A model generated the notes under the pieces. The model made no database searches, was not told the origin of the DNA, and was given only the letters and a program-made list of their open reading frames with translations. The translations under genes were made by a program, and so were the position numbers. A DNA stretch of 64,000 nt, from the sequence record PZ452591.1. One strand, 5' to 3'. Source of the stretch: a phage. Positions 1 to 64,000 of the stretch are shown piece by piece; position 1 is the first letter of the stretch; every line of letters begins with the position of its first letter.

Positions 1-1673
1 ATTTTACGGTTCAGCTGATTTGTGTTAGCAAGTGTAGCCGCTTTTTCACATTCTTCAATCAGACTATTGAGAACGGATTCGGTGTAATTCGATAGTTCAT
101 TTAAGAAATCATCACTGAACTTAACATATCGTTCAACTTCTGGTTTAGTTGAACAGGACCCTGCGCCTTTCATAATAATCTTTTTAATAGCTTCGGCATT
201 CATTTCTTCAGCGAACATTTTCTTTTTCCAATCTTTACGCTGGAAAAATACTTTAGCGATTTCCTTTGGAATGATACCTTCTTGATGCTTATCATACATC
301 CATCCATTCGGAGAACAAGAATATTCATCACTTGGTTTAGGAGCTGTTCCTGCGATATATTCATGAATTGGATGAACTTTAAACTGACCACGAATAGTCT
401 CAGGACTAATGTTAACCTGACGAATAATGCTCGGATACAGAGACGTCAAGTCAAAACTCATAATATATCGACGAGCAATTGGTTTAGGTTCAAATACAAA
501 TGCACCCGGAAAACTTTGTTTAACGTGCGAACCTTGTTGAGGAATAACCTTATGTTCACATTTCAATGAGTTAAAAATAATAGCATCCCAAGTTTTAATA
601 GGACTCATTACACCAGAAAAAGGCATTTTAGCGTAATAAGACATACTTAAAACTAGATCGATAAACCCGCGAATTTTATCAATTGCTTGAACTGATTCTA
701 CGTCAATGATGTTATAACTAATGTATCGTTGATGATTAGTCTCACGGAGTTTATTAATAGGACCGTCGTATGGTAATTTACCTTTTTTGGTTTCATGTTG
801 AGCAACTGATTCCAAAGAGAATGACGGCAAATTAGTAAAAGCGAATTTCTTGTACAAATCTAAATAATCAAGAATAGATACGCCATCAATAGAATAAATT
901 TCTTTGCTACCGTACATATTTTGAATTAGTTTAGATTTTACCCGACCGATTGGAGAGAAACGTTTCATACTGCGTTCACCTAGAATCATTTTAACGCGAT
1001 TCATGATATACGGAACGTCAAATCCCTCAATATTCCAACCAGTAAAAATAGCAGGTCGTTTCTGTTCCCAGAGATTGATATATTCCATGAGCATATCACG
1101 CTCATTATCGAATGGCATATAAATTACTCGGTCAAGAATTTCTTGAGGAACTTCATCACCACCTTCACAGTCAAGCTTAGCAGCTAACTTTGCATCCCAT
1201 TTTGATACTGAACCGTACATTGAATTCAAAAGGTCGAAAACATAAAAACGATCGTCAATTGAATCGTAATGAGTGATAGCATCAATTTCATATTCTGCTT
1301 TCATTGGGTCAGGAAATTTATCACCAGTAACCTCAATGTCACAGTTAGCTACACGAACAAATTTTCGGTCATAAACAATTTCTGAACCATACGTATCACT
1401 GATATAAGCGAGTTTAAAATCGTTCATACCAAGAGCTTCGAGACCGATGTCTTCCATTCGCTTCATCCAATCTCGAGCATCTTTCATTGATGGAAATTTT
1501 TGAGGAGCGCAATTTTTACCATAAATGTCTTTATACTTTGACTCTTCCTTACAATGCCTAAACATAGTCGGAAGATATTCTACTTCACGAGTACGTTCCT
1601 TTCCGTTTTCATCAATATAACGTTCAACAATGTTATTTCCGACTGTTTCAATAGAGATATAAAATTCTTTCAT
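1..1673 (-). CDS. 43: DNA polymerase gp43, N-terminal part (gene continues beyond window start)
   Basis: ATG at 1673; minus-strand translation starts MKEFYISIETVGNNIVER..., matching the T4 polymerase N-terminus as recalled; no listed stop to position 1. Confidence 0.9.
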   Translation of the reverse strand, partial: MKEFYISIETVGNNIVERYIDENGKERTREVEYLPTMFRHCKEESKYKDIYGKNCAPQKFPSMKDARDWMKRMEDIGLEALGMNDFKLAYISDTYGSEIVYDRKFVRVANCDIEVTGDKFPDPMKAEYEIDAITHYDSIDDRFYVFDLLNSMYGSVSKWDAKLAAKLDCEGGDEVPQEILDRVIYMPFDNERDMLMEYINLWEQKRPAIFTGWNIEGFDVPYIMNRVKMILGERSMKRFSPIGRVKSKLIQNMYGSKEIYSIDGVSILDYLDLYKKFAFTNLPSFSLESVAQHETKKGKLPYDGPINKLRETNHQRYISYNIIDVESVQAIDKIRGFIDLVLSMSYYAKMPFSGVMSPIKTWDAIIFNSLKCEHKVIPQQGSHVKQSFPGAFVFEPKPIARRYIMSFDLTSLYPSIIRQVNISPETIRGQFKVHPIHEYIAGTAPKPSDEYSCSPNGWMYDKHQEGIIPKEIAKVFFQRKDWKKKMFAEEMNAEAIKKIIMKGAGSCSTKPEVERYVKFSDDFLNELSNYTESVLNSLIEECEKAATLANTNQLNRK

Positions 1674-1733
1674 AGATATTCCTTAGTTTATAGCCCGAGT
1701 TATTAGGCTCTTGATATATTATACTCCAAATAA

Positions 1734-1747
1734 GGGGCCGAAGCCCC
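1734..1747 (-). terminator. UUCG-tetraloop hairpin
   Basis: GGGGC-UUCG-GCCCC on minus strand between regA and gene 43. Confidence 0.35.
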
Positions 1748-1751
1748 TTGC

Positions 1752-2120
1752 TTAATTACCAATCGTATATTTAGGAACGAGTTTCCATTCATGTTTTTGT
1801 TTAAAAGAAATAACTCGGAAGTTATTAGTTAAATCTTTCATAAAAGTTCTTTGACCAGGAACGATTTCAATCAGTCCCCAATCTTCTAACAACCATGCAA
1901 TCGAATCACGACGAACTTCATCTTCTTCTGTCATTTCAACTTGGCGACCATCCATACGAAGCATTTCTTTAAAATGAACGATATAGTATAGTCCTTTTTT
2001 CTGAAGAATATGACAGGACTGATACAGAACTTTATCTTTATTATTAGCAATTCCCATACGAGTCAAAGTTTCTTTTACTTTCAGAAAATCTTCAGGTTTT
2101 TTAAGAGTAATTTCAATCAT
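1752..2120 (-). CDS. regA: translational repressor RegA
   Basis: 122 aa, MIEITLKKPEDFLKVKETLTRMGIANN...; size and sequence fit T4 RegA; sits between 43 and 62. Confidence 0.9.
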   Translation of the reverse strand: MIEITLKKPEDFLKVKETLTRMGIANNKDKVLYQSCHILQKKGLYYIVHFKEMLRMDGRQVEMTEEDEVRRDSIAWLLEDWGLIEIVPGQRTFMKDLTNNFRVISFKQKHEWKLVPKYTIGN

Positions 2121-2121
2121 T

Positions 2122-2685
2122 TTACCATTCCAATGCTAGTTTTTTGAGTTGTTTCTGTTCTTTTACGTTCTTAGTCACTTCTTTCAAAAAATCATCCGTG
2201 ACTAAACCTTTTAGTTCTTTTAATACTAAAGGAAGTTTTCCATTTTTAGTAAGAATTGATTTATAGTTAATTGCATCATTTGTATTAACTTGATACCGCT
2301 TAGCAAGTAACTTAATAATCAATACTTCGGTGGAATCTTCAACCAATTTTGCCCATTTACCATATCTTTTACCACGAGGAACTGCAGCCATTAGATAATT
2401 AAAATGAGATTCATCACTTAATCCAGAACCGATTAAATTCATTGCATATACAGCTGGCATGCACTCTGGAAATTGTGATAATGCATTTTCAACCATGAAT
2501 TTTGAATAATCTTTTTGAGCAATAGAGCATTTAGTTTTATTATTAATAGCTCCAATTATTTCAAAAAATTCATTTTCAGCTTTTTCCTTAAAAGAATCAG
2601 CAGCGGATTGGACAGCTGTCCAATCTTTTGAATACCAAGCAATCTGATGCTCGTTTAATTGAATATCATCTTCAAATAAGCTCAT
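2122..2685 (-). CDS. 62: clamp loader small subunit gp62
   Basis: 187 aa, directly upstream-coupled to gene 44; T4 synteny. Confidence 0.85.
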
Positions 2686-2686
2686 A

Positions 2687-3646
2687 TCACTTCCACTGCA
2701 TTTCGCATGCTAATTGAATGAAAAGATAAGCTAGATGCAATTCAGTATTAGCTGCAATACCATGATACTGATTATTTTCACCGACAATTTCGTACATACG
2801 AATAATACTCTGTGGAGTTACACGTGAATAGATTTCTTCGGCAAGTTTACCAACGAACCACGAATAATCAGCTGCATATTTTGGTGCTAAAGCTCTGAGT
2901 TGTTTAACATCTTTATTTTTGAGAGACTCAAGAACATCATCAATAGCACCACGATCGTTAGTAACCAGTGATAAAATACCAGCATCCAAAACACCTTTAG
3001 ATGAATAACTATCGAGCTCGCCAATAGTTTTACGAAAATCAGGAAAATTCTTTTTAACCAAAGCTGCTACAACTTTCATATCAGCTATAGCAATTCCTTC
3101 ATGCTTGCAGATTTCAGTCAATCGACGAATCATCTGCTTCATCATTTCAATTTTATCTTCATCAGTTGGTTGACCGAATGTAATAACTCGGCAGCGTGAC
3201 TGAAGTGGTTTAATAATACCATCAATATTGTTAGCAGTAATAATAATACTACAGTTTGAACTATAAGCTTCCATAAAGGAACGAAGATGTCGCTGAGACT
3301 CTGCTAACCCTGAACGGTCAAATTCATCAATAACGATTACTTTTTGTCGACCATCAAATGAAGCTGCACTAGCAAAATTAGTCAAAGGACCACGAACGAA
3401 ATCAATTTTACAGTCTGACCCATTCACAAACATCATATCAGCATTTACATCATGACACAATGCTTTTGCTACAGTTGTTTTACCTGTTCCTGGAGAAGGA
3501 GAATGAAGAATAATATGTGGAATCTTACCTTTACTTGTAATAGATTTAAAGGTTTCTTTATCAAAGGCGGGAAGAATACATTCATCGATAGTAGATGGAC
3601 GATATTTCTGTTCAAGAATGTGTTCTTTTTCATTTACGGTAATCAT
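2687..3646 (-). CDS. 44: clamp loader large subunit gp44 (AAA+ ATPase)
   Basis: Walker [10 protein letters not shown]; track ORF starts at TTG 3661, but ATG at 3646 has SD GAGGAAA and gives 319 aa. Confidence 0.9.
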
Positions 3647-3681
3647 AATTTCCTCATTCAAGTTTTAGTGTAAATTATAAA

Positions 3682-3693
3682 GGGCCGAAGCCC
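3682..3693 (-). terminator. UUCG-tetraloop hairpin
   Basis: GGGC-UUCG-GCCC on minus strand between genes 45 and 44. Confidence 0.3.
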
Positions 3694-3697
3694 TCTA

Positions 3698-4384
3698 TTA
3701 AAAATCGTGGGTAGAATCAGCTTCAAGAGCTACTACATAATTCGCATGTTCACCTTCAAATTTAGCAGCACCTTGTTTACCTTTTGCCCAGAGCAGAAGT
3801 TTATAATTTCCTGGTTGCATTTTCATATTTGCCATATTGATAATGAAATTAAATGTATTTTCACCATCATAATCACCAAGAGTCAAAGAATATTTAACAC
3901 GGGTCAGAGCAGAATCTTCTACTTTATTAAAACCGTTAATTACGATTTTACCTTCTTTTACCGTGATAGCAATTGTATCAATTTGCAGACCACGAGATAC
4001 ACGCAACAGTTGTTGAAGGTCTTCAGCTTTAATTTCAGTAACAACAGATGCTACCGGGAATGGAATTGGTTTATTAGGAGCAACTACTGTACTCGGATCG
4101 GCTGCTGGCCAAAAAATTGTTGAGCGGGCATCAGCAATTTTAATATTTCCATCTTCTGACTGGGAAATTTCTGCATCATCATTAACTAGAGACAGAATAC
4201 CGAGAAAACCGTTCAAATCGTAAATCGCTACATCAAAATCAATAACGTCAGAAATATTTGCTTCCGCATAAGTTGTACCATTAACTGCGCGAGTCATAAT
4301 AAATTGACCGGATTTAAGCATAATACCGGAGTTAATAGTAGCGAAATTTTTAAGCAAAGCAGTAGTATCTTTAGACAGTTTCAT
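3698..4384 (-). CDS. 45: sliding clamp gp45
   Basis: 228 aa, T4 size and synteny downstream of 44/62. Confidence 0.9.
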   Translation of the reverse strand: MKLSKDTTALLKNFATINSGIMLKSGQFIMTRAVNGTTYAEANISDVIDFDVAIYDLNGFLGILSLVNDDAEISQSEDGNIKIADARSTIFWPAADPSTVVAPNKPIPFPVASVVTEIKAEDLQQLLRVSRGLQIDTIAITVKEGKIVINGFNKVEDSALTRVKYSLTLGDYDGENTFNFIINMANMKMQPGNYKLLLWAKGKQGAAKFEGEHANYVVALEADSTHDF

Positions 4385-4439
4385 GTAATTTCCTTCAATT
4401 CAAATGAGATTTAATTTTATAACTAATTTAATAAAGCAA

Positions 4440-4829
4440 TTAACGATTAAAATCAGCCGCAATTGTTTCCGCAACAATTTGAGCAGCAACAATTAGACGT
4501 TCATCTGCATTACCGCAATAATCATCTTCAAGGCGTTCACCACATGAAGTCATAATAAATTTAGCACCGGCGTTTAGGGATTCTGTAGTATGTTTGCGCA
4601 TTAGTTCAATCCATTTATTACTTACTTCACGATCGATAGCTTCATAATACGCATGACGAGCAGGTGCAGATTTAATTTTATTCTGAATAACTTCCATTGC
4701 GTTATCAGAAAGAGACAAAACCCATGCTCGACGAATTTTATTTTGGTTTTGTGGATTTGATTCAGAACGCACGTGTTTTGGCTGAATATCTTTTACATCA
4801 ACGTTATAATTCACAGTAATTTTAGTCAT
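4440..4829 (-). CDS. rpbA: RNA polymerase binding protein RpbA
   Basis: 129 aa ORF at the T4 rpbA position between 45 and 46. Confidence 0.7.
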
Positions 4830-4838
4830 AATACACCT

Positions 4839-5027
4839 TTAGTCATAATAATCAGTAACAGTCCAAGCTTCATTTCTATTGGACATTATTTTTGTATATT
4901 CTGCTTTAAATGCATTCCTAAGCATAGATTCAGTAACTATATGCTCTTCATTAGAAAAATTATTTCTCAGAATATATCGTTTTATTTCAGGAATAGTTAA
5001 TAGATGCTGTCCAGTTGAATATTCCAT
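4839..5027 (-). CDS. small hypothetical protein (T4 45.2 position)
   Basis: 62-aa ORF between rpbA and gene 46. Confidence 0.45.
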   Translation of the reverse strand: MEYSTGQHLLTIPEIKRYILRNNFSNEEHIVTESMLRNAFKAEYTKIMSNRNEAWTVTDYYD

Positions 5028-5082
5028 GTTTTTCCTCCATAGAGATTATACTCTAATAAATTAAAGCATAATCTCTTATAAA

Positions 5083-6765
5083 TTAAACCATTACAGTAAA
5101 TCGACCAACTTTCTTCATTTGAAGATGCTGACCATATTCTTGCGGGTCATGGTCTTTATGCGAAATTATAAAAACATTAGTGTTTTTCATTGAATTTATA
5201 ATATTAGCTACACCTTTAATACCTTCGGCATCAAATGACCCATCAAACACTTCATCGAGTATTAATGTACTAATACTAACACCAGATACAATAGAAGCAA
5301 TATCACGCCAAGTAAATAAAAGAGCAATATCAATTCTTGCTTTTTCACCTTCACTAAATGAAGCATAACTAAAATCTTCGCGACCACGGGATTTAATTGT
5401 CTCATTAAATTCTTCATCTAATGTAAACACATAATCCGCTTCCATTATTTTAAGATAATGGTTAATCTGCTTATTAAATAATGGAATGTACTTTTTAATA
5501 ATAGCACCTTTAATGCCAGAATCTTTGAGCATATCAGTCAAAATTCCTCGGTGGTATTTTTCCATTACTAAATTAGTTTTTGTCTTAACAATTTTATCAA
5601 GTTCTTCTTGAAGCAGTGCTATTTCATCAGCATGGTCAATAAACTCAGAAGATGCTTTTTCTATAGCCGCTTTAACTTTTTTAGCTTTATCTACCGTTGT
5701 GATTAGAGATTGCTTTTTATTGCGAATATCATTTGCCAACGACTGCTGGGTTTTAATATTATCTCGGTATTCATCAACAAGAACTTTTAAATTATCACGA
5801 TGTGTTGAAAGCTGTTCAAACGAATGCGTGCATTCAGAAACTTTATCTTTAATTTTAGAAACAACTTTATCACCGGAACTCAATTGTGACAAACAGGTTG
5901 GACATAATCCACCTTCGTGATACATATTAATGACTTTATTATATGAGTCAATTTTTGATTTAATTAAAACTGCTTCTTGACCGATTTTATTAAATGCATC
6001 AGTCGGGTCTTCATCTAAAACAATATTAACTAATCTTTCATTAGCTTCTTCTATTTCCGATTTTAGCGTTCTAGCTTCTTTTGCCAAATCATCATACATA
6101 TTTTGCAGACGAGTAAGGTTGTCACCCGTTAATTTTTTCTGGCGTTCAACGTTATCATTATATATTTTAATTTGTTGGATAATACTATCTTTTTTAACAT
6201 CAAGCACTTGGTTTTGTGAATTTAATTCGCGTATTAGTGCTTTATTAAGCTTATCCATTTCAGCTAATGTTCCTACCTCGAGCAGGTCTTCCACAAGCTT
6301 TCTTCGCGCAGGGGTCGACAAACCCATGAAAGGGGTATACCCTGCTGTACCAAGGACAACAATCTGCTTGAAACTGGCATATGACATTCCGATAAGCTGT
6401 TCAAATTCTGCTTGGAAATCTTTACTGCTGGCAGATTCATTAAGACGTGTACCGTTAACGGTGATTTCGAAAACGTTCGGTTTTTGTCCTCTTTTGATAT
6501 AGTACTTTTTCTCATCATATTCCATCCACAGTTCAACTAAAAGTTCTTTCTTATTTGTGCTGTTTATTAATTGACCTTTCTTTACATCACGAAATGGCTT
6601 GCCAAAAAGCCCAAATGTGATGGCTTCTAACATAGTAGACTTACCACCGCCATTTCGGCCAGTAATAAGAGTTTTTTGAACCTTATCTAATTGAATGTCA
6701 ATAGGATTTCCACCTACTGACATTATATTTTGATACCTAACTCGGTTTAGTTTAAAATTCTTCAC
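5083..6765 (-). CDS. 46: recombination nuclease subunit gp46 (Rad50/SbcC-like ATPase)
   Basis: 560 aa, Walker A GRNGGGKST, long central coiled coil, C-terminal signature/D-loop region; stop overlaps upstream gene. Confidence 0.9.
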   Translation of the reverse strand: MKNFKLNRVRYQNIMSVGGNPIDIQLDKVQKTLITGRNGGGKSTMLEAITFGLFGKPFRDVKKGQLINSTNKKELLVELWMEYDEKKYYIKRGQKPNVFEITVNGTRLNESASSKDFQAEFEQLIGMSYASFKQIVVLGTAGYTPFMGLSTPARRKLVEDLLEVGTLAEMDKLNKALIRELNSQNQVLDVKKDSIIQQIKIYNDNVERQKKLTGDNLTRLQNMYDDLAKEARTLKSEIEEANERLVNIVLDEDPTDAFNKIGQEAVLIKSKIDSYNKVINMYHEGGLCPTCLSQLSSGDKVVSKIKDKVSECTHSFEQLSTHRDNLKVLVDEYRDNIKTQQSLANDIRNKKQSLITTVDKAKKVKAAIEKASSEFIDHADEIALLQEELDKIVKTKTNLVMEKYHRGILTDMLKDSGIKGAIIKKYIPLFNKQINHYLKIMEADYVFTLDEEFNETIKSRGREDFSYASFSEGEKARIDIALLFTWRDIASIVSGVSISTLILDEVFDGSFDAEGIKGVANIINSMKNTNVFIISHKDHDPQEYGQHLQMKKVGRFTVMV

Positions 6766-7025
6766 AAAAGATTCCTTTTAATGTATCTTTTAGACCATTC
6801 TATCATATCATCATAATCTAAAAAGTATTCATCAAATTCAGCCATGCAAACAACACCTTGTGCTGTTTTTGATGTAATATAAATTATTCCAACATATCTA
6901 GAATCTTCTTCGATATAATCAATATTTGCTATGAATTCATCATTAATGTCAAATGTCGAAAACTTCACAGTATGCATCCTTAATACAAGATACAGCCATA
7001 TCTCGTAATGATTTAGGTGTGTCAT
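6762..7025 (-). CDS. hypothetical protein (46.1 position)
   Basis: 87-aa ORF; stop overlaps gene 46 start (ATGA); start uncertain (alternative M17 at 6977). Confidence 0.5.
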   Translation of the reverse strand: MTHLNHYEIWLYLVLRMHTVKFSTFDINDEFIANIDYIEEDSRYVGIIYITSKTAQGVVCMAEFDEYFLDYDDMIEWSKRYIKRNLL

Positions 7026-7212
7026 TATCTAAAATGTTGAAGTTAAAAGATACAGCCCAGTCAGTGCAGACTGTAACCTTTTTAATACAATTATCTTCAA
7101 CTTCTAGCGGTTCAAACCAGTATTCAATAATTTCTTTATGACCAATATCATCTTTCACTTCACATTTAAAATGCTGACTCATCATAACATTTTTAAATTC
7201 ATCAAAAGTCAT
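6949..7212 (-). CDS. hypothetical protein (46.2 position)
   Basis: 87-aa ORF coupled to gene 47 stop. Confidence 0.5.
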   Translation of the reverse strand: MTFDEFKNVMMSQHFKCEVKDDIGHKEIIEYWFEPLEVEDNCIKKVTVCTDWAVSFNFNILDNDTPKSLRDMAVSCIKDAYCEVFDI

Positions 7213-8228
7213 TGTGTTGCCTCTACATATAGCTGATTTGCATATTGAATAAGTGCTTCACGATCAGAATCAGTGATGTCTGGAATTGCATTAATGTATT
7301 CTTCCATCAACGTCTGAAGCGATTGAACTTCAACTTCTTCACTGTCATCTGACTCGACAGAGTTATCAATCTTTGACACAACTCGTAATGAATGCACAAC
7401 TTTTTCTAGTTCAGATTCGAACTTCGTCAGATTTTTGTCTACTTCAGTTACTATAACACATACTGATAGATTTGTAAAATCTTTATAGTCAATTTTTCCT
7501 TTAAATGGATAATGAATTCTACGATGCCAGGTAGTATTGTTTGGAATAAATTCCATTCGTTCTGTTTCTGTATCAAACATCCAGAACCCACGAGGGTCAT
7601 TCTCGTCACCTGCAGTTAGTGTCCATGGTGTCCCAATATATCTGACGTTTGCAGCCTCAGAAATAGTATGGAAGTGACCAGACCACACTTCTTTATAAGT
7701 CTTAAGGAAATCAGGTTCAAGACCGTGAGATTTCATTCCTTTATAAAAATAAAATCCATTCAGTTCCCAGTGACCGACACAAAAAGAAGCAGATGAAGTT
7801 TTGATGTGCTCAAGAATTTCACCAGTATTTTCTTCGCACATCCAAGGAATCAAATCAATCAAACATCCGTCAAAATCTACTGTAGTAGGCTTATCATATA
7901 CTTTAACATTAGGATATTTAGCCAAAAGCTCAGTAGAGGCATTTGGATGCATTACATTTTTATAGTGGAGATCGTGATTTCCTACAATAGTATGTAATGT
8001 AATTCCAGCATCATCAAGCGTTTGAACTATTTCACGGGCGAACTCCATAGTTTTGTGTGTGATTGCTTTTCGCACATCAAAAATATCACCATATTGAATC
8101 CAGGTAGTAATTCCATTTTTCTTAGAATATTCTATTGCTTGTTTAATTCCATCAATTTGAATACCGCGAATCCACTCATCATCAGCTTTAACGCCTAAAT
8201 GCCAATCACCTAAATTTAAAATTTTCAT
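7209..8228 (-). CDS. 47: recombination nuclease subunit gp47 (Mre11/SbcD-like phosphoesterase)
   Basis: 339 aa, motifs GDWHLG, GNHD, GHWE typical of calcineurin-like nucleases. Confidence 0.9.
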   Translation of the reverse strand: MKILNLGDWHLGVKADDEWIRGIQIDGIKQAIEYSKKNGITTWIQYGDIFDVRKAITHKTMEFAREIVQTLDDAGITLHTIVGNHDLHYKNVMHPNASTELLAKYPNVKVYDKPTTVDFDGCLIDLIPWMCEENTGEILEHIKTSSASFCVGHWELNGFYFYKGMKSHGLEPDFLKTYKEVWSGHFHTISEAANVRYIGTPWTLTAGDENDPRGFWMFDTETERMEFIPNNTTWHRRIHYPFKGKIDYKDFTNLSVCVIVTEVDKNLTKFESELEKVVHSLRVVSKIDNSVESDDSEEVEVQSLQTLMEEYINAIPDITDSDREALIQYANQLYVEATQ

Positions 8229-8365
8229 ATATCAAGAACCGTCATTGAAATGCAAAATAAAATTATTGAAATAAATCCATCTGGAGTACTAAAGAACCCA
8301 ATCCAACATGCTCTAGTGAATAGATAAAATGCAAGAAAAAGTATCACATATCCAAGAAATATCAT
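8225..8365 (-). CDS. small hydrophobic protein (46 aa), not in ORF track
   Basis: Hand translation MIFLGYVILFLAFYLFTRACWIGFF...; stop overlaps gene 47 ATG (ATGA coupling). Confidence 0.3.
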   Translation of the reverse strand: MIFLGYVILFLAFYLFTRACWIGFFSTPDGFISIILFCISMTVLDI

Positions 8366-8391
8366 TATATCAAACTCCGTATAAAGCTAAA

Positions 8392-8403
8392 GGGCCGAAG
8401 CCC
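8392..8403 (-). terminator. UUCG-tetraloop hairpin
   Basis: GGGC-UUCG-GCCC on minus strand directly after the a-gt stop. Confidence 0.35.
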
Positions 8404-8404
8404 T

Positions 8405-9607
8405 TTATTTTGTAATAATGTCAAACTGTTCTTTAAAGCAGAAGCTTGAATCTTGATGCTGATACAAAAATTCATATGCTTTTTCTCGCTCACGGTCATA
8501 AAGAGCTCGGTCAGATGACAGTTCTTTAATACGTTCAAATGTTGATTCCATGTCATTTTCATCAAACCAAATGATACCGCTATCATGCGAGGTCAAAGGA
8601 GTATTATCAACACGGAATTTCAAATTATCACCCGTTGATTTCCAGAAAACAGGAATTGTACCGCAAGCACCTAATTCAAGATGAGTATATTCGAGTGAGC
8701 GTTGTAAGTATTTCTGGTTAAGTTTACTCAACTGATATCCAAAGCCAGATTTACTCATTCGTTCAAGCATTTCACTATTAATATAACAATCTAGGATTTG
8801 TGCCGGTTGATTCGGCGCGAGATTCATTTTATCAATCTCACGATTACCGTAATATTCATACGGAATACCTTTTTCCTTAATTGCAATAAAAGCAGGGGAA
8901 CGTTCAAGACCTTCCATTACAGTGGATTTACCAGCAGGTTTTAAGAATTTTTCGTGAAAATCAAACATCTGGTAAAAACCTTTCCATGTAGTCGTACGAC
9001 CAATCCAACGGTTGATATTCATGTTAATTTCAGAAACATCTTTCCAATAAGTTGACCGAACCTTCGCAATATCCATAGGAGGCTGAAAATTATATACTGT
9101 TGGTGCTTCTTCAATATCATCAAACAGAGAAACAGTTTCTGGATACCATTCTTTCATCAGAACTTTATTAAAATCGCCATTATCAGAATGACTAAAAATA
9201 ACATCAGCTCGACGAACAGTTTCTTCTAATCCCAAATTTCGACGCAAAGAAAGAACAGAATGATCATGCTGATAAACTACAACACGAATAGAAGGTTTAA
9301 TATTATCTAAAAGTTTTTTATAGTTATTAATCGTGGCTTCTTGAACAGAAGTAGCAGGAACAGAATTAATAATTAGAATATCACAATCATTAATCAGTTT
9401 AAGTGCTTTATCGTATTCTTTAGCTAAAATAACTGGAATTGAAAATGATTTGTGGTCATGAGAACTTGTACGAGTAAATGATTTATCTTTAGCATAAACC
9501 AAAGTTACTTCATGACCATTTTTAATAAACCAATCACGCTGCTCAAGAGAAAATTTAGTTACACCGCAACCTTCAAGACCCCGAGCCATAAAAATACATA
9601 CTTTCAT
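8405..9607 (-). CDS. a-gt: DNA alpha-glucosyltransferase
   Basis: 400 aa, same length and position as T4 a-gt; glycosyltransferase-like. Confidence 0.8.
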   Translation of the reverse strand: MKVCIFMARGLEGCGVTKFSLEQRDWFIKNGHEVTLVYAKDKSFTRTSSHDHKSFSIPVILAKEYDKALKLINDCDILIINSVPATSVQEATINNYKKLLDNIKPSIRVVVYQHDHSVLSLRRNLGLEETVRRADVIFSHSDNGDFNKVLMKEWYPETVSLFDDIEEAPTVYNFQPPMDIAKVRSTYWKDVSEINMNINRWIGRTTTWKGFYQMFDFHEKFLKPAGKSTVMEGLERSPAFIAIKEKGIPYEYYGNREIDKMNLAPNQPAQILDCYINSEMLERMSKSGFGYQLSKLNQKYLQRSLEYTHLELGACGTIPVFWKSTGDNLKFRVDNTPLTSHDSGIIWFDENDMESTFERIKELSSDRALYDREREKAYEFLYQHQDSSFCFKEQFDIITK

Positions 9608-9660
9608 TTAATATCCTCTTTGTTTTGGTTTATTTTACCAAAAATTTATAAAGCAATATA

Positions 9661-9674
9661 GGAGCCGAAGCTCC
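9661..9674 (-). terminator. UUCG-tetraloop hairpin
   Basis: GGAGC-UUCG-GCUCC on minus strand directly after a small ORF stop. Confidence 0.35.
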
Positions 9675-9847
9675 TATCCGCATAATACGCCATACAAAGG
9701 CTCATTAGAGCTTCTAAATTTTATGCGCTTATATGTTATAGTTCCTTCTGCTTTAGCTTTATCGTAAGACTCTTTAAAGCGTCTCATCATTTCCTCTTTA
9801 GAGGAACGAATTTTATTATAATCTATTTCAGAAGTCTGGATGTTCAT
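9674..9847 (-). CDS. small hypothetical protein (57 aa), not in ORF track
   Basis: Hand translation MNIQTSEIDYNKIRSSKEEMMRRFKESYDK...; stop abuts a UUCG hairpin. Confidence 0.3.
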   Translation of the reverse strand: MNIQTSEIDYNKIRSSKEEMMRRFKESYDKAKAEGTITYKRIKFRSSNEPLYGVLCG

Positions 9848-9850
9848 CTT

Positions 9851-10057
9851 TCACAGTTGCCACCATTTTTTGACTTGATAAGAATCAACCCACACTTTCA
9901 TATTAGGGTCTGCTCTTACAATAGGAGGATTAACTTCTTTAATTGAACTATCATGGTATTCTTTTTCAGAAATTTTCACACAAAGATGACCATTCAAAGA
10001 TTCAGTAAATCCTGCATTAATTTTAAGACGCTTGAATTTTACGTGTGTAAGCATCAA
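9851..10057 (-). CDS. hypothetical protein
   Basis: 68-aa ORF in the a-gt to 55 interval. Confidence 0.4.
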   Translation of the reverse strand: MMLTHVKFKRLKINAGFTESLNGHLCVKISEKEYHDSSIKEVNPPIVRADPNMKVWVDSYQVKKWWQL

Positions 10058-10340
10058 TCATATCCTCAATCTGCGATCTAGTAGTCTTCCAAAGAATACT
10101 AATGAGTTCATCGTTATATGGCTGTTTTAGAATATCCCGACTTTTCTTGATAGCATATTCGTATTGAGCAAAATTATTATTTTCAGCTGCAATCTGAGCG
10201 TGCTTATAAAGACGATTCAGTTCGCGTTTGTTTTTAGACAATAACTTATTTGCTTTTCTTTCTGCTTCAAGACGGTTCTTTTCTTCAATAGAAGAAATAA
10301 GCTTTTCCACTTCATCATTAATTTCGGGTTTATCAGTCAT
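10023..10340 (-). CDS. hypothetical protein
   Basis: 105-aa charged helical ORF. Confidence 0.5.
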   Translation of the reverse strand: MTDKPEINDEVEKLISSIEEKNRLEAERKANKLLSKNKRELNRLYKHAQIAAENNNFAQYEYAIKKSRDILKQPYNDELISILWKTTRSQIEDMIDAYTRKIQAS

Positions 10341-10341
10341 A

Positions 10342-10560
10342 TTATTTCTCTAATATAAAATAAAAATCATCATCTGTTAAATGATACCGATAGTTTAATT
10401 CTACACCATTAGATTTAAAAGCAGTATCATACGGATTTTCTGGATCAATATCAATGTCAAGAGCTAAAACTTCCCTGAGATACATTTTAAGTAAATAGGG
10501 AATAGCTTCAACTTCAGGTATTTCTTCCAAGAATCCGGAGAGGTTAATCGTTAGCCTCAT
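10342..10560 (-). CDS. hypothetical protein
   Basis: 72-aa ORF, stop overlaps gene 55. Confidence 0.5.
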
Positions 10561-11101
10561 ATAAAAAATCCAAACTAGGAGAATCGTCTACAACACTTTT
10601 CTTTTCAGCCCCCGGTGTTCTATAGGTTGATTCTTCGTAATGCGTCATTTTATCGTAGATGTCTTGAATAAAAGTTTCATCTACTAACGCAACCATATCG
10701 TCGTCACGACTGTCATAGACATTGTGAACGAAGTAACTATATTTCTTTGCAACTTCCTTACGTTCTTTTTTAATACGTTGGACGAATGCATTAAAACAAG
10801 CTTGAGTTATATACGCATGTGGGTTTTTATATTTCGTTTCATCAAAATTATGAAGCCCCTTAATAGAAGCTTCGATACCATCTGCAATCATTTCTTGTTT
10901 CCAAGACTGGGTGTATCCTGAAAAGTTGAAACGTTTAGATAAGCCTTCTGCAATAAGCATAATGGCTAATCCGATAGTATCATTCTGACGAACTACTTTA
11001 TTTGGGTCTTTATTATTTGCTAATTCTGTTTTCCAATCAATAATAGCTTGTAAAAGCTCTTTATTGTTTACGTAATTATATTTAGGCTTAGTTTCTGACA
11101 T
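10544..11101 (-). CDS. 55: late-transcription sigma factor gp55
   Basis: Track start is GTG at 11107; ATG at 11101 preceded by SD AGAGGTG gives 185 aa [23 protein letters not shown]... Confidence 0.85.
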
Positions 11102-11183
11102 TTTCACCTCTTAGCTCAATTCATAGATCTATTATATCATAATATTTGAAGATCTATCTTAAAGCACAGAGGATGAATCAATT

Positions 11184-11399
11184 TCAAGAATTCATCAGCT
11201 TAGCCGCTCCAAGAGCTGCATCTAGTGAATCAAATTGGTCAACATATTCAATCAATTCGCCGTAATTAGCATATAACCACCATTGGCTAAATTCATACTC
11301 AAGGATGAATCCGTTTCCTTCAATTTGAGTTAAACCAATGCCATTTGTATTTACTTCATATCCAGCAAGACGCAAATCGTCAATAAGAGCTTCGTTCAT
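11184..11399 (-). CDS. hypothetical protein
   Basis: 71-aa ORF. Confidence 0.45.
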   Translation of the reverse strand: MNEALIDDLRLAGYEVNTNGIGLTQIEGNGFILEYEFSQWWLYANYGELIEYVDQFDSLDAALGAAKLMNS

Positions 11400-11401
11400 A
11401 A

Positions 11402-11728
11402 TTATACCTTAGTAATTTTCAGGTCTGCAAATTTTTTCTTACGTTGATTTTTCATGCGACGAATAGTTTTATCGGAAATTTCATGCTTTTGATAAGCTTT
11501 AGATTCTACACCAAAAGCTTTAACATCAAATTCTGACAAGATATATTGAACCAGCAATTCACGGATAGTATTGCGTCCAATCTTCTGATCATTCTGTTTC
11601 ATCGTCTGATGAAGCTCTTTTTCCCATTTATCCAAAATTTGAGGAGTTACAATATCGCCTTTTTCTAGCAAAGAAACTACTTTATCATATGCGTAAGAAT
11701 TGATGGCGTTTTTAATTTGAATAGTCAT
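11402..11728 (-). CDS. hypothetical protein
   Basis: 108-aa ORF followed by UUCG hairpin. Confidence 0.5.
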   Translation of the reverse strand: MTIQIKNAINSYAYDKVVSLLEKGDIVTPQILDKWEKELHQTMKQNDQKIGRNTIRELLVQYILSEFDVKAFGVESKAYQKHEISDKTIRRMKNQRKKKFADLKITKV

Positions 11729-11766
11729 ACATTATCCTCAATTACGTTAAAATTTTATTATCCAAA

Positions 11767-11782
11767 AAGGGCCGAAGCCCTT
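11767..11782 (-). terminator. UUCG-tetraloop hairpin (terminator or RNA-stability element)
   Basis: AAGGGC-UUCG-GCCCUU on minus strand with U-rich flank. Confidence 0.4.
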
Positions 11783-11981
11783 AGCTAAACTGTTTGGCAC
11801 CCTTCCAGCCTTCGTACATCATTGCGGCTGATATTAATATTGCTCCTGAGCAACTTGAATATTTGTGATTCCAAAACCAGTTTAGAAAAACTTCATCCTC
11901 AATACCATTGTGTTTCATGTTCTGGAAAAATTTGGCACGTTCTTCAGCAATTCGCTGCGATAATTTAGATTCAGGATTCAT
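11781..11981 (-). CDS. hypothetical protein
   Basis: 66-aa ORF. Confidence 0.45.
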   Translation of the reverse strand: MNPESKLSQRIAEERAKFFQNMKHNGIEDEVFLNWFWNHKYSSCSGAILISAAMMYEGWKGAKQFS

Positions 11982-12197
11982 TTAAATTTCCCAATTGCCA
12001 TTTTCATCAATAAATTTAATCCAGTCATTTACTGACCACTTAGTTGTATCGCCTTTTGGAGCAACATTTAAAGTGTATAGCCCTTGCTTAAAAAGCATGC
12101 GTTTGATATTCATATTTTCCTCAGCTGTAACGATAACACTCGTTTGATTTACGTTTAGCAACTCGTTGAGAAGTATTATAATCAAAATCATCGTCAA
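11982..12197 (-). CDS. hypothetical protein (start uncertain)
   Basis: 71-aa ORF; hydrophobic N-terminus may be artefact, alternative start at M29. Confidence 0.3.
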   Translation of the reverse strand: MTMILIIILLNELLNVNQTSVIVTAEENMNIKRMLFKQGLYTLNVAPKGDTTKWSVNDWIKFIDENGNWEI

Positions 12198-12453
12198 TGT
12201 AAACTGATTTTTTCAACTTTCTTACTTCACCGCGTAATTGACGATTTAACTCATCTTTAACTTCTGAATCAATACCTTTCATTCTACGCCATTTATCTGA
12301 GCGAAAAATGTTTTCAACCATATCTTTATGACTTACACCATCAGGAGCTTTACGCTTTCCGAAATAGTCATAATCACGAACTTTCAAGTCTTTACGACGA
12401 TACGTTTTACCCATGGAGTTTAATTTCCTTAGCAACTGAACTAAATGCAGCAC
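12121..12453 (-). CDS. small basic protein (start uncertain)
   Basis: 110-aa Arg/Lys-rich ORF; likely true start M14 at 12414. Confidence 0.4.
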   Translation of the reverse strand: MLHLVQLLRKLNSMGKTYRRKDLKVRDYDYFGKRKAPDGVSHKDMVENIFRSDKWRRMKGIDSEVKDELNRQLRGEVRKLKKSVYIDDDFDYNTSQRVAKRKSNECYRYS

Positions 12454-12589
12454 GATCGCAAATCATGCGTTTATGTAACTTGAGTATAATATAGCAAACT
12501 TCAAAACTATTTACATGAGTAACACGAACAGCATTACCATTAATGAGATAATACTGTCCCTTTTTAATTTCTTTATCAACTACAACCAT
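12407..12589 (-). CDS. hypothetical protein
   Basis: 60-aa ORF. Confidence 0.35.
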   Translation of the reverse strand: MVVVDKEIKKGQYYLINGNAVRVTHVNSFEVCYIILKLHKRMICDRAAFSSVAKEIKLHG

Positions 12590-12730
12590 ATCAATTCCTC
12601 AAAGGTAATTCATATGTTAATAATACCATGGTTTGAACTTGTTGTAAACAACTTTGTGAAAAATATTTTAGGGAATGATAAGAAAGGAACGATAGCTTAG
12701 AATGGTAATATACAGAATGTGAGAAAGAAA

Positions 12731-12743
12731 GGCCCAGAGGGCC
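12731..12743 (-). terminator. probable intrinsic terminator
   Basis: GGCCC-nnn-GGGCC hairpin followed by U/C-rich tract after the nrdH-like gene. Confidence 0.4.
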
Positions 12744-12747
12744 CGTC

Positions 12748-13071
12748 TTAATCTTCTATGATATCTCTATCATATCCAAGTGAAATGAGAGTTTCTTTGA
12801 AGTGTTTAATGTTCTTTTGTCTAGAATCATTAATGAAAATGACTGGATAACGAATGTTAAGAGATGTGAATCCAGCGCGTTTAGCAAGAGATACAATCAG
12901 TGGACGATCATACTCAATCTTACCATTATTTGTAAGAACTTTATAGAAAGTAAAAGGAGCATTGAGCTCCTTTAGAAGTTTTGTAACTGATTGACATCCA
13001 GGACAACGACCTACTTCATCTGGAATTCCATAGACTTCAATCTTATTCTTTAAGTTCGAGTTTTGTTCCAC
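12748..13071 (-). CDS. NrdH-like glutaredoxin (start uncertain, possibly GTG at 13071)
   Basis: C-terminal ~95 aa of the 150-aa track ORF carries CPGC redox motif and glutaredoxin-like fold; N-terminal part overlaps the 13043-13354 ORF in another frame. Confidence 0.5.
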   Translation of the reverse strand: MEQNSNLKNKIEVYGIPDEVGRCPGCQSVTKLLKELNAPFTFYKVLTNNGKIEYDRPLIVSLAKRAGFTSLNIRYPVIFINDSRQKNIKHFKETLISLGYDRDIIED

Positions 13072-13354
13072 GAGAAATAATTCCTTGGTAAGCCCAATAA
13101 GGAGGATTAACAGAATCCTCGTCAGAGTTTTCTTCAGGAAAATAAACCTGGATAACAAATCCAGATGCATCAAAGGTAAAATAAACCGTAGGCAGTTCAC
13201 CTAACAATTCGGCACGAGCATTAATTTCTTCGAGATCTCGTTCACGTCCAGCCCAAAAACTAGGATTTAGACTACATTCGTAAAAATAATAGTCATTACC
13301 GAACATGTCAAAACCCTTCCAACTCTCTACCACATACCGCTCAAAACTAATCAT
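13043..13354 (-). CDS. hypothetical protein
   Basis: 103-aa ORF. Confidence 0.5.
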   Translation of the reverse strand: MISFERYVVESWKGFDMFGNDYYFYECSLNPSFWAGRERDLEEINARAELLGELPTVYFTFDASGFVIQVYFPEENSDEDSVNPPYWAYQGIISRGTKLELKE

Positions 13355-13356
13355 AA

Positions 13357-13572
13357 TTAAGCCTTTTTATCAAGAACAGAATTCAGCTTGTTAGTAATTT
13401 TATCCAGACGCTCATTGAACTCACTAGAAGATAAGCCCTTTTCTGGAGAAATCAAACTAATCACGAAAAATATAGCAATAAAAGGAATAAGGAAAATAGC
13501 TCCAACTGCCATAAACAGAAAGAATGTTACAGTTGTAAGAAAATCAGCTAAACCTTTACGAAATTTATACAT
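13357..13572 (-). CDS. small membrane protein
   Basis: 71 aa with one long hydrophobic segment. Confidence 0.5.
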   Translation of the reverse strand: MYKFRKGLADFLTTVTFFLFMAVGAIFLIPFIAIFFVISLISPEKGLSSSEFNERLDKITNKLNSVLDKKA

Positions 13573-13687
13573 ATTTTACCCTTAATTAATTAACAAAGCA
13601 TTGATAAGCACTAAACTATATTGGGAATAAAATTCTGGACCAAAATGAAAAATCATATCATTTATAGTATCCATAATGTAATTCAAT

Positions 13688-14158
13688 TTAATCATGTTTC
13701 CACACCCCATCGGTATTTGACCAAAGTCGCTGATTATCTGATCCTCGCCACAGCTTTTTAGTCGGAAGATTTTTCTCATACTTCCCATCAATAATAACAT
13801 CAACATATTTAAGCATTTCTAGTTGTTTAATATCTTCAAACTTATATCCTGTCCACAACCAAATGCTTTTATTGGGATAAAGATTTTTTACTGTTTGAAC
13901 AATGCAATGAATAACATCTCGATTATCAGGATAGAGAGGGTCTCCTCCAGTTATAGTTAATCCTTCTATATAATCATTATTCAAACATTCAATTAATTGC
14001 TCTAGTGTTTCACCAGTGAATGGAATGCCATTTCTAGCATTCCATGTTGATTTATTATAACACCCTTCACATTTATGCAAACAACCTGTAACGAAAAGAA
14101 CGACCCTGCAACCAGGGCCATTCACAAAATCGCAAGGATAAAATCTATCATAATTCAT
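13688..14158 (-). CDS. nrdG: anaerobic ribonucleotide reductase activating protein (radical SAM)
   Basis: 156 aa, Cys cluster GCLHKCEGCYN; coupled to nrdD. Confidence 0.85.
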   Translation of the reverse strand: MNYDRFYPCDFVNGPGCRVVLFVTGCLHKCEGCYNKSTWNARNGIPFTGETLEQLIECLNNDYIEGLTITGGDPLYPDNRDVIHCIVQTVKNLYPNKSIWLWTGYKFEDIKQLEMLKYVDVIIDGKYEKNLPTKKLWRGSDNQRLWSNTDGVWKHD

Positions 14159-15972
14159 TGGTGTTTAACCCTATGCATGATTTCTTTATTTTTACCGAGA
14201 TTAAATCCGCGTTCGTTCGGATTTCCCAAATAACCACATGTTCTTCTTATTGTGTTCATCTTTTTAGGATCAGTTTCTCCACAAATAGAACAAACAAATC
14301 CGTTTTCAGTAGGAGTCATTTCATGGGTACTTCCGCATGTAAAACATTTATCTACCGGCATGTTAACACCAAAATAATCTAAATGTTGTGCAGCATAATC
14401 CCATACGGCCTCAAGACCTTTTAAGTTATTTTTCATATCAGGAAGTTCAACATAAGAAATGTGACCACCTGTCGCAATGAAATGATATGGTGCTTCACGA
14501 GAAATCTTTTCAAACGGAGTAATATTTTCTTCTACTGAAACATGGAAACTGTTAGTGTACCAGCCTTTATCTGTAACATCTTTTACGCTTCCATATTTTT
14601 CTGTATCGAGTTTACAGAAGCGATAACAAAGGTTTTCAGCAGGAGTCGAATATAAACTAAAAGCAAATCCGGTTCTTTCAGTCCACTGTTTAAGATGAGC
14701 ATTCATCTTAGTTAAAATTTCTTGTCCAATATCACGACCGACAAGAATATTCAATTCGTGAATACCAATGTATCCTAAAGACACTGAACTTCTACCGTTT
14801 TTAAATAACTCAATTATGTCGTCATCAGGTTTAAGACGAACCCCAAATGCACCTTCTTGGTAAAGAATAGGAGCAACAGTAGCTTTAACTCCTTTTAAGG
14901 AACTAATTCTACACATCAAAGCTTCAAAACATAAATCCATTCGTTCATTGAACAATTCAACAAATTTCTGTTCATTGAACTGTGTTCCAATATAAGAATC
15001 TAACGCGATGCGAGGAAGATTCAATGTTACAACACCAAGATTATTACGTCCATCAAGAATTTCATTGCCAGTCGAATCTTTCCATACGCCCAAGAAACTA
15101 CGGCAACCCATTGGAGAAACAGGAACAGATGAACCAGTGATAGCTTTATTGTTCTTAGCTGAAATAATATCAGGATACATTCTTTTGCTTGCGCACTCTA
15201 AAGCAAGCTGCTTAATATCATAGTTCGGATCGTCTTTATAAAGATTAACACCTTCTTCAACGAACATAACAAGCTTAGGGAAAATAGGAGTTATCCCATC
15301 ACGACCAAGACCTTTAATACGATTTTTCAGAATTGCTTTCTGAATCATTCGTTCAGTCCAGTCAGTTCCCGTACCAAATGTAATTGTTACAAAAGGAGTC
15401 TGTCCGTTTGAACTAAAGAGAGTATTTACTTCATATTCATAAGCTTGGAATGCATCGTATACGTCTTTTTCTGTTTTAGATTGAGCATAATTCAACGCAT
15501 CAGCGATTTGCCATTTTTCTGCATCCTCAATATGTTTTGCATAGGTGCGTTTAACATAAGGAGAAAGTACTTTATCTACATTCGCAAAAGTCGTTCCGCC
15601 GTATTGGTGAGAAGCAACCTGTGCAGTAATTTGTGCCATAATTGCAGTAGCAACGCCAATTGATTTAGGAGTTTCAATCTGCGCATTACCGAGCTTAAAT
15701 CCGTTCTCAAGCATTCCTTTTAAATCTACTAAACAGCAATTAGTAAATGGAAGAGCAGGGGAATAATCAATATCATGGAAATGAATAATTCCGCTTTCAT
15801 GCGCTTTCATAATAAAAGACGGGACCATATTTTTGGCAATGTGTTTAGACACAATACCAGCCATAAGGTCCCGTTGAGTTGGAAAAACACGAGAATCTTT
15901 ATTAGCATTCTCGTTTAAAAGGTCTTTATTAGTTTTATGAATCAATCCTTCAATTTCTTTTTCAATTGTCAT
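14155..15972 (-). CDS. nrdD: anaerobic ribonucleotide reductase (class III, glycyl radical)
   Basis: 605-aa uninterrupted ORF; C-terminal glycyl radical motif RRTCGYLG and Zn-ribbon cysteines. Confidence 0.9.
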   Translation of the reverse strand: MTIEKEIEGLIHKTNKDLLNENANKDSRVFPTQRDLMAGIVSKHIAKNMVPSFIMKAHESGIIHFHDIDYSPALPFTNCCLVDLKGMLENGFKLGNAQIETPKSIGVATAIMAQITAQVASHQYGGTTFANVDKVLSPYVKRTYAKHIEDAEKWQIADALNYAQSKTEKDVYDAFQAYEYEVNTLFSSNGQTPFVTITFGTGTDWTERMIQKAILKNRIKGLGRDGITPIFPKLVMFVEEGVNLYKDDPNYDIKQLALECASKRMYPDIISAKNNKAITGSSVPVSPMGCRSFLGVWKDSTGNEILDGRNNLGVVTLNLPRIALDSYIGTQFNEQKFVELFNERMDLCFEALMCRISSLKGVKATVAPILYQEGAFGVRLKPDDDIIELFKNGRSSVSLGYIGIHELNILVGRDIGQEILTKMNAHLKQWTERTGFAFSLYSTPAENLCYRFCKLDTEKYGSVKDVTDKGWYTNSFHVSVEENITPFEKISREAPYHFIATGGHISYVELPDMKNNLKGLEAVWDYAAQHLDYFGVNMPVDKCFTCGSTHEMTPTENGFVCSICGETDPKKMNTIRRTCGYLGNPNERGFNLGKNKEIMHRVKHQ

Positions 15973-16442
15973 TTTAAACTCTTTCTAAGCTGCTTCTTGA
16001 ATGAAGCTATTAATTGTGTTTTGGTGTCAGATTCATTATATTCAAATCCTCTTTGAAGCATCTCGGCCATCATTTCCTCTTTTCCTAAACGAGAAAATTC
16101 CTTTGATTTATCTCCAACAAAGTTAGGGTGAATATTATTTTGGGTGTAATCGGATTTTAAGTAAGTAAGTAAATTTTCTAACCATTCAAGATAATCAACG
16201 CCTTGTCCCTTTAAGCCAGAACGATTAAATTTATGCTTCATTTGACCTTCTGCGGCATTGCATAAATTACAAAGCAATCCACGTACCTTTCCTGCTTTTG
16301 GTCCATTTAATTCATGGTCATGGTCGAGGTGATTAGCTTGAACATCAGGATTTAGTTCTCGTTGGCAAATTAAGCATTTACCGTTTTGTGCATCATAAAA
16401 TTTTTGTTTTTCTTCTTTATATAATTTGCCAGTCAATAACAT
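15969..16442 (-). CDS. 49: endonuclease VII (Holliday junction resolvase)
   Basis: 157 aa, MLLTGKLYKEEKQKFYDAQNGKCLICQREL..., H-N-H/Zn motif; matches T4 gp49. Confidence 0.9.
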   Translation of the reverse strand: MLLTGKLYKEEKQKFYDAQNGKCLICQRELNPDVQANHLDHDHELNGPKAGKVRGLLCNLCNAAEGQMKHKFNRSGLKGQGVDYLEWLENLLTYLKSDYTQNNIHPNFVGDKSKEFSRLGKEEMMAEMLQRGFEYNESDTKTQLIASFKKQLRKSLK

Positions 16443-16483
16443 AATAAACCCTTACCTTAAATAGATAAGGGTATTTATTATTT

Positions 16484-16987
16484 TCAAGCATTGTAAAACA
16501 TTTGATGCAATCGCTTATATTGCCGAATCATTCGGTCAGAAAAAGAAATTTGAGTTTCAAGCCATTCAATGTACTCTGCGGCAGCTTGCATTAAATTTCC
16601 TTCATAACCATCGTTATTTTCTTGTGCAGCTAATTTAGCTAATGCGTATGAAATACGTTCACCTTGAAAATCGGCTTTAGGCTTCTGAACAACTTGATTA
16701 GTTCGCTCTACAACTTCTTCAATTTCGCCATTTTCGACTGATTCAGTATTCCACAAACACCAATACGTAATTGGCTTATCGTAGATGTTAATAATCTTTC
16801 CGTCGGAAAGTTCAATTTCAATAATTCCAGTATCAGGTTCTATATCATCTTCACATTCTTTTGCAAGTTCACGAACTTTAAAGACAGTACCTGCACTAAG
16901 TTCCGGCCAGTAATTACACAGCCCTGTATCAGCACGATTAATTCTAAACCACTTATCTACTGTAATCATGTCCCATCTCCATATCAA
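16484..16987 (-). CDS. hypothetical protein at T4 pin position
   Basis: 167-aa ORF (161 aa from M7) downstream of gene 49; pin identity from synteny only. Confidence 0.45.
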   Translation of the reverse strand: MIWRWDMITVDKWFRINRADTGLCNYWPELSAGTVFKVRELAKECEDDIEPDTGIIEIELSDGKIINIYDKPITYWCLWNTESVENGEIEEVVERTNQVVQKPKADFQGERISYALAKLAAQENNDGYEGNLMQAAAEYIEWLETQISFSDRMIRQYKRLHQMFYNA

Positions 16988-17092
16988 TTATGTCATTTAT
17001 TGTAGGTTCATTATATACTGTTTCTTCATCAGTGTAAACCGGTTCTTCCGGCTCTGGCTCTACAGTTTCCCATCTAGCCGCCCACCAAGGTT

Positions 17093-17413
17093 TTATAGCG
17101 TAATCCATTCTCGTACTGTCTGAGTTACTACACGTTCATGGGGCTCGACTAGTTCAACAGTCGGAACTGCATAATACCAGTCAGAATGATAAGAACCTGA
17201 CCGAGATTCATTTACAGCCACATGTACATTATGTTTTGGACTAAAATAAACACACTGACGATATTGGCATTTACCATCTTGCACCCAGTCTTCTATTTCG
17301 ATAGGTTTAAGATAGTCGGAAAAATCGAAATCATAGTTTTCCGAAAATGCATCATGGTCTTCGATGATTTCACTCAGAACTGCATCAACATCTAATTTAT
17401 TTTCAATAGTCAT
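17093..17413 (-). CDS. hypothetical protein
   Basis: 106-aa ORF. Confidence 0.5.
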   Translation of the reverse strand: MTIENKLDVDAVLSEIIEDHDAFSENYDFDFSDYLKPIEIEDWVQDGKCQYRQCVYFSPKHNVHVAVNESRSGSYHSDWYYAVPTVELVEPHERVVTQTVREWITL

Positions 17414-17424
17414 TTTTTCACCAA

Positions 17425-17634
17425 TTAATTTCGCAATTTATTAAGTTCTTCATAATCAATCCAGGATTCTAATCCTGATGGCAAATCAGATTCAATTTCC
17501 CACAGAAGTTCTTCAATTTTATGAAGACGATCTAATTCTTCAGCTGGAATAGTAACCATTGATGGAGCTCTTGATACACTAATATCGTAAATCATATTTA
17601 CCCCAGTTTGACCATACAATCGCCGTATTTCCAC
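17425..17634 (-). CDS. hypothetical protein
   Basis: 69-aa ORF. Confidence 0.45.
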   Translation of the reverse strand: MEIRRLYGQTGVNMIYDISVSRAPSMVTIPAEELDRLHKIEELLWEIESDLPSGLESWIDYEELNKLRN

Positions 17635-17813
17635 TTAGAAATAGACTTTTCGCCGTTAGAATAATAAACTTCGAGTTTAGCACGATTATTTTTAATTTGA
17701 ATAACCTTGGCTGTCATTAAAGTTCCATACCCATAGTAAACTGCAACTTCATCACCTACATATACCGCGCTTCCGCGGTAATCATGGATATAATCAGTTC
17801 CTTCGAGCATCAT
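17598..17813 (-). CDS. hypothetical protein
   Basis: 71-aa ORF coupled to nrdC. Confidence 0.45.
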   Translation of the reverse strand: MMLEGTDYIHDYRGSAVYVGDEVAVYYGYGTLMTAKVIQIKNNRAKLEVYYSNGEKSISKWKYGDCMVKLG

Positions 17814-18073
17814 TTAAAGTATTCCCGCAATTGGTCAAATCCACCAATATGACTTCCATCAGGAGCAAATACCTGAGGCATTGTCAAGCCAATTTGAGTA
17901 TCACGACCTAGTTTAGTCAGAAGCTCAGCAATTTTCTCATCGTCAAAAACACCTTTTTCCGGCATAATGTTGATAAACTCAAACGGCTGTTTCTTCACGG
18001 TCAAAAGACGTTTTGCATTATCGCAATACACACATTTATGGATGTTGCTATCATAACCATATACTTTAAACAT
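17810..18073 (-). CDS. nrdC: glutaredoxin (thioredoxin)
   Basis: 87 aa, CVYC active site, MFKVYGYDSNIHKCVYCDNAKRLL... Confidence 0.85.
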   Translation of the reverse strand: MFKVYGYDSNIHKCVYCDNAKRLLTVKKQPFEFINIMPEKGVFDDEKIAELLTKLGRDTQIGLTMPQVFAPDGSHIGGFDQLREYFK

Positions 18074-18074
18074 A

Positions 18075-18332
18075 TTATTCCTTAATTCCTAGTACTTGTT
18101 TAAAAGTCTCGTCGTAATCAAGACTTTGGCCCGTTTGTTCTTTATGTTTGTATATAATATCACTTACTTCTGATAGCATATTTTTATATGAACGAGTTAA
18201 AGCAGATTTAAGCACGCTGTATCTATCAGGAAATTTACCGTGTTCATTATAATAAGCTATTGCTAATTCACGGACTGCCTTTTCGGCAGTCTCCATATAT
18301 TCTTTACGCTTGGTCATTTTCTTCTCGGTCAA
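18075..18332 (-). CDS. hypothetical protein
   Basis: 85-aa ORF. Confidence 0.5.
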
Positions 18333-18618
18333 ATCGGTGTTTACAATGGCGACATTTATAACGAAGATTATTAGTCTGCCAATGGACTAATTGCACCTGT
18401 TCAGTTCCACATTCAGGGCAATTAGGAACGTTTTTAGAAGCACGTTCGCGGCGTTCAACCATGACCATTACAGAATCCCAATTAATAGGGCTGCTATAAT
18501 CATCACAACCATGAATCTTTCCACGCATTTCCAGATCGTCTTCTTCACCAGCCATAATAATTTTAATTAGACTAGAATTACTTGAAGCTGCAATGTCTTC
18601 TAATAGACGCTTTTTCAT
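18304..18618 (-). CDS. zinc-ribbon protein
   Basis: 104 aa with CPECG...CRHCKH four-Cys motif. Confidence 0.5.
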
Positions 18619-19544
18619 TTCAATACCTCAATAGCATTACGTAAACCATTTGCTTTTGCATTAAGAGCTTTTAACAATTTGGTGTGTTCTTCAATTTGGG
18701 CTTCAACTTCAATCAAACGAGCATTGAGATATTCACGTTCTTCGCTCAAGTTATCAACCTTTTCTACTTTAGGTTCTTTTACAACTGGCTTATACGTATT
18801 AGGGTTCTTCAGTTTAATTAGAATGCGTGAACTGTATAACATTGAACCATTATCTTCGGTTTCATCATACATTTCTACTACGTCCATGATTTTTAACATC
18901 ATGCGAAGTTTATAAGACAACGAACGAATAGTTTTGTTGTGCTTATTAATTTCTCTAGCTGTCATGGTGCCGAGATTACGTGAGTAATAATAAGGAACCT
19001 GGATATTAATTAATACTGATGAACCACCTGGCTTGTGTGTTACTTCATCAGCAATAACCCAGTCCTTAACATGAACTGTATTTGTACGGTCATCGCCCAT
19101 GGTAAACAGTTTGCGAGCATGCTTAAAAAGCATATTCACTTGAGTATTGAATTGACAAGCAAATTTATCAGCAAATTTAGTTTCAGGAATGGTAGATAAC
19201 CAATCAGCCAAATGGGTCTTTTTAACATCGTTAATAATAGTAAATTCAACCAAATCGGTTATAGATGTCGCAGATTTAATGAAGCTCGGCTTCATAAAGT
19301 TTTTAATGTTATCGCGAGCTACAGTAGAAGATAACATACGAGAACGTTTAAACCATTCAAGCAAATTGCCTAACGAATGAGAATAAGCGTTTTGAGTATC
19401 TTTACAGATATGATTTTCCTGGCCAACATATTGAAGGAAATCACGAAGAATATTATTGATTACTGCTCTGTGCCCGATCTGATAATTACGGTGTTTAGTA
19501 ATAAGACTGTCAAAATAATCAATATAATGTTTACGAGTTTTCAT
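18615..19544 (-). CDS. coiled-coil protein, paralog family member 1
   Basis: 309 aa; C-terminal heptad-rich ~40 aa; shares central motif with the next three genes. Confidence 0.6.
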   Translation of the reverse strand: MKTRKHYIDYFDSLITKHRNYQIGHRAVINNILRDFLQYVGQENHICKDTQNAYSHSLGNLLEWFKRSRMLSSTVARDNIKNFMKPSFIKSATSITDLVEFTIINDVKKTHLADWLSTIPETKFADKFACQFNTQVNMLFKHARKLFTMGDDRTNTVHVKDWVIADEVTHKPGGSSVLINIQVPYYYSRNLGTMTAREINKHNKTIRSLSYKLRMMLKIMDVVEMYDETEDNGSMLYSSRILIKLKNPNTYKPVVKEPKVEKVDNLSEEREYLNARLIEVEAQIEEHTKLLKALNAKANGLRNAIEVLK

Positions 19545-19596
19545 GTTCTTCTCACTTGGTTAATGGTTTATACTCCGAGCCATCCTTGGCTTTAAA

Positions 19597-20628
19597 TTAC
19601 TTAATTAACTGTAAAGCTTGTTCAAGACGATCCAGGCGATTAACAGATTCTTCCCAAATCCTTTTAGCCTGCTCATATTCTTTCTGTGCTTTATTAGAAA
19701 TTTCTAGAACTTCTTTATAAGCTTTTTCTAGTGCAATAACTTCTGGACGAATTTCTATCGGTTCAGGTGAATCGTCAAGACATTCCATTAGTTCCTCAAG
19801 GGTAGTTTCTTCTTTAGGAGTATTCACAATTTCATCACATTTTTGTTGGTAAATTTCTTTATCAGTCGGTGAGTACGCACACTTTACTTCACGAAGACTA
19901 ACTACAATTTTATATCCTTCCCAACCGCATATATTCTTAAAAGGATAAGTATGAATATTTTCTACTGTTTCCATACAAAGTAATGCAGTCTCTAACTGAC
20001 GAGTTATATCACTAGCAATTGAGAAAAATTTATTAATGTTCTTTTGATTAGCTTCTGGTGTAAAAAATTCATAATTCACAAAAATAGCTACTTTATTTTT
20101 ATCAAGTTCATATTCTTTTATGATAATCATATCAGAAGCCAAAGGATGAATTTGACGATAATCGCCATAGCATAATTTAGAAGCTGATTTCAAAATTTGC
20201 TTCTTGAAAAGTCTAAAATTACTAACCCAACGACGAGTAAAAATATTCTCAGGGTCTTCTTTAATATTAAGATGATAAGAATTAACATCACCGAACCAAT
20301 TGTATCCTACTACATCTTTAGTTCGTTTAATTTCTTTCCCAAATTTACTAAGAATATCTTGATTAACTAAATATGAAAGAAGACGAGACCCTTTAAAGGT
20401 TTCCTTAATATCATCTTTATCTGCACGACTAGAAATTTTATGAACTTCATGAATAAATTTGCTGGAAGAAACAATACTTGCATCAGTATTATTGAGCCAT
20501 TGATTGATAATGGAAATAACGCTATTCTGACTAGACATAGGTTTAACTTTATCATCAATAACGCTATTGAATGATTTGATATATTCGTTACGAGTCATAT
20601 TAATCTCCTCAGTAGAAAGTAAGAACAT
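19597..20628 (-). CDS. coiled-coil protein, paralog family member 2
   Basis: 343 aa; motif FRLFKKQILKSASKL aligns with FRKQLKQILSTASRL of 20656-21675. Confidence 0.6.
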   Translation of the reverse strand: MFLLSTEEINMTRNEYIKSFNSVIDDKVKPMSSQNSVISIINQWLNNTDASIVSSSKFIHEVHKISSRADKDDIKETFKGSRLLSYLVNQDILSKFGKEIKRTKDVVGYNWFGDVNSYHLNIKEDPENIFTRRWVSNFRLFKKQILKSASKLCYGDYRQIHPLASDMIIIKEYELDKNKVAIFVNYEFFTPEANQKNINKFFSIASDITRQLETALLCMETVENIHTYPFKNICGWEGYKIVVSLREVKCAYSPTDKEIYQQKCDEIVNTPKEETTLEELMECLDDSPEPIEIRPEVIALEKAYKEVLEISNKAQKEYEQAKRIWEESVNRLDRLEQALQLIK

Positions 20629-20655
20629 TATACCACATCCTTGTGGCGAAGTAAA

Positions 20656-21675
20656 CTAGTTTAGTGCATTTAGTGCATTATTCAGTTTAGAACGTTGCTT
20701 TGCCAGATTTTGAACCCTTGACTGAGCTTGTTCTAACACCTTTTCAGCTTCTAGCACTTCATTGGTCGCTTTAACGAGTTCATCATCTACTGCCTTGATA
20801 GACTTCTCAATCGCATCCGCGTGCCATTTTTCAACGGGTTTAAGACTCGGATTTTCAACAGGAAGAAAATTCACTTTATTGAATTTCCATGCATCTTTAT
20901 TACCTGAACTATACATCCAAAATTTAGGATCGTTTGATGAGTAATTAGATAAATTTAAGTTATCTTGCACTTCTTGCTTTTTCTCTTGCGGGACTTCGTC
21001 CTTTCTCAAAAAATCGTATTTAAATGAAACGACCATATCAAGTTCATATGTTGTTGTATGTTCCCAATTTCGCTCAAAACGAGGTAAAATCTTAGAATGA
21101 ACAGCGGCAACAACATCCATATACTTAAATGCTTCTGTCAACTGCGATTTAAGGCATTCACAAATTGAAAGAGAATTTTTTGTATTAGGTTTAAAGCTAA
21201 TTCGCGCAGTTCTATTATTTTCTTTTAATGGTCTTACTTCCATCTGAAGAGTATAACCATCAAATTTCAGGTTCTTTAAGTTAATGTCAGAACCTTTTAA
21301 TCGACTAGCCGTCGACAAAATTTGCTTTAATTGTTTACGGAATAGAGCAATAAATCTCCATTCAATACGATAATGATTTGGATTGAAAAATCCAGATGAT
21401 AAATCGACCTTACTCTGACCAACACCTTGAACAAATAGAGGATTTTTATAATCAATAGTTTTACAGAAATCGGTGAGCTGCTCACGAGCAGTCATTTGTG
21501 TAATATACCCCGCTTTACTAAAATGACGTAATAATTCACTGCTATTTAGATATTTAAAGTGAATAGCACGATTAACTTTATCAGGGTCTAAATTATTTTC
21601 ACACAAAAATGTCATAACATTACGAGTATCGCTGCCAGTACGAACCATATCTTCAATTTGAGAACGAGTTTTCAT
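20656..21675 (-). CDS. coiled-coil protein, paralog family member 3
   Basis: 339 aa; C-terminal coiled coil. Confidence 0.6.
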   Translation of the reverse strand: MKTRSQIEDMVRTGSDTRNVMTFLCENNLDPDKVNRAIHFKYLNSSELLRHFSKAGYITQMTAREQLTDFCKTIDYKNPLFVQGVGQSKVDLSSGFFNPNHYRIEWRFIALFRKQLKQILSTASRLKGSDINLKNLKFDGYTLQMEVRPLKENNRTARISFKPNTKNSLSICECLKSQLTEAFKYMDVVAAVHSKILPRFERNWEHTTTYELDMVVSFKYDFLRKDEVPQEKKQEVQDNLNLSNYSSNDPKFWMYSSGNKDAWKFNKVNFLPVENPSLKPVEKWHADAIEKSIKAVDDELVKATNEVLEAEKVLEQAQSRVQNLAKQRSKLNNALNALN

Positions 21676-21683
21676 GGTGTTCC

Positions 21684-22595
21684 TTAAGATTTAAGTAAAT
21701 CAACAATTTTAATTAACTTTTCACGCTCAGATTTAGCTTTACTACTCAGTCCAGATAGTCTGAAAATTTCATCATCATATTGTTGAATAGAAATATTCAG
21801 CTCTTCAATCTGTTTATTAAAATAATCAATTTGTTCAGAATGTTTTTCGTTACTACGAAATGGTACAGGTTTTGTAGGCAATTTAGTTGAATTGGATTCA
21901 TCCGGGCGATAAATTAAAATACAACTTGAACCAATCGGACATTTAGCACCAGATGAATATTCTAACGTTCCAGCTTCTTTTAAAACTTCAAAAGCTAAAC
22001 AGAGATGATGCCCCATATTAACATAATCAGTAGAGCGAGCTCTGACGTAATAATCATCTCCACGAGTGCTAAATTTAAAGCATTTAAGGTCTTCTGTATT
22101 ATTAGTTTTAAAAATCATTTGTTTATCTAGACCTTTAGCCAATCGAGCGCCTAATGCTAATAATCGTCGTTGATTTTCCCACAAATCCGCAATCATTTGG
22201 TCAAATGATAATTTCGGCATTAGTCGACCATAAAGGTCATATCCTTTATTATAATTGCGAAGGATTTCACTCGCGTTAATACGAGACAATGCTCCAATTT
22301 TATTAAGGGCTTTCATAATACGATTAGATAAACTCATTCCAGATCCGTTTGTTCGCTGCAAATGTTTATCTAATCCAAACCCAATATCAACTTTAAATTT
22401 ATCTAAAATTTCAGCATGAACATCTCTGTCAATAACATTCAAATCCAAAGTTGTGTTAAATCTATGAAAAAATTTATCTGGCTCTCCACGACGAAATACA
22501 GTCCATTCATTCATCATTTTTTTATTAACTAAAGATTTAATTACTGCATTGACATTATTAATTACGACTGACATATTTTCCTCACTCAATTTCAA
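21684..22595 (-). CDS. coiled-coil protein, paralog family member 4
   Basis: 303 aa; C-terminal coiled coil, related central segment. Confidence 0.55.
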   Translation of the reverse strand: MKLSEENMSVVINNVNAVIKSLVNKKMMNEWTVFRRGEPDKFFHRFNTTLDLNVIDRDVHAEILDKFKVDIGFGLDKHLQRTNGSGMSLSNRIMKALNKIGALSRINASEILRNYNKGYDLYGRLMPKLSFDQMIADLWENQRRLLALGARLAKGLDKQMIFKTNNTEDLKCFKFSTRGDDYYVRARSTDYVNMGHHLCLAFEVLKEAGTLEYSSGAKCPIGSSCILIYRPDESNSTKLPTKPVPFRSNEKHSEQIDYFNKQIEELNISIQQYDDEIFRLSGLSSKAKSEREKLIKIVDLLKS

Positions 22596-22989
22596 TTTTA
22601 CTAAATATATAGAATAAGATGGAACAGACTATATAAGCACCACACACAGATTGAACTAATACCATTCCAAAGAACCAAATAATATTATCAAACAGTGTCT
22701 GTTTTACGTCGAAAGGACGTAAACTTACAGTAATATTATCGCCTTTTTCTATTGATGAATACATCTCTGGTGAAATATATTCGCTAAATCTATAACCGTC
22801 TTTGAGTTCATATACGGCAATAAACGATAAACTAGACCCCTTTCCTTGAGTTCCTGTAAGGGTATTAACTACAGTAACATCATAATCTTTATAATGCATA
22901 TAATCATTAATTGCGTAATAACCATATGCAACTACTACACATAAACAACATATCAATAAATTCAATCTTTTAATTATCAACTGTTTCAT
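22582..22989 (-). CDS. membrane protein
   Basis: 135 aa, N-terminal and C-terminal hydrophobic segments. Confidence 0.5.
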   Translation of the reverse strand: MKQLIIKRLNLLICCLCVVVAYGYYAINDYMHYKDYDVTVVNTLTGTQGKGSSLSFIAVYELKDGYRFSEYISPEMYSSIEKGDNITVSLRPFDVKQTLFDNIIWFFGMVLVQSVCGAYIVCSILFYIFSKIEIE

Positions 22990-23044
22990 AATAATCTCAA
23001 TTAAAAGGGCTTAGAACCATTATACCATCCTTGATATAAAGCGG

Positions 23045-23572
23045 TTATGCGAGTACCGTCTTTAACCGTTCTTCAAACTTCCGAAGAGTATTTTGGCGTT
23101 CAGCTCTTTGCTTTTTGTAAGTTTCAATACGCTCTGAAATGAGAGTGTATCGTTCATTTACTGATTCTTTCATAAAATCAGGAATTTCACGAGAAGCTTT
23201 AATCTCGTCAAATTTATCAATAACAGCTTGCTCTTCAGCAATTAAGTTATCATACATTAAAATATCTTTCTTGATGAACTCAATATCTTCTTGAGTTACG
23301 CGAGATAATTTAGATGCTTTATCCTTTTTGTACTGTTCGTTAGTATCACGAGACCAGTGTAATGTACGATTTTTATTCGTATTTTTGTAAATTTCTACAA
23401 TACCGATCTCATCAATAATAACGATCCAATTCCAACGGGATTTGTAAATTTGTCCTCCATCAACAGTGATTTCACCTCCGATTGAGATGTCATTAAAGAA
23501 CTTGCTTTGTGCTTCAGATTTAAATTTACCATCGTTGTAATTTACCAGGTTGAAAATATCTTTAGCGTTCAT
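23045..23572 (-). CDS. hypothetical protein
   Basis: Track ORF extended through the promoter; ATG at 23572 with SD GGAGGAA gives 175 aa. Confidence 0.5.
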   Translation of the reverse strand: MNAKDIFNLVNYNDGKFKSEAQSKFFNDISIGGEITVDGGQIYKSRWNWIVIIDEIGIVEIYKNTNKNRTLHWSRDTNEQYKKDKASKLSRVTQEDIEFIKKDILMYDNLIAEEQAVIDKFDEIKASREIPDFMKESVNERYTLISERIETYKKQRAERQNTLRKFEERLKTVLA

Positions 23573-23600
23573 TTTGTGTTCCTCCGTAGTTGATAGTTGT

Positions 23601-23630
23601 ATAGTACCACAGAGGAACAGTCTTGTAAAC
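23601..23630 (-). promoter_or_regulatory. early (sigma70-type) promoter
   Basis: Minus strand GTTTACA-17 nt-TGGTACTAT; conserved 18-mer TGGTACTATACAACTATC shared with three other sites. Confidence 0.5.
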
Positions 23631-23632
23631 AA

Positions 23633-23947
23633 CTAAAAGAAACTTCTTTCACAATTTTTTCCACTGAACCACGCGCTCACTGCTTTCTTAGTCTCAGGAG
23701 CAGTGTTATCCATAAACCATTCAAAAGCAGCCTTTTTATGATTCTGGAGGGCTTCTCGGGCTTTAATCTGCTCACGGTCTATTAACACTAACATATGAGC
23801 CTTTCTTGTCACCAGGGGCTTCTTATGATTTTTTGAATATTCCCAATCATTTGTCCATCGCATCGTTGTTGCGAATTGAAGTACAGCTTCTTTAATCTTA
23901 GTTTCGTAAATTTCACGAGCCTTTGAGTATAACACCATTACCTCCAT
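23633..23947 (-). CDS. hypothetical protein
   Basis: 104-aa ORF. Confidence 0.5.
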   Translation of the reverse strand: MEVMVLYSKAREIYETKIKEAVLQFATTMRWTNDWEYSKNHKKPLVTRKAHMLVLIDREQIKAREALQNHKKAAFEWFMDNTAPETKKAVSAWFSGKNCERSFF

Positions 23948-24036
23948 TTACCAGTTTAATTCTAGTCATCTTTTTAATGGCAGTCCATATAATCTATTTC
24001 TGAACTGCCTTTTTGTCATAGAAGTCCTCTTATGAA

Positions 24037-25023
24037 TTATTTCAGAAGAGTAACCTCAGCGATTTCTTCCCAACCGTTTTTGTCGGTCATAATAAAGTCA
24101 GCAAGATAAAGAGCAGTACGCAGTGAAACATTGCGTAAACGATTAACATTGACTTTCATCCATGATAATGCTTTATAAGTTTCTTCATCAGAAAGACCGC
24201 GCTTTTGCATCATGTCGGTTGAAAGAATAACATCTTCAACCCTGACCATAATTTCTTCATTAGTGTGAACACCCAAATCTAAATAAACTGAGCGGGACAC
24301 TAATGCTTGTAAATGTGGAGCAAGTTTAGTACCACGGTCTAATTCGCGGTCAATGTCAACGTTTGTGATAAAAACAATCGTTCCTTTAAATTCAAACTCA
24401 CGCTCAATGCCTTTTTCTTCTAAGTAAGAAGATGCAGTGCTCCAGCAGACTTTACGGGTCTCTCCAGTGTCCAGAGCAGCTTTCAGAAGATTAAGAATGT
24501 CCATATCAGAGAAAACATCCACATCATCAATCAAAAGGACAGAATTCTCTTCACGATTATTCCAAAGCTGTTCATAAAGACCGATACCAGAGATTTTACC
24601 ATTAATGCTTTTATATTCAATGTATCCAATATCATTTGCTTTATTTAAAGCTTTATCCAAAGAATACGTTTTACCAATACCTGCTGCTCCCGAGATAATT
24701 AATGAACGAATGTTTCCGTTAATAATACCATTCGTCATCATTCCCATAACATTAAATCTTTTATTAATGCGGGTTTTCATATCTTCATATGATTCTTTAA
24801 CTTCTTCAACTTTTACACCATCATATGAAATGTCTGATTTGTAAACCCAAACACCGCGACGCTTACCGTCAATTTCAACAAAAACTTTACCATCTCCTTG
24901 TGCATCCACCGGAGCATTATCTGGGAACCATTCACCTAAGAGCTCAAAAGTTCCAGAGATTTCTTTACCGAAGTAGATACCCTTATTGATAGTTACAGTT
25001 TTCATTTTATTCTCCAAATCCAT
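24037..25023 (-). CDS. AAA+ family ATPase
   Basis: 328 aa; Walker A GAAGIGKT, Walker B VLLIDDVD, sensor-like FITN. Confidence 0.65.
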   Translation of the reverse strand: MDLENKMKTVTINKGIYFGKEISGTFELLGEWFPDNAPVDAQGDGKVFVEIDGKRRGVWVYKSDISYDGVKVEEVKESYEDMKTRINKRFNVMGMMTNGIINGNIRSLIISGAAGIGKTYSLDKALNKANDIGYIEYKSINGKISGIGLYEQLWNNREENSVLLIDDVDVFSDMDILNLLKAALDTGETRKVCWSTASSYLEEKGIEREFEFKGTIVFITNVDIDRELDRGTKLAPHLQALVSRSVYLDLGVHTNEEIMVRVEDVILSTDMMQKRGLSDEETYKALSWMKVNVNRLRNVSLRTALYLADFIMTDKNGWEEIAEVTLLK

Positions 25024-25039
25024 ATCAGTTGATAGTTGT

Positions 25040-25069
25040 ATAGTACCATAAAGCTTTATGCTTGTAAAC
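25040..25069 (-). promoter_or_regulatory. early promoter upstream of AAA+ ATPase gene
   Basis: GTTTACA-17 nt-TGGTACTAT on minus strand, just downstream of a strong terminator. Confidence 0.55.
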
Positions 25070-25101
25070 CGTTTTGTGAAAAAAAAAATTTAAAATAAAA
25101 A

Positions 25102-25119
25102 GGGAGCCCGAAGGCTCCC
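25102..25119 (-). terminator. intrinsic terminator (UUCG-tetraloop hairpin plus U-run)
   Basis: Minus strand GGGAGCC-UUCG-GGCUCCC followed by UUUUUAUUUUAAAUUUUUUUUU. Confidence 0.7.
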
Positions 25120-25121
25120 TA

Positions 25122-26135
25122 TCATTTATAATAACTTCGATGGTTTTCAAGATAGACTTTCTCAAGGAAGTCATCCCAAAAACCCATGTCCACTTTTTGC
25201 TGCATACCGTTCTTAGAAGCTTCAGTAGATGCTGCTTCTACTTGATCGACCACATCTTCCAAAAACTCTTGAACGGTTTTAAATGGATGTTTACCCAACT
25301 TCACGTCGAGAATAAATGGAGCGTCTTGAAGTGGATAAACCAAGTCGCCAGTTTTGTAAATTTCCAATAGTTGAAGTCCACCACGACAGGCATGGCTCAG
25401 AGCTTTCCAGTCAATGCCTTCGTTGGCTTCGGCCTTACGAGCGCGTTCACCATATTCAGCATCTAATTTGTTCAGTGACTGCTTAATCTCAATAAGAGAA
25501 AGCGTTGTCTGATATTTACGACCCAACACAGTGTAGAACGTTTGTGGGCCTGTTTTCTCATGATTATGGAACACCCATTCACAGAATTCATTTTCTGGAA
25601 GACGATGCTTAATATCTTCAACTTTAGTGCGACGCTGCTTAATAGAACCATCTTCTTGGTAATCAACCCATTGCTCGGGGATTTGATTAACTACTTTCAA
25701 TACATCACGTAATGCAGCCAAACGAGAACCCTTGACACCGTATTTAGAAGCTTGCTTGCGAACATATCCTAAATATGATTTCATGTTAGTCGTATAAAAA
25801 CGAGAACGGTTGTCTTGAATAAACTTCCACACGTCAGGCAAATCAGATTTAACCACTAGTTCAGGTGGAGTGTGAAGCATATCTAATGCTACAGTTTCAC
25901 CATCTGCTGCTAATTTAAAGAAATACTTAAGACTATACAATTCGTGGTCAATATCATCTTTAGTGTTTTTAGATGATGTGTTGTTAGTGTTTTTACTCAT
26001 GTGCTCTTTAACGTTTCCGATAAGAATATCGCGAGCAGGAGGAACAAAAATTTCTTTAAAATCTACATCAGATTCTGGGGTAGAAGTTCCATAAAGATGA
26101 CTACCAAAATAGCTTTTCATTACTGTTTTCATCAT
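25122..26135 (-). CDS. pol-beta-superfamily nucleotidyltransferase-fold protein
   Basis: 337 aa; N-terminal GS-x10-DVD motif (FGSHLYGTSTPESDVDF) with downstream acidic DIDHE. Confidence 0.55.
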   Translation of the reverse strand: MMKTVMKSYFGSHLYGTSTPESDVDFKEIFVPPARDILIGNVKEHMSKNTNNTSSKNTKDDIDHELYSLKYFFKLAADGETVALDMLHTPPELVVKSDLPDVWKFIQDNRSRFYTTNMKSYLGYVRKQASKYGVKGSRLAALRDVLKVVNQIPEQWVDYQEDGSIKQRRTKVEDIKHRLPENEFCEWVFHNHEKTGPQTFYTVLGRKYQTTLSLIEIKQSLNKLDAEYGERARKAEANEGIDWKALSHACRGGLQLLEIYKTGDLVYPLQDAPFILDVKLGKHPFKTVQEFLEDVVDQVEAASTEASKNGMQQKVDMGFWDDFLEKVYLENHRSYYK

Positions 26136-26593
26136 TCAGCCTTATATTCAATAACAGGACATACTTTAGCTTTACGAGCTTTTAAAAATTCAACGATAAC
26201 CGATTTCTTGGGTTGAATAGGAGGTAAACCTTTATACGCCCTATCAATATTTTCTACGTGTAAAGCATAATCCTTTTTCCATTTATAATCTTTATATTTT
26301 TCACGCAAATATGCAGGAATAACAAATGAACCGATAATAAGTAAAACAACCAAAAGCGCAAGTATAAATGCCGATGGAAGAAGAGTCCATAAACTACCGA
26401 AAATAAGCCAACGTTGTAGGCTTTCTGCACAAATAATTGTTAGCCCTACGAGTATAGCACATCCAAAAATAGAAACGAAAAATGTAGGAATGGCAATAGA
26501 CCAAAAATATGCGCATAATGTCTTGGGTCGTTGCCATTCATCGTTAAACAATTTGAATAATTTATAGTGCCAAGAGTTTTCATTAATAATCAT
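26132..26593 (-). CDS. integral membrane protein
   Basis: 153 aa with ~3 predicted TM helices; stop overlaps NTase ATG (ATGA). Confidence 0.55.
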   Translation of the reverse strand: MIINENSWHYKLFKLFNDEWQRPKTLCAYFWSIAIPTFFVSIFGCAILVGLTIICAESLQRWLIFGSLWTLLPSAFILALLVVLLIIGSFVIPAYLREKYKDYKWKKDYALHVENIDRAYKGLPPIQPKKSVIVEFLKARKAKVCPVIEYKAE

Positions 26594-26595
26594 AA

Positions 26596-27117
26596 TTATC
26601 CTTTCATTGAAGGCGTAACGGTTGTTAAATACTTAATCATAGCTTCAGCTTCTGATTTTGACAATGAAATTTCTCCATTGTTTTGACGAATAGAAATAAA
26701 ATCCGGATGACGGTCACCACCAGCTTTTAAAACATACATATAAGTATCAACTTCGCCTTCAATATTTGAAATGATTGAAGCAGTTCCACATGAATGCGGT
26801 TTTTGATAAATCAATACAGCTTTTCTTCCACCGTTTGACTGTTCATAGGCTTTTAATACATCAAACAAATCAGTTCTTTTATCAATAGCTAAAATGTTAT
26901 TTTCATCTTCAATGTTAAATCCTTCGGATACTTCATAAAGTGTCACCCATAAATCGCCAATATCAATAACAGCATTTACGTTTCCACGGCTTTCAAGAGC
27001 ATGACAAATTTTCTTGATTTCGTCATAACTCATTTTAATAATATCATCTCCTTGAATAAGAAAGATGTCATTTTTAAATTCAACACGAATTAAACCACTT
27101 CCACTTGAAATAAACAT
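26596..27117 (-). CDS. hypothetical protein, paralog of 27124-27681
   Basis: 173 aa; shared GFNI and C-terminal EA.A..KYL..V.P.M motifs. Confidence 0.55.
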   Translation of the reverse strand: MFISSGSGLIRVEFKNDIFLIQGDDIIKMSYDEIKKICHALESRGNVNAVIDIGDLWVTLYEVSEGFNIEDENNILAIDKRTDLFDVLKAYEQSNGGRKAVLIYQKPHSCGTASIISNIEGEVDTYMYVLKAGGDRHPDFISIRQNNGEISLSKSEAEAMIKYLTTVTPSMKG

Positions 27118-27123
27118 ATTTCC

Positions 27124-27681
27124 TCACTTTGAAATCATAGTTGGAATAACAGAATCAAGATAAGTCTTTAGCGCAATAGCTTCGTCTTTGGTAAATGTAA
27201 TGATATGTGATCGAAAATCGTCAATTTGGCGAATAGTTAAGACATCTCCCTCTTCATAACATTTTGATACATTTAAAAGAGTTTCATCATTCTGATTGCA
27301 AGCGTTAGTAATAATAGCATTGCAATTTTTGAGCCATTTTAAACTATGTTTTCTTTCATTAGAATAATAAAAATATTTAATCTTAGCTATAAAACTATCC
27401 CAATGGATAACTGATAAACACATTGACTCACTTTTAATATTAAATCCTGGGCATGAAGAATAAAAATGAATTTTGTGCTCATCATTGATGCTTACTATTT
27501 TATCAGTATAAGGATATTCAATTTGGGTTAAATGAATGATTTCACTAGGCGTAAAATATAGCATATCGTCTTCTTGCGTCAAACGATACATGTTATTTAC
27601 TTTTTCTATAGTCAATTCACCAAAAAGCGGACTAACTTCTAATACTAATCGTTTCATATTGATTCTCTTCGACTCACTCAC
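27124..27681 (-). CDS. hypothetical protein, paralog of 26596-27117 (start may be ATG at 27657)
   Basis: 185-aa track ORF begins at GTG; ATG at 27657 preceded by AAGAGAA. Confidence 0.55.
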   Translation of the reverse strand: MSESKRINMKRLVLEVSPLFGELTIEKVNNMYRLTQEDDMLYFTPSEIIHLTQIEYPYTDKIVSINDEHKIHFYSSCPGFNIKSESMCLSVIHWDSFIAKIKYFYYSNERKHSLKWLKNCNAIITNACNQNDETLLNVSKCYEEGDVLTIRQIDDFRSHIITFTKDEAIALKTYLDSVIPTMISK

Positions 27682-27816
27682 AATTACATACTCCTTTGAA
27701 TAATATCAATAATGTTGTTCACCAGATTATAAGTAAACATTGGGTAATTATATTGAATCATCACATACACAACAAACAAAACTTTCATTCTCTTCTCCTT
27801 GGCAGTTGACAAGATT

Positions 27817-27846
27817 ACTATACCATAACCTTGCCAACTTGTAAAC
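27817..27846 (-). promoter_or_regulatory. early promoter of the four-gene NTase operon
   Basis: GTTTACA-17 nt-TATAGT; -10 element lies within inverted repeat GTTGGCAAG/CTTGTCAAC. Confidence 0.5.
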
Positions 27847-28011
27847 CATTAAATGACGTTTTCAATAAAATTCTGAAGCTTTGTGTGAGCATCAACCATG
27901 ATTTTCATTTCTTCCTCTGCGAAAGCTGTACCTCTTTCCCGAGCAGAATACTCATAGTCAGAAACTGCATTAGCATATTCTTCAATTAGCTTCATTAAAA
28001 ACATCTGCTTT

Positions 28012-28206
28012 TCAGTTTTCATTATTCCACCTAATCATTTCAAGATATTGAACTAACTTAGCTTTAGATTTATCCAAATCCTTTTTAGCTGCTTCTATAC
28101 CGTCGTATGAATATCCTTCACAATGCTCAACTGCTAATTGATATGAATCTATTTCAATATCACGTGCTAATTTAATGATTTTTTCAAACTGTTCGCGTGT
28201 TAGCAT
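28012..28206 (-). CDS. small acidic helical protein (family of four)
   Basis: 64 aa, MLTREQFEKIIKL... pattern shared with 28209, 30223, 30408 ORFs. Confidence 0.45.
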   Translation of the reverse strand: MLTREQFEKIIKLARDIEIDSYQLAVEHCEGYSYDGIEAAKKDLDKSKAKLVQYLEMIRWNNEN

Positions 28207-28208
28207 AA

Positions 28209-28412
28209 TTAAACTCTCGTATTATGATCGATAATTTCATCAAGAAACATATCTAACGCTTCTAAAGCATTATCAACTTTAGCTTCAAGTTCATCAATGC
28301 CTTTATTTGCAATGCCTGACGAAAACCAAGCAAAGTCACTAAGTTCCTCGTCTGCTTTACGAATTAAAGCTACCAATTCTTTAATCTTATCCGCTTGTTC
28401 GATACTAATCAT
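28209..28412 (-). CDS. small acidic helical protein (family of four)
   Basis: Likely start M13 ([14 protein letters not shown]...), 67 aa; track ORF extends to 28448. Confidence 0.45.
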   Translation of the reverse strand: MISIEQADKIKELVALIRKADEELSDFAWFSSGIANKGIDELEAKVDNALEALDMFLDEIIDHNTRV

Positions 28413-28600
28413 TATTCCACCACATATGAAAGAGAGAATATTGCACACGCCATGTGAGTTGCAACTTCATCACACATATTATAACGTTTCTTAAGAAGTT
28501 CTACAAGTTCTTCACTAGTAACTTCATCCATGTCGACGAAAAAATCACCATTAATGATGACGTAGATATTTCCTTCTTGATTAAGTGCTTCAATTTTCAT
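28412..28600 (-). CDS. hypothetical protein
   Basis: ATG at 28600 after SD GAGGAG, 62 aa; track ORF extends through promoter to 28645. Confidence 0.45.
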
Positions 28601-28628
28601 GATGTTCTCCTCTTTATCCGATAGTTGT

Positions 28629-28658
28629 ATAGTACCACAGCTCAAACGGAAAGTAAAC
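28629..28658 (-). promoter_or_regulatory. early promoter
   Basis: GTTTACT-17 nt-TGGTACTAT on minus strand following a terminator hairpin. Confidence 0.5.
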
Positions 28659-28674
28659 CGGTAAAATGAAAAAA

Positions 28675-28690
28675 GTCTCCCGAAGGAGAC
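28675..28690 (-). terminator. intrinsic terminator
   Basis: Minus strand GUCUCC-UUCG-GGAGAC followed by UUUUUUCAUUUU, after rI.-1-position gene. Confidence 0.65.
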
Positions 28691-28695
28691 TAATG

Positions 28696-29082
28696 TTATT
28701 CGAGGGAAAGAAGATATTTACTCTGGTAAAACATTCCAGTAATATCATCTATCGTGCTTTGGATGGCTGGAGGCATTTCTTTATAAATGCTGTTAGATTG
28801 GTCTAGTATGCGATCAATCATTTTAATTGTGTCGGTAGGAAGTTTACTGGCATCTGGAATTGAAGGTGTGTATTTTCTACCAGAATACCCCAAATATTGC
28901 TCACCAAATTTATCAATCAAATCTGGCAACTCGGAGAAAATAAAATCGTATGCTTTGTGTCTAGCATAATTTTTAGTTTCAAAATGTGCAGAATGAAAAT
29001 AAGCTTGTGCAGCCATTAATAAACCTAAGTATTCATCTGCCTTTGAAGGTTTTCCACTTTGTGAAAAGTCGCTGAATTTCAT
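28696..29082 (-). CDS. hypothetical protein (rI.-1 position)
   Basis: 128-aa ORF immediately downstream of rI, followed by terminator. Confidence 0.5.
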
Positions 29083-29372
29083 TCAGTCTCCAATTTAATG
29101 TTCATAATTCTAGCGTATGATTGTGCCATCTCCGCGCCTCGTTCTATACATTCAAAATCAGAAGAGCACGGGTCATTTTTATAGGTCGTTCTCATAAAAC
29201 TATAGAATTGTTCAGACGATTCTACGCTTTTATTTTCAAAAAGCATATAAACGTGCCTAATACCAGATTCCATAAATTTATCAAAATGAGGATCGACATT
29301 CGCTTCAATCGATGGAGATAAAACAAATGACAATCCTAGCATGGCAAATAGTGCCGTTGCTTTTAAGGCCAT
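29079..29372 (-). CDS. rI: lysis inhibition regulator rI
   Basis: 97 aa, N-terminal signal-anchor MALKATALFAMLGLSFVLSPSIEA; T4 rI size and position. Confidence 0.8.
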   Translation of the reverse strand: MALKATALFAMLGLSFVLSPSIEANVDPHFDKFMESGIRHVYMLFENKSVESSEQFYSFMRTTYKNDPCSSDFECIERGAEMAQSYARIMNIKLETE

Positions 29373-29384
29373 AAAGGCCTCCTA

Positions 29385-29597
29385 TCATTTTTGTCCTGTA
29401 TTTACTTTATGCCGATGCACGGCCTTAACTTTATCAAGGTATTTTTCAAAATTTCGCAATCTAGTATAGTCTGCCGGAGATTGGTTGAGTGATACTTCTC
29501 GACGCAAAGCTGAAATGATATTTCCAACTTCCCTACGAATTTCATCTAATTGAAGAACAGTAAGATTGCGAAGTTGCTTTTCAGTTAATTGTAGCAT
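29385..29597 (-). CDS. hypothetical protein (rI.1 position)
   Basis: 70-aa ORF with late promoter TATAAATA upstream. Confidence 0.5.
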
Positions 29598-29622
29598 ATA
29601 TACCCCTTTAGTTAGATAAACC

Positions 29623-29630
29623 TATTTATA
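29623..29630 (-). promoter_or_regulatory. late promoter (TATAAATA) for rI.1/rI
   Basis: Exact TATAAATA on minus strand ~25 nt upstream of the 29597 start. Confidence 0.55.
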
Positions 29631-29639
29631 ACTTTTGCA

Positions 29640-30221
29640 CTAACCGAGCTTTTTAGTTAATTCATTCCAATGTTTTCTACACAAGGAAACATAAATTTCA
29701 TCACCAATACAGATTTGATTACCTTCTTTAACTGGTGTTCCATCTTCCATTAATCGAGCTGTCATAATCGCTTTTTTGCCGCAATGACAAACTGCCTTTA
29801 GTTCAATAAGTTTATCTGCAATCGCTAAAAGTTCTTTAGAACCTTCAAACAATTTTCCAGCGAAATCAGTCCTTAATCCATAAGCCATAACAGGAACATT
29901 ATATGTATCAACAATTCGGCTCAATTGATGCACCTGTTCAGTTTTTAAAAACTGGGCTTCATCTACAAATACGCAATGAATATCTTTTTGTGCTTCAGCC
30001 CATTTATAGAACTCGAAAATATCCATATCATCTGTAATAATATTTGCTTCCTGCCTAATTCCAATGCGAGAAACGACTTCACAGACAGAATCGCGAGTAT
30101 CAATAGCAGGCTTAAGAACTAATACACTCATTCCACGTTCTTTATAATTGTGCGCAGCAGTCAAAAGAGAAGCAGATTTTCCAGCATTCATTGCTGCATA
30201 AGTAAAAATTAAACTCGCCAT
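29640..30221 (-). CDS. tk: thymidine kinase
   Basis: 193 aa, P-loop AAMNAGKSASLL, Zn-ribbon CxxC...CxxH near C-terminus. Confidence 0.9.
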   Translation of the reverse strand: MASLIFTYAAMNAGKSASLLTAAHNYKERGMSVLVLKPAIDTRDSVCEVVSRIGIRQEANIITDDMDIFEFYKWAEAQKDIHCVFVDEAQFLKTEQVHQLSRIVDTYNVPVMAYGLRTDFAGKLFEGSKELLAIADKLIELKAVCHCGKKAIMTARLMEDGTPVKEGNQICIGDEIYVSLCRKHWNELTKKLG

Positions 30222-30222
30222 C

Positions 30223-30411
30223 TTAGTCCTTAGTTAAATTTTCTAAATATGTTTCTAAATCATTTTCAGCTTTATCGATAGATTTTACTAATTCGTAATA
30301 TGTTTCGGCATCTCCATAATCAGAAGATAATTCAAAAGACAAATCCTTTTCTAAACTAATAATTTCACCAACTAAAAATAATATTTCGTTCTTTTGTTCG
30401 CGAGTAATCAT
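30223..30411 (-). CDS. small acidic helical protein (family of four)
   Basis: 62 aa, MITREQKNEILFLVGEI... Confidence 0.45.
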   Translation of the reverse strand: MITREQKNEILFLVGEIISLEKDLSFELSSDYGDAETYYELVKSIDKAENDLETYLENLTKD

Positions 30412-30593
30412 AAGGAATTTATATAATCAATGAGTTCTTGTTCTTTATTATCGAATTCTTTAGAAAGTTCTTCGTACTCGTTTGCACTAAAAGGACCGCA
30501 TTCATTACAAACTTTTTCCAATTCACTATTTTTATCCATAACTTCGTGGATAAGAGAAAAGAGTTTATCTTTTTGTTCTTTGCTTAAACTCAT
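30408..30593 (-). CDS. small acidic helical protein (family of four)
   Basis: 61 aa, MSLSKEQKDKLFSLIHEV... Confidence 0.45.
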   Translation of the reverse strand: MSLSKEQKDKLFSLIHEVMDKNSELEKVCNECGPFSANEYEELSKEFDNKEQELIDYINSL

Positions 30594-30763
30594 ATATTAA
30601 TTTCCAAAAGTTTTAAAATAATTCGCTTTTGCTTAAATATTTCCACAGTTAAATGATCAGTATCTTTTTGACCAATTCCAATGGCAAAACCTTTATTAAC
30701 AGCGAGTTCAATTAAATTATCAAGTTCACGTAACACTTCATATTGTAACTCAGAACTATTCAT
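30590..30763 (-). CDS. small hypothetical protein (57 aa), not in ORF track
   Basis: Hand translation MNSSELQYEVLRELDNLIELAVNKGF...; ATGA overlaps at both ends with neighbouring genes. Confidence 0.4.
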   Translation of the reverse strand: MNSSELQYEVLRELDNLIELAVNKGFAIGIGQKDTDHLTVEIFKQKRIILKLLEINI

Positions 30764-30972
30764 TTTGGTTTACCTTCTTTAACGAAATCTGGATAAGGAT
30801 AAAATCCCGAATAAAATCCTTCACCTTTATGATTGATGCATCCTTTATTCGAACAATAGCACCAATAATCGAAATCACAAGCCATTTCATCGTTGCATAA
30901 AGCAAAAACAACCGGCCATTTACACTTTTCACAGTGGGCATTTTTAAGAATACTAGTTTGGCTCATAACCAT
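30760..30972 (-). CDS. Cys-rich zinc-finger-like protein
   Basis: 70 aa with 9 Cys (CEKCKW...CNDEMAC...WCYCSNKGC). Confidence 0.5.
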   Translation of the reverse strand: MVMSQTSILKNAHCEKCKWPVVFALCNDEMACDFDYWCYCSNKGCINHKGEGFYSGFYPYPDFVKEGKPK

Positions 30973-31190
30973 GTCACCTTTAAGCAGTATTCTTCTACAT
31001 GCTGTTTACGACCTTTCTTATCAATAAAGGTATATTCAACGAATGTTCCAATGTAGTCTTTATCTACATCATGTGGACTATTAATTGGACATTTAGTACG
31101 GCAAATGCGTTCCCATTGACGAATAATTACTGCCTTATTCTTTGGGTCATACGGATGTGGATAATGTATATTCATAATAATGGTTCCCAA
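30963..31190 (-). CDS. hypothetical protein
   Basis: 75-aa ORF. Confidence 0.45.
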   Translation of the reverse strand: MGTIIMNIHYPHPYDPKNKAVIIRQWERICRTKCPINSPHDVDKDYIGTFVEYTFIDKKGRKQHVEEYCLKVTWL

Positions 31191-31639
31191 TCAACAATCA
31201 CAATTTCTAATTTAGAGGAATATGTATCTAAAATCCCCTCAATAATATCCCAGTTCCCTTTACCTATGCCTGCACCAATCCTAGGCATATAGATTGTAGG
31301 TTTAATTAGTTTATTTTCACCAAACTCATTTAATTCTAACATACAATTCATTAAAGCGGAATACTCAAAATTTGGCCCTGGTTGAAATTGAGTATAAAGA
31401 TTAAAGCAGTAAGCTTTATGAGTCCTAAAGTATTTTTCATAGACTGAATAAGAACCAAGTTTAGTTACATCACCCCATTCAGTCTGTAATTTATCAGCTT
31501 CCAAAATTTTAGGGAAAGCTTTAGTTAATTGACCTGCGACTCCAGCTTTCATCGTGTGAAAACAATTACATCCATGCGCAATATTTTTACCTTCAGCGAA
31601 AAGGGCGACAATATCGCCCTTGATATATTTTACAATCAT
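31172..31639 (-). CDS. TARG1/OARD1-like macrodomain protein (putative ADP-ribose processing enzyme)
   Basis: 155 aa; KGDIVALF...IAHGCNC...KAGVAGQ and YMPRIGAGIGKGNW resemble the TARG1 macrodomain motifs as recalled. Confidence 0.6.
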   Translation of the reverse strand: MIVKYIKGDIVALFAEGKNIAHGCNCFHTMKAGVAGQLTKAFPKILEADKLQTEWGDVTKLGSYSVYEKYFRTHKAYCFNLYTQFQPGPNFEYSALMNCMLELNEFGENKLIKPTIYMPRIGAGIGKGNWDIIEGILDTYSSKLEIVIVDWEPLL

Positions 31640-31983
31640 CTAGTACTCAATCCTCGATTATAAGAATCTACCAAACGGTCAACCATTGAATGACAAGCGG
31701 CTTTATCTTTCTCCTCCGCAACTGAACATTCTAAGGTATTCCACTTTTTAGCATATCGTTTTAATAATGTATCGTTTTTGTATCTACTTGATTTATCTCT
31801 TTCTCCGTCTTTATATGCATATATTAATTTCTGTGCAAATTCAGCTTGACATGCTTTATTTTTCCCACAATAATCTGCCGCAGTGCGGTTTACATATTCT
31901 CTAATTTCAGTATATGATGTATCTGCTGACGCAGAAGCAGAAAATGAAATTAATCCTATACATAAAACCAAAATTTTAGTCAT
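31636..31983 (-). CDS. small secreted protein (T4 vs position)
   Basis: 115 aa with N-terminal signal peptide MTKILVLCIGLISFSASASA and 4 Cys. Confidence 0.5.
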   Translation of the reverse strand: MTKILVLCIGLISFSASASADTSYTEIREYVNRTAADYCGKNKACQAEFAQKLIYAYKDGERDKSSRYKNDTLLKRYAKKWNTLECSVAEEKDKAACHSMVDRLVDSYNRGLSTR

Positions 31984-32521
31984 TTACTATTTCCAAAAGT
32001 TTATTATTTTTAAGGTAATTAGCCTTTTCTAGGACTTCAGAAGCATATTTAGAACCAGCTTTAACATTCCATCCCGAATTATAAGAGGATATTGCTTTTC
32101 TTATATCGCCCTTATGTATATTTAACCAATAAGAAAGTTCAATGTACGCCCAGGAAGCTGAATTGGATCGTTTATTCAACATTCTTTTTATTTCAGCATC
32201 GGTCATATTATAACCAAGTTCCTTAACTCTTGCTCGCATAGTAGGCAAATAATTTTGGAACATTCCATAAGCGTGATGCTTTGGTTTAGATTTTAAATTA
32301 ACTCCGCCAGAGCTTTCTTGCCATAAAATAGCAGCCATTATATGACCTAATCCGCTCTTGTGGATATTTTTGTGTGTTTTATATTTTCCATCCTTAGAAA
32401 ATTGTTCCCCGAATTGATACGCGTAACGCATGTTATCGAGTTGGACATTACTGAAAGTATGCTCGGAGCTATGTGCCATCATAGAAATGGCCAATAGACC
32501 AGCGAGTAGTGCTTTTCTCAT
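31976..32521 (-). CDS. lytic transglycosylase-like protein (SLT domain) with signal peptide
   Basis: 181 aa; ESSGG, YGMFQ and SYNSG motifs typical of SLT/family 1 transglycosylases. Confidence 0.6.
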   Translation of the reverse strand: MRKALLAGLLAISMMAHSSEHTFSNVQLDNMRYAYQFGEQFSKDGKYKTHKNIHKSGLGHIMAAILWQESSGGVNLKSKPKHHAYGMFQNYLPTMRARVKELGYNMTDAEIKRMLNKRSNSASWAYIELSYWLNIHKGDIRKAISSYNSGWNVKAGSKYASEVLEKANYLKNNKLLEIVND

Positions 32522-32528
32522 GCTTACC

Positions 32529-32990
32529 TCATTGAGTTTTAATTACTGCTTTAGAAGCCTTTCCTGGTAAACGGCGACTGTTGATAATTGCCATCCTACA
32601 TTGAAGCGACGGGTCTTTGAACTTCGCATTAGGTTTACAAACTGTAAATCCAAGCCAAAGATTTCCATCTGTGATTTCTAAACGTCCAGGACGATATTCA
32701 ACCCCATCAATAAAATCCTCGTCAATGTCAGGACGCGGAGGCATACTCAGGAATTCATTAACTTCTAAAACATGGTCTTTTATTTTATGGAATAATTCAA
32801 AAACGTATGTCTCATCAATCTCCCGTTGAATTGCGCGATCAAGAAGATGCTGAGAATATTTTAGATGAAACGATGAGACTCCTGCTGCTTTTGATGCCTC
32901 ACGAATCTCATTGTTAATTTGACGAAACTCCGACTCAAAGTGACGACGAAGCTTATTTCGACGGATAAAAACTTCTGTGTTGATAGTCAT
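32529..32990 (-). CDS. regB: endoribonuclease RegB
   Basis: 153 aa at the T4 regB position with strong early promoter upstream. Confidence 0.65.
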   Translation of the reverse strand: MTINTEVFIRRNKLRRHFESEFRQINNEIREASKAAGVSSFHLKYSQHLLDRAIQREIDETYVFELFHKIKDHVLEVNEFLSMPPRPDIDEDFIDGVEYRPGRLEITDGNLWLGFTVCKPNAKFKDPSLQCRMAIINSRRLPGKASKAVIKTQ

Positions 32991-33018
32991 GTTATTCTCC
33001 TCTTAACTGATAGAAAAA

Positions 33019-33047
33019 TTATACCACAGTCAAGAGGAAAAGTAAAC
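33019..33047 (-). promoter_or_regulatory. early promoter upstream of regB
   Basis: GTTTACT-17 nt-TGGTATAAT (extended -10 consensus) on minus strand. Confidence 0.6.
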
Positions 33048-33049
33048 AG

Positions 33050-33328
33050 TTATTCTTTAAATCTAATCAATTTATTCATAGACTTTGAAACTTCTGCACG
33101 AACCTCATGTAGATTTTTGAGCTGCTCAAGACGCTGCGCATAGTAAGCAATTTCATCTTCTTCGAGACAGTCCTGTGAATCTTCTTTAAGATAACGCGCA
33201 TAGTCCTGGAAAGCGTTACGAACTACTTCCTGGAAGTCATCAAGACTTTGAATTTTCTTAGGAGCAACAGATACACGACGAGGGGCAGTATAATACTCAT
33301 AACCAAACCCTGCGCTTAATTGAGCCAT
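33050..33328 (-). CDS. hypothetical protein (vs.3/vs.4 region)
   Basis: Likely start M15 ([13 protein letters not shown]...), 92 aa; coupled to upstream ORF. Confidence 0.45.
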
Positions 33329-33630
33329 TAGTATTTTTCCTCTGGTTGGAACACTGCACGACAAGCCCACATACTGGCTTCTTTGAGTTTCGTTTTAGCA
33401 ATAGTTAACTGATCGAGGCTTTCAGCATAATTCTTCGCGAATTCACAGTCTTCACAATTATCTAGTGCTTCCCAGAATTCATCATATAAAGCATCAAAGA
33501 TAAGCCCTAAACGAACTTCAGCATCTTTGATAGCATTCACTTTACTGATTTTATCGTCAGTATGTGGCTTATAACCTTTAATGTCTTCAATCATATTTGA
33601 CTTCCTCACCAGTACATAAATCGTATTCAA
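33328..33630 (-). CDS. hypothetical protein (vs.3/vs.4 region)
   Basis: 100-aa ORF (88 aa from M13). Confidence 0.45.
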
Positions 33631-33808
33631 CTAAACGAATAGGTTCATGAATGCCATATCCCTGAACAGAAATTTCTGTCGTAGGATAAATTCCATCAAT
33701 ATCACCCATATTCCAGGATTCATTAAATTGTTGTTCGCCTGAATTACTAAACCACTCGGCGAAAGCATTTAGCACATCTTCAGAACCTTCAATAATTATC
33801 TTTGCCAT
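33587..33808 (-). CDS. hypothetical protein
   Basis: 73-aa acidic ORF. Confidence 0.45.
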   Translation of the reverse strand: MAKIIIEGSEDVLNAFAEWFSNSGEQQFNESWNMGDIDGIYPTTEISVQGYGIHEPIRLVEYDLCTGEEVKYD

Positions 33809-34170
33809 TACAAACTCTCGGTAAAGGTACGAGCGATAACGTCGCGCTGCTGTTCCGGAGTCAGAGAGTTAAAGCGAACTGCATAACCGGATACACGGAT
33901 GGTCAGCTGCGGATATTTTTCCGGATGCTTAACTGCATCTTCCAGAGTTTCACGACGCAGAACGTTAACGTTCAGGTGTTGACCACCTTCAATTTTAACT
34001 GTAGGCTGTGGCTCAATTTCAATTTCACGGGCATGCAAACCATAGAAAATTTCTGGGTCTACAAAAGAGTCCTCTTTAAAGGTTTTAGAAACGATAATTC
34101 GTGCTTGAATACCATCTTCAAAATAAATAGTGCCTTTGTGTGTGCCTTCAAGAATTTGATATGCTTTCAT
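33808..34170 (-). CDS. autonomous glycyl radical cofactor (GrcA/YfiD-like)
   Basis: 120 aa; C-terminal [25 protein letters not shown] is the pyruvate formate-lyase glycyl radical signature. Confidence 0.7.
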
Positions 34171-34177
34171 ATAAACC

Positions 34178-34507
34178 TCAATTAGAAAATAAATTTATCC
34201 AGGATTGTTCTTTAATTAAAAACGGCTCAGAATCATATGCCATTAAACTTTGGGTAATTAATCCTTTAAAAGGTCCATCAATAAATTCCATGGTAAAATA
34301 TGGAATTTTATTCATTAGCCGTGCATTAGGAGCAGTGCACAAAACTCTGCATCCTTTGAATACACCTTTTTGTAATTTGTATTGCTTGGGATAAAATTCG
34401 CTTAAAATGTTGTTATTTGCCAAAATTTCAAAATGATTCACCAATTTATTTTTAATAGTTTTTGGCGAAAAATAAAGATATTCGAAAAGCTGAGTGTCTG
34501 TCATCAT
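34178..34507 (-). CDS. hypothetical protein
   Basis: ATG at 34507 overlaps stop of upstream gene (ATGA), 109 aa. Confidence 0.45.
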
Positions 34508-35043
34508 TGCATTCCAATTACGAAAAACTGTGGACGAGTAATACCACCAATACAACATTTAATATTACAGCAGCAGTGTACAGTGTCAATATGGACACTA
34601 TAAATCTTATCCATATCAGGAGATTTGACAGGCTCATCAATTATATATAAAATTCGCGAAAGCGATAAACCTCTGAACTTGCTTCCTTTATTACCAATAA
34701 AACTGCGCACAGAATCAGTAAATAAACGAAAACGTATATCATCATTAGAATAACGCGAAAATTCCTTTTTAATGTTATTTGCAGAAATTTTAGCGTAAGC
34801 TGAAGTATTAGAAAGAACAATAACTGTTCCGCCATCATATAACCAATTAGCAGCAAAGTTAGTCACAGCAATTGATTTACCGGATTGACGTCCACCATCT
34901 ATACGAAGTGTGCAATACTGTTTAAGTAAGTCTTCAAATGGTGGGATATAATCGTTTTTACAAATTTCTTCTACTCTAGCATCAGAATGGTGTGTAAAAG
35001 CATTCATCAGGGATAGATAAGGACCAGTTAAAAATGTTCTCAT
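34504..35043 (-). CDS. small P-loop NTPase with C-terminal Cys cluster
   Basis: Walker A GGRQSGKS, Walker B ILYIIDE, C-terminal HCCCNIKCC; ATG at 35043 has SD GAGAGAA (track start 35091 lies in a repeat). Confidence 0.55.
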   Translation of the reverse strand: MRTFLTGPYLSLMNAFTHHSDARVEEICKNDYIPPFEDLLKQYCTLRIDGGRQSGKSIAVTNFAANWLYDGGTVIVLSNTSAYAKISANNIKKEFSRYSNDDIRFRLFTDSVRSFIGNKGSKFRGLSLSRILYIIDEPVKSPDMDKIYSVHIDTVHCCCNIKCCIGGITRPQFFVIGMQ

Positions 35044-35079
35044 TTTATTCTCTCTAGGTTTGGGCCATTCCGTGGCGCA

Positions 35080-35111
35080 TGAATTGTCCATTTCTGTATT
35101 TACCCATTACC
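35080..35111. repeat. 32-bp repeat copy A (flanks 157-aa internal-protein gene)
   Basis: TGAATTGTCCATTTCTGTATTTACCCATTACC; 30/32 identical to copy B. Confidence 0.7.
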
Positions 35112-35196
35112 GCACTTGGGCTCGACCTTATTACAGGTTGGCGGGAATCCCTCACAGAATCATGAGGTCCAGGTTGTTCCCATATTTCTTATTTGC

Positions 35197-35670
35197 TTAT
35201 TTGAACGATTTAACGTACTGAATAGAACCTTTACTATTCACGAAAGCGATTTTACCATTTTTATTATACATGGTAGCAGTACGCTGATAGCCATAAGTTT
35301 GCTTACCAGATTGATAACCAACTAATGCAAAATTATCTTCACCCATTTTATTCTGTTTAGCGCGAATGCGTTCATGACCATGTGCCATAAGAACCTTAGC
35401 ATCACCAGTTGCAATGGATCGACGAGTTTTTTCATCTTCAACTGTATTAACAAAGTCGTCAAATGAATCAAATTTAGCATGAGATTTATTATACAGTTTT
35501 CCATCTACTGCATAATTATATCCTTGTACATCCATCTCAACTTCTGTACCATCATCTAATACAGCAGTAATTTTCTGTCCTTTTTTAAATTTCAAAAGAT
35601 CAGTAAAAGATTCAGCAATAATTTGAGAATTAATAGCTGCCTCAGTAATAAATTCTTGATATGTTTTCAT
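35197..35670 (-). CDS. internal-protein-like capsid-targeted protein (157 aa)
   Basis: N-terminal capsid targeting sequence MKTYQEFITE shared with T4 internal proteins. Confidence 0.6.
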   Translation of the reverse strand: MKTYQEFITEAAINSQIIAESFTDLLKFKKGQKITAVLDDGTEVEMDVQGYNYAVDGKLYNKSHAKFDSFDDFVNTVEDEKTRRSIATGDAKVLMAHGHERIRAKQNKMGEDNFALVGYQSGKQTYGYQRTATMYNKNGKIAFVNSKGSIQYVKSFK

Positions 35671-35727
35671 GTATATCCTTTAAATGTAAATAGTTTTATT
35701 CTTTAAGTTTTGGACAATTCATGCGTG

Positions 35728-35759
35728 TGAATTGTCCGTTTCTATATTTACCCATTACC
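35728..35759. repeat. 32-bp repeat copy B
   Basis: TGAATTGTCCGTTTCTATATTTACCCATTACC; here preceded by a perfect 10-bp inverted repeat GGACAATTCA/TGAATTGTCC. Confidence 0.7.
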
Positions 35760-35778
35760 AGGTTCGAACTCGGCTTTA

Positions 35779-36360
35779 TTAAGAATTACCGCGGGCTGCA
35801 TTAGCAACGGCGTAAGCGTACTGAACATTAGCGTCTTTAAACGTACCTTTAGAGGTATCTATTTCTGCCTTAAAGCCGCCTTTAGTCATAACATCGGCAA
35901 ATTCTTTACGGAAAGCCATTGCATCAAGACCTTTCCATGATGATTTATGCTTGGCAAATTCAAGACCGGCAAAGTTAACAGCCTTAGCTAATTTATTATC
36001 AATAACCCATTTACCTGCTTTGGGCACAAACACCGGACCTTTCTGTTTGGAGAACAGTTTTAAATTCCATCGGCGAAGGTCTGCATCGGCTTTAACAAAT
36101 TCTGAGTCTAAATTACTAGCAACAACATCTTGAATATGGGCAAATTTAAGTCCATCAACTTCAATATTTAGATCGTTACGCCAGCGAAGTCCTTCCCATG
36201 CGAAGGCTTTAAAGTCGGAAGCCTTTGTAGCTAAGTACCGTTCAATAGGAGCTGTTTTAGGGTCAAAGCCGTTTCCCGATCGGTAGGTCCACTCATCTTT
36301 GTTAATGCCTTTGGCCTTTACTACAGAAGCTTCGGCAATAAATTCTTGATAGGTTTTCAT
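35779..36360 (-). CDS. ipIII: internal protein III
   Basis: 193 aa, MKTYQEFIAEASVVKAKGINKDEW...; CTS and size fit T4 IPIII, adjacent to e. Confidence 0.7.
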   Translation of the reverse strand: MKTYQEFIAEASVVKAKGINKDEWTYRSGNGFDPKTAPIERYLATKASDFKAFAWEGLRWRNDLNIEVDGLKFAHIQDVVASNLDSEFVKADADLRRWNLKLFSKQKGPVFVPKAGKWVIDNKLAKAVNFAGLEFAKHKSSWKGLDAMAFRKEFADVMTKGGFKAEIDTSKGTFKDANVQYAYAVANAARGNS

Positions 36361-36414
36361 GTATTTCCTTTAAATATTTTAATTAGTAATTTGTCTATTC
36401 AAGTAACTGTGAAT

Positions 36415-36444
36415 ATACTATCACAATTCCAAGAGAAAGTAAAC
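36415..36444 (-). promoter_or_regulatory. early promoter upstream of ipIII
   Basis: GTTTACT-17 nt-TAGTAT on minus strand. Confidence 0.45.
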
Positions 36445-36448
36445 AACT

Positions 36449-37417
<969 letters not shown>

Positions 37418-37421
<4 letters not shown>

Positions 37422-37906
37422 TTTAATTTCCTACATTCAGTGATAAAGTTATTTAAATTTTGAGCATATTTCTTTTCATCAAAAATCTTTTGCTGTCTGC
37501 GTAACCGCCATGGCATTTCAATGAACATGCGCCATATTCCTGATAATACTGCTGTTGTAAAAATATTAACAAGTATAGTTAAAAGAATCCAATCTCCTAT
37601 TCTGTCCATTGGATTTTTTATAAAAAAGTAAAATACGAACGATGATATAGGAAGACTAATGATATACCACAGAAGAACCTTCTTATCTGTGAACCACTCG
37701 GCATTCGTTAGCTTAGCGCGACCATTTTGAATACACACGAATTTATCATCTGTTACAGTAAATGGCTTAGCTGCTTGATATCCCATTCTAAACTCCCTAA
37801 TTAATCGTTTCTTTGTGTCTTCAGAACAACCATTCCAGTCAACTCTATCAACTGGAATGCCATCATCCCCATCGTCTAAGTCATACCAGCGAGTTTTTAA
37901 AATCAT
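37418..37906 (-). CDS. membrane protein
   Basis: ATG at 37906 overlaps upstream stop; two hydrophobic helices. Confidence 0.5.
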
Positions 37907-38265
37907 CTGATTTTCCTGCAATCACTCACAAACTCTTTCATTGCTTCATTTTCAATATAAGAAATGTAGCTATTATATTCTTTTAATTGTATTTTGTAAT
38001 CCTTTTTTCTTTGCCAATTTATTTTAAAGTTATCATAATGAAAATATAAAATGATACCAAAGAATGAAAACAATGAAATAATTTTAGTATAACAAAGCTC
38101 ACTCCAAACTTCTATTATATCTACTGTACCACTGATTTTTAAAATAAAACAGTCAATTAACAGTCCAATAAGACTACCTGTAAAAGCTGCAGCCAGCGAC
38201 ACTGCAAAAATTAAAAATGACTCAGAAAACGAATATTTGACTTTATTTAGTTTTGGCTTTTGCAT
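37903..38265 (-). CDS. membrane protein
   Basis: 120 aa with 2-3 TM segments. Confidence 0.5.
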   Translation of the reverse strand: MQKPKLNKVKYSFSESFLIFAVSLAAAFTGSLIGLLIDCFILKISGTVDIIEVWSELCYTKIISLFSFFGIILYFHYDNFKINWQRKKDYKIQLKEYNSYISYIENEAMKEFVSDCRKIR

Positions 38266-38639
38266 CGTGATTCCTTAACAAATTTCATAATTTCATTAAA
38301 TTCATACATATTTAGTTTAAGCTGGTGTTCCTTTTTAATCTTTTTGCACTGGGCTTTCCAATCACGTACGCGTTTACGATAATGTCTTCCTTGATACCAG
38401 TATCCTACCCAATTTACAGGTACTAATAAAAATGGAACTACCAATGGAAGAGTTAGCATTAACATAATTATTACACCAGATTCAATATCAGTCATAACAT
38501 CTAAAACACCTCCAATAATCAATAGAATTACAAATGATATGAGTATCACAGGACCTATTAATACGTCAGTAGGAATTATCTGACGCTTTAATTCATACTT
38601 CAACGGTTTACTTGGAAGGTATAGTGATGGTTTTGACAT
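38247..38639 (-). CDS. membrane protein
   Basis: ATG at 38639 (MSKPSLYLPSK...) after embedded SD AAGGAA; 2 TM segments. Confidence 0.5.
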   Translation of the reverse strand: MSKPSLYLPSKPLKYELKRQIIPTDVLIGPVILISFVILLIIGGVLDVMTDIESGVIIMLMLTLPLVVPFLLVPVNWVGYWYQGRHYRKRVRDWKAQCKKIKKEHQLKLNMYEFNEIMKFVKESRCKSQN

Positions 38640-39216
38640 ATTCTCTACATTCCTTAACAAATTTTTCTAATAATAAATCGCTTTCAAAATTGGGATTTTC
38701 CACTAATTTATCAAAAAGATCATCAACAATATTCAAGATATTCCTTTTACTAAGAATACGTTTATTTTCATGCTTCGTTTCAGAGTCAACTATAAGAGTA
38801 AAGAAATATTTCTTTCCCTGAAATTTTACCGTAGTATCAATATAAAATAAATTTGACTTTTGTAAATTACGTTTAAACCATGCGTCGCTTAAACTATAAA
38901 CACCGAGATAATCAAAATCGTCGTTTAAATAACATACGGTCCATTCAGGAGAAATGAAATCAGTAAATTCAACATCAAAATCGCATGTTAATAAATAAAT
39001 TGATTCAATACTGTTAATAAGTATTCCAGGACGTATTAAAGACTTTTTACCTCTAGAAAATCTTCCAGAAAGACTTTCATCAGTTTCATATGAAGAACCC
39101 CAATAATAATTACGTCCTTCTGCCATATGTTTAAGAGCATTTAATAATTGGTCTGGAACATCAACCTGTCTTTGAAACTCTTCAAACATTGAATTGAAAT
39201 CACTTTGCATTTTCAT
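38608..39216 (-). CDS. hypothetical protein
   Basis: 202-aa ORF. Confidence 0.5.
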   Translation of the reverse strand: MKMQSDFNSMFEEFQRQVDVPDQLLNALKHMAEGRNYYWGSSYETDESLSGRFSRGKKSLIRPGILINSIESIYLLTCDFDVEFTDFISPEWTVCYLNDDFDYLGVYSLSDAWFKRNLQKSNLFYIDTTVKFQGKKYFFTLIVDSETKHENKRILSKRNILNIVDDLFDKLVENPNFESDLLLEKFVKECREYVKTITIPSK

Positions 39217-39237
39217 TCCTATTTACTCCAAGTAATA

Positions 39238-39251
39238 GGGGCCGAAGCCCC
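39238..39251 (-). terminator. UUCG-tetraloop hairpin
   Basis: GGGGC-UUCG-GCCCC on minus strand after the 39258-39851 gene. Confidence 0.35.
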
Positions 39252-39257
39252 TTATCA

Positions 39258-39851
39258 TTATTTCAGAGAATTAATATATTCCTGAACATCGGCAGAGGTA
39301 GTTTCAACCCCAGAAATATTACCATTAAAGGTTTCAACTCGAGCGAGAGTGTCTTCAATATCAACCTTAGTCAGTGCTGCAATTTCAACTACATCATCAG
39401 CAGTACTAATTCCAAGGGCATTCGCTGCACGAGTTTCACGGATATATTCCAATTTAACCGCAAGTTCTTGGCGTGCATCATCCAATTCAACTACTTTCTT
39501 AGCGATTTCAATTCGCATTTCAGCATAACCATCAGCTTTAGTAGTCAACTGCTCAGCTGTTCGACGATATAGTAAACCGAGTTTAGCATGCATTGTTACA
39601 TCTTGACCTTCGGAAAGAAGCTTGCGAATTTCACGCTCTTTTGATTCAGCCTGCTTATTCTTTTCGACAATAAGTTCACGAATACGCTTTTCTTCATTAA
39701 TAGATTTAACGGAAGCAGTTTTTAGATCTTTAATCTTATCAAGTAGTTTTGCTGCCGCAGCAGTATACTGTTCTTCAACAGATAGATTTTTAGCCATAGC
39801 AGAACCAAGTTTAGTGCGAATAAACTCAACAATTTTCTTCAGTGTGTTCAT
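39258..39851 (-). CDS. coiled-coil protein
   Basis: 197-aa ORF, largely helical and charged. Confidence 0.5.
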
Positions 39852-39908
39852 AGTATTTCCTTAGGTTGATACAATTAGATAATATCACGTTTTTAATAGA
39901 TTGTAAAC

Positions 39909-40244
39909 TTATTCTTCGTCTAGCTCATCAATAAAGACATCAATGGCCTCGATAACGGCATCATTGATAGCCAATAAAGTAAAATCATCGTCAGTGCCTT
40001 TAGAAGATTCTAAAGCATTGATATATGCTTGGTTAGCAAGTTCCCAAGCCTTTTTAAAATAAGGAGCTTCATCATCAGGACAAATATCCCGCACGCCTTC
40101 AAAGATACGTTTGGCATAATCTAACACCCATTGTACAGGCATGTTTTGAGAGCGTTCGTTAAACTCTTTAAATTCCTTAGATTCAAAAAGCTCTTCAGGA
40201 TAATAATTTCGATTACAAAAAGCTTTACTAAAGTTACGTTTCAT
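39909..40244 (-). CDS. hypothetical protein
   Basis: 111-aa acidic ORF. Confidence 0.5.
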   Translation of the reverse strand: MKRNFSKAFCNRNYYPEELFESKEFKEFNERSQNMPVQWVLDYAKRIFEGVRDICPDDEAPYFKKAWELANQAYINALESSKGTDDDFTLLAINDAVIEAIDVFIDELDEE

Positions 40245-40299
40245 AATGTTCTCCTCAAATTATAGGCTCATAATATCTCAATCATGAGCCTATGTAAAC

Positions 40300-40563
40300 T
40301 TATTTCATATTATTGAAATATTCTTCTGCGATTTCGTCGTTATCATGGTAAACTTTAGAAGACAGTTTAACATAACCTTCTGCCGTGAACATGTTAATCA
40401 CAACCTTTACAGTATACCACTGACCATCTTCATTACCCATTACTGCGTAAGTTTCAAACATCGGATGATCAGGACCGATAACTTTAATATCATTCACTGT
40501 ACGACCGAAATCTTCTGAAACACATTTCATAAAGAAGTTGAACAGTTCGCCGTAATTATCCAT
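40300..40563 (-). CDS. hypothetical protein
   Basis: ATG at 40563 after SD GGAGA, 87 aa; first gene after an early promoter. Confidence 0.5.
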   Translation of the reverse strand: MDNYGELFNFFMKCVSEDFGRTVNDIKVIGPDHPMFETYAVMGNEDGQWYTVKVVINMFTAEGYVKLSSKVYHDNDEIAEEYFNNMK

Positions 40564-40606
40564 TTCATTCTCCAAGTTGTTTTCTGTATCAGTAGTTGAT
40601 AGTTGT

Positions 40607-40636
40607 ATAGTACCATGGAAGAACAGGGATGTAAAC
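40607..40636 (-). promoter_or_regulatory. early promoter
   Basis: GTTTACA-17 nt-TGGTACTAT on minus strand upstream of 40300-40563 gene. Confidence 0.5.
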
Positions 40637-40744
40637 AGTTTTGTGAAAAAATTTTTAAAAAGTTTTAGGGAATTCTAGGGTCAGGAGGGGCAATTAAAAG
40701 GTAGGATAATATATTATAAAGGGTATAAACTAAATGATGCCTAG

Positions 40745-41110
40745 AGAGGCCCGGAAAGGCCTAGATACCAAAAAGCCCCAACCTTTCGGCCAGGGCTAAG
40801 CCTTGCGGCAACCTTGTCGGGGTTCCACCTGCTAAGGCAAGTGTTTGTACGAAACGCCGGGACTTGAACCCGGTTATTAAGTAGTTGACGCTACTCAATA
40901 TTTTTAAAAGGCCATATCTCGACCATATCCGAACGTTCCGTCAAAAACGCTACTCGGCTTACGGCAAAGATATTTCCTCGAATCGATAATTCGGCGCGCC
41001 GTTTCTGCTGTGATATAAGGGGACATTAACAAAACATAAAGATTTATTAATGCCAGTCCTTAAACAGGGAACATCAGTCCGACGACTTGCCGGTAGCGAC
41101 CCGGCTTCTT
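40745..41110 (-). ncRNA. probable small stable RNA region (position of T4 species 1/2 RNAs)
   Basis: ~360 nt with no credible ORF, GC-rich hairpins (e.g. GGCCTTTCCGGGCC, GCCGGgtcgctaCCGGC) immediately 3' of tRNA-Arg. Confidence 0.35.
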
Positions 41111-41113
41111 GTC

Positions 41114-41190
<77 letters not shown>

Positions 41191-41193
41191 TAA

Positions 41194-41859
41194 TTAAAAT
41201 TTCATTTTTCGACCTTTAAACCATCCTTCTGGAATTGGGTCAGTTTTCTTAATACGTTTAGAAACTTTTTCATCTAATGAATGAATCCACATCATACCAA
41301 ATTGGGAATTCTTTTCGCCCTGTTGGTGTTTATTTCTGGCGTGAGATTCTTTCATTTTATTAATAGTTTCAGGAGTATGATGCTTATTTAAAAATCTGCT
41401 ATTATTTAAAAATTTTTCCCTGTATTCAGGAGTTGACCACAAGCGTTTAAATACATTTGAACCATGTTTACGATATTTTTCTTGAAGTAAAATATCATTT
41501 TTAAAACGTGACTTAAACGATTTAGCTCCTTTTAAACTAGCGTCTTTCTTCTGGTTTAGCATCCCAGGAATATTTATATGGTCCCATCCACCTTCACCTC
41601 CAAGTTTTAAATTATACACATCTGGTCTATTTAAAAACTCTTCTGTGACAATATTTTTCTCGGCTTCAAGCATAGATTCTTTATCATCAAAATACTCTAA
41701 TATTTCTTTAGAAAAATTTTCTATACCATATTTATCTTGGGCTCTTTTTAATAATTTACCAGAACCCATATATCCATCATCTAAATTTTCGGTAGAATGC
41801 ACACCAATATAAATTTTATTATTAATTTTATTTGTTATTTTATAAGTGTAATGGAACAT
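41194..41859 (-). CDS. segB: GIY-YIG homing endonuclease
   Basis: 221 aa, N-terminal YTYKITNKINNKIYIGVHS GIY-YIG module; inserted between tRNA-Ile and tRNA-Arg as T4 segB. Confidence 0.8.
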   Translation of the reverse strand: MFHYTYKITNKINNKIYIGVHSTENLDDGYMGSGKLLKRAQDKYGIENFSKEILEYFDDKESMLEAEKNIVTEEFLNRPDVYNLKLGGEGGWDHINIPGMLNQKKDASLKGAKSFKSRFKNDILLQEKYRKHGSNVFKRLWSTPEYREKFLNNSRFLNKHHTPETINKMKESHARNKHQQGEKNSQFGMMWIHSLDEKVSKRIKKTDPIPEGWFKGRKMKF

Positions 41860-41899
41860 AAATATCTCCTATTTCTAAGAGTATTTATGTTCCCAAAAT

Positions 41900-41971
41900 A
41901 TGGCCCTGGGTGGAATTGAACCACCATCTGGCGATTATGAGTCGCTTGCTTGAACCTTCCAGCTACAGGGC
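41900..41971 (-). tRNA. tRNA-Ile (anticodon CAU, lysidine type)
   Basis: Anticodon arm GCGACTCATAATCGC as in tRNA-Ile2; no encoded CCA. Confidence 0.7.
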
Positions 41972-41972
41972 C

Positions 41973-42048
41973 TTGGTGCTGATTGACGGAATCGAACCGC
42001 CGACGTCCTCATTACAAGTGAGGTGCTCTACCTACTGAGCTAAATCAG
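41973..42048 (-). tRNA. tRNA-Thr (anticodon UGU)
   Basis: Cloverleaf with anticodon loop CTTGTAA, T-loop TTCGATT, CCA encoded. Confidence 0.85.
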
Positions 42049-42050
42049 CA

Positions 42051-42137
42051 ACGGAGGCGATAGGATTTGAACCTATGAGTCGCCGGAGCGACTGCCGGTT
42101 TTCAAGACCGGTGCATTAAACCACTCTGCCACGCCTC
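42051..42137 (-). tRNA. tRNA-Ser (anticodon UGA)
   Basis: Type II tRNA with long variable arm, anticodon loop CTTGAAA; no encoded CCA. Confidence 0.85.
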
Positions 42138-42139
42138 CA

Positions 42140-42213
42140 GTCTCCGTGGCAGGATTTGAACCTACGACATTCTGCTCCCAAAGCAGACGCTCTACCAAAC
42201 TGAGCTACACGGA
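42140..42213 (-). tRNA. tRNA-Pro (anticodon UGG)
   Basis: Anticodon loop TTTGGGA, D-arm GCTC-AGTTTGGTA-GAGC; no encoded CCA. Confidence 0.85.
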
Positions 42214-42223
42214 GTAAATTAAA

Positions 42224-42297
<74 letters not shown>

Positions 42298-42302
42298 CAA
42301 AT

Positions 42303-42389
42303 TTGGTGCGAGAAGTGGGACTCGAACCCACAAGGAAATCATTCCGCAGCATTTTAAGTGCTGTGCCTTTACCAATTTGACCATTCTCG
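42303..42389 (-). tRNA. tRNA-Leu (anticodon UAA)
   Basis: Type II tRNA, anticodon loop CTTAAAA, long variable arm, CCA encoded. Confidence 0.85.
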
Positions 42390-42390
42390 C

Positions 42391-42463
42391 GCTGGGAATA
42401 AAGGACTCGAACCTTTGCATCCTGGAATCAAAATCCAGTGCCTTACCAACTTGGCTAATTCCC
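42391..42463 (-). tRNA. tRNA-Gln (anticodon UUG)
   Basis: Anticodon loop TTTTGAT, acceptor TGGGAAT/ATTCCCA; no encoded CCA, 1 nt from tRNA-Leu. Confidence 0.85.
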
Positions 42464-42561
42464 AATTATTAACAAAGGCTCTCTAACAAGAACCCTTGAT
42501 GATAGAGGGTATTAATCAGTGCAGTATGAGTTAATAATAACAAATAATTCTTAAAGCATAT

Positions 42562-42849
42562 TTACCATTTATGATAATACATATTTACGATGCATTCAAG
42601 ACCCAAAGGATTCTTGAAAATATCATATTCAAGAGGACCTTTTTCCGTTTCAATAAAGAAATCAAAATTTACTGTATTAAATTTACGGTCTTCCTTCACT
42701 AATTTAACCTGAGAAAATGAACGGTCAATGTAAACCTTTTCAACTTCAAAACATGTTAAAATGCCATAATCATCAATCAAGGCTTTAGCTGCGTCTTGAT
42801 CATATTTATATCCATTTTCAATGGATGATACTTTAGCATAAAGAATCAT
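42562..42849 (-). CDS. hypothetical protein
   Basis: 95-aa ORF downstream of tRNA cluster. Confidence 0.5.
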   Translation of the reverse strand: MILYAKVSSIENGYKYDQDAAKALIDDYGILTCFEVEKVYIDRSFSQVKLVKEDRKFNTVNFDFFIETEKGPLEYDIFKNPLGLECIVNMYYHKW

Positions 42850-42851
42850 TA

Positions 42852-43262
42852 TCAGCCTCTATCAACGATAGTATGAGTATGGGCATTTACGATTTGCCAC
42901 CAGTCGAAACGATTGGAACCATAATCTGGTTTATTTTCATTCTCTTTAATGATATCACGCAGTTTATCTTCTGTTTCAGCATACGCAATTAAATCATCAT
43001 ATCCACCGCAAGGATAATAATTATCACCTGCGAATAAAAGAAAATTTACCTTAGATGGATTTACGTAATAATGGTCTTTAGGATATTTAGTTCCTCTCCA
43101 ATCAGTTACTTCAACATAACGGTAAGAAAATCCATTTTTACTTTCAATCCAACTCCACGCTTCAAAAGGAGTATTAAAAACTTTATCAGGTATTAAATTA
43201 CCTTCAAAATGAGAAGGATTTGCATAATCCCCGGCATAAACATAATATTCGTTAATACTCAT
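42852..43262 (-). CDS. hypothetical protein
   Basis: 136-aa ORF rich in Tyr/Asp. Confidence 0.5.
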   Translation of the reverse strand: MSINEYYVYAGDYANPSHFEGNLIPDKVFNTPFEAWSWIESKNGFSYRYVEVTDWRGTKYPKDHYYVNPSKVNFLLFAGDNYYPCGGYDDLIAYAETEDKLRDIIKENENKPDYGSNRFDWWQIVNAHTHTIVDRG

Positions 43263-43448
43263 TTATTCACCTTTAGAAATTTTATCCATAACAATAGCAA
43301 TTAAACCAATTAAAAATGCTACTACAAGTGAAAACACATTTTCTGCTGTAGTCAATAATCCACATATAAATCCAACAAACATTGAAAAACTAAAAGCGGA
43401 AGCAGAAATTGCAATAGCAACATTTCGAATTAATTCACAACGTTTCAT
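43263..43448 (-). CDS. small membrane protein
   Basis: 61 aa with two hydrophobic helices; own promoter-hairpin unit upstream. Confidence 0.45.
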   Translation of the reverse strand: MKRCELIRNVAIAISASAFSFSMFVGFICGLLTTAENVFSLVVAFLIGLIAIVMDKISKGE

Positions 43449-43467
43449 TTTATTCTCCTCAGTAGTA

Positions 43468-43495
43468 GATAGGGTAATAGTATCACTACCCTATC
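43468..43495. repeat. inverted repeat (hairpin) in ipI-locus cassette 1
   Basis: GATAGGGTA-atagtatcac-TACCCTATC, 9-bp perfect stem. Confidence 0.7.
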
Positions 43496-43506
43496 TAAAA
43501 GTAAAC
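43477..43506 (-). promoter_or_regulatory. early promoter with embedded hairpin (ipI-locus cassette 1)
   Basis: GTTTAC then 9-bp stem flanking GTGATACTAT; -10 TACTAT sits in the loop. Confidence 0.5.
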
Positions 43507-43740
43507 TTATTTTTTACGAAAAATTGATTTATTTTCTGCTGCCCATTTTTCAATAACTGCAGCAGGACCAGTAACAACAATTTTATCACCGTAATCTTCT
43601 GCGGCGAGTTGACCGAAATTATCTAATGCATCACGAAGAACTCCATGAGGCATTTCACCCATTTTATCTTTCTTGCCAGTGTAAATAAACTCAACTTTTA
43701 CATCAGCAGTTTCAGCAATAAATTCTTGGTAAGTTTTCAT
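43507..43740 (-). CDS. internal-protein-like capsid-targeted protein (77 aa)
   Basis: ATG at 43740 gives MKTYQEFIAETADVK... with canonical CTS; track ORF adds 4 residues. Confidence 0.6.
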   Translation of the reverse strand: MKTYQEFIAETADVKVEFIYTGKKDKMGEMPHGVLRDALDNFGQLAAEDYGDKIVVTGPAAVIEKWAAENKSIFRKK

Positions 43741-43766
43741 TTTGATTTCCATTTGGTTTTGTTTTG

Positions 43767-43798
43767 ATAGGGTAATAGTATCACAACTAAAACCCTAT
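43767..43798. repeat. inverted repeat (hairpin) in ipI-locus cassette 2
   Basis: ATAGGGT-(18 nt incl. atagtatcac)-ACCCTAT, 7-bp stem. Confidence 0.6.
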
Positions 43799-43804
43799 GT
43801 AAAC
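43775..43804 (-). promoter_or_regulatory. early promoter with embedded hairpin (ipI-locus cassette 2)
   Basis: GTTTACA-17 nt-TACTAT; 7-bp inverted repeat ATAGGGT/ACCCTAT around -10. Confidence 0.5.
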
Positions 43805-43816
43805 AACTTTGTGAAA

Positions 43817-44074
43817 TTATTTTAAATCTTCTAATCGTTTCTTCATCTTAGAACCATTTTTAGCAATTTCTCCTGCATCGGAGCATAATGCTAAAAGTGC
43901 TTTAACTTTAGTTTGGTCTCCTTTAAAAGATGAAGGATCGACCGCAGCAGCAAGTTCTTTAATACGAGAGAAAAGACGCTCAGCTTCAGCTAAAGCCATT
44001 CCAAGCTTTACTTCCATACCGTGGGAAGATTCAGTGATAGTAGTTTTTGTAGCAAACTCTTTGAAAGTTTTCAT
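43817..44074 (-). CDS. internal-protein-like protein with variant targeting sequence (85 aa)
   Basis: Starts MKTFKEFATKTTITE, a variant of the MKTYQEFIAE CTS. Confidence 0.5.
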   Translation of the reverse strand: MKTFKEFATKTTITESSHGMEVKLGMALAEAERLFSRIKELAAAVDPSSFKGDQTKVKALLALCSDAGEIAKNGSKMKKRLEDLK

Positions 44075-44096
44075 TTTTATTTTCCTAATTAATTTT

Positions 44097-44124
44097 GATG
44101 AGGTAATAGTATCACTACCTCATC
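44097..44124. repeat. inverted repeat (hairpin) in ipI-locus cassette 3
   Basis: GATGAGGTA-atagtatcac-TACCTCATC; stem differs from cassette 1 by compensatory changes. Confidence 0.7.
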
Positions 44125-44135
44125 AGTATGTAAAC
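44106..44135 (-). promoter_or_regulatory. early promoter with embedded hairpin (ipI-locus cassette 3)
   Basis: GTTTACA-17 nt-TACTAT; 9-bp inverted repeat GATGAGGTA/TACCTCATC around -10. Confidence 0.5.
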
Positions 44136-44147
44136 AACTTTGTGAAA

Positions 44148-44832
<685 letters not shown>

Positions 44833-44833
<1 letters not shown>

Positions 44834-45558
44834 TATAGTACCTTTAGTGTATTTTTAATTTTAGAAAAAAGTTCTTCAAGAGAACCATCGTTTGTAATTA
44901 CTAAATCGCCATCACGAATTGGCAATCCAGCTTCTGTAATATGTGTATCATTGGATTTTTGACCAGGACGAACTACATGAATTACTGTAGCACCCATCGC
45001 CCTAGCCGCATCCATTTCATGATCTTGACGGGTATCAGGAACGATATAATAATCATAACCTGAGTTAAATTTATCAAGATAATCTAAAGCAAATAATTTT
45101 ACCCAGTACATGCGGTCGAAGTTATTAACAATCAAATCCGTACCTAGGGCTTGCATCAGACGACGGACTGACCATTGATCTTCAATATTATTTATAACGT
45201 CAGTAATTTTGTTAAATGCTACGAAATTAACTGATTCTTTTCCTTCGTCATCAAAAACAAACACACCTTTAATTGGGCTTTTACCATTAAGATAGCAAAA
45301 TGCTTGTTCCATAATCGTGATTACTTCTAATTTAGTCAGATTTAAATTAGTCTCACGATCATAGTCAATTCCTTCAAACTCTTTACGAGTTAAGCAAGGA
45401 TAGTCGGTGTTTGCTGCAAATACTCCCCATGCATAAGCCAATGCATCCTTAATAGGACCAGCAAGTTGGTATTTAACTGCAGAATAATTACTCATGATAA
45501 AATCAGCAGTAGTATCTTTTCCACTACGCTTTACACCGCTTAAAAAGATTAGTTTCAT
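44833..45558 (-). CDS. 1: deoxynucleoside monophosphate kinase
   Basis: ATG at 45558 after SD GAGGAG gives 241 aa, MKLIFLSGVKRSGKDT P-loop. Confidence 0.85.
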
Positions 45559-45607
45559 GTGTTTCTCCTCAAATTTAATTAAGATTATAACACACAAAAC
45601 TGAAGCA

Positions 45608-46138
45608 TTAAACTTCTGCTATAATTTTACCATCTTTTTCTACTTGAAAATAGGTGTAAGGAATCGTTGCTGTACATACTAAAGCCGGGTCTGAATCTTC
45701 CGTGTAGCTAAATTCTACTTCAGACAGGTCAGAAACCCAAGGCTTATAAAAATTTATTGACATCACGATTTCAGTTTTGCTATTATCTAAGATGTAAAGC
45801 GTAATGTATTCAGGACCTGTTTTTTGGGCAGTATTTTCACCTGTAAGATAGTTGCTAGTTCCTAGCATCCATTCATACATTCCTATCCATGACTTAAGTT
45901 CTTCATCAACTATAAATCTCACGATGAGTGGATCGTACTCAAATGTAGCACCTGGACGTTGTGCTCGACCAAGTCCAAACGGCCCAGTCACGGTATCAGT
46001 AACAGGTATTCTAATTCCTGGAATAGGAACTGACTGAGCATTTAAAGTAAAAGCAGATGTAGTATTACTATGTGGTATTGATACTACAAAGTTAGTTGTA
46101 TTTGCTTGGTTAAAAATTTGTTGCAGAGCTTGCGACAT
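45608..46138 (-). CDS. 3: tail completion / sheath stabiliser gp3
   Basis: ATG at 46138 after SD GAGGAA gives 176 aa; T4 synteny 1-3-2-4. Confidence 0.8.
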   Translation of the reverse strand: MSQALQQIFNQANTTNFVVSIPHSNTTSAFTLNAQSVPIPGIRIPVTDTVTGPFGLGRAQRPGATFEYDPLIVRFIVDEELKSWIGMYEWMLGTSNYLTGENTAQKTGPEYITLYILDNSKTEIVMSINFYKPWVSDLSEVEFSYTEDSDPALVCTATIPYTYFQVEKDGKIIAEV

Positions 46139-46235
46139 ATATTCCTCATAATGCTTTATAACTGTTGGTGGTATAATGGGTCTAAGTCCCTTCCATTCAA
46201 TTCCATTTAGAACAAACAACAGAAAAGAATGGAAG

Positions 46236-46264
46236 ATAATAGAATTAGATAATAGAATTAGATA
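46236..46264. repeat. tandem 13-bp direct repeat (2.2 copies)
   Basis: ATAATAGAATTAG ATAATAGAATTAG ATA at gene 2 stop / gene 2-3 intergenic. Confidence 0.6.
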
Positions 46265-47082
46265 TTTGACCAGACTTTGTTTGCAGAGAAACGTTTTCCT
46301 TTTGAAACGAACTGCTGAAGTGGCATTAACACAACGTTCGCCCAGTCTTTCGGGGCGATTTCAACAAGGCTACCCATAACATTACCAGGTATATATGCCT
46401 TAATCATTTGGTCTGCACCCCTAAATCCTTTCACTTGACTCCAATCAATTTTTAATTTCGTTTTATTAGTAATAGTCGGTGTATTTGCATATTGCTTTAA
46501 AAGCTCTTCTAGGAATTGCTGGCGAGCTTTAGGTGGAATATAGTGCAAGTTCAATCCGTACATTAAATTATGCTTACCTAAACCAAGGTAAATTATTAAA
46601 GGAAATTTATCCCAGTAAGGAAGAGTTTCCTTGTGTTTAGCATCATAAGCAAAAGCATATATTCGTCCCGGCTGCGGGCGAACAACTTTATGTCCTTTTA
46701 CTTGCTTAATAGTTTCAGCAAACCACTTTCTGGTTTTATTATTAATTGCTGCACCTTCATTACGAATTTTATCACGCAATGTTTGTCTGAATGAATTTAT
46801 CATAAGCAGTTGTCTTTCTTGCTTATTGAGTTTATTCATTGGTTTTGATTCAAGCTTTTGAATCTTTTCAGCCGTTTTAATTCCTGAAGCATATTTTGAC
46901 ATTGCCGAAGTAAACGTAGAGTATTTAATTCCTCTTTCTTCAGCAAATTGCTTTCCTGTCATTCCTTTTGCTTTGGCCTTTTTATATTCAAGACCTATCT
47001 GAATCCATTTCTTTTCGTTTAATGATTGCTTAACCTTTGGAACTTGGGGAGTGCTTTCATTAATTATTTGAAAAATAGCCAT
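46258..47082 (-). CDS. 2: DNA end protector protein gp2
   Basis: 274 aa, same size as T4 gp2; coupled to gene 4. Confidence 0.8.
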
Positions 47083-47534
47083 TATGCCCCCTTAAAGCCA
47101 AGAGCTCGTAATCCATCTTCTGTTAGAATTCTAAATTTTATTCCACGCTTTTCAGCTAAAGATTGTGCTGCTTTCCATTTGTCGGTGTTCACAGACCAGG
47201 TATAAATTTCATTCATAAATCTTTTCTTCGCTGCTGTTGTTAGATGCGCCGGTTTAACTGGTGGTTGTGTTTCTTTTTTAGGTTTTATTTCAATAAAAAA
47301 TTCTTGTCCAGAAGAATCTTTCATCCAAATATCCATGAAGTATCTACGTTTTTTCCCTTCTGCATTACAAAAATAAGGAATTACTGCTGTTTCACTACCC
47401 CATGCAATAATTTCTGGATTTTTATCTAACCATTCAAAAAAGAATTTTTCCCAATTTGATCTATACGTAATTTTTTTAGGGTCACCTCTATACTTTGATA
47501 TATTTTTAGGAACCCATTTTCCAGAATATGCCAT
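47082..47534 (-). CDS. 4: head completion protein gp4
   Basis: 150 aa, late promoter TATAAATA 27 nt upstream. Confidence 0.8.
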
Positions 47535-47545
47535 TGGATTCTCCT

Positions 47546-47553
47546 TATAAATA
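47546..47553 (+). promoter_or_regulatory. late promoter (TATAAATA) for gene 53
   Basis: Exact TATAAATA 28 nt upstream of gene 53 ATG. Confidence 0.65.
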
Positions 47554-47560
47554 GATAATA

Positions 47561-47568
47561 TATTTATA
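47561..47568 (-). promoter_or_regulatory. late promoter (TATAAATA) for gene 4
   Basis: Exact TATAAATA on minus strand 27 nt upstream of gene 4 ATG; divergent from gene 53 promoter. Confidence 0.65.
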
Positions 47569-47581
47569 AACAGGAGGGCCC

Positions 47582-48172
47582 ATGCTCTTTACATTTTTTG
47601 ATCCGATTGAATATGCGGCCAAAACGGTGAATAAAAACGCGCCGACTATTCCTATGACAGATATTTTTAGAAACTATAAAGACTATTTTAAACGCGCTCT
47701 TGCGGGATACCGCTTACGTACTTATTATATCAAAGGTTCACCACGCCCGGAAGAATTAGCAAATACTATATATGGAAATCCACAGCTGTATTGGGTTTTA
47801 TTGATGTGTAATGATAATTATGATCCGTATTATGGATGGATTACTTCACAAGAAGCAGCTTATCAAGCATCTATACAAAAATACAAAAATGTAGGTGGAG
47901 ACCAGATAGTATATCATGTGAATGAGAATGGTGAAAAATTTTATAATTTAATATCATACGATGATAATCCATATGTTTGGTATGATAAAGGTGATAAAGC
48001 TAGAAAATATCCTCAATATGAAGGAGCACTTGCTGCTGTTAATACGTATGAAGATGCTGTTCTTGAAAATGAAAAACTTCGTCAAATAAAAATAATAGCA
48101 AAATCAGACATTAATTCATTTATGAACGACCTTATACGTATAATGGAGAAATCTTATGGAAATGATAAGTAA
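47582..48172 (+). CDS. 53: baseplate wedge protein gp53
   Basis: 196 aa, late promoter upstream; T4 size and synteny. Confidence 0.85.
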   Translation: MLFTFFDPIEYAAKTVNKNAPTIPMTDIFRNYKDYFKRALAGYRLRTYYIKGSPRPEELANTIYGNPQLYWVLLMCNDNYDPYYGWITSQEAAYQASIQKYKNVGGDQIVYHVNENGEKFYNLISYDDNPYVWYDKGDKARKYPQYEGALAAVNTYEDAVLENEKLRQIKIIAKSDINSFMNDLIRIMEKSYGNDK

Positions 48173-49883
48173 TAACCTTAATTGGTTTGTTGGTGTTGTT
48201 GAAGATAGAATGGACCCATTAAAATTAGGTCGTGTTCGTGTTCGTGTGGTTGGTCTGCATCCACCTCAAAGAGCACAAGGCGATGTAATGGGTATTCCAA
48301 CTGAAAAATTACCATGGATGTCAGTTATTCAACCTATAACTTCTGCAGCAATGTCTGGAATTGGAGGTTCTGTTACTGGACCGGTAGAAGGAACTAGAGT
48401 TTATGGTCATTTTTTAGACAAATGGAAAACTAACGGAATTGTCCTTGGCACGTATGGTGGAATAGTTCGCGAAAAACCGAATAGACTTGAAGGATTTTCT
48501 GACCCAACTGGGCAATATCCTAGACGTTTAGGAAATGATACTAATGTATTAAACCAAGGCGGAGAAGTAGGATATGATTCGTCTTCTAACATTATCCAAG
48601 ATAGTAACTTAGACACTGCAATAAATCCCGATGATAGACCACTATCAGAGATTCCAACCGATGATAATCCAAATATGTCAATGGCTGACATGCTTCGCCG
48701 TGATGAAGGATTAAGACTAAAAGTTTATTGGGATACTGAAGGATATCCGACAATTGGTATTGGTCATCTTATCATGAAGCAGCCAGTTCGTGATATGGCT
48801 CAAATTAATAAAGTTTTATCAAAACAAGTTGGTCGTGAAATTACTGGAAACCCAGGTTCTATTACGATGGAAGAGGCGACGACTTTATTTGAACGTGATT
48901 TGGCTGATATGCAACGGGACATTAAATCACATTCTAAAGTAGGACCAGTCTGGCAAGCTGTCAACCGTTCTCGTCAAATGGCGTTAGAAAATATGGCATT
49001 TCAAATGGGTGTTGGCGGTGTAGCTAAATTTAACACAATGTTAACTGCTATGTTAGCCGGAGATTGGGAAAAAGCATATAAAGCAGGTCGTGATTCATTG
49101 TGGTATCAACAAACAAAAGGCCGTGCATCCCGTGTTACCATGATTATTCTTACGGGGAATTTGGAATCATATGGTGTTGAAGTGAAAACCCCAGCTAGGT
49201 CTCTATCAGCAATGGCTGCTACTGTAGCTAAATCTTCTGACCCGGCTGACCCTCCTATTCCAAATGACTCGAGAATTTTATTCAAAGAACCAGTTTCTTC
49301 ATATAAAGGTGAATATCCTTATGTGCATACAATGGAAACTGAAAGCGGACATATTCAGGAATTTGATGATACTCCTGGGCAAGAACGATACAGATTAGTT
49401 CATCCGACTGGAACTTATGAAGAAGTATCACCGTCAGGAAGAAGAACAAGAAAAACTGTTGATAATTTGTATGATATAACCAACGCTGATGGTAATTTTT
49501 TGGTAGCCGGTGATAAAAAGACTAACGTCGGTGGATCAGAAATTTATTACAACATGGATAATCGTCTTCACCAAATAGATGGAAGCAATACAATATTTGT
49601 ACGTGGCGATGAAACTAAGACGGTTGAAGGTAATGGAACTATCCTAGTTAAAGGTAATGTTACTATTGTAGTTGAAGGTAATGCTGACATCACAGTTAAA
49701 GGAGATGCTACCACTTTAGTTGAAGGTAATCAAACTAATACAGTAAATGGAAATCTTTCTTGGAAAGTTGCTGGGACAGTTGATTGGGACGTTGGTGGTG
49801 ATTGGACAGAAAAAATGGCATCTATGAGTTCTATTTCATCCGGTCAATACACAATTGATGGATCGAGGATTGACATTGGCTAA
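48156..49883 (+). CDS. 5: baseplate hub / tail-associated lysozyme gp5
   Basis: 575 aa; central lysozyme domain DEGLRLKVYWDTEGYPTIGIGHL; C-terminal VxGxxxxx beta-helix repeats. Confidence 0.9.
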   Translation: MEMISNNLNWFVGVVEDRMDPLKLGRVRVRVVGLHPPQRAQGDVMGIPTEKLPWMSVIQPITSAAMSGIGGSVTGPVEGTRVYGHFLDKWKTNGIVLGTYGGIVREKPNRLEGFSDPTGQYPRRLGNDTNVLNQGGEVGYDSSSNIIQDSNLDTAINPDDRPLSEIPTDDNPNMSMADMLRRDEGLRLKVYWDTEGYPTIGIGHLIMKQPVRDMAQINKVLSKQVGREITGNPGSITMEEATTLFERDLADMQRDIKSHSKVGPVWQAVNRSRQMALENMAFQMGVGGVAKFNTMLTAMLAGDWEKAYKAGRDSLWYQQTKGRASRVTMIILTGNLESYGVEVKTPARSLSAMAATVAKSSDPADPPIPNDSRILFKEPVSSYKGEYPYVHTMETESGHIQEFDDTPGQERYRLVHPTGTYEEVSPSGRRTRKTVDNLYDITNADGNFLVAGDKKTNVGGSEIYYNMDNRLHQIDGSNTIFVRGDETKTVEGNGTILVKGNVTIVVEGNADITVKGDATTLVEGNQTNTVNGNLSWKVAGTVDWDVGGDWTEKMASMSSISSGQYTIDGSRIDIG

Positions 49884-49917
49884 TATACTTCCAATGAGCG
49901 CTGATTTAGGAGAATCC

Positions 49918-50412
49918 ATGGAAGGTTCTTCTATCGACGTCACCTTTACCGCTCAATTAGAAACAGGTGAAACGTTAGTATCTATAAATATAACTAGTTA
50001 CGAAGAAACTCCTGGGGTTTTAGTAGAAGAAAATCGCTTATATGGAACATATGAATCTGTGTTTGGATTTGGAAATGACGCGTTGAAATATCGTTTAGGC
50101 GATGAATTTAAAACTGCTGCTTCATGGGAAGAACTTCCTACTGATTCTGATACTCAGTTGTATTTGTGGAAAGCTCCTCAGAACCTCCAGAAGACATTCA
50201 CTTACGAAGTAACATTAATATATGACTACCAAGAACAAAATGAATCTGGAGGTTCTGGCAGTAATTCTAGGTCATCCTCTGATACTACTGAACCGACGGA
50301 TCCTCCTGCTCCAGTAAGAAAAACTCTAGTTAAAAATTACACAAAAACTATAGTTGGAAATTGGAGTCGTTGGGCTAATAAATTAAGAAGCTATGTATAT
50401 GAGAGGTCATAA
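49918..50412 (+). CDS. 5.1: baseplate-associated protein gp5.1 (start uncertain)
   Basis: ORF opens at TTG 49855; ATG at 49918 has strong SD GGAGA. Confidence 0.5.
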
Positions 50413-50706
50413 ATGTCAGGATTGAGTTATGATAAGTGTGTTACTGCTGGCCATGAAGCGTGGCCTCCAACAGTTGTGAATGCTACGCAAAGTAAAGTAT
50501 TCACTGGAGGAATTGCTGTTCTAGTAGCAGGCGATCCAATTACAGAACATACAGAAATTAAAAAGCCATATGAAACACATGGCGGAGTGACACAACCTAG
50601 AACTTCTAAGGTATATGTCACTGGAAAGAAAGCTGTTCAAATGGCTGATCCAATATCATGCGGTGATACTGTGGCTCAGGCATCATCTAAAGTATTCATT
50701 AAATAG
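50413..50706 (+). CDS. 5.4: PAAR-repeat spike tip protein gp5.4
   Basis: 97 aa Gly/Val-rich with conserved Cys/His, T4 gp5.4 size and position. Confidence 0.8.
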
Positions 50707-50714
50707 GATTTAAA

Positions 50715-52697
50715 ATGGCAAATACCCCTGTAAATTATCAATTAACAAGAACAGCAAATGCTATTCCCGAGATATTCGTCGGGGGTACGTTTGCTGAAAT
50801 AAAACAAAACCTCATTGAATGGCTTAATGGCCAAAATGAATTTTTGGATTATGATTTTGAAGGCTCAAGATTAAACGTTCTGTGTGACCTTTTAGCTTAT
50901 AATACATTGTACATTCAACAGTTTGGTAATGCTGCTGTGTATGAAAGCTTTATGCGTACTGCTAACTTACGAAGTTCAGTTGTTCAAGCTGCACAAGATA
51001 ATGGATATTTACCTACTTCAAAATCCGCTGCGCAGACCGAAATTATGTTAACATGTACTGACGCATTGAATAGGAATTACATCACAATTCCTCGCGGAAC
51101 TCGCTTTTTAGCATATGCAAAAGATACTTCTGTTAATCCATATAACTTCGTTTCTACCGAAGACGTTATTGCTATTCGTGATAAAAATAACCAATATTTT
51201 CCGCGTTTAAAATTGGCCCAGGGACGTATAGTAAGAACTGAAATCATTTATGATAAATTGACACCTATTATCATTTATGATAAAAATATTGATAGAAACC
51301 AGGTTAAATTATATGTTGATGGAGCGGAATGGATTAACTGGACGAGAAAGTCAATGGTTCATGCTGGTTCAACATCAACGATTTACTATATGCGTGAAAC
51401 TATTGATGGAAACACTGAATTCTATTTTGGTGAAGGTGAAATTTCTGTTAATGCTTCTGAAGGAGCTTTGACCGCTAATTATATCGGAGGTCTCAAACCT
51501 ACTCAGAACTCTACGATTGTTATTGAGTACATTAGTACTAATGGTGCTGACGCGAACGGAGCAGTCGGATTTTCATACGCAGATACATTAACAAATATAA
51601 CTATCATCAATATTAATGAAAATCCAAACGGTGACCCAGATTTTGTTGGGGCAGATGGTGGCGGTGATCCAGAAGATATTGAGCGTATTCGCGAATTGGG
51701 TACTATTAAACGCGAAACCCAGCAACGATGCGTAACTGCAACTGACTATGATACATTCGTTTCAGAGAGATTTGGTTCTATTATTCAAGCTGTTCAGACT
51801 TTCACTGATTCTACTAAACCTGGGTATGCATTTATTGCTGCTAAACCTAAATCAGGATTGTATTTAACTACTGTACAACGTGAAGATATTAAAAATTATC
51901 TCAAAGACTATAATTTAGCTCCTATTACGCCATCAATTATTTCTCCTAATTATCTTTTTATTAAGACTAATTTAAAAGTCACATATGCTTTAAATAAACT
52001 GCAAGAATCCGAGCAGTGGCTTGAAGGTCAAATAATTGATAAAATTGATCGCTATTATACCGAAGATGTAGAAATTTTTAACTCGTCTTTCGCTAAATCT
52101 AAGATGTTGACATATGTAGATGATGCAGATCATTCTGTCATTGGTTCATCAGCGACTATTCAAATGGTTCGTGAAGTACAAAACTTCTATAAAACGCCTG
52201 AAGCGGGTATTAAATACAATAATCAAATAAAAGATCGTTCTATGGAATCTAATACGTTTTCATTTAATTCTGGACGAAAGGTTGTAAATCCTGATACTGG
52301 TTTAGAAGAAGATGTATTATATGATGTTCGTATAGTATCAACAGACCGAGATTCTAAAGGAATTGGTAAAGTTATTATTGGTCCATTTGCTTCTGGCGAT
52401 GTTACAGAAAATGAAAACATTCAGCCATATACAGGCAATGATTTTAATAAATTAGCAAATTCTGATGGACGCGACAAATACTATGTTATCGGTGAAATAA
52501 ATTATCCGGCTGGCATGATTTATTGGAATATCGCTAAAATTAATTTAACATCTGAAAAATTTGAGGTTCAGACTATTGAATTATATTCTGACCCAACCGA
52601 TGATGTTATCTTTACCCGTGATGGTTCACTGATTGTATTTGAAAATGATTTACGTCCGCAATACTTAACTATCGATTTGGAGCCTATATCACAATGA
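50715..52697 (+). CDS. 6: baseplate wedge protein gp6
   Basis: 660 aa, T4 size and synteny. Confidence 0.85.
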   Translation: MANTPVNYQLTRTANAIPEIFVGGTFAEIKQNLIEWLNGQNEFLDYDFEGSRLNVLCDLLAYNTLYIQQFGNAAVYESFMRTANLRSSVVQAAQDNGYLPTSKSAAQTEIMLTCTDALNRNYITIPRGTRFLAYAKDTSVNPYNFVSTEDVIAIRDKNNQYFPRLKLAQGRIVRTEIIYDKLTPIIIYDKNIDRNQVKLYVDGAEWINWTRKSMVHAGSTSTIYYMRETIDGNTEFYFGEGEISVNASEGALTANYIGGLKPTQNSTIVIEYISTNGADANGAVGFSYADTLTNITIININENPNGDPDFVGADGGGDPEDIERIRELGTIKRETQQRCVTATDYDTFVSERFGSIIQAVQTFTDSTKPGYAFIAAKPKSGLYLTTVQREDIKNYLKDYNLAPITPSIISPNYLFIKTNLKVTYALNKLQESEQWLEGQIIDKIDRYYTEDVEIFNSSFAKSKMLTYVDDADHSVIGSSATIQMVREVQNFYKTPEAGIKYNNQIKDRSMESNTFSFNSGRKVVNPDTGLEEDVLYDVRIVSTDRDSKGIGKVIIGPFASGDVTENENIQPYTGNDFNKLANSDGRDKYYVIGEINYPAGMIYWNIAKINLTSEKFEVQTIELYSDPTDDVIFTRDGSLIVFENDLRPQYLTIDLEPISQ

Positions 52698-55600
52698 CAG
52701 TAAAAGCACCTTCAGTCACTAGTCTCAGAATTTCCAAGTTATCCGCAAATCAGGTGCAAGTACGCTGGGATGACGTTGGTGCTAATTTCTACTATTTTGT
52801 AGAAATCGCTGAGACAAAAACAGACTCGGGGGAAAATCTCCCGAGTGATCAATATCGTTGGATTAATTTAGGATATACAGCAAACAATAGTTTCTTTTTT
52901 GATGATGCTGATCCACTAACATCATACATCATTAGAGTAGCTACAGCTGCACAAGATTTTGAGCAATCTGATTGGGTTTATACGGAAGAGTTTGAAACTT
53001 TTGCTACGAATGCTTACACATTTCAAAACATGATTGAAATGCAATTAGCCAATAAATTCATTCAGGAAAAATTTACTCTTAACAATTCTAATTATGTCAA
53101 TTTTAATAATGACACTATAATGGCTGCATTGATGAATGAATCGTTCCAATTCAGCCCATCATATGTTGATGTTTCATCAATCAGTAATTTTATTATTGGT
53201 GAAAATGAGTATCATGAAATACAAGGTTCCATTCAGCAAGTATGTAAGGATATTAACCGAGTTTATTTGATGGAATCAGAAGGGATTCTATATCTTTTTG
53301 AGCGTTATCAACCCGTGGTTAAAGTATCTAATGATAAAGGACAAACCTGGAAAGCTGTAAAGCTCTTCAATGACCGTGTAGGATATCCTTTATCTAAGAC
53401 AGTATATTACCAATCTGCAAACACAACATACGTTCTAGGATACGACAAGATTTTCTACGGCCGTAAATCTACTGATGTTAGATGGTCAGCTGATGATGTC
53501 AGATTTAGTTCGCAGGATATAACATTTGCTAAACTTGGTGACCAATTGCATCTAGGATTTGATGTAGAAATTTTTGCCACTTACGCGACTTTACCAGCGA
53601 ATGTATACCGCATTGCAGAAGCTATTACTTGCACCGATGATTACATTTACGTTGTCGCCAGAGATAAAGTTAGATACATAAAAACGAGTAATGCACCTAT
53701 AGATTCTGATCCATTATCTCCAACATATTCGGAAAGACTTTTTGAACCTGATACAATGACTATAACTGGAAATCCTAAAGCAGTATGCTATAAAATGGAT
53801 TCTATCGGTGATAAAGTTTTTGCTCTTATTATTGGTGAAGTTGAAACATTAAATGCCAATCCGAGAACTTCAAAAATAATTGATTCTGCTGATAAAGGAA
53901 TATATGTTTTAAATCATGACGAAAAAACATGGAAAAGAGTTTTCGGTAATACCGAAGAAGAAAGAAGACGTATTCAACCCGGATATGCGAATATGTCAAC
54001 TGACGGTAAATTAGTTTCTCTATCTTCGAGTAATTTTAAATTTTTAAGTGATAACATTGTTAATGACCCTGAAACTGCAGCAAAATATCAGTTAATCGGT
54101 GCTGTTAAATATGAATTTCCTCGTGAATGGTTAGCTGATAAGCATTATCATATGATGGCATTTATAGCGGATGAAAAATCTGATTGGGAGACTTTTACTC
54201 CTCAACCAATGAAATACTACGCAGAACCGTTCTTTAACTGGTCTAAAAAATCTAACACACGCTGTTGGATAAACAATTCTGATAGAGCTGTAGTAGTTTA
54301 TGCTGATTTAAAATACACTAAAGTTATAGAAAATATTCCGGAAACATCACCAGATAGATTAGTTCATGAATACTGGGATGATGGTGATTGCACTATAGTA
54401 ATGCCAAATGTTAAATTCACTGGATTTAAAAAATATGCATCAGGAATGCTTTTCTATAAAGCCTCTGGTGAAATAATTTCTTACTATGATTTTAACTATC
54501 GTGTGAGAGATACAGTAGAAATTATTTGGAAGCCGACTGGAGTATTTTTAAAAGCATTTTTACAAAACCAAGAGCATGAGACTCCTTGGTCACCAGAAGA
54601 AGAGCATGGATTAGCTGATCCTGATTTAAGACCATTAATTGGCACAATGATGCCTGATTCTTATTTGTTGCAGGATTCGAATTTTGAGGCATTTTGCGAA
54701 GCATATATTCAGTATCTTTCTGATGGATATGGAACTCAGTATAACAATTTACGAAATTTAATTCGTAATCAGTATCCACGAGAAGAGCATGCATGGGAAT
54801 ATTTGTGGTCAGAGATATATAAAAGAAACATTTATTTGAACGCGGATAAGCGAGATGCTGTTGCAAGATTTTTTGAATCACGTAGCTATGATTTTTATTC
54901 TACTAAAGGAATTGAAGCATCATACAAGTTTCTTTTTAAAGTTCTTTATAATGAAGAAGTTGAAATTGAAATTGAATCTGGGGCTGGTACTGAATATGAC
55001 ATAATCGTTCAATCTGATTCTTTGACTGAAGATTTAGTAGGACAAACGATTTATACAGCCACAGGAAGATGTAATGTTACTTATATAGAAAGAAGTTATT
55101 CTAATGGTAAATTGCAATGGACCGTAACTATTCATAATCTTTTGGGAAGATTAATTGCTGGTCAAGAAGTTAAAGCAGAAAGACTCCCTAGTTTTGAAGG
55201 CGAAATTATTCGTGGAGTTAAAGGAAAGGATTTGCTTCAAAACAATATAGACTATATTAATAGAAGTAGATCATACTATGTAATGAAAATTAAATCCAAT
55301 TTACCTTCTTCCCGCTGGAAATCTGACGTTATTCGTTTTGTTCATCCAGTAGGATTTGGATTTATAGCAATTACCCTTTTAACGATGTTTATTAATGTTG
55401 GTTTAACTCTTAAACATACAGAGACTATAATTAATAAATACAAAAACTATAAATGGGATTCTGGATTGCCTACTGAATATGCTGATAGAGTAGCTAAATT
55501 AACTCCAACCGGTGAAATTGAGCATGATTCAGTAACAGGCGAAGCAATTTATGAGCCTGGCTCAATGGCTGGTGTAGAATATCCTCTTCCTGATGACTAT

Positions 55601-55792
55601 AATGCTGAAAATAATAATTCAATATTTCAAGGTCAATTGCCGTCTGAACGACGTAAATTAATGAGTCCCCTATTTGATGCTTCTGGAACAACATTTGCGC
55701 AATTTAGGGATTTAGTTAATAAACGTCTAAAAGATAATATAGGAAATCCAAGAGACCCTGAAAATCCAACACAGGTTAAAATAGATGAATGA
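52694..55792 (+). CDS. 7: baseplate wedge protein gp7
   Basis: 1032 aa, ATGA overlap with gene 6. Confidence 0.85.
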   Translation: MTVKAPSVTSLRISKLSANQVQVRWDDVGANFYYFVEIAETKTDSGENLPSDQYRWINLGYTANNSFFFDDADPLTSYIIRVATAAQDFEQSDWVYTEEFETFATNAYTFQNMIEMQLANKFIQEKFTLNNSNYVNFNNDTIMAALMNESFQFSPSYVDVSSISNFIIGENEYHEIQGSIQQVCKDINRVYLMESEGILYLFERYQPVVKVSNDKGQTWKAVKLFNDRVGYPLSKTVYYQSANTTYVLGYDKIFYGRKSTDVRWSADDVRFSSQDITFAKLGDQLHLGFDVEIFATYATLPANVYRIAEAITCTDDYIYVVARDKVRYIKTSNAPIDSDPLSPTYSERLFEPDTMTITGNPKAVCYKMDSIGDKVFALIIGEVETLNANPRTSKIIDSADKGIYVLNHDEKTWKRVFGNTEEERRRIQPGYANMSTDGKLVSLSSSNFKFLSDNIVNDPETAAKYQLIGAVKYEFPREWLADKHYHMMAFIADEKSDWETFTPQPMKYYAEPFFNWSKKSNTRCWINNSDRAVVVYADLKYTKVIENIPETSPDRLVHEYWDDGDCTIVMPNVKFTGFKKYASGMLFYKASGEIISYYDFNYRVRDTVEIIWKPTGVFLKAFLQNQEHETPWSPEEEHGLADPDLRPLIGTMMPDSYLLQDSNFEAFCEAYIQYLSDGYGTQYNNLRNLIRNQYPREEHAWEYLWSEIYKRNIYLNADKRDAVARFFESRSYDFYSTKGIEASYKFLFKVLYNEEVEIEIESGAGTEYDIIVQSDSLTEDLVGQTIYTATGRCNVTYIERSYSNGKLQWTVTIHNLLGRLIAGQEVKAERLPSFEGEIIRGVKGKDLLQNNIDYINRSRSYYVMKIKSNLPSSRWKSDVIRFVHPVGFGFIAITLLTMFINVGLTLKHTETIINKYKNYKWDSGLPTEYADRVAKLTPTGEIEHDSVTGEAIYEPGSMAGVEYPLPDDYNAENNNSIFQGQLPSERRKLMSPLFDASGTTFAQFRDLVNKRLKDNIGNPRDPENPTQVKIDE

Positions 55793-56789
55793 TTCAAGTG
55801 TTATCTATCGTGCGATAGTTACTTCAAAATTTAGAACAGAAAAAATGTTGAATTTTTATAATTCAATTGGAAGTGGTCCGGATAAAAACACTATCTTTAT
55901 CACATTTGGAAGATCAGAACCGTGGTCATCAAATGAAAATGAGGTGGGCTTTGCCCCACCTTATCCAACCGATTCTGTATTAGGCGTAACTGACATGTGG
56001 ACGCATATGATGGGAACAGTAAAGGTTCTTCCATCAATGCTTGACGCAGTTATTCCTCGTCGAGATTGGGGAGATACTAGATATCCGGATCCATACACAT
56101 TTAGAATTAACGATATTGTAGTGTGTAACTCAGCTCCTTACAACGCTACTGAATCAGGCGCAGGCTGGTTAGTATATCGTTGTTTAGATGTTCCTGATAC
56201 TGGAATGTGTTCAATCGCATCTTTAACTGATAAGGATGAATGCCTTAAATTAGGCGGAAAATGGACACCTTCTGTTAGGTCAATGACTCCTCCTGAAGGT
56301 CGAGGAGATGCTGAAGGAACAATTGAACCTGGGGACGGGTATGTATGGGAATATCTTTTTGAGATTCCGCCTGATGTATCTATAAATAGATGCACGAATG
56401 AATATATCGTGGTTCCTTGGCCTGAGGAATTAAAAGAAGACCCGACTAGATGGGGATATGAAGATAATCTCACTTGGCAACAAGATGATTTTGGATTAAT
56501 TTACCGGGTTAAGGCAAATACTATCCGTTTTAAAGCATATTTAGATTCAGTTTATTTTCCTGATGCTGCATTGCCAGGAAATAAAGGATTTAGACAAATA
56601 TCAATAATCACGAATCCTCTTGAAGCTAAAGCTCATCCAAATGACCCAAACGTTAAAGCTGAAAAGGATTATTATGATCCAGAAGATTTAATGAGGCATT
56701 CGGGCGAAATGATTTATATGGAAAATAGGCCACCTATTATCATGGCAATGGATCAAACAGAAGAAATCAATATTCTGTTTACATTTTAA
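55785..56789 (+). CDS. 8: baseplate wedge protein gp8
   Basis: 334 aa; followed by hairpin terminator. Confidence 0.85.
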   Translation: MNDSSVIYRAIVTSKFRTEKMLNFYNSIGSGPDKNTIFITFGRSEPWSSNENEVGFAPPYPTDSVLGVTDMWTHMMGTVKVLPSMLDAVIPRRDWGDTRYPDPYTFRINDIVVCNSAPYNATESGAGWLVYRCLDVPDTGMCSIASLTDKDECLKLGGKWTPSVRSMTPPEGRGDAEGTIEPGDGYVWEYLFEIPPDVSINRCTNEYIVVPWPEELKEDPTRWGYEDNLTWQQDDFGLIYRVKANTIRFKAYLDSVYFPDAALPGNKGFRQISIITNPLEAKAHPNDPNVKAEKDYYDPEDLMRHSGEMIYMENRPPIIMAMDQTEEINILFTF

Positions 56790-56795
56790 ATTAAG

Positions 56796-56818
56796 GGAGC
56801 CCATGGCTCCCTTTTTTC
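56796..56818 (+). terminator. intrinsic terminator after gene 8
   Basis: GGGAGCC-CATG-GCTCCC hairpin followed by TTTTTT on plus strand. Confidence 0.7.
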
Positions 56819-56820
56819 TT

Positions 56821-56828
56821 TATAAATA
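56821..56828 (+). promoter_or_regulatory. late promoter (TATAAATA) for gene 9
   Basis: Exact TATAAATA 25 nt upstream of gene 9 ATG, just after terminator. Confidence 0.65.
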
Positions 56829-56852
56829 TTATAAACTCATAAGGAAACCGCT

Positions 56853-57719
56853 ATGTTCATTCAAGAACCAAAGAAATTGATTGATACCGGCGAAATTGGT
56901 AACGCTTCTACTGGTGATATCTTATTCGACGGTGGTAATAAAATTAATAGTGATTTTAACGCAATTTATAATGCGTTTGGCGATCAGCGTAAAATGGCAG
57001 TAGCAAATGGCACTGGAGCAGATGGTCAAATTATCCATGCTACTGGGTATTATCAAAAACACTCTATTACAGAGTACGCAACTCCAGTGAAAGTTGGCAC
57101 TAGACATGATATTGATACCTCTACTGTAGGTGTTAAAGTTATTATTGAAAGAGGCGAACTCGGCGATTGTGTTGAATTCATTAACTCTAATGGATCAATA
57201 TCAGTTACTAATCCTTTAACAATTCAAGCTATTGATTCAATTAAAGGTGTTTCAGGTAATTTAGTAGTAACTAGCCCATATAGTAAAGTAACTTTACGCT
57301 GTATTTCATCTGATAATTCTACATCGGTTTGGAATTATTCTATTGAAAGTATGTTTGGACAAAAGGAATCACCAGCTGAAGGTACATGGAATATTTCTAC
57401 ATCCGGATCAGTTGATATTCCACTATTTCATCGCACTGAATACAATATGGCTAAATTGTTAGTTACGTGCCAATCGGTAGATGGAAGAAAAATTAAAACG
57501 GCAGAAATAAATATTCTTGTAGATACTGTTAATTCAGAAGTCATTTCTTCTGAATATGCTGTCATGCGGGTTGGAAATGAAACAGAAGAAGACGAAATCG
57601 CTAATATTGCATTTAGTATTAAAGAAAATTATGTAACGGCAACTATAAGTTCTTCAACTGTCGGTATGAGAGCAGCAGTTAAAGTTATCGCTACGCAGAA
57701 AATCGGGGTGGCTCAATAA
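56853..57719 (+). CDS. 9: baseplate wedge / long tail fibre socket protein gp9
   Basis: 288 aa, late promoter upstream. Confidence 0.85.
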   Translation: MFIQEPKKLIDTGEIGNASTGDILFDGGNKINSDFNAIYNAFGDQRKMAVANGTGADGQIIHATGYYQKHSITEYATPVKVGTRHDIDTSTVGVKVIIERGELGDCVEFINSNGSISVTNPLTIQAIDSIKGVSGNLVVTSPYSKVTLRCISSDNSTSVWNYSIESMFGQKESPAEGTWNISTSGSVDIPLFHRTEYNMAKLLVTCQSVDGRKIKTAEINILVDTVNSEVISSEYAVMRVGNETEEDEIANIAFSIKENYVTATISSSTVGMRAAVKVIATQKIGVAQ

Positions 57720-59524
57720 TGAAACAAAATATTAATATCGGTAATGTTGTAGATGATGGTACCGGTGACTACCTGCGTAAAGGTGGTATAAAAATAAATG
57801 AAAACTTTGATGAGCTTTATTACGAGCTTGGTGATGGAGATGTTCCATATTCAGCCGGTGCCTGGAAAACTTATAATGCTTCATCAGGACAAACATTAAC
57901 AGCAGAATGGGGAAAATCATATGCTATTAACACTTCATCTGGAAGAGTAACTCTACAACTTCCTAAAGGAACCGTTAATGATTATAATAAAGTAATTAAA
58001 GCTAGGGATGTATTTGCAACATGGAATGTTAATCCAGTTACTCTAGTAGCCGCTTCTGGTGATACTATTAAAGGATCATCGTCATCAGTTGAAATTAATG
58101 TTCAATTTAGCGATTTAGAGTTAGTTTATTGTGCTCCAGGACGTTGGGAATATGTCAAAAACAAACAAATTGACAAAATTATTAGTTCAGATATTAGTAA
58201 TGTAGCACGTAAAGAATTTTTAGTCGAAGTTCAAGGACAAACAGACTTTTTAGATGTTTTCCGCGGAACTAGCTATAATGTTAATAACATCCGAGTAAAA
58301 CACCGTGGTAATGAATTATATTACGGCGATGTATTTAGTGAAAACAGTGACTTTGGCTCTCCTGGGGAAAATGAAGGAGAATTGATTCCTCTTGATGGAT
58401 TTAATATTAGGTTAAGACAGCCTTGTAATATTGGTGACACTGTTCAAATTGAAACATTTATGGATGGTATATCACAATGGAGAAGTTCATATACAAGACG
58501 CCAAATAAAAGTATTAGATTCAAAATTAACGTCAAAAACTTCTTTAGAAGGAAGTATTTACGTTACTGATTTATCAACAATGAAATCAATTCCATTCTCT
58601 GCATTTGGATTAATTCCTGGAGAACCTATTAATCCTAATTCTCTTGAAGTTCGTTTTAATGGAATTTTACAACAACAAGCTGGAACAGCAGGATATCCTC
58701 TGTTTTTGTGTGAAGGTGCTAACTCAGATACGCAAGCAGGATGTATATCTCTTGGTGGTGAATGGAAAGAATCGAACACAGATTATTCTATAGAATATGA
58801 AGATGGAAAACCTGTCAGTCTTTTATTTGATAGAAAATTTGAATCAGGTGATATAATCGTTATAACATGGTTTAATAATGATTTAGGAACTCTTTTAGAA
58901 AAAGATGACATTATTGAATTAACTGATGACCGTTATGTTAGTAAAGGATCATCTACTGAAGTTACTGGTGATGTAGCCTTAACAGATTTTGATAAAATCG
59001 GTTGGCCAAATGTTGAAAAAGTTGATTCTTATACTAGAACGTATAATTCAATATCATCTATTTTCGATAGCATTTATCCTGTTGGTTCAATTTATGAAAA
59101 TGCTATAAACCCAAATAATCCGGTGACTTATATGGGATTTGGTTCATGGAAATTATTTGGTAAAGGGCAGGTTTTAGTAGGATGGAATGATGATGTTACA
59201 GATCCAAACTTTGCATTGAACAATAATGATTTAGATTCTAGCGGAAATCCTTCACATACCGCCGGTGGAACAGTTGGTACAACATCAGTAACGCTTGAAA
59301 ACGCAAATCTTCCTGCGACTAAAACTGATGAAAGAGTTTTAATTGAAGACGAAAATGGATCAGTTATTATTGGAGGATGTCAATATGACCCAGACGAAAC
59401 TGGTCCTATGTATACAAAATATCGTGAAGACTACGCAACAACAAACTCTTCACATACTCCTCCTACTAATATTAGTAATATTCAACCGTCTATTACTGTA
59501 TACCGTTGGATAAGGATTGCATAA
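57719..59524 (+). CDS. 10: baseplate wedge protein gp10
   Basis: 601 aa, TAATG overlap with gene 9. Confidence 0.85.
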
Positions 59525-60183
59525 TGAGTTTACTTAATAATAAAGCGGGAGTTATTTCCCGCTTAGCAGATTTTCTTGGTTTTAGAACTAAGAAAAATGA
59601 TATTTCGGTTATGAATAATCAGCCGGTAGGCGCTGTAACAATTTCACAAATAGCAAAAGGTTTTTATGACCCAAATGTAGAATCTGCTATCAATGATGTT
59701 AGAAATATGGCAGAGCAACAGGTTGGAGCTGTATTAATTAATATAAGCGGCGTATCTCCTACTGGAGTGCAACAAACAGACTATTGGTCATTTGAAGGAA
59801 CTGTTACTGATACTTCAGCCAAACCAGGTGACCCAGTTATTGTTAACATGTTTGGTATTCCAGTTAAAGCTACTAACGGAATGACTTCAATCGAATTTAC
59901 CAGTGCCGTTAGAACAGCTCTGCAGGAAATGGTTGCAAAATTTATTGCAATTGATTCATTTGAAGACCATCCTACCATAGGAAATAAAATACAAGTTAAG
60001 TATTTAGATAACCAAGAACATATCTTAGAACAATACTCTGATAAAGGAATTACTTTCAAACAAGAAATAATTTCTCCTTCTAAACCTGGATATGGAACTT
60101 GGCAATTATTAGGTGCGCAAACTGTCACGTTAGATAGTCACACACAACCTACAGTATTTTATTATTTTGAGAGAATAGCATGA
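59524..60183 (+). CDS. 11: baseplate wedge protein gp11 (short tail fibre attachment)
   Basis: ATG at 59524 overlapping gp10 stop gives 219 aa. Confidence 0.85.
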
Positions 60184-61730
60184 GTAATAATACATATCAG
60201 CACGTATCAAATGAATCAAAATATGTTAAATTCGATCCAGTAGGATCGAATTTTCCTGACACTGTCACGACAGTGCAGTCTGCATTATCAAAAATAAGTG
60301 ATATCGGTGTAAATGGTATTCCTGATGCAACTATGGAAGTTAAAGGAATAGCAATGATTGCGTCAGAGCAAGAGGTTTTAGATGGAACTAATAATTCTAA
60401 AATCGTTACACCAGCTACATTAGCAACAAGATTATTGTATCCAAATGCTACTGAAACTAAGTATGGTTTAACGCGCTATTCAACAAATGAAGAAACATTA
60501 GAAGGCTCAGATAATAATTCATCAATAACGCCGCAAAAACTGAAATACCATACTGACGATGTGTTCCAAAATAGATATTCGTCTGAGTCATCAAACGGGG
60601 TTATTAAAATATCATCAACACCTGCAGCTTTAGCTGGTGTTGATGATACTACGGCAATGACTCCATTAAAAACGCAAAAACTTGCAATAAAATTAATTTC
60701 ACAAATAGCTCCTTCCGAAGATACTGCATCAGAATCTGTGAGAGGTGTAGTTCAATTATCTACTGTTGCGCAAACTCGTCAAGGAACTCTCCGCGAAGGA
60801 TATGCAATTTCTCCGTATACCTTTATGAATTCTGTTGCAACACAAGAATATAAGGGTGTTATACGTTTAGGAACACAATCGGAAATTAACAGTAATTTGG
60901 GAGATGTTGCAGTAACGGGTGAAACGCTAAATGGTCGAGGAGCTACTGGTTCTATGCGTGGAGTAGTTAAATTAACGACGCAAGCCGGTATTGCCCCTGA
61001 AGGTGATAGCTCTGGTGCATTAGCATGGAACGCAGATGTAATTAATACTCGTGGTGGACAAACTATTAATGGTTCTTTAAATTTAGATCATCTCACAGCA
61101 AATGGAATTTGGTCGCGCGGCGGAATGTGGAAAAATGGCAATCAACCTGTTGCCACGGAAAGATACGCGTCCGAAAGAGTTCCAGTTGGAACTATTATGA
61201 TGTTTGCGGGTGATTCAGCACCTCCAGGTTGGATTATGTGTCATGGTGGAACAGTGTCAGGTAGCCAATTTCCTGATTATAGAAACGTAGTTGGAACAAG
61301 ATTTGGTGGCGATTGGAATAATCCTGGCATTCCTGATATGCGGGGTCTTTTCGTCAGAGGAGCTGGCACAGGCGGTCATATTTTAAATCAACGAGGAAAA
61401 GATGGTTATGGAAAGGATAGACTTGGCGTAGGATGTGACGGAATGCATGTTGGTGGTGTTCAAGCACAACAAATGTCATACCATAAACACGCTGGTGGTT
61501 GGGGAGAACATAACAGAAGTAAAGGTCCATTTGGCGCGTCTGTTTATCAAGGATATCTTGGAACTAGAAAATATTCCGACTGGGATAATGCTTCATACTT
61601 CACTAATGATGGATTTGAATTAGGCGGATCGAGAGACGCACGTGGTACACTTAATCGTGAAGGATTAATTGGTTATGAAACTAGACCATGGAATATATCA
61701 TTAAACTATATTATTAAAGTTCATTACTAA
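60180..61730 (+). CDS. 12: short tail fibre protein gp12
   Basis: 516 aa, repeat-rich fibrous sequence with C-terminal His/Cys-containing head domain. Confidence 0.85.
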
Positions 61731-63197
<1,467 letters not shown>

Positions 63198-63200
63198 CAT

Positions 63201-63216
63201 AGGGCCGCAAGGCCCT
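63201..63216 (+). terminator. hairpin after wac (weak terminator or stability element)
   Basis: AGGGCC-GCAA-GGCCCT GNRA-loop hairpin, weak downstream U tract. Confidence 0.35.
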
Positions 63217-63228
63217 AAAGGATTTTAA

Positions 63229-64000
<772 letters not shown>

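Follow-up and report, generated by a model that had tools for sequence, protein, structure and literature searches.

Early promoter and inverted-repeat cassettes flanking internal protein genes at the ipI locus of a T6-like phage

Results

Organization of the ipI locus

The stretch of DNA analyzed here, 64,000 nt in length and referred to as the window, belongs to a T6-like Tequatrovirus and shows 97.8% identity to T6 and 97.3% identity to PST at the ipI locus. Genes of this locus are located on the minus strand in the order 57B (Acb1), cassette, ipV, cassette, ipVI, cassette and trna.4. A preliminary description of this DNA had reported three tandem units composed of a promoter, a hairpin and a small gene; all three promoter-hairpin units were found on the minus strand, one in each intergenic gap. 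Features of the locus, and the early promoter of a second internal protein (IP) locus, are as follows.

44148..44606, minus strand: gene 57B (Acb1, anti-CBASS), conserved left border of the ipI locus; Pfam PF23474 Acb1, E 2.7e-60; gp57B in PST and T4
44075..44147, minus strand: cassette 3 (57B-ipV gap); A/T-rich upstream stretch; -35 GTTTAC at 44130-44135; SD AGGAAA
44106-44111, minus strand: -10 of cassette 3, extended (TGaTACTAT); arms 44116-44125 / 44096-44105; predicted start 44099
43817..44074, minus strand: ipV (ip5), 85-aa internal head protein; leader MKTFKEF...ITE, with S after the putative cleavage point
43741..43816, minus strand: cassette 2 (ipV-ipVI gap); -35 at 43799-43804; -10 at 43775-43780; predicted start 43768
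43786-43806 / 43759-43779, minus strand: arms of the cassette 2 hairpin, imperfect and shifted in register
43507..43740, minus strand: ipVI, 77-aa internal protein; leader MKTYQEFIAE, with T after the putative cleavage point
43449..43506, minus strand: cassette 1 (ipVI-trna.4 gap); -35 at 43501-43506, immediately 3' of the ipVI stop codon; SD GAGGAG
43477-43482, minus strand: -10 of cassette 1; arms 43487-43497 / 43466-43476; predicted start 43470
43263..43448, minus strand: trna.4, 61-aa predicted membrane protein, conserved right border of the IP array; Trna.4 in T4 and PST; phrog_1692
36415..36444, minus strand: ipIII early promoter (second IP locus), AATTGTGA [TAGTATAT] TCACAGTT; -10 in the loop; z -2.47

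A repeat search detected the cassettes as a family of 71-nt direct repeats with three copies (43464-43534, 43762-43832 and 44093-44163) and 61-86% identity. The repeat extends into the coding ends of the upstream genes: a perfect 33-nt repeat at 44127-44159 and 43796-43828 spans the last codons (DLK and stop) of both 57B and ipV.

The ipV and ipVI proteins

Products of ipV and ipVI had been proposed as candidate new internal proteins; however, both already have names, Ip5/IpV and IpVI. The 85-aa protein is 100% identical to RB15 Ip5 (GenBank Z35082), is called IpV in PST and matched the internal head protein family phrog_3499 over its full length (E 1e-49). Similarly, the ipVI product gave a full-length match to the internal protein family phrog_8111 (E 1e-52) and is annotated as IpVI in PST and as "internal virion protein" in the T6 RefSeq entry. 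An alternative upstream ATG would lengthen its 77-aa ORF to 81 aa; in PST, the 77-aa form is annotated. Both proteins show the hallmarks of IPs, i.e., small size, location at an IP locus and an N-terminal capsid-targeting leader, MKT(Y/F)xEF, ending at a putative prohead-protease site, (I/L)-x-E. Cleavage is predicted after MKTFKEFATKTTITE and before S in IpV, and between MKTYQEFIAE and T in IpVI. Each of the T4 proteins Ip1, Ip2 and Ip3 blocks a different GmrSD-type restriction enzyme (PMC12373910).

Early promoters

The pattern GTTTAC-N(16-20)-TACTAT matched the window 7 times, whereas 0.07 matches were expected. In each cassette, it takes the form GTTTAC-N18-TACTAT with an extended -10 TG. 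The hexamer TACTAT, previously given as a putative -10, is thus present, and is better described as part of the extended -10 TGaTACTAT, the standard form in T4 early promoters. The arrangement UP/-35/TGn/-10 has been reported as the architecture of T4 early promoters and is shared by the cassette promoters. The predicted start is an A located approximately 7 nt past the -10, within a conserved ATCAA (44099, 43768 and 43470 in cassettes 3, 2 and 1). In T4, the corresponding predicted starts would be at approximately 73,903 (ipI) and 73,536 (trna.4) on the minus strand. Judging from these sequences, all three cassettes would have promoter activity; they may also set RNA 3' ends.

Inverted repeats and predicted hairpins

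In 3 of 3 cassettes, the -10 is either flanked by or included in the arms of an inverted repeat. Those of cassette 1 (TAGATAGGGTA/TACCCTATCTA, 43466-43476 / 43487-43497) and cassette 3 (TGATGAGGTA/TACCTCATCA, 44096-44105 / 44116-44125) are perfect, with 10 nt between the arms. Cassette 2 has a longer, imperfect hairpin (TTGTTTACATAGGGTTTTAGT / ACTATTACCCTATCAAAACAA, 43759-43779 / 43786-43806; 81% complementary) in a different register, in which the 5' arm abuts the -35 and the -10 is partly paired. RNA folding gave -19.5 kcal/mol (z -3.35), -18.1 kcal/mol (z -3.78) and -17.4 kcal/mol (z -3.87) for cassettes 1, 2 and 3, respectively, and z of -4.1 to -5.2 when the spacer and leader alone were shuffled. 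Nothing comparable was seen at 5 of 9 other strong early promoters in the window (z -0.3 to +0.5). DNA folding of the cassettes gave z of -2.2 to -2.6. The segment between the arms had been regarded as a constant loop; in RNA, it is partly paired (G·U, U-A, G·U), and what remains is a 4-nt AUAC loop on a stem of 13-14 bp in cassettes 1 and 3. The stem of cassette 2 has 17 pairs interrupted by three internal loops.

As had been suggested, a transcript from the embedded promoter would begin inside the 3' arm. Because the predicted start lies in the last 3 nt of this arm, formation of the full hairpin would be limited to read-through RNA and single-stranded DNA.

A stable hairpin located soon after a stop codon resembles an intrinsic terminator. 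Unlike intrinsic terminators, the cassette stems are not followed by a U-tract (AAAATTAATT, AAAACAAAAC, CTACTGAGG), their tails being A-rich, and a terminator scan of 42000-46000 gave no site at the three cassettes. Both observations make classical intrinsic termination doubtful. A coupling to RNA processing had been considered as well. An RNase III site requires roughly two turns (~20 bp or more) of double-stranded RNA, and we rejected an RNase III processing site, which is unlikely with stems of this length (13-14 bp, or 17 pairs with three internal loops). A search of 43200-44300 against Rfam found no family; the one match, snoZ169, was a sub-threshold chance match (22 bits vs a gathering score of 55).

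Matching of the two arms

Cassettes 1 and 3 differ at two paired positions (A-T/G-C vs G-C/A-T). These are true double changes, and the earlier report of compensatory stem changes was therefore correct. We found that native 5' and 3' halves fold together better than swapped halves (-12.95 vs -8.2 kcal/mol, 0 of 10,000 permutations, not fully corrected for ancestry). The same was observed for 15 dissimilar representatives (native -8.08 vs swapped -4.56 +/- 0.64 kcal/mol; 0 of 20,000 permutations, again with incomplete correction for ancestry). The two arms match beyond chance, and they do so with at least 8 distinct stem sequences and registers across cassettes. Within helices, G·T oppositions on the sense strand outnumbered A·C by 22 to 5 (p = 0.0015, not fully ancestry-corrected), an excess which points to a hairpin in sense-strand RNA. 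At the related locus L137, the 5' arm is ATGGGGT and its partner, the 3' arm, is ACCTCAT; a G-C pair is found there in place of the A·C clash expected of a hybrid between cassettes 2 and 3. Most probably, cassettes 1 and 3 came to differ in a compensatory manner because pairing was kept as the arms drifted and as crossovers in the core re-assorted them.

On the other hand, covariation in fixed columns, analyzed for 25 distinct cassettes in two registers, was no better than in column shuffles (59.1% paired vs 57.1% shuffled, a level reached by 69 of 500 shuffles; covariation score 0.157 vs 0.163), and register 0 was favored by the slide control only. The lack of significance is explained by the composition of the 3' arm, most of which is conserved as promoter or initial-transcribed sequence, and by the changing register of the 5' arm. 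For this reason, register-free tests (native vs swapped halves) were used instead. Whether the arms vary independently in related genomes, which the preliminary description had named as a decisive point, thus has a divided answer: their matching exceeds chance, but some relatives have mismatched recombinant arms and column-wise covariation is null. Mismatched or decayed stems were seen in L128 and L137, and RB15 has two decayed stems. Besides, among 15 dissimilar promoters of the ipI locus, 8 show at most a slight hairpin around the -10, or none. Together with the decayed RB15 stems, these promoters indicate that the stem is dispensable.

Gain and loss of IP genes in relatives

The 36 related loci contain 0-4 IP genes each, and trna.4 was found in 34 of them. 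A strict cassette of its own was present for 20 of 60 IP genes, suggesting that IP genes can also be gained without a cassette. The cassette 3 sequence is found, identical, upstream of T4 ipI, and the T4 trna.4 cassette consists of the 5' half of cassette 2 and the 3' half of cassette 1. Locus L144 corresponds to the window minus ipV, with the junction inside the 33-nt repeat, and three further types of hybrid, as well as an internal duplication, are found in L137 and L128. In the hybrids, the junctions fall in the invariant core around the -10, between the arms. The idea that the unit is a recombination module, which is also a published hypothesis, is backed by these hybrids and by the varying number of IP genes.

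Discussion

Earlier descriptions and related elements

The abstract of a 1994 paper by Repoila, Tetart, Bouet and Krisch reportedly describes a T4 early promoter with an overlapping inverted repeat flanking IP ORFs, a shared N-terminal leader and shuffling of IP genes. In later papers, Repoila et al. 1994 (EMBO J 13:4181) are credited with PeSL-like sequences at two T-even IP loci (PMC2839356; PMC4122927), elements that, according to Arbiol 2010 (PMC2839356), are built on T4 early promoters and have AT-rich stem-loops. As far as these accounts of the 1994 work go, its cassettes and those of the window are alike in locus (57B to trna.4), Ip5, a ~70-bp repeat, an early promoter and an overlapping inverted repeat; nothing essential differs, and the window represents one more T6/PST-like arrangement (ipV-ipVI). 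The RB15 entry Z35082, which encodes Ip5/Ip9/Ip7/Ip8, is 100% identical to cassette 3 over 82 nt. Sequences matching the cassettes occur in ~760 phage records. Also, the record of phage SA20RB annotates the cassette sites as an overlapping T4 early promoter and rho-independent terminator (TransTermHP, WebGeSTer). Since the literature and GenBank already contain the element, its locus, the role proposed for it and both proteins, our observation is a correct rediscovery of something already known and by itself adds little; the interpretation in the preliminary description is partly supported. New points are modest. Over the 1994 work, we add the matching of arms relative to swapped halves and the G·T/A·C strand asymmetry, both of which are evidence that the stem is maintained at the level of sense-strand RNA, as well as register shifts, mapped hybrid junctions and negative findings for masking of the RBS and for intrinsic termination.

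Similar to the cassettes are PeSLs, promoter-early stem-loops of RB49/phi1, PST/T4 and nt-1/KVP40 (Arbiol 2010, PMC2839356; Comeau 2014, PMC4122927). Both are intergenic and have an early promoter preceded by an A/T-rich region, a stem-loop that is located between the promoter boxes or overlaps the -10, and an SD with a start codon; both flank small accessory genes in hyperplastic regions, and for both a combined role as promoter, terminator and recombination linker has been proposed. The cassettes also fit the PST/T4 PeSL promoter consensus, TTTACW-N17-TAYWAT (PMC4122927). Unlike RB49 PeSLs, they have a promoter of the T4 early type (GTTTAC / TACTAT) rather than a near-perfect sigma-70 consensus, and their stems (GATAGGGTA, GATGAGGTA) are richer in AT and have no polyG/polyC runs. 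Arbiol 2010 (PMC2839356) referred to the T-even IP elements as analogs, not homologs, of RB49 PeSLs. Stem-loops of the latter lowered lacZ expression like a strong terminator, and mini-circles were detected by inverse PCR (PMC2839356; PMC4122927); these two properties have been demonstrated only in RB49. Another similar case is that of T4 genes e, soc, 49 and I-TevI, in which a late promoter lies inside an RNA helix and translation is controlled in a promoter-dependent manner (PMC3014915). There, as in the cassettes, the promoter is in the 5' strand of the helix, and transcripts initiated upstream and locally fold differently. However, these promoters are late and the helix hides the SD/AUG, whereas the cassettes are early and their helix ends 17-28 nt before the AUG.

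Proposed role of the cassettes

We consider it probable that the cassettes are composite intergenic units of the T-even ipI locus, "PeSL-like" combinations of early promoter and inverted repeat, which apparently have three jobs. As strong T4-type early promoters, they would give ipV, ipVI and trna.4 their own host sigma-70 start immediately after infection, predicted from the consensus to be at the A in the conserved ATCAA. Because the spacer can pair with the first bases to be transcribed, RNA initiated upstream would fold and the cassette's own transcript would not. The resulting read-through hairpin (13-17 bp, 11-25 nt past the upstream stop codon) may be a transcript-boundary element, either an attenuator or a protector of the 3' end of the upstream message, that insulates each module. 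Structure at the RNA level is supported at the cassettes; the boundary function is suggested by analogy, with RB49 PeSL reporter assays as the model. Finally, a conserved block of ~100 bp, made up of the last codons, the promoter, the invariant core GTGATACTATTACC, the leader, the SD and the codons of the capsid-targeting leader, is the homology by which T4 recombination adds, deletes and swaps IP genes, as shown by comparison of the related loci. The cassettes are likely a device by which T-even phages exchange injected counter-defense genes while each is kept expressed. The phage-host arms race has a hot spot in the ipI locus, with its neighboring gene 57B being the anti-CBASS protein Acb1, and swapping of IP genes matters for host-range evolution and phage engineering.

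Several other explanations of the inverted repeat should be considered. Inverted repeats straddling a -10 are typical of operators, and the mechanism by which T4 early promoters are shut off is not fully understood (PMC3014915), so that a dimeric phage or host repressor might bind the palindrome over the promoter and switch off early IP transcription. We rejected this model, which appears extremely improbable, on the basis of compensatory half-site changes and variable spacing. Within one genome, the half-sites of different cassettes are distinguished by symmetric changes of the compensatory type, which keep pairing and not a recognition sequence; their spacing differs by ~8 bp in cassette 2, and relatives have stems of unrelated sequence. 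A single protein could not recognize every one of these palindromes. It is also very unlikely that read-through RNA hides the RBS and that only the cassette's own transcript is translated. Such control is established in T4 for late promoters (PMC3014915), and similar pairing is seen at early promoters: in the trna.4 cassette of distant relatives (L128 at 5572, L135 at 4695, L142 and L146), an outer stem pairs with the SD, and at the window early promoters 23630 and 33047, the spacer is complementary to the downstream SD (z -5.0 and -6.4). In the three cassettes of the window, however, the stem ends well short of the AUG (by the 17-28 nt noted above), and the unpaired probability of the SD-AUG region is about equal in read-through and own-promoter transcripts (0.79/0.83, 0.66/0.56 and 0.62/0.76). 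With predicted RBS accessibility alike in both transcript forms, promoter choice is not coupled to translation in this phage, and we rejected masking of the RBS by the hairpin for this phage on these folding predictions.

The remaining two explanations deny the RNA hairpin a role of its own. Pairing may be a mutational by-product, arising for example by template switching at quasi-palindromes and gene conversion between cassettes, in which case only the promoter and homology would matter. Templated mutation of quasi-palindromes is well documented in T4, and persistence of decayed or mismatched stems in L128, L137 and RB15, the 8 of 15 dissimilar promoters without a stem and the non-significant column-wise covariation are all consistent with this possibility. 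Still, it seems quite unlikely, because complementary arms are found again and again, in at least 8 sequences and registers as well as at the ipIII promoter, which is unrelated, native halves beat swapped ones in 20,000 permutations, and the sense-strand G·T excess is not predicted by templated mutation, which yields perfect Watson-Crick copies. Alternatively, the inverted repeat could act in DNA only, as a recombination site in single-stranded or cruciform DNA (e.g., the target of a structure- or sequence-specific recombination protein), with the RNA hairpin being incidental. Crossovers of hybrid cassettes in the core between the arms, the DNA folding (z -2.2 to -2.6) and the presence of GGGC...GCCC in stems of relatives favor this view; Arbiol 2010 (PMC2839356) speculated about a DNA-binding protein at PeSL stems and cited T4 deletions at GGGC/GCCC repeats. 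We nevertheless regard it as unlikely, since the 22 to 5 asymmetry between G·T and A·C is unexpected if the structure must form on both strands. Besides, arms of 9-11 bp with a 10-nt loop extrude cruciforms poorly, and the junctions match the longest perfect identity, where ordinary homologous recombination would take place in any case.

Returning to a structure kept in RNA, we tentatively propose, as a possibility that is open to considerable doubt, that selection maintains the inverted repeat as a sense-strand RNA structure and not merely as DNA homology, and that in many T4-type early promoters the spacer pairs, as the 5' strand of a helix, with the leader or SD, so that the fate of a message is set by its promoter of origin. 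If so, messages would meet a boundary or 3' end protection at IP cassettes and would be translationally silent at promoters like 23630 and 33047. The late-promoter cases (e, soc, 49 and I-TevI) would then be extended to a genome-wide rule for early promoters, and the PeSL-like stem would gain a defined RNA role without the need of a U-tract. At the second IP locus of the window, the ipIII promoter has the same design as the ipI cassettes, with an unrelated stem sequence.

Organization of the ipI locus

Region 42500-45600 of the window shared 97.8% identity with phage T6 and 97.3% with Yersinia phage PST, and was matched by 890 Tequatrovirus-like records. Every gene of the region lies on the minus strand, in the order gene 1 (dNMP kinase), 57A, 57B, an 85-aa ORF, a 77-aa ORF, a 61-aa membrane protein, two more small ORFs and the tRNA cluster. 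The internal protein (IP) genes and their neighbors are as follows.

44148-44606, minus strand: 57B (Pfam Acb1)
43817-44074, minus strand: ipV, 85-aa ORF (named ipV in the PST annotation)
43507-43740, minus strand: ipVI, 77-aa ORF (named ipVI in the PST annotation)
43263-43448, minus strand: trna.4, 61-aa membrane protein (named tRNA.4 in the PST annotation)

The position of these IP genes is occupied by ipI in T4. Although the preliminary description proposed the two small genes as new internal protein candidates, they are not new, because both proteins matched PHROG internal-protein families over their full length and have an (I/L)-x-E site in their targeting leader. In addition to their PST names, the T6 RefSeq record lists them as “internal head protein” (85 aa) and “internal virion protein” (77 aa), and Ip5 of phage RB15 (GenBank Z35082) is identical to the 85-aa protein. 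The acb1 gene (57B, anti-CBASS; 44148-44606) directly adjoins this injected-protein array (43507-44074); in T4, the members of the array are anti-restriction factors. Gene and array make up a small counter-defence island bordered by the tRNA cluster (41901-42464).

Three promoter cassettes and their previous description

A repeat search detected a family of three 71-nt direct repeats, at 43464-43534 (cassette 1), 43762-43832 (cassette 2) and 44093-44163 (cassette 3). Each copy contains GTTTAC, an 18-nt spacer with TGa at its end, and TACTAT, a pattern found 7 times in the window versus 0.07 expected. This arrangement fits the UP/-35/TGn/-10 form reported for T4 early promoters, and judging from this consensus the cassettes probably serve as promoters. 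Perfect arms separated by 10 nt were present in cassette 1 (11 nt) and cassette 3 (10 nt), and RNA folding of the three units gave -19.5, -18.1 and -17.4 kcal/mol (z of -3.35, -3.78 and -3.87, or -4.1 to -5.2 when the shuffle was confined to spacer and leader). The preliminary description was confirmed except in two details: cassette 2 uses another pairing register, with a 21-nt imperfect arm, the 5' arm adjoining the -35 and part of the -10 paired, and in the RNA form the supposed loop shrinks to four bases by further pairing. A 33-nt perfect direct repeat (44127-44159 and 43796-43828) also takes in the coding ends of 57B and ipV (last three codons plus stop, DLK*); one of these two C-termini may have been derived from the other via cassette recombination.

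The three-cassette finding is a correct reading of an element that is already known. In their passages on IP loci, Arbiol et al. 2010 (PMC2839356) describe elements that are built on T4 early promoters, have weaker and AT-rich stem-loops and may explain IP shuffling, crediting Repoila et al. 1994 with the earlier sighting; the corresponding passage of Comeau et al. 2014 (PMC4122927) gives the same account. The RB15 record (“Ip5, Ip9, Ip7, Ip8”, with 57B and tRNA.4 at the ends) includes a stretch 100% identical to cassette 3, and in phage SA20RB homologous sites flanking ipI carry annotations for a T4 early promoter and a rho-independent terminator that overlap.

Arm pairing across relatives

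We gathered 36 ipI loci from IMG/VR via 57B and extracted all promoters of the GTTTAC type lying between 57B and trna.4. The 37 distinct cassettes had at least 8 stem sequences in several registers, for example GATGAGGTA/TACCTCATC, GATAGGGTA/TACCCTATC, GGGCT.TAGTG/TACTA.AGCCC, AGGTCTATAG/CTATAGACCT, AGGGCTAT/ATAGCCCT, GGGTTAT/ATAACCC and GATGATGGTG/TACTATCATC. Most of the 3' arm consists of conserved start-region sequence (CCTATCAA), and the position of the 5' arm moves. Native 5' and 3' halves folded at -12.95 versus -8.2 kcal/mol when swapped (0 of 10,000 permutations); similarly, 15 dissimilar representatives restricted to -35 to +14 gave -8.08 versus -4.56 ± 0.64 (0 of 20,000). However, a fixed-column covariation test on 25 cassettes showed no improvement over shuffles, 8 of the 15 representatives had almost no stem, or none, around the -10, and two stems of RB15 had decayed. 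Arm pairing is therefore favoured yet not obligatory. Stems of several trna.4 cassettes (L115, L120-L125, L128, L131, L132 and L135-L140, all related loci) contain GGGC...GCCC, an inverted motif that, in a passage of PMC2839356, is tied to spontaneous T4 deletions by Mosig et al. 1998.

Recombination at the locus

Comparative data, together with the published model, support the suggestion that the unit is a recombination module. Between 57B and trna.4, 34 loci carried 0 to 4 IP genes. L144 equals the window minus ipV, with the junction within the 33-nt repeat; in the T4 trna.4 cassette, the 5' half is that of cassette 2 and the 3' half that of cassette 1; L137 has hybrids of cassette 2-5'/cassette 3-3' and cassette 1-5'/cassette 3-3'; and L128 has one further hybrid. 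Every junction lay in or beside the invariant core GTGATACTATTACC. For the cassette 2/3 hybrid of L137, the arms of its parents predict an A·C clash, but the hybrid has G-C there and keeps a G·U. L128 (IMG/VR 2706796299) also has, at 5177-5260, a tandem duplication of GATACTATTACCTCATCAA (-10 plus 3' arm) with mismatched arms, an apparent remnant of unequal crossing-over in the cassette core. Only 20 of 60 IP genes had a strict cassette of their own. Other joints must be in use as well, either the shared leader codons or direct contact with the upstream gene.

Nature and possible functions of the hairpin

For 284 distinct early-promoter units from all retrieved loci, we took the best spacer-leader helix of each, with equal scores for G·T and A·C and with fixed promoter-motif positions left out. 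Among interior non-Watson-Crick positions, 22 distinct contexts had G·T and 5 had A·C (p = 0.0015, the contexts being not fully independent). Since a structure required in both DNA strands would give no such bias, this fits a hairpin of sense polarity, in RNA or the non-template strand, and is supportive rather than proof. Together, folding, arm matching and G·T bias support an RNA hairpin at the cassettes.

With regard to function, several roles are unlikely. The stems fall short of the length of a typical RNase III site. No U-tract follows the stems, and a terminator scan called nothing at the cassettes. An operator was ruled out by symmetric changes and variable half-site spacing. Masking of the ribosome-binding site, as in T4 e, soc, 49 and I-TevI, probably does not apply to the three window cassettes, where the SD-AUG region showed similar openness whether the transcript was a read-through or came from the cassette's own promoter; in more distant relatives, the outer stem of the trna.4 cassette does pair with the SD. 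By analogy with reporter work on the RB49 PeSL (promoter-early stem-loop), we infer that the hairpin may be a boundary or 3' end protector.

In two strong early promoters elsewhere in the window, at 23601-23630 and 33018-33047 (minus strand), the spacer is complementary to the downstream gene's Shine-Dalgarno region (TGTTCCTC/GGAGGAACA and TTTTCCTCTTGACTG/CAGTTAAGAGGAGAA; z of -5.0 and -6.4). The SD would be masked on upstream RNA and free on the own transcript, a logic shared with e, soc and 49 except that the promoters here are early.

Second internal protein locus

The early promoter of ipIII (35779-36360), at 36415-36444 (minus strand), follows the design of the ipI cassettes in placing its -10 TAGTAT in the loop, but its stem, AATTGTGA/TCACAGTT (z of -2.5), is unrelated to theirs. 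At the ipII position, a 157-aa IP gene (35197-35670, minus strand) beginning MKTYQEFITEAA is flanked by a 59-nt direct repeat (35075-35133 and 35723-35781, 78% identity) that differs from the ipI repeat. It holds a GGACAATTCA...TGAATTGTCC hairpin without an early promoter, and appears to be another type of shuffling joint.
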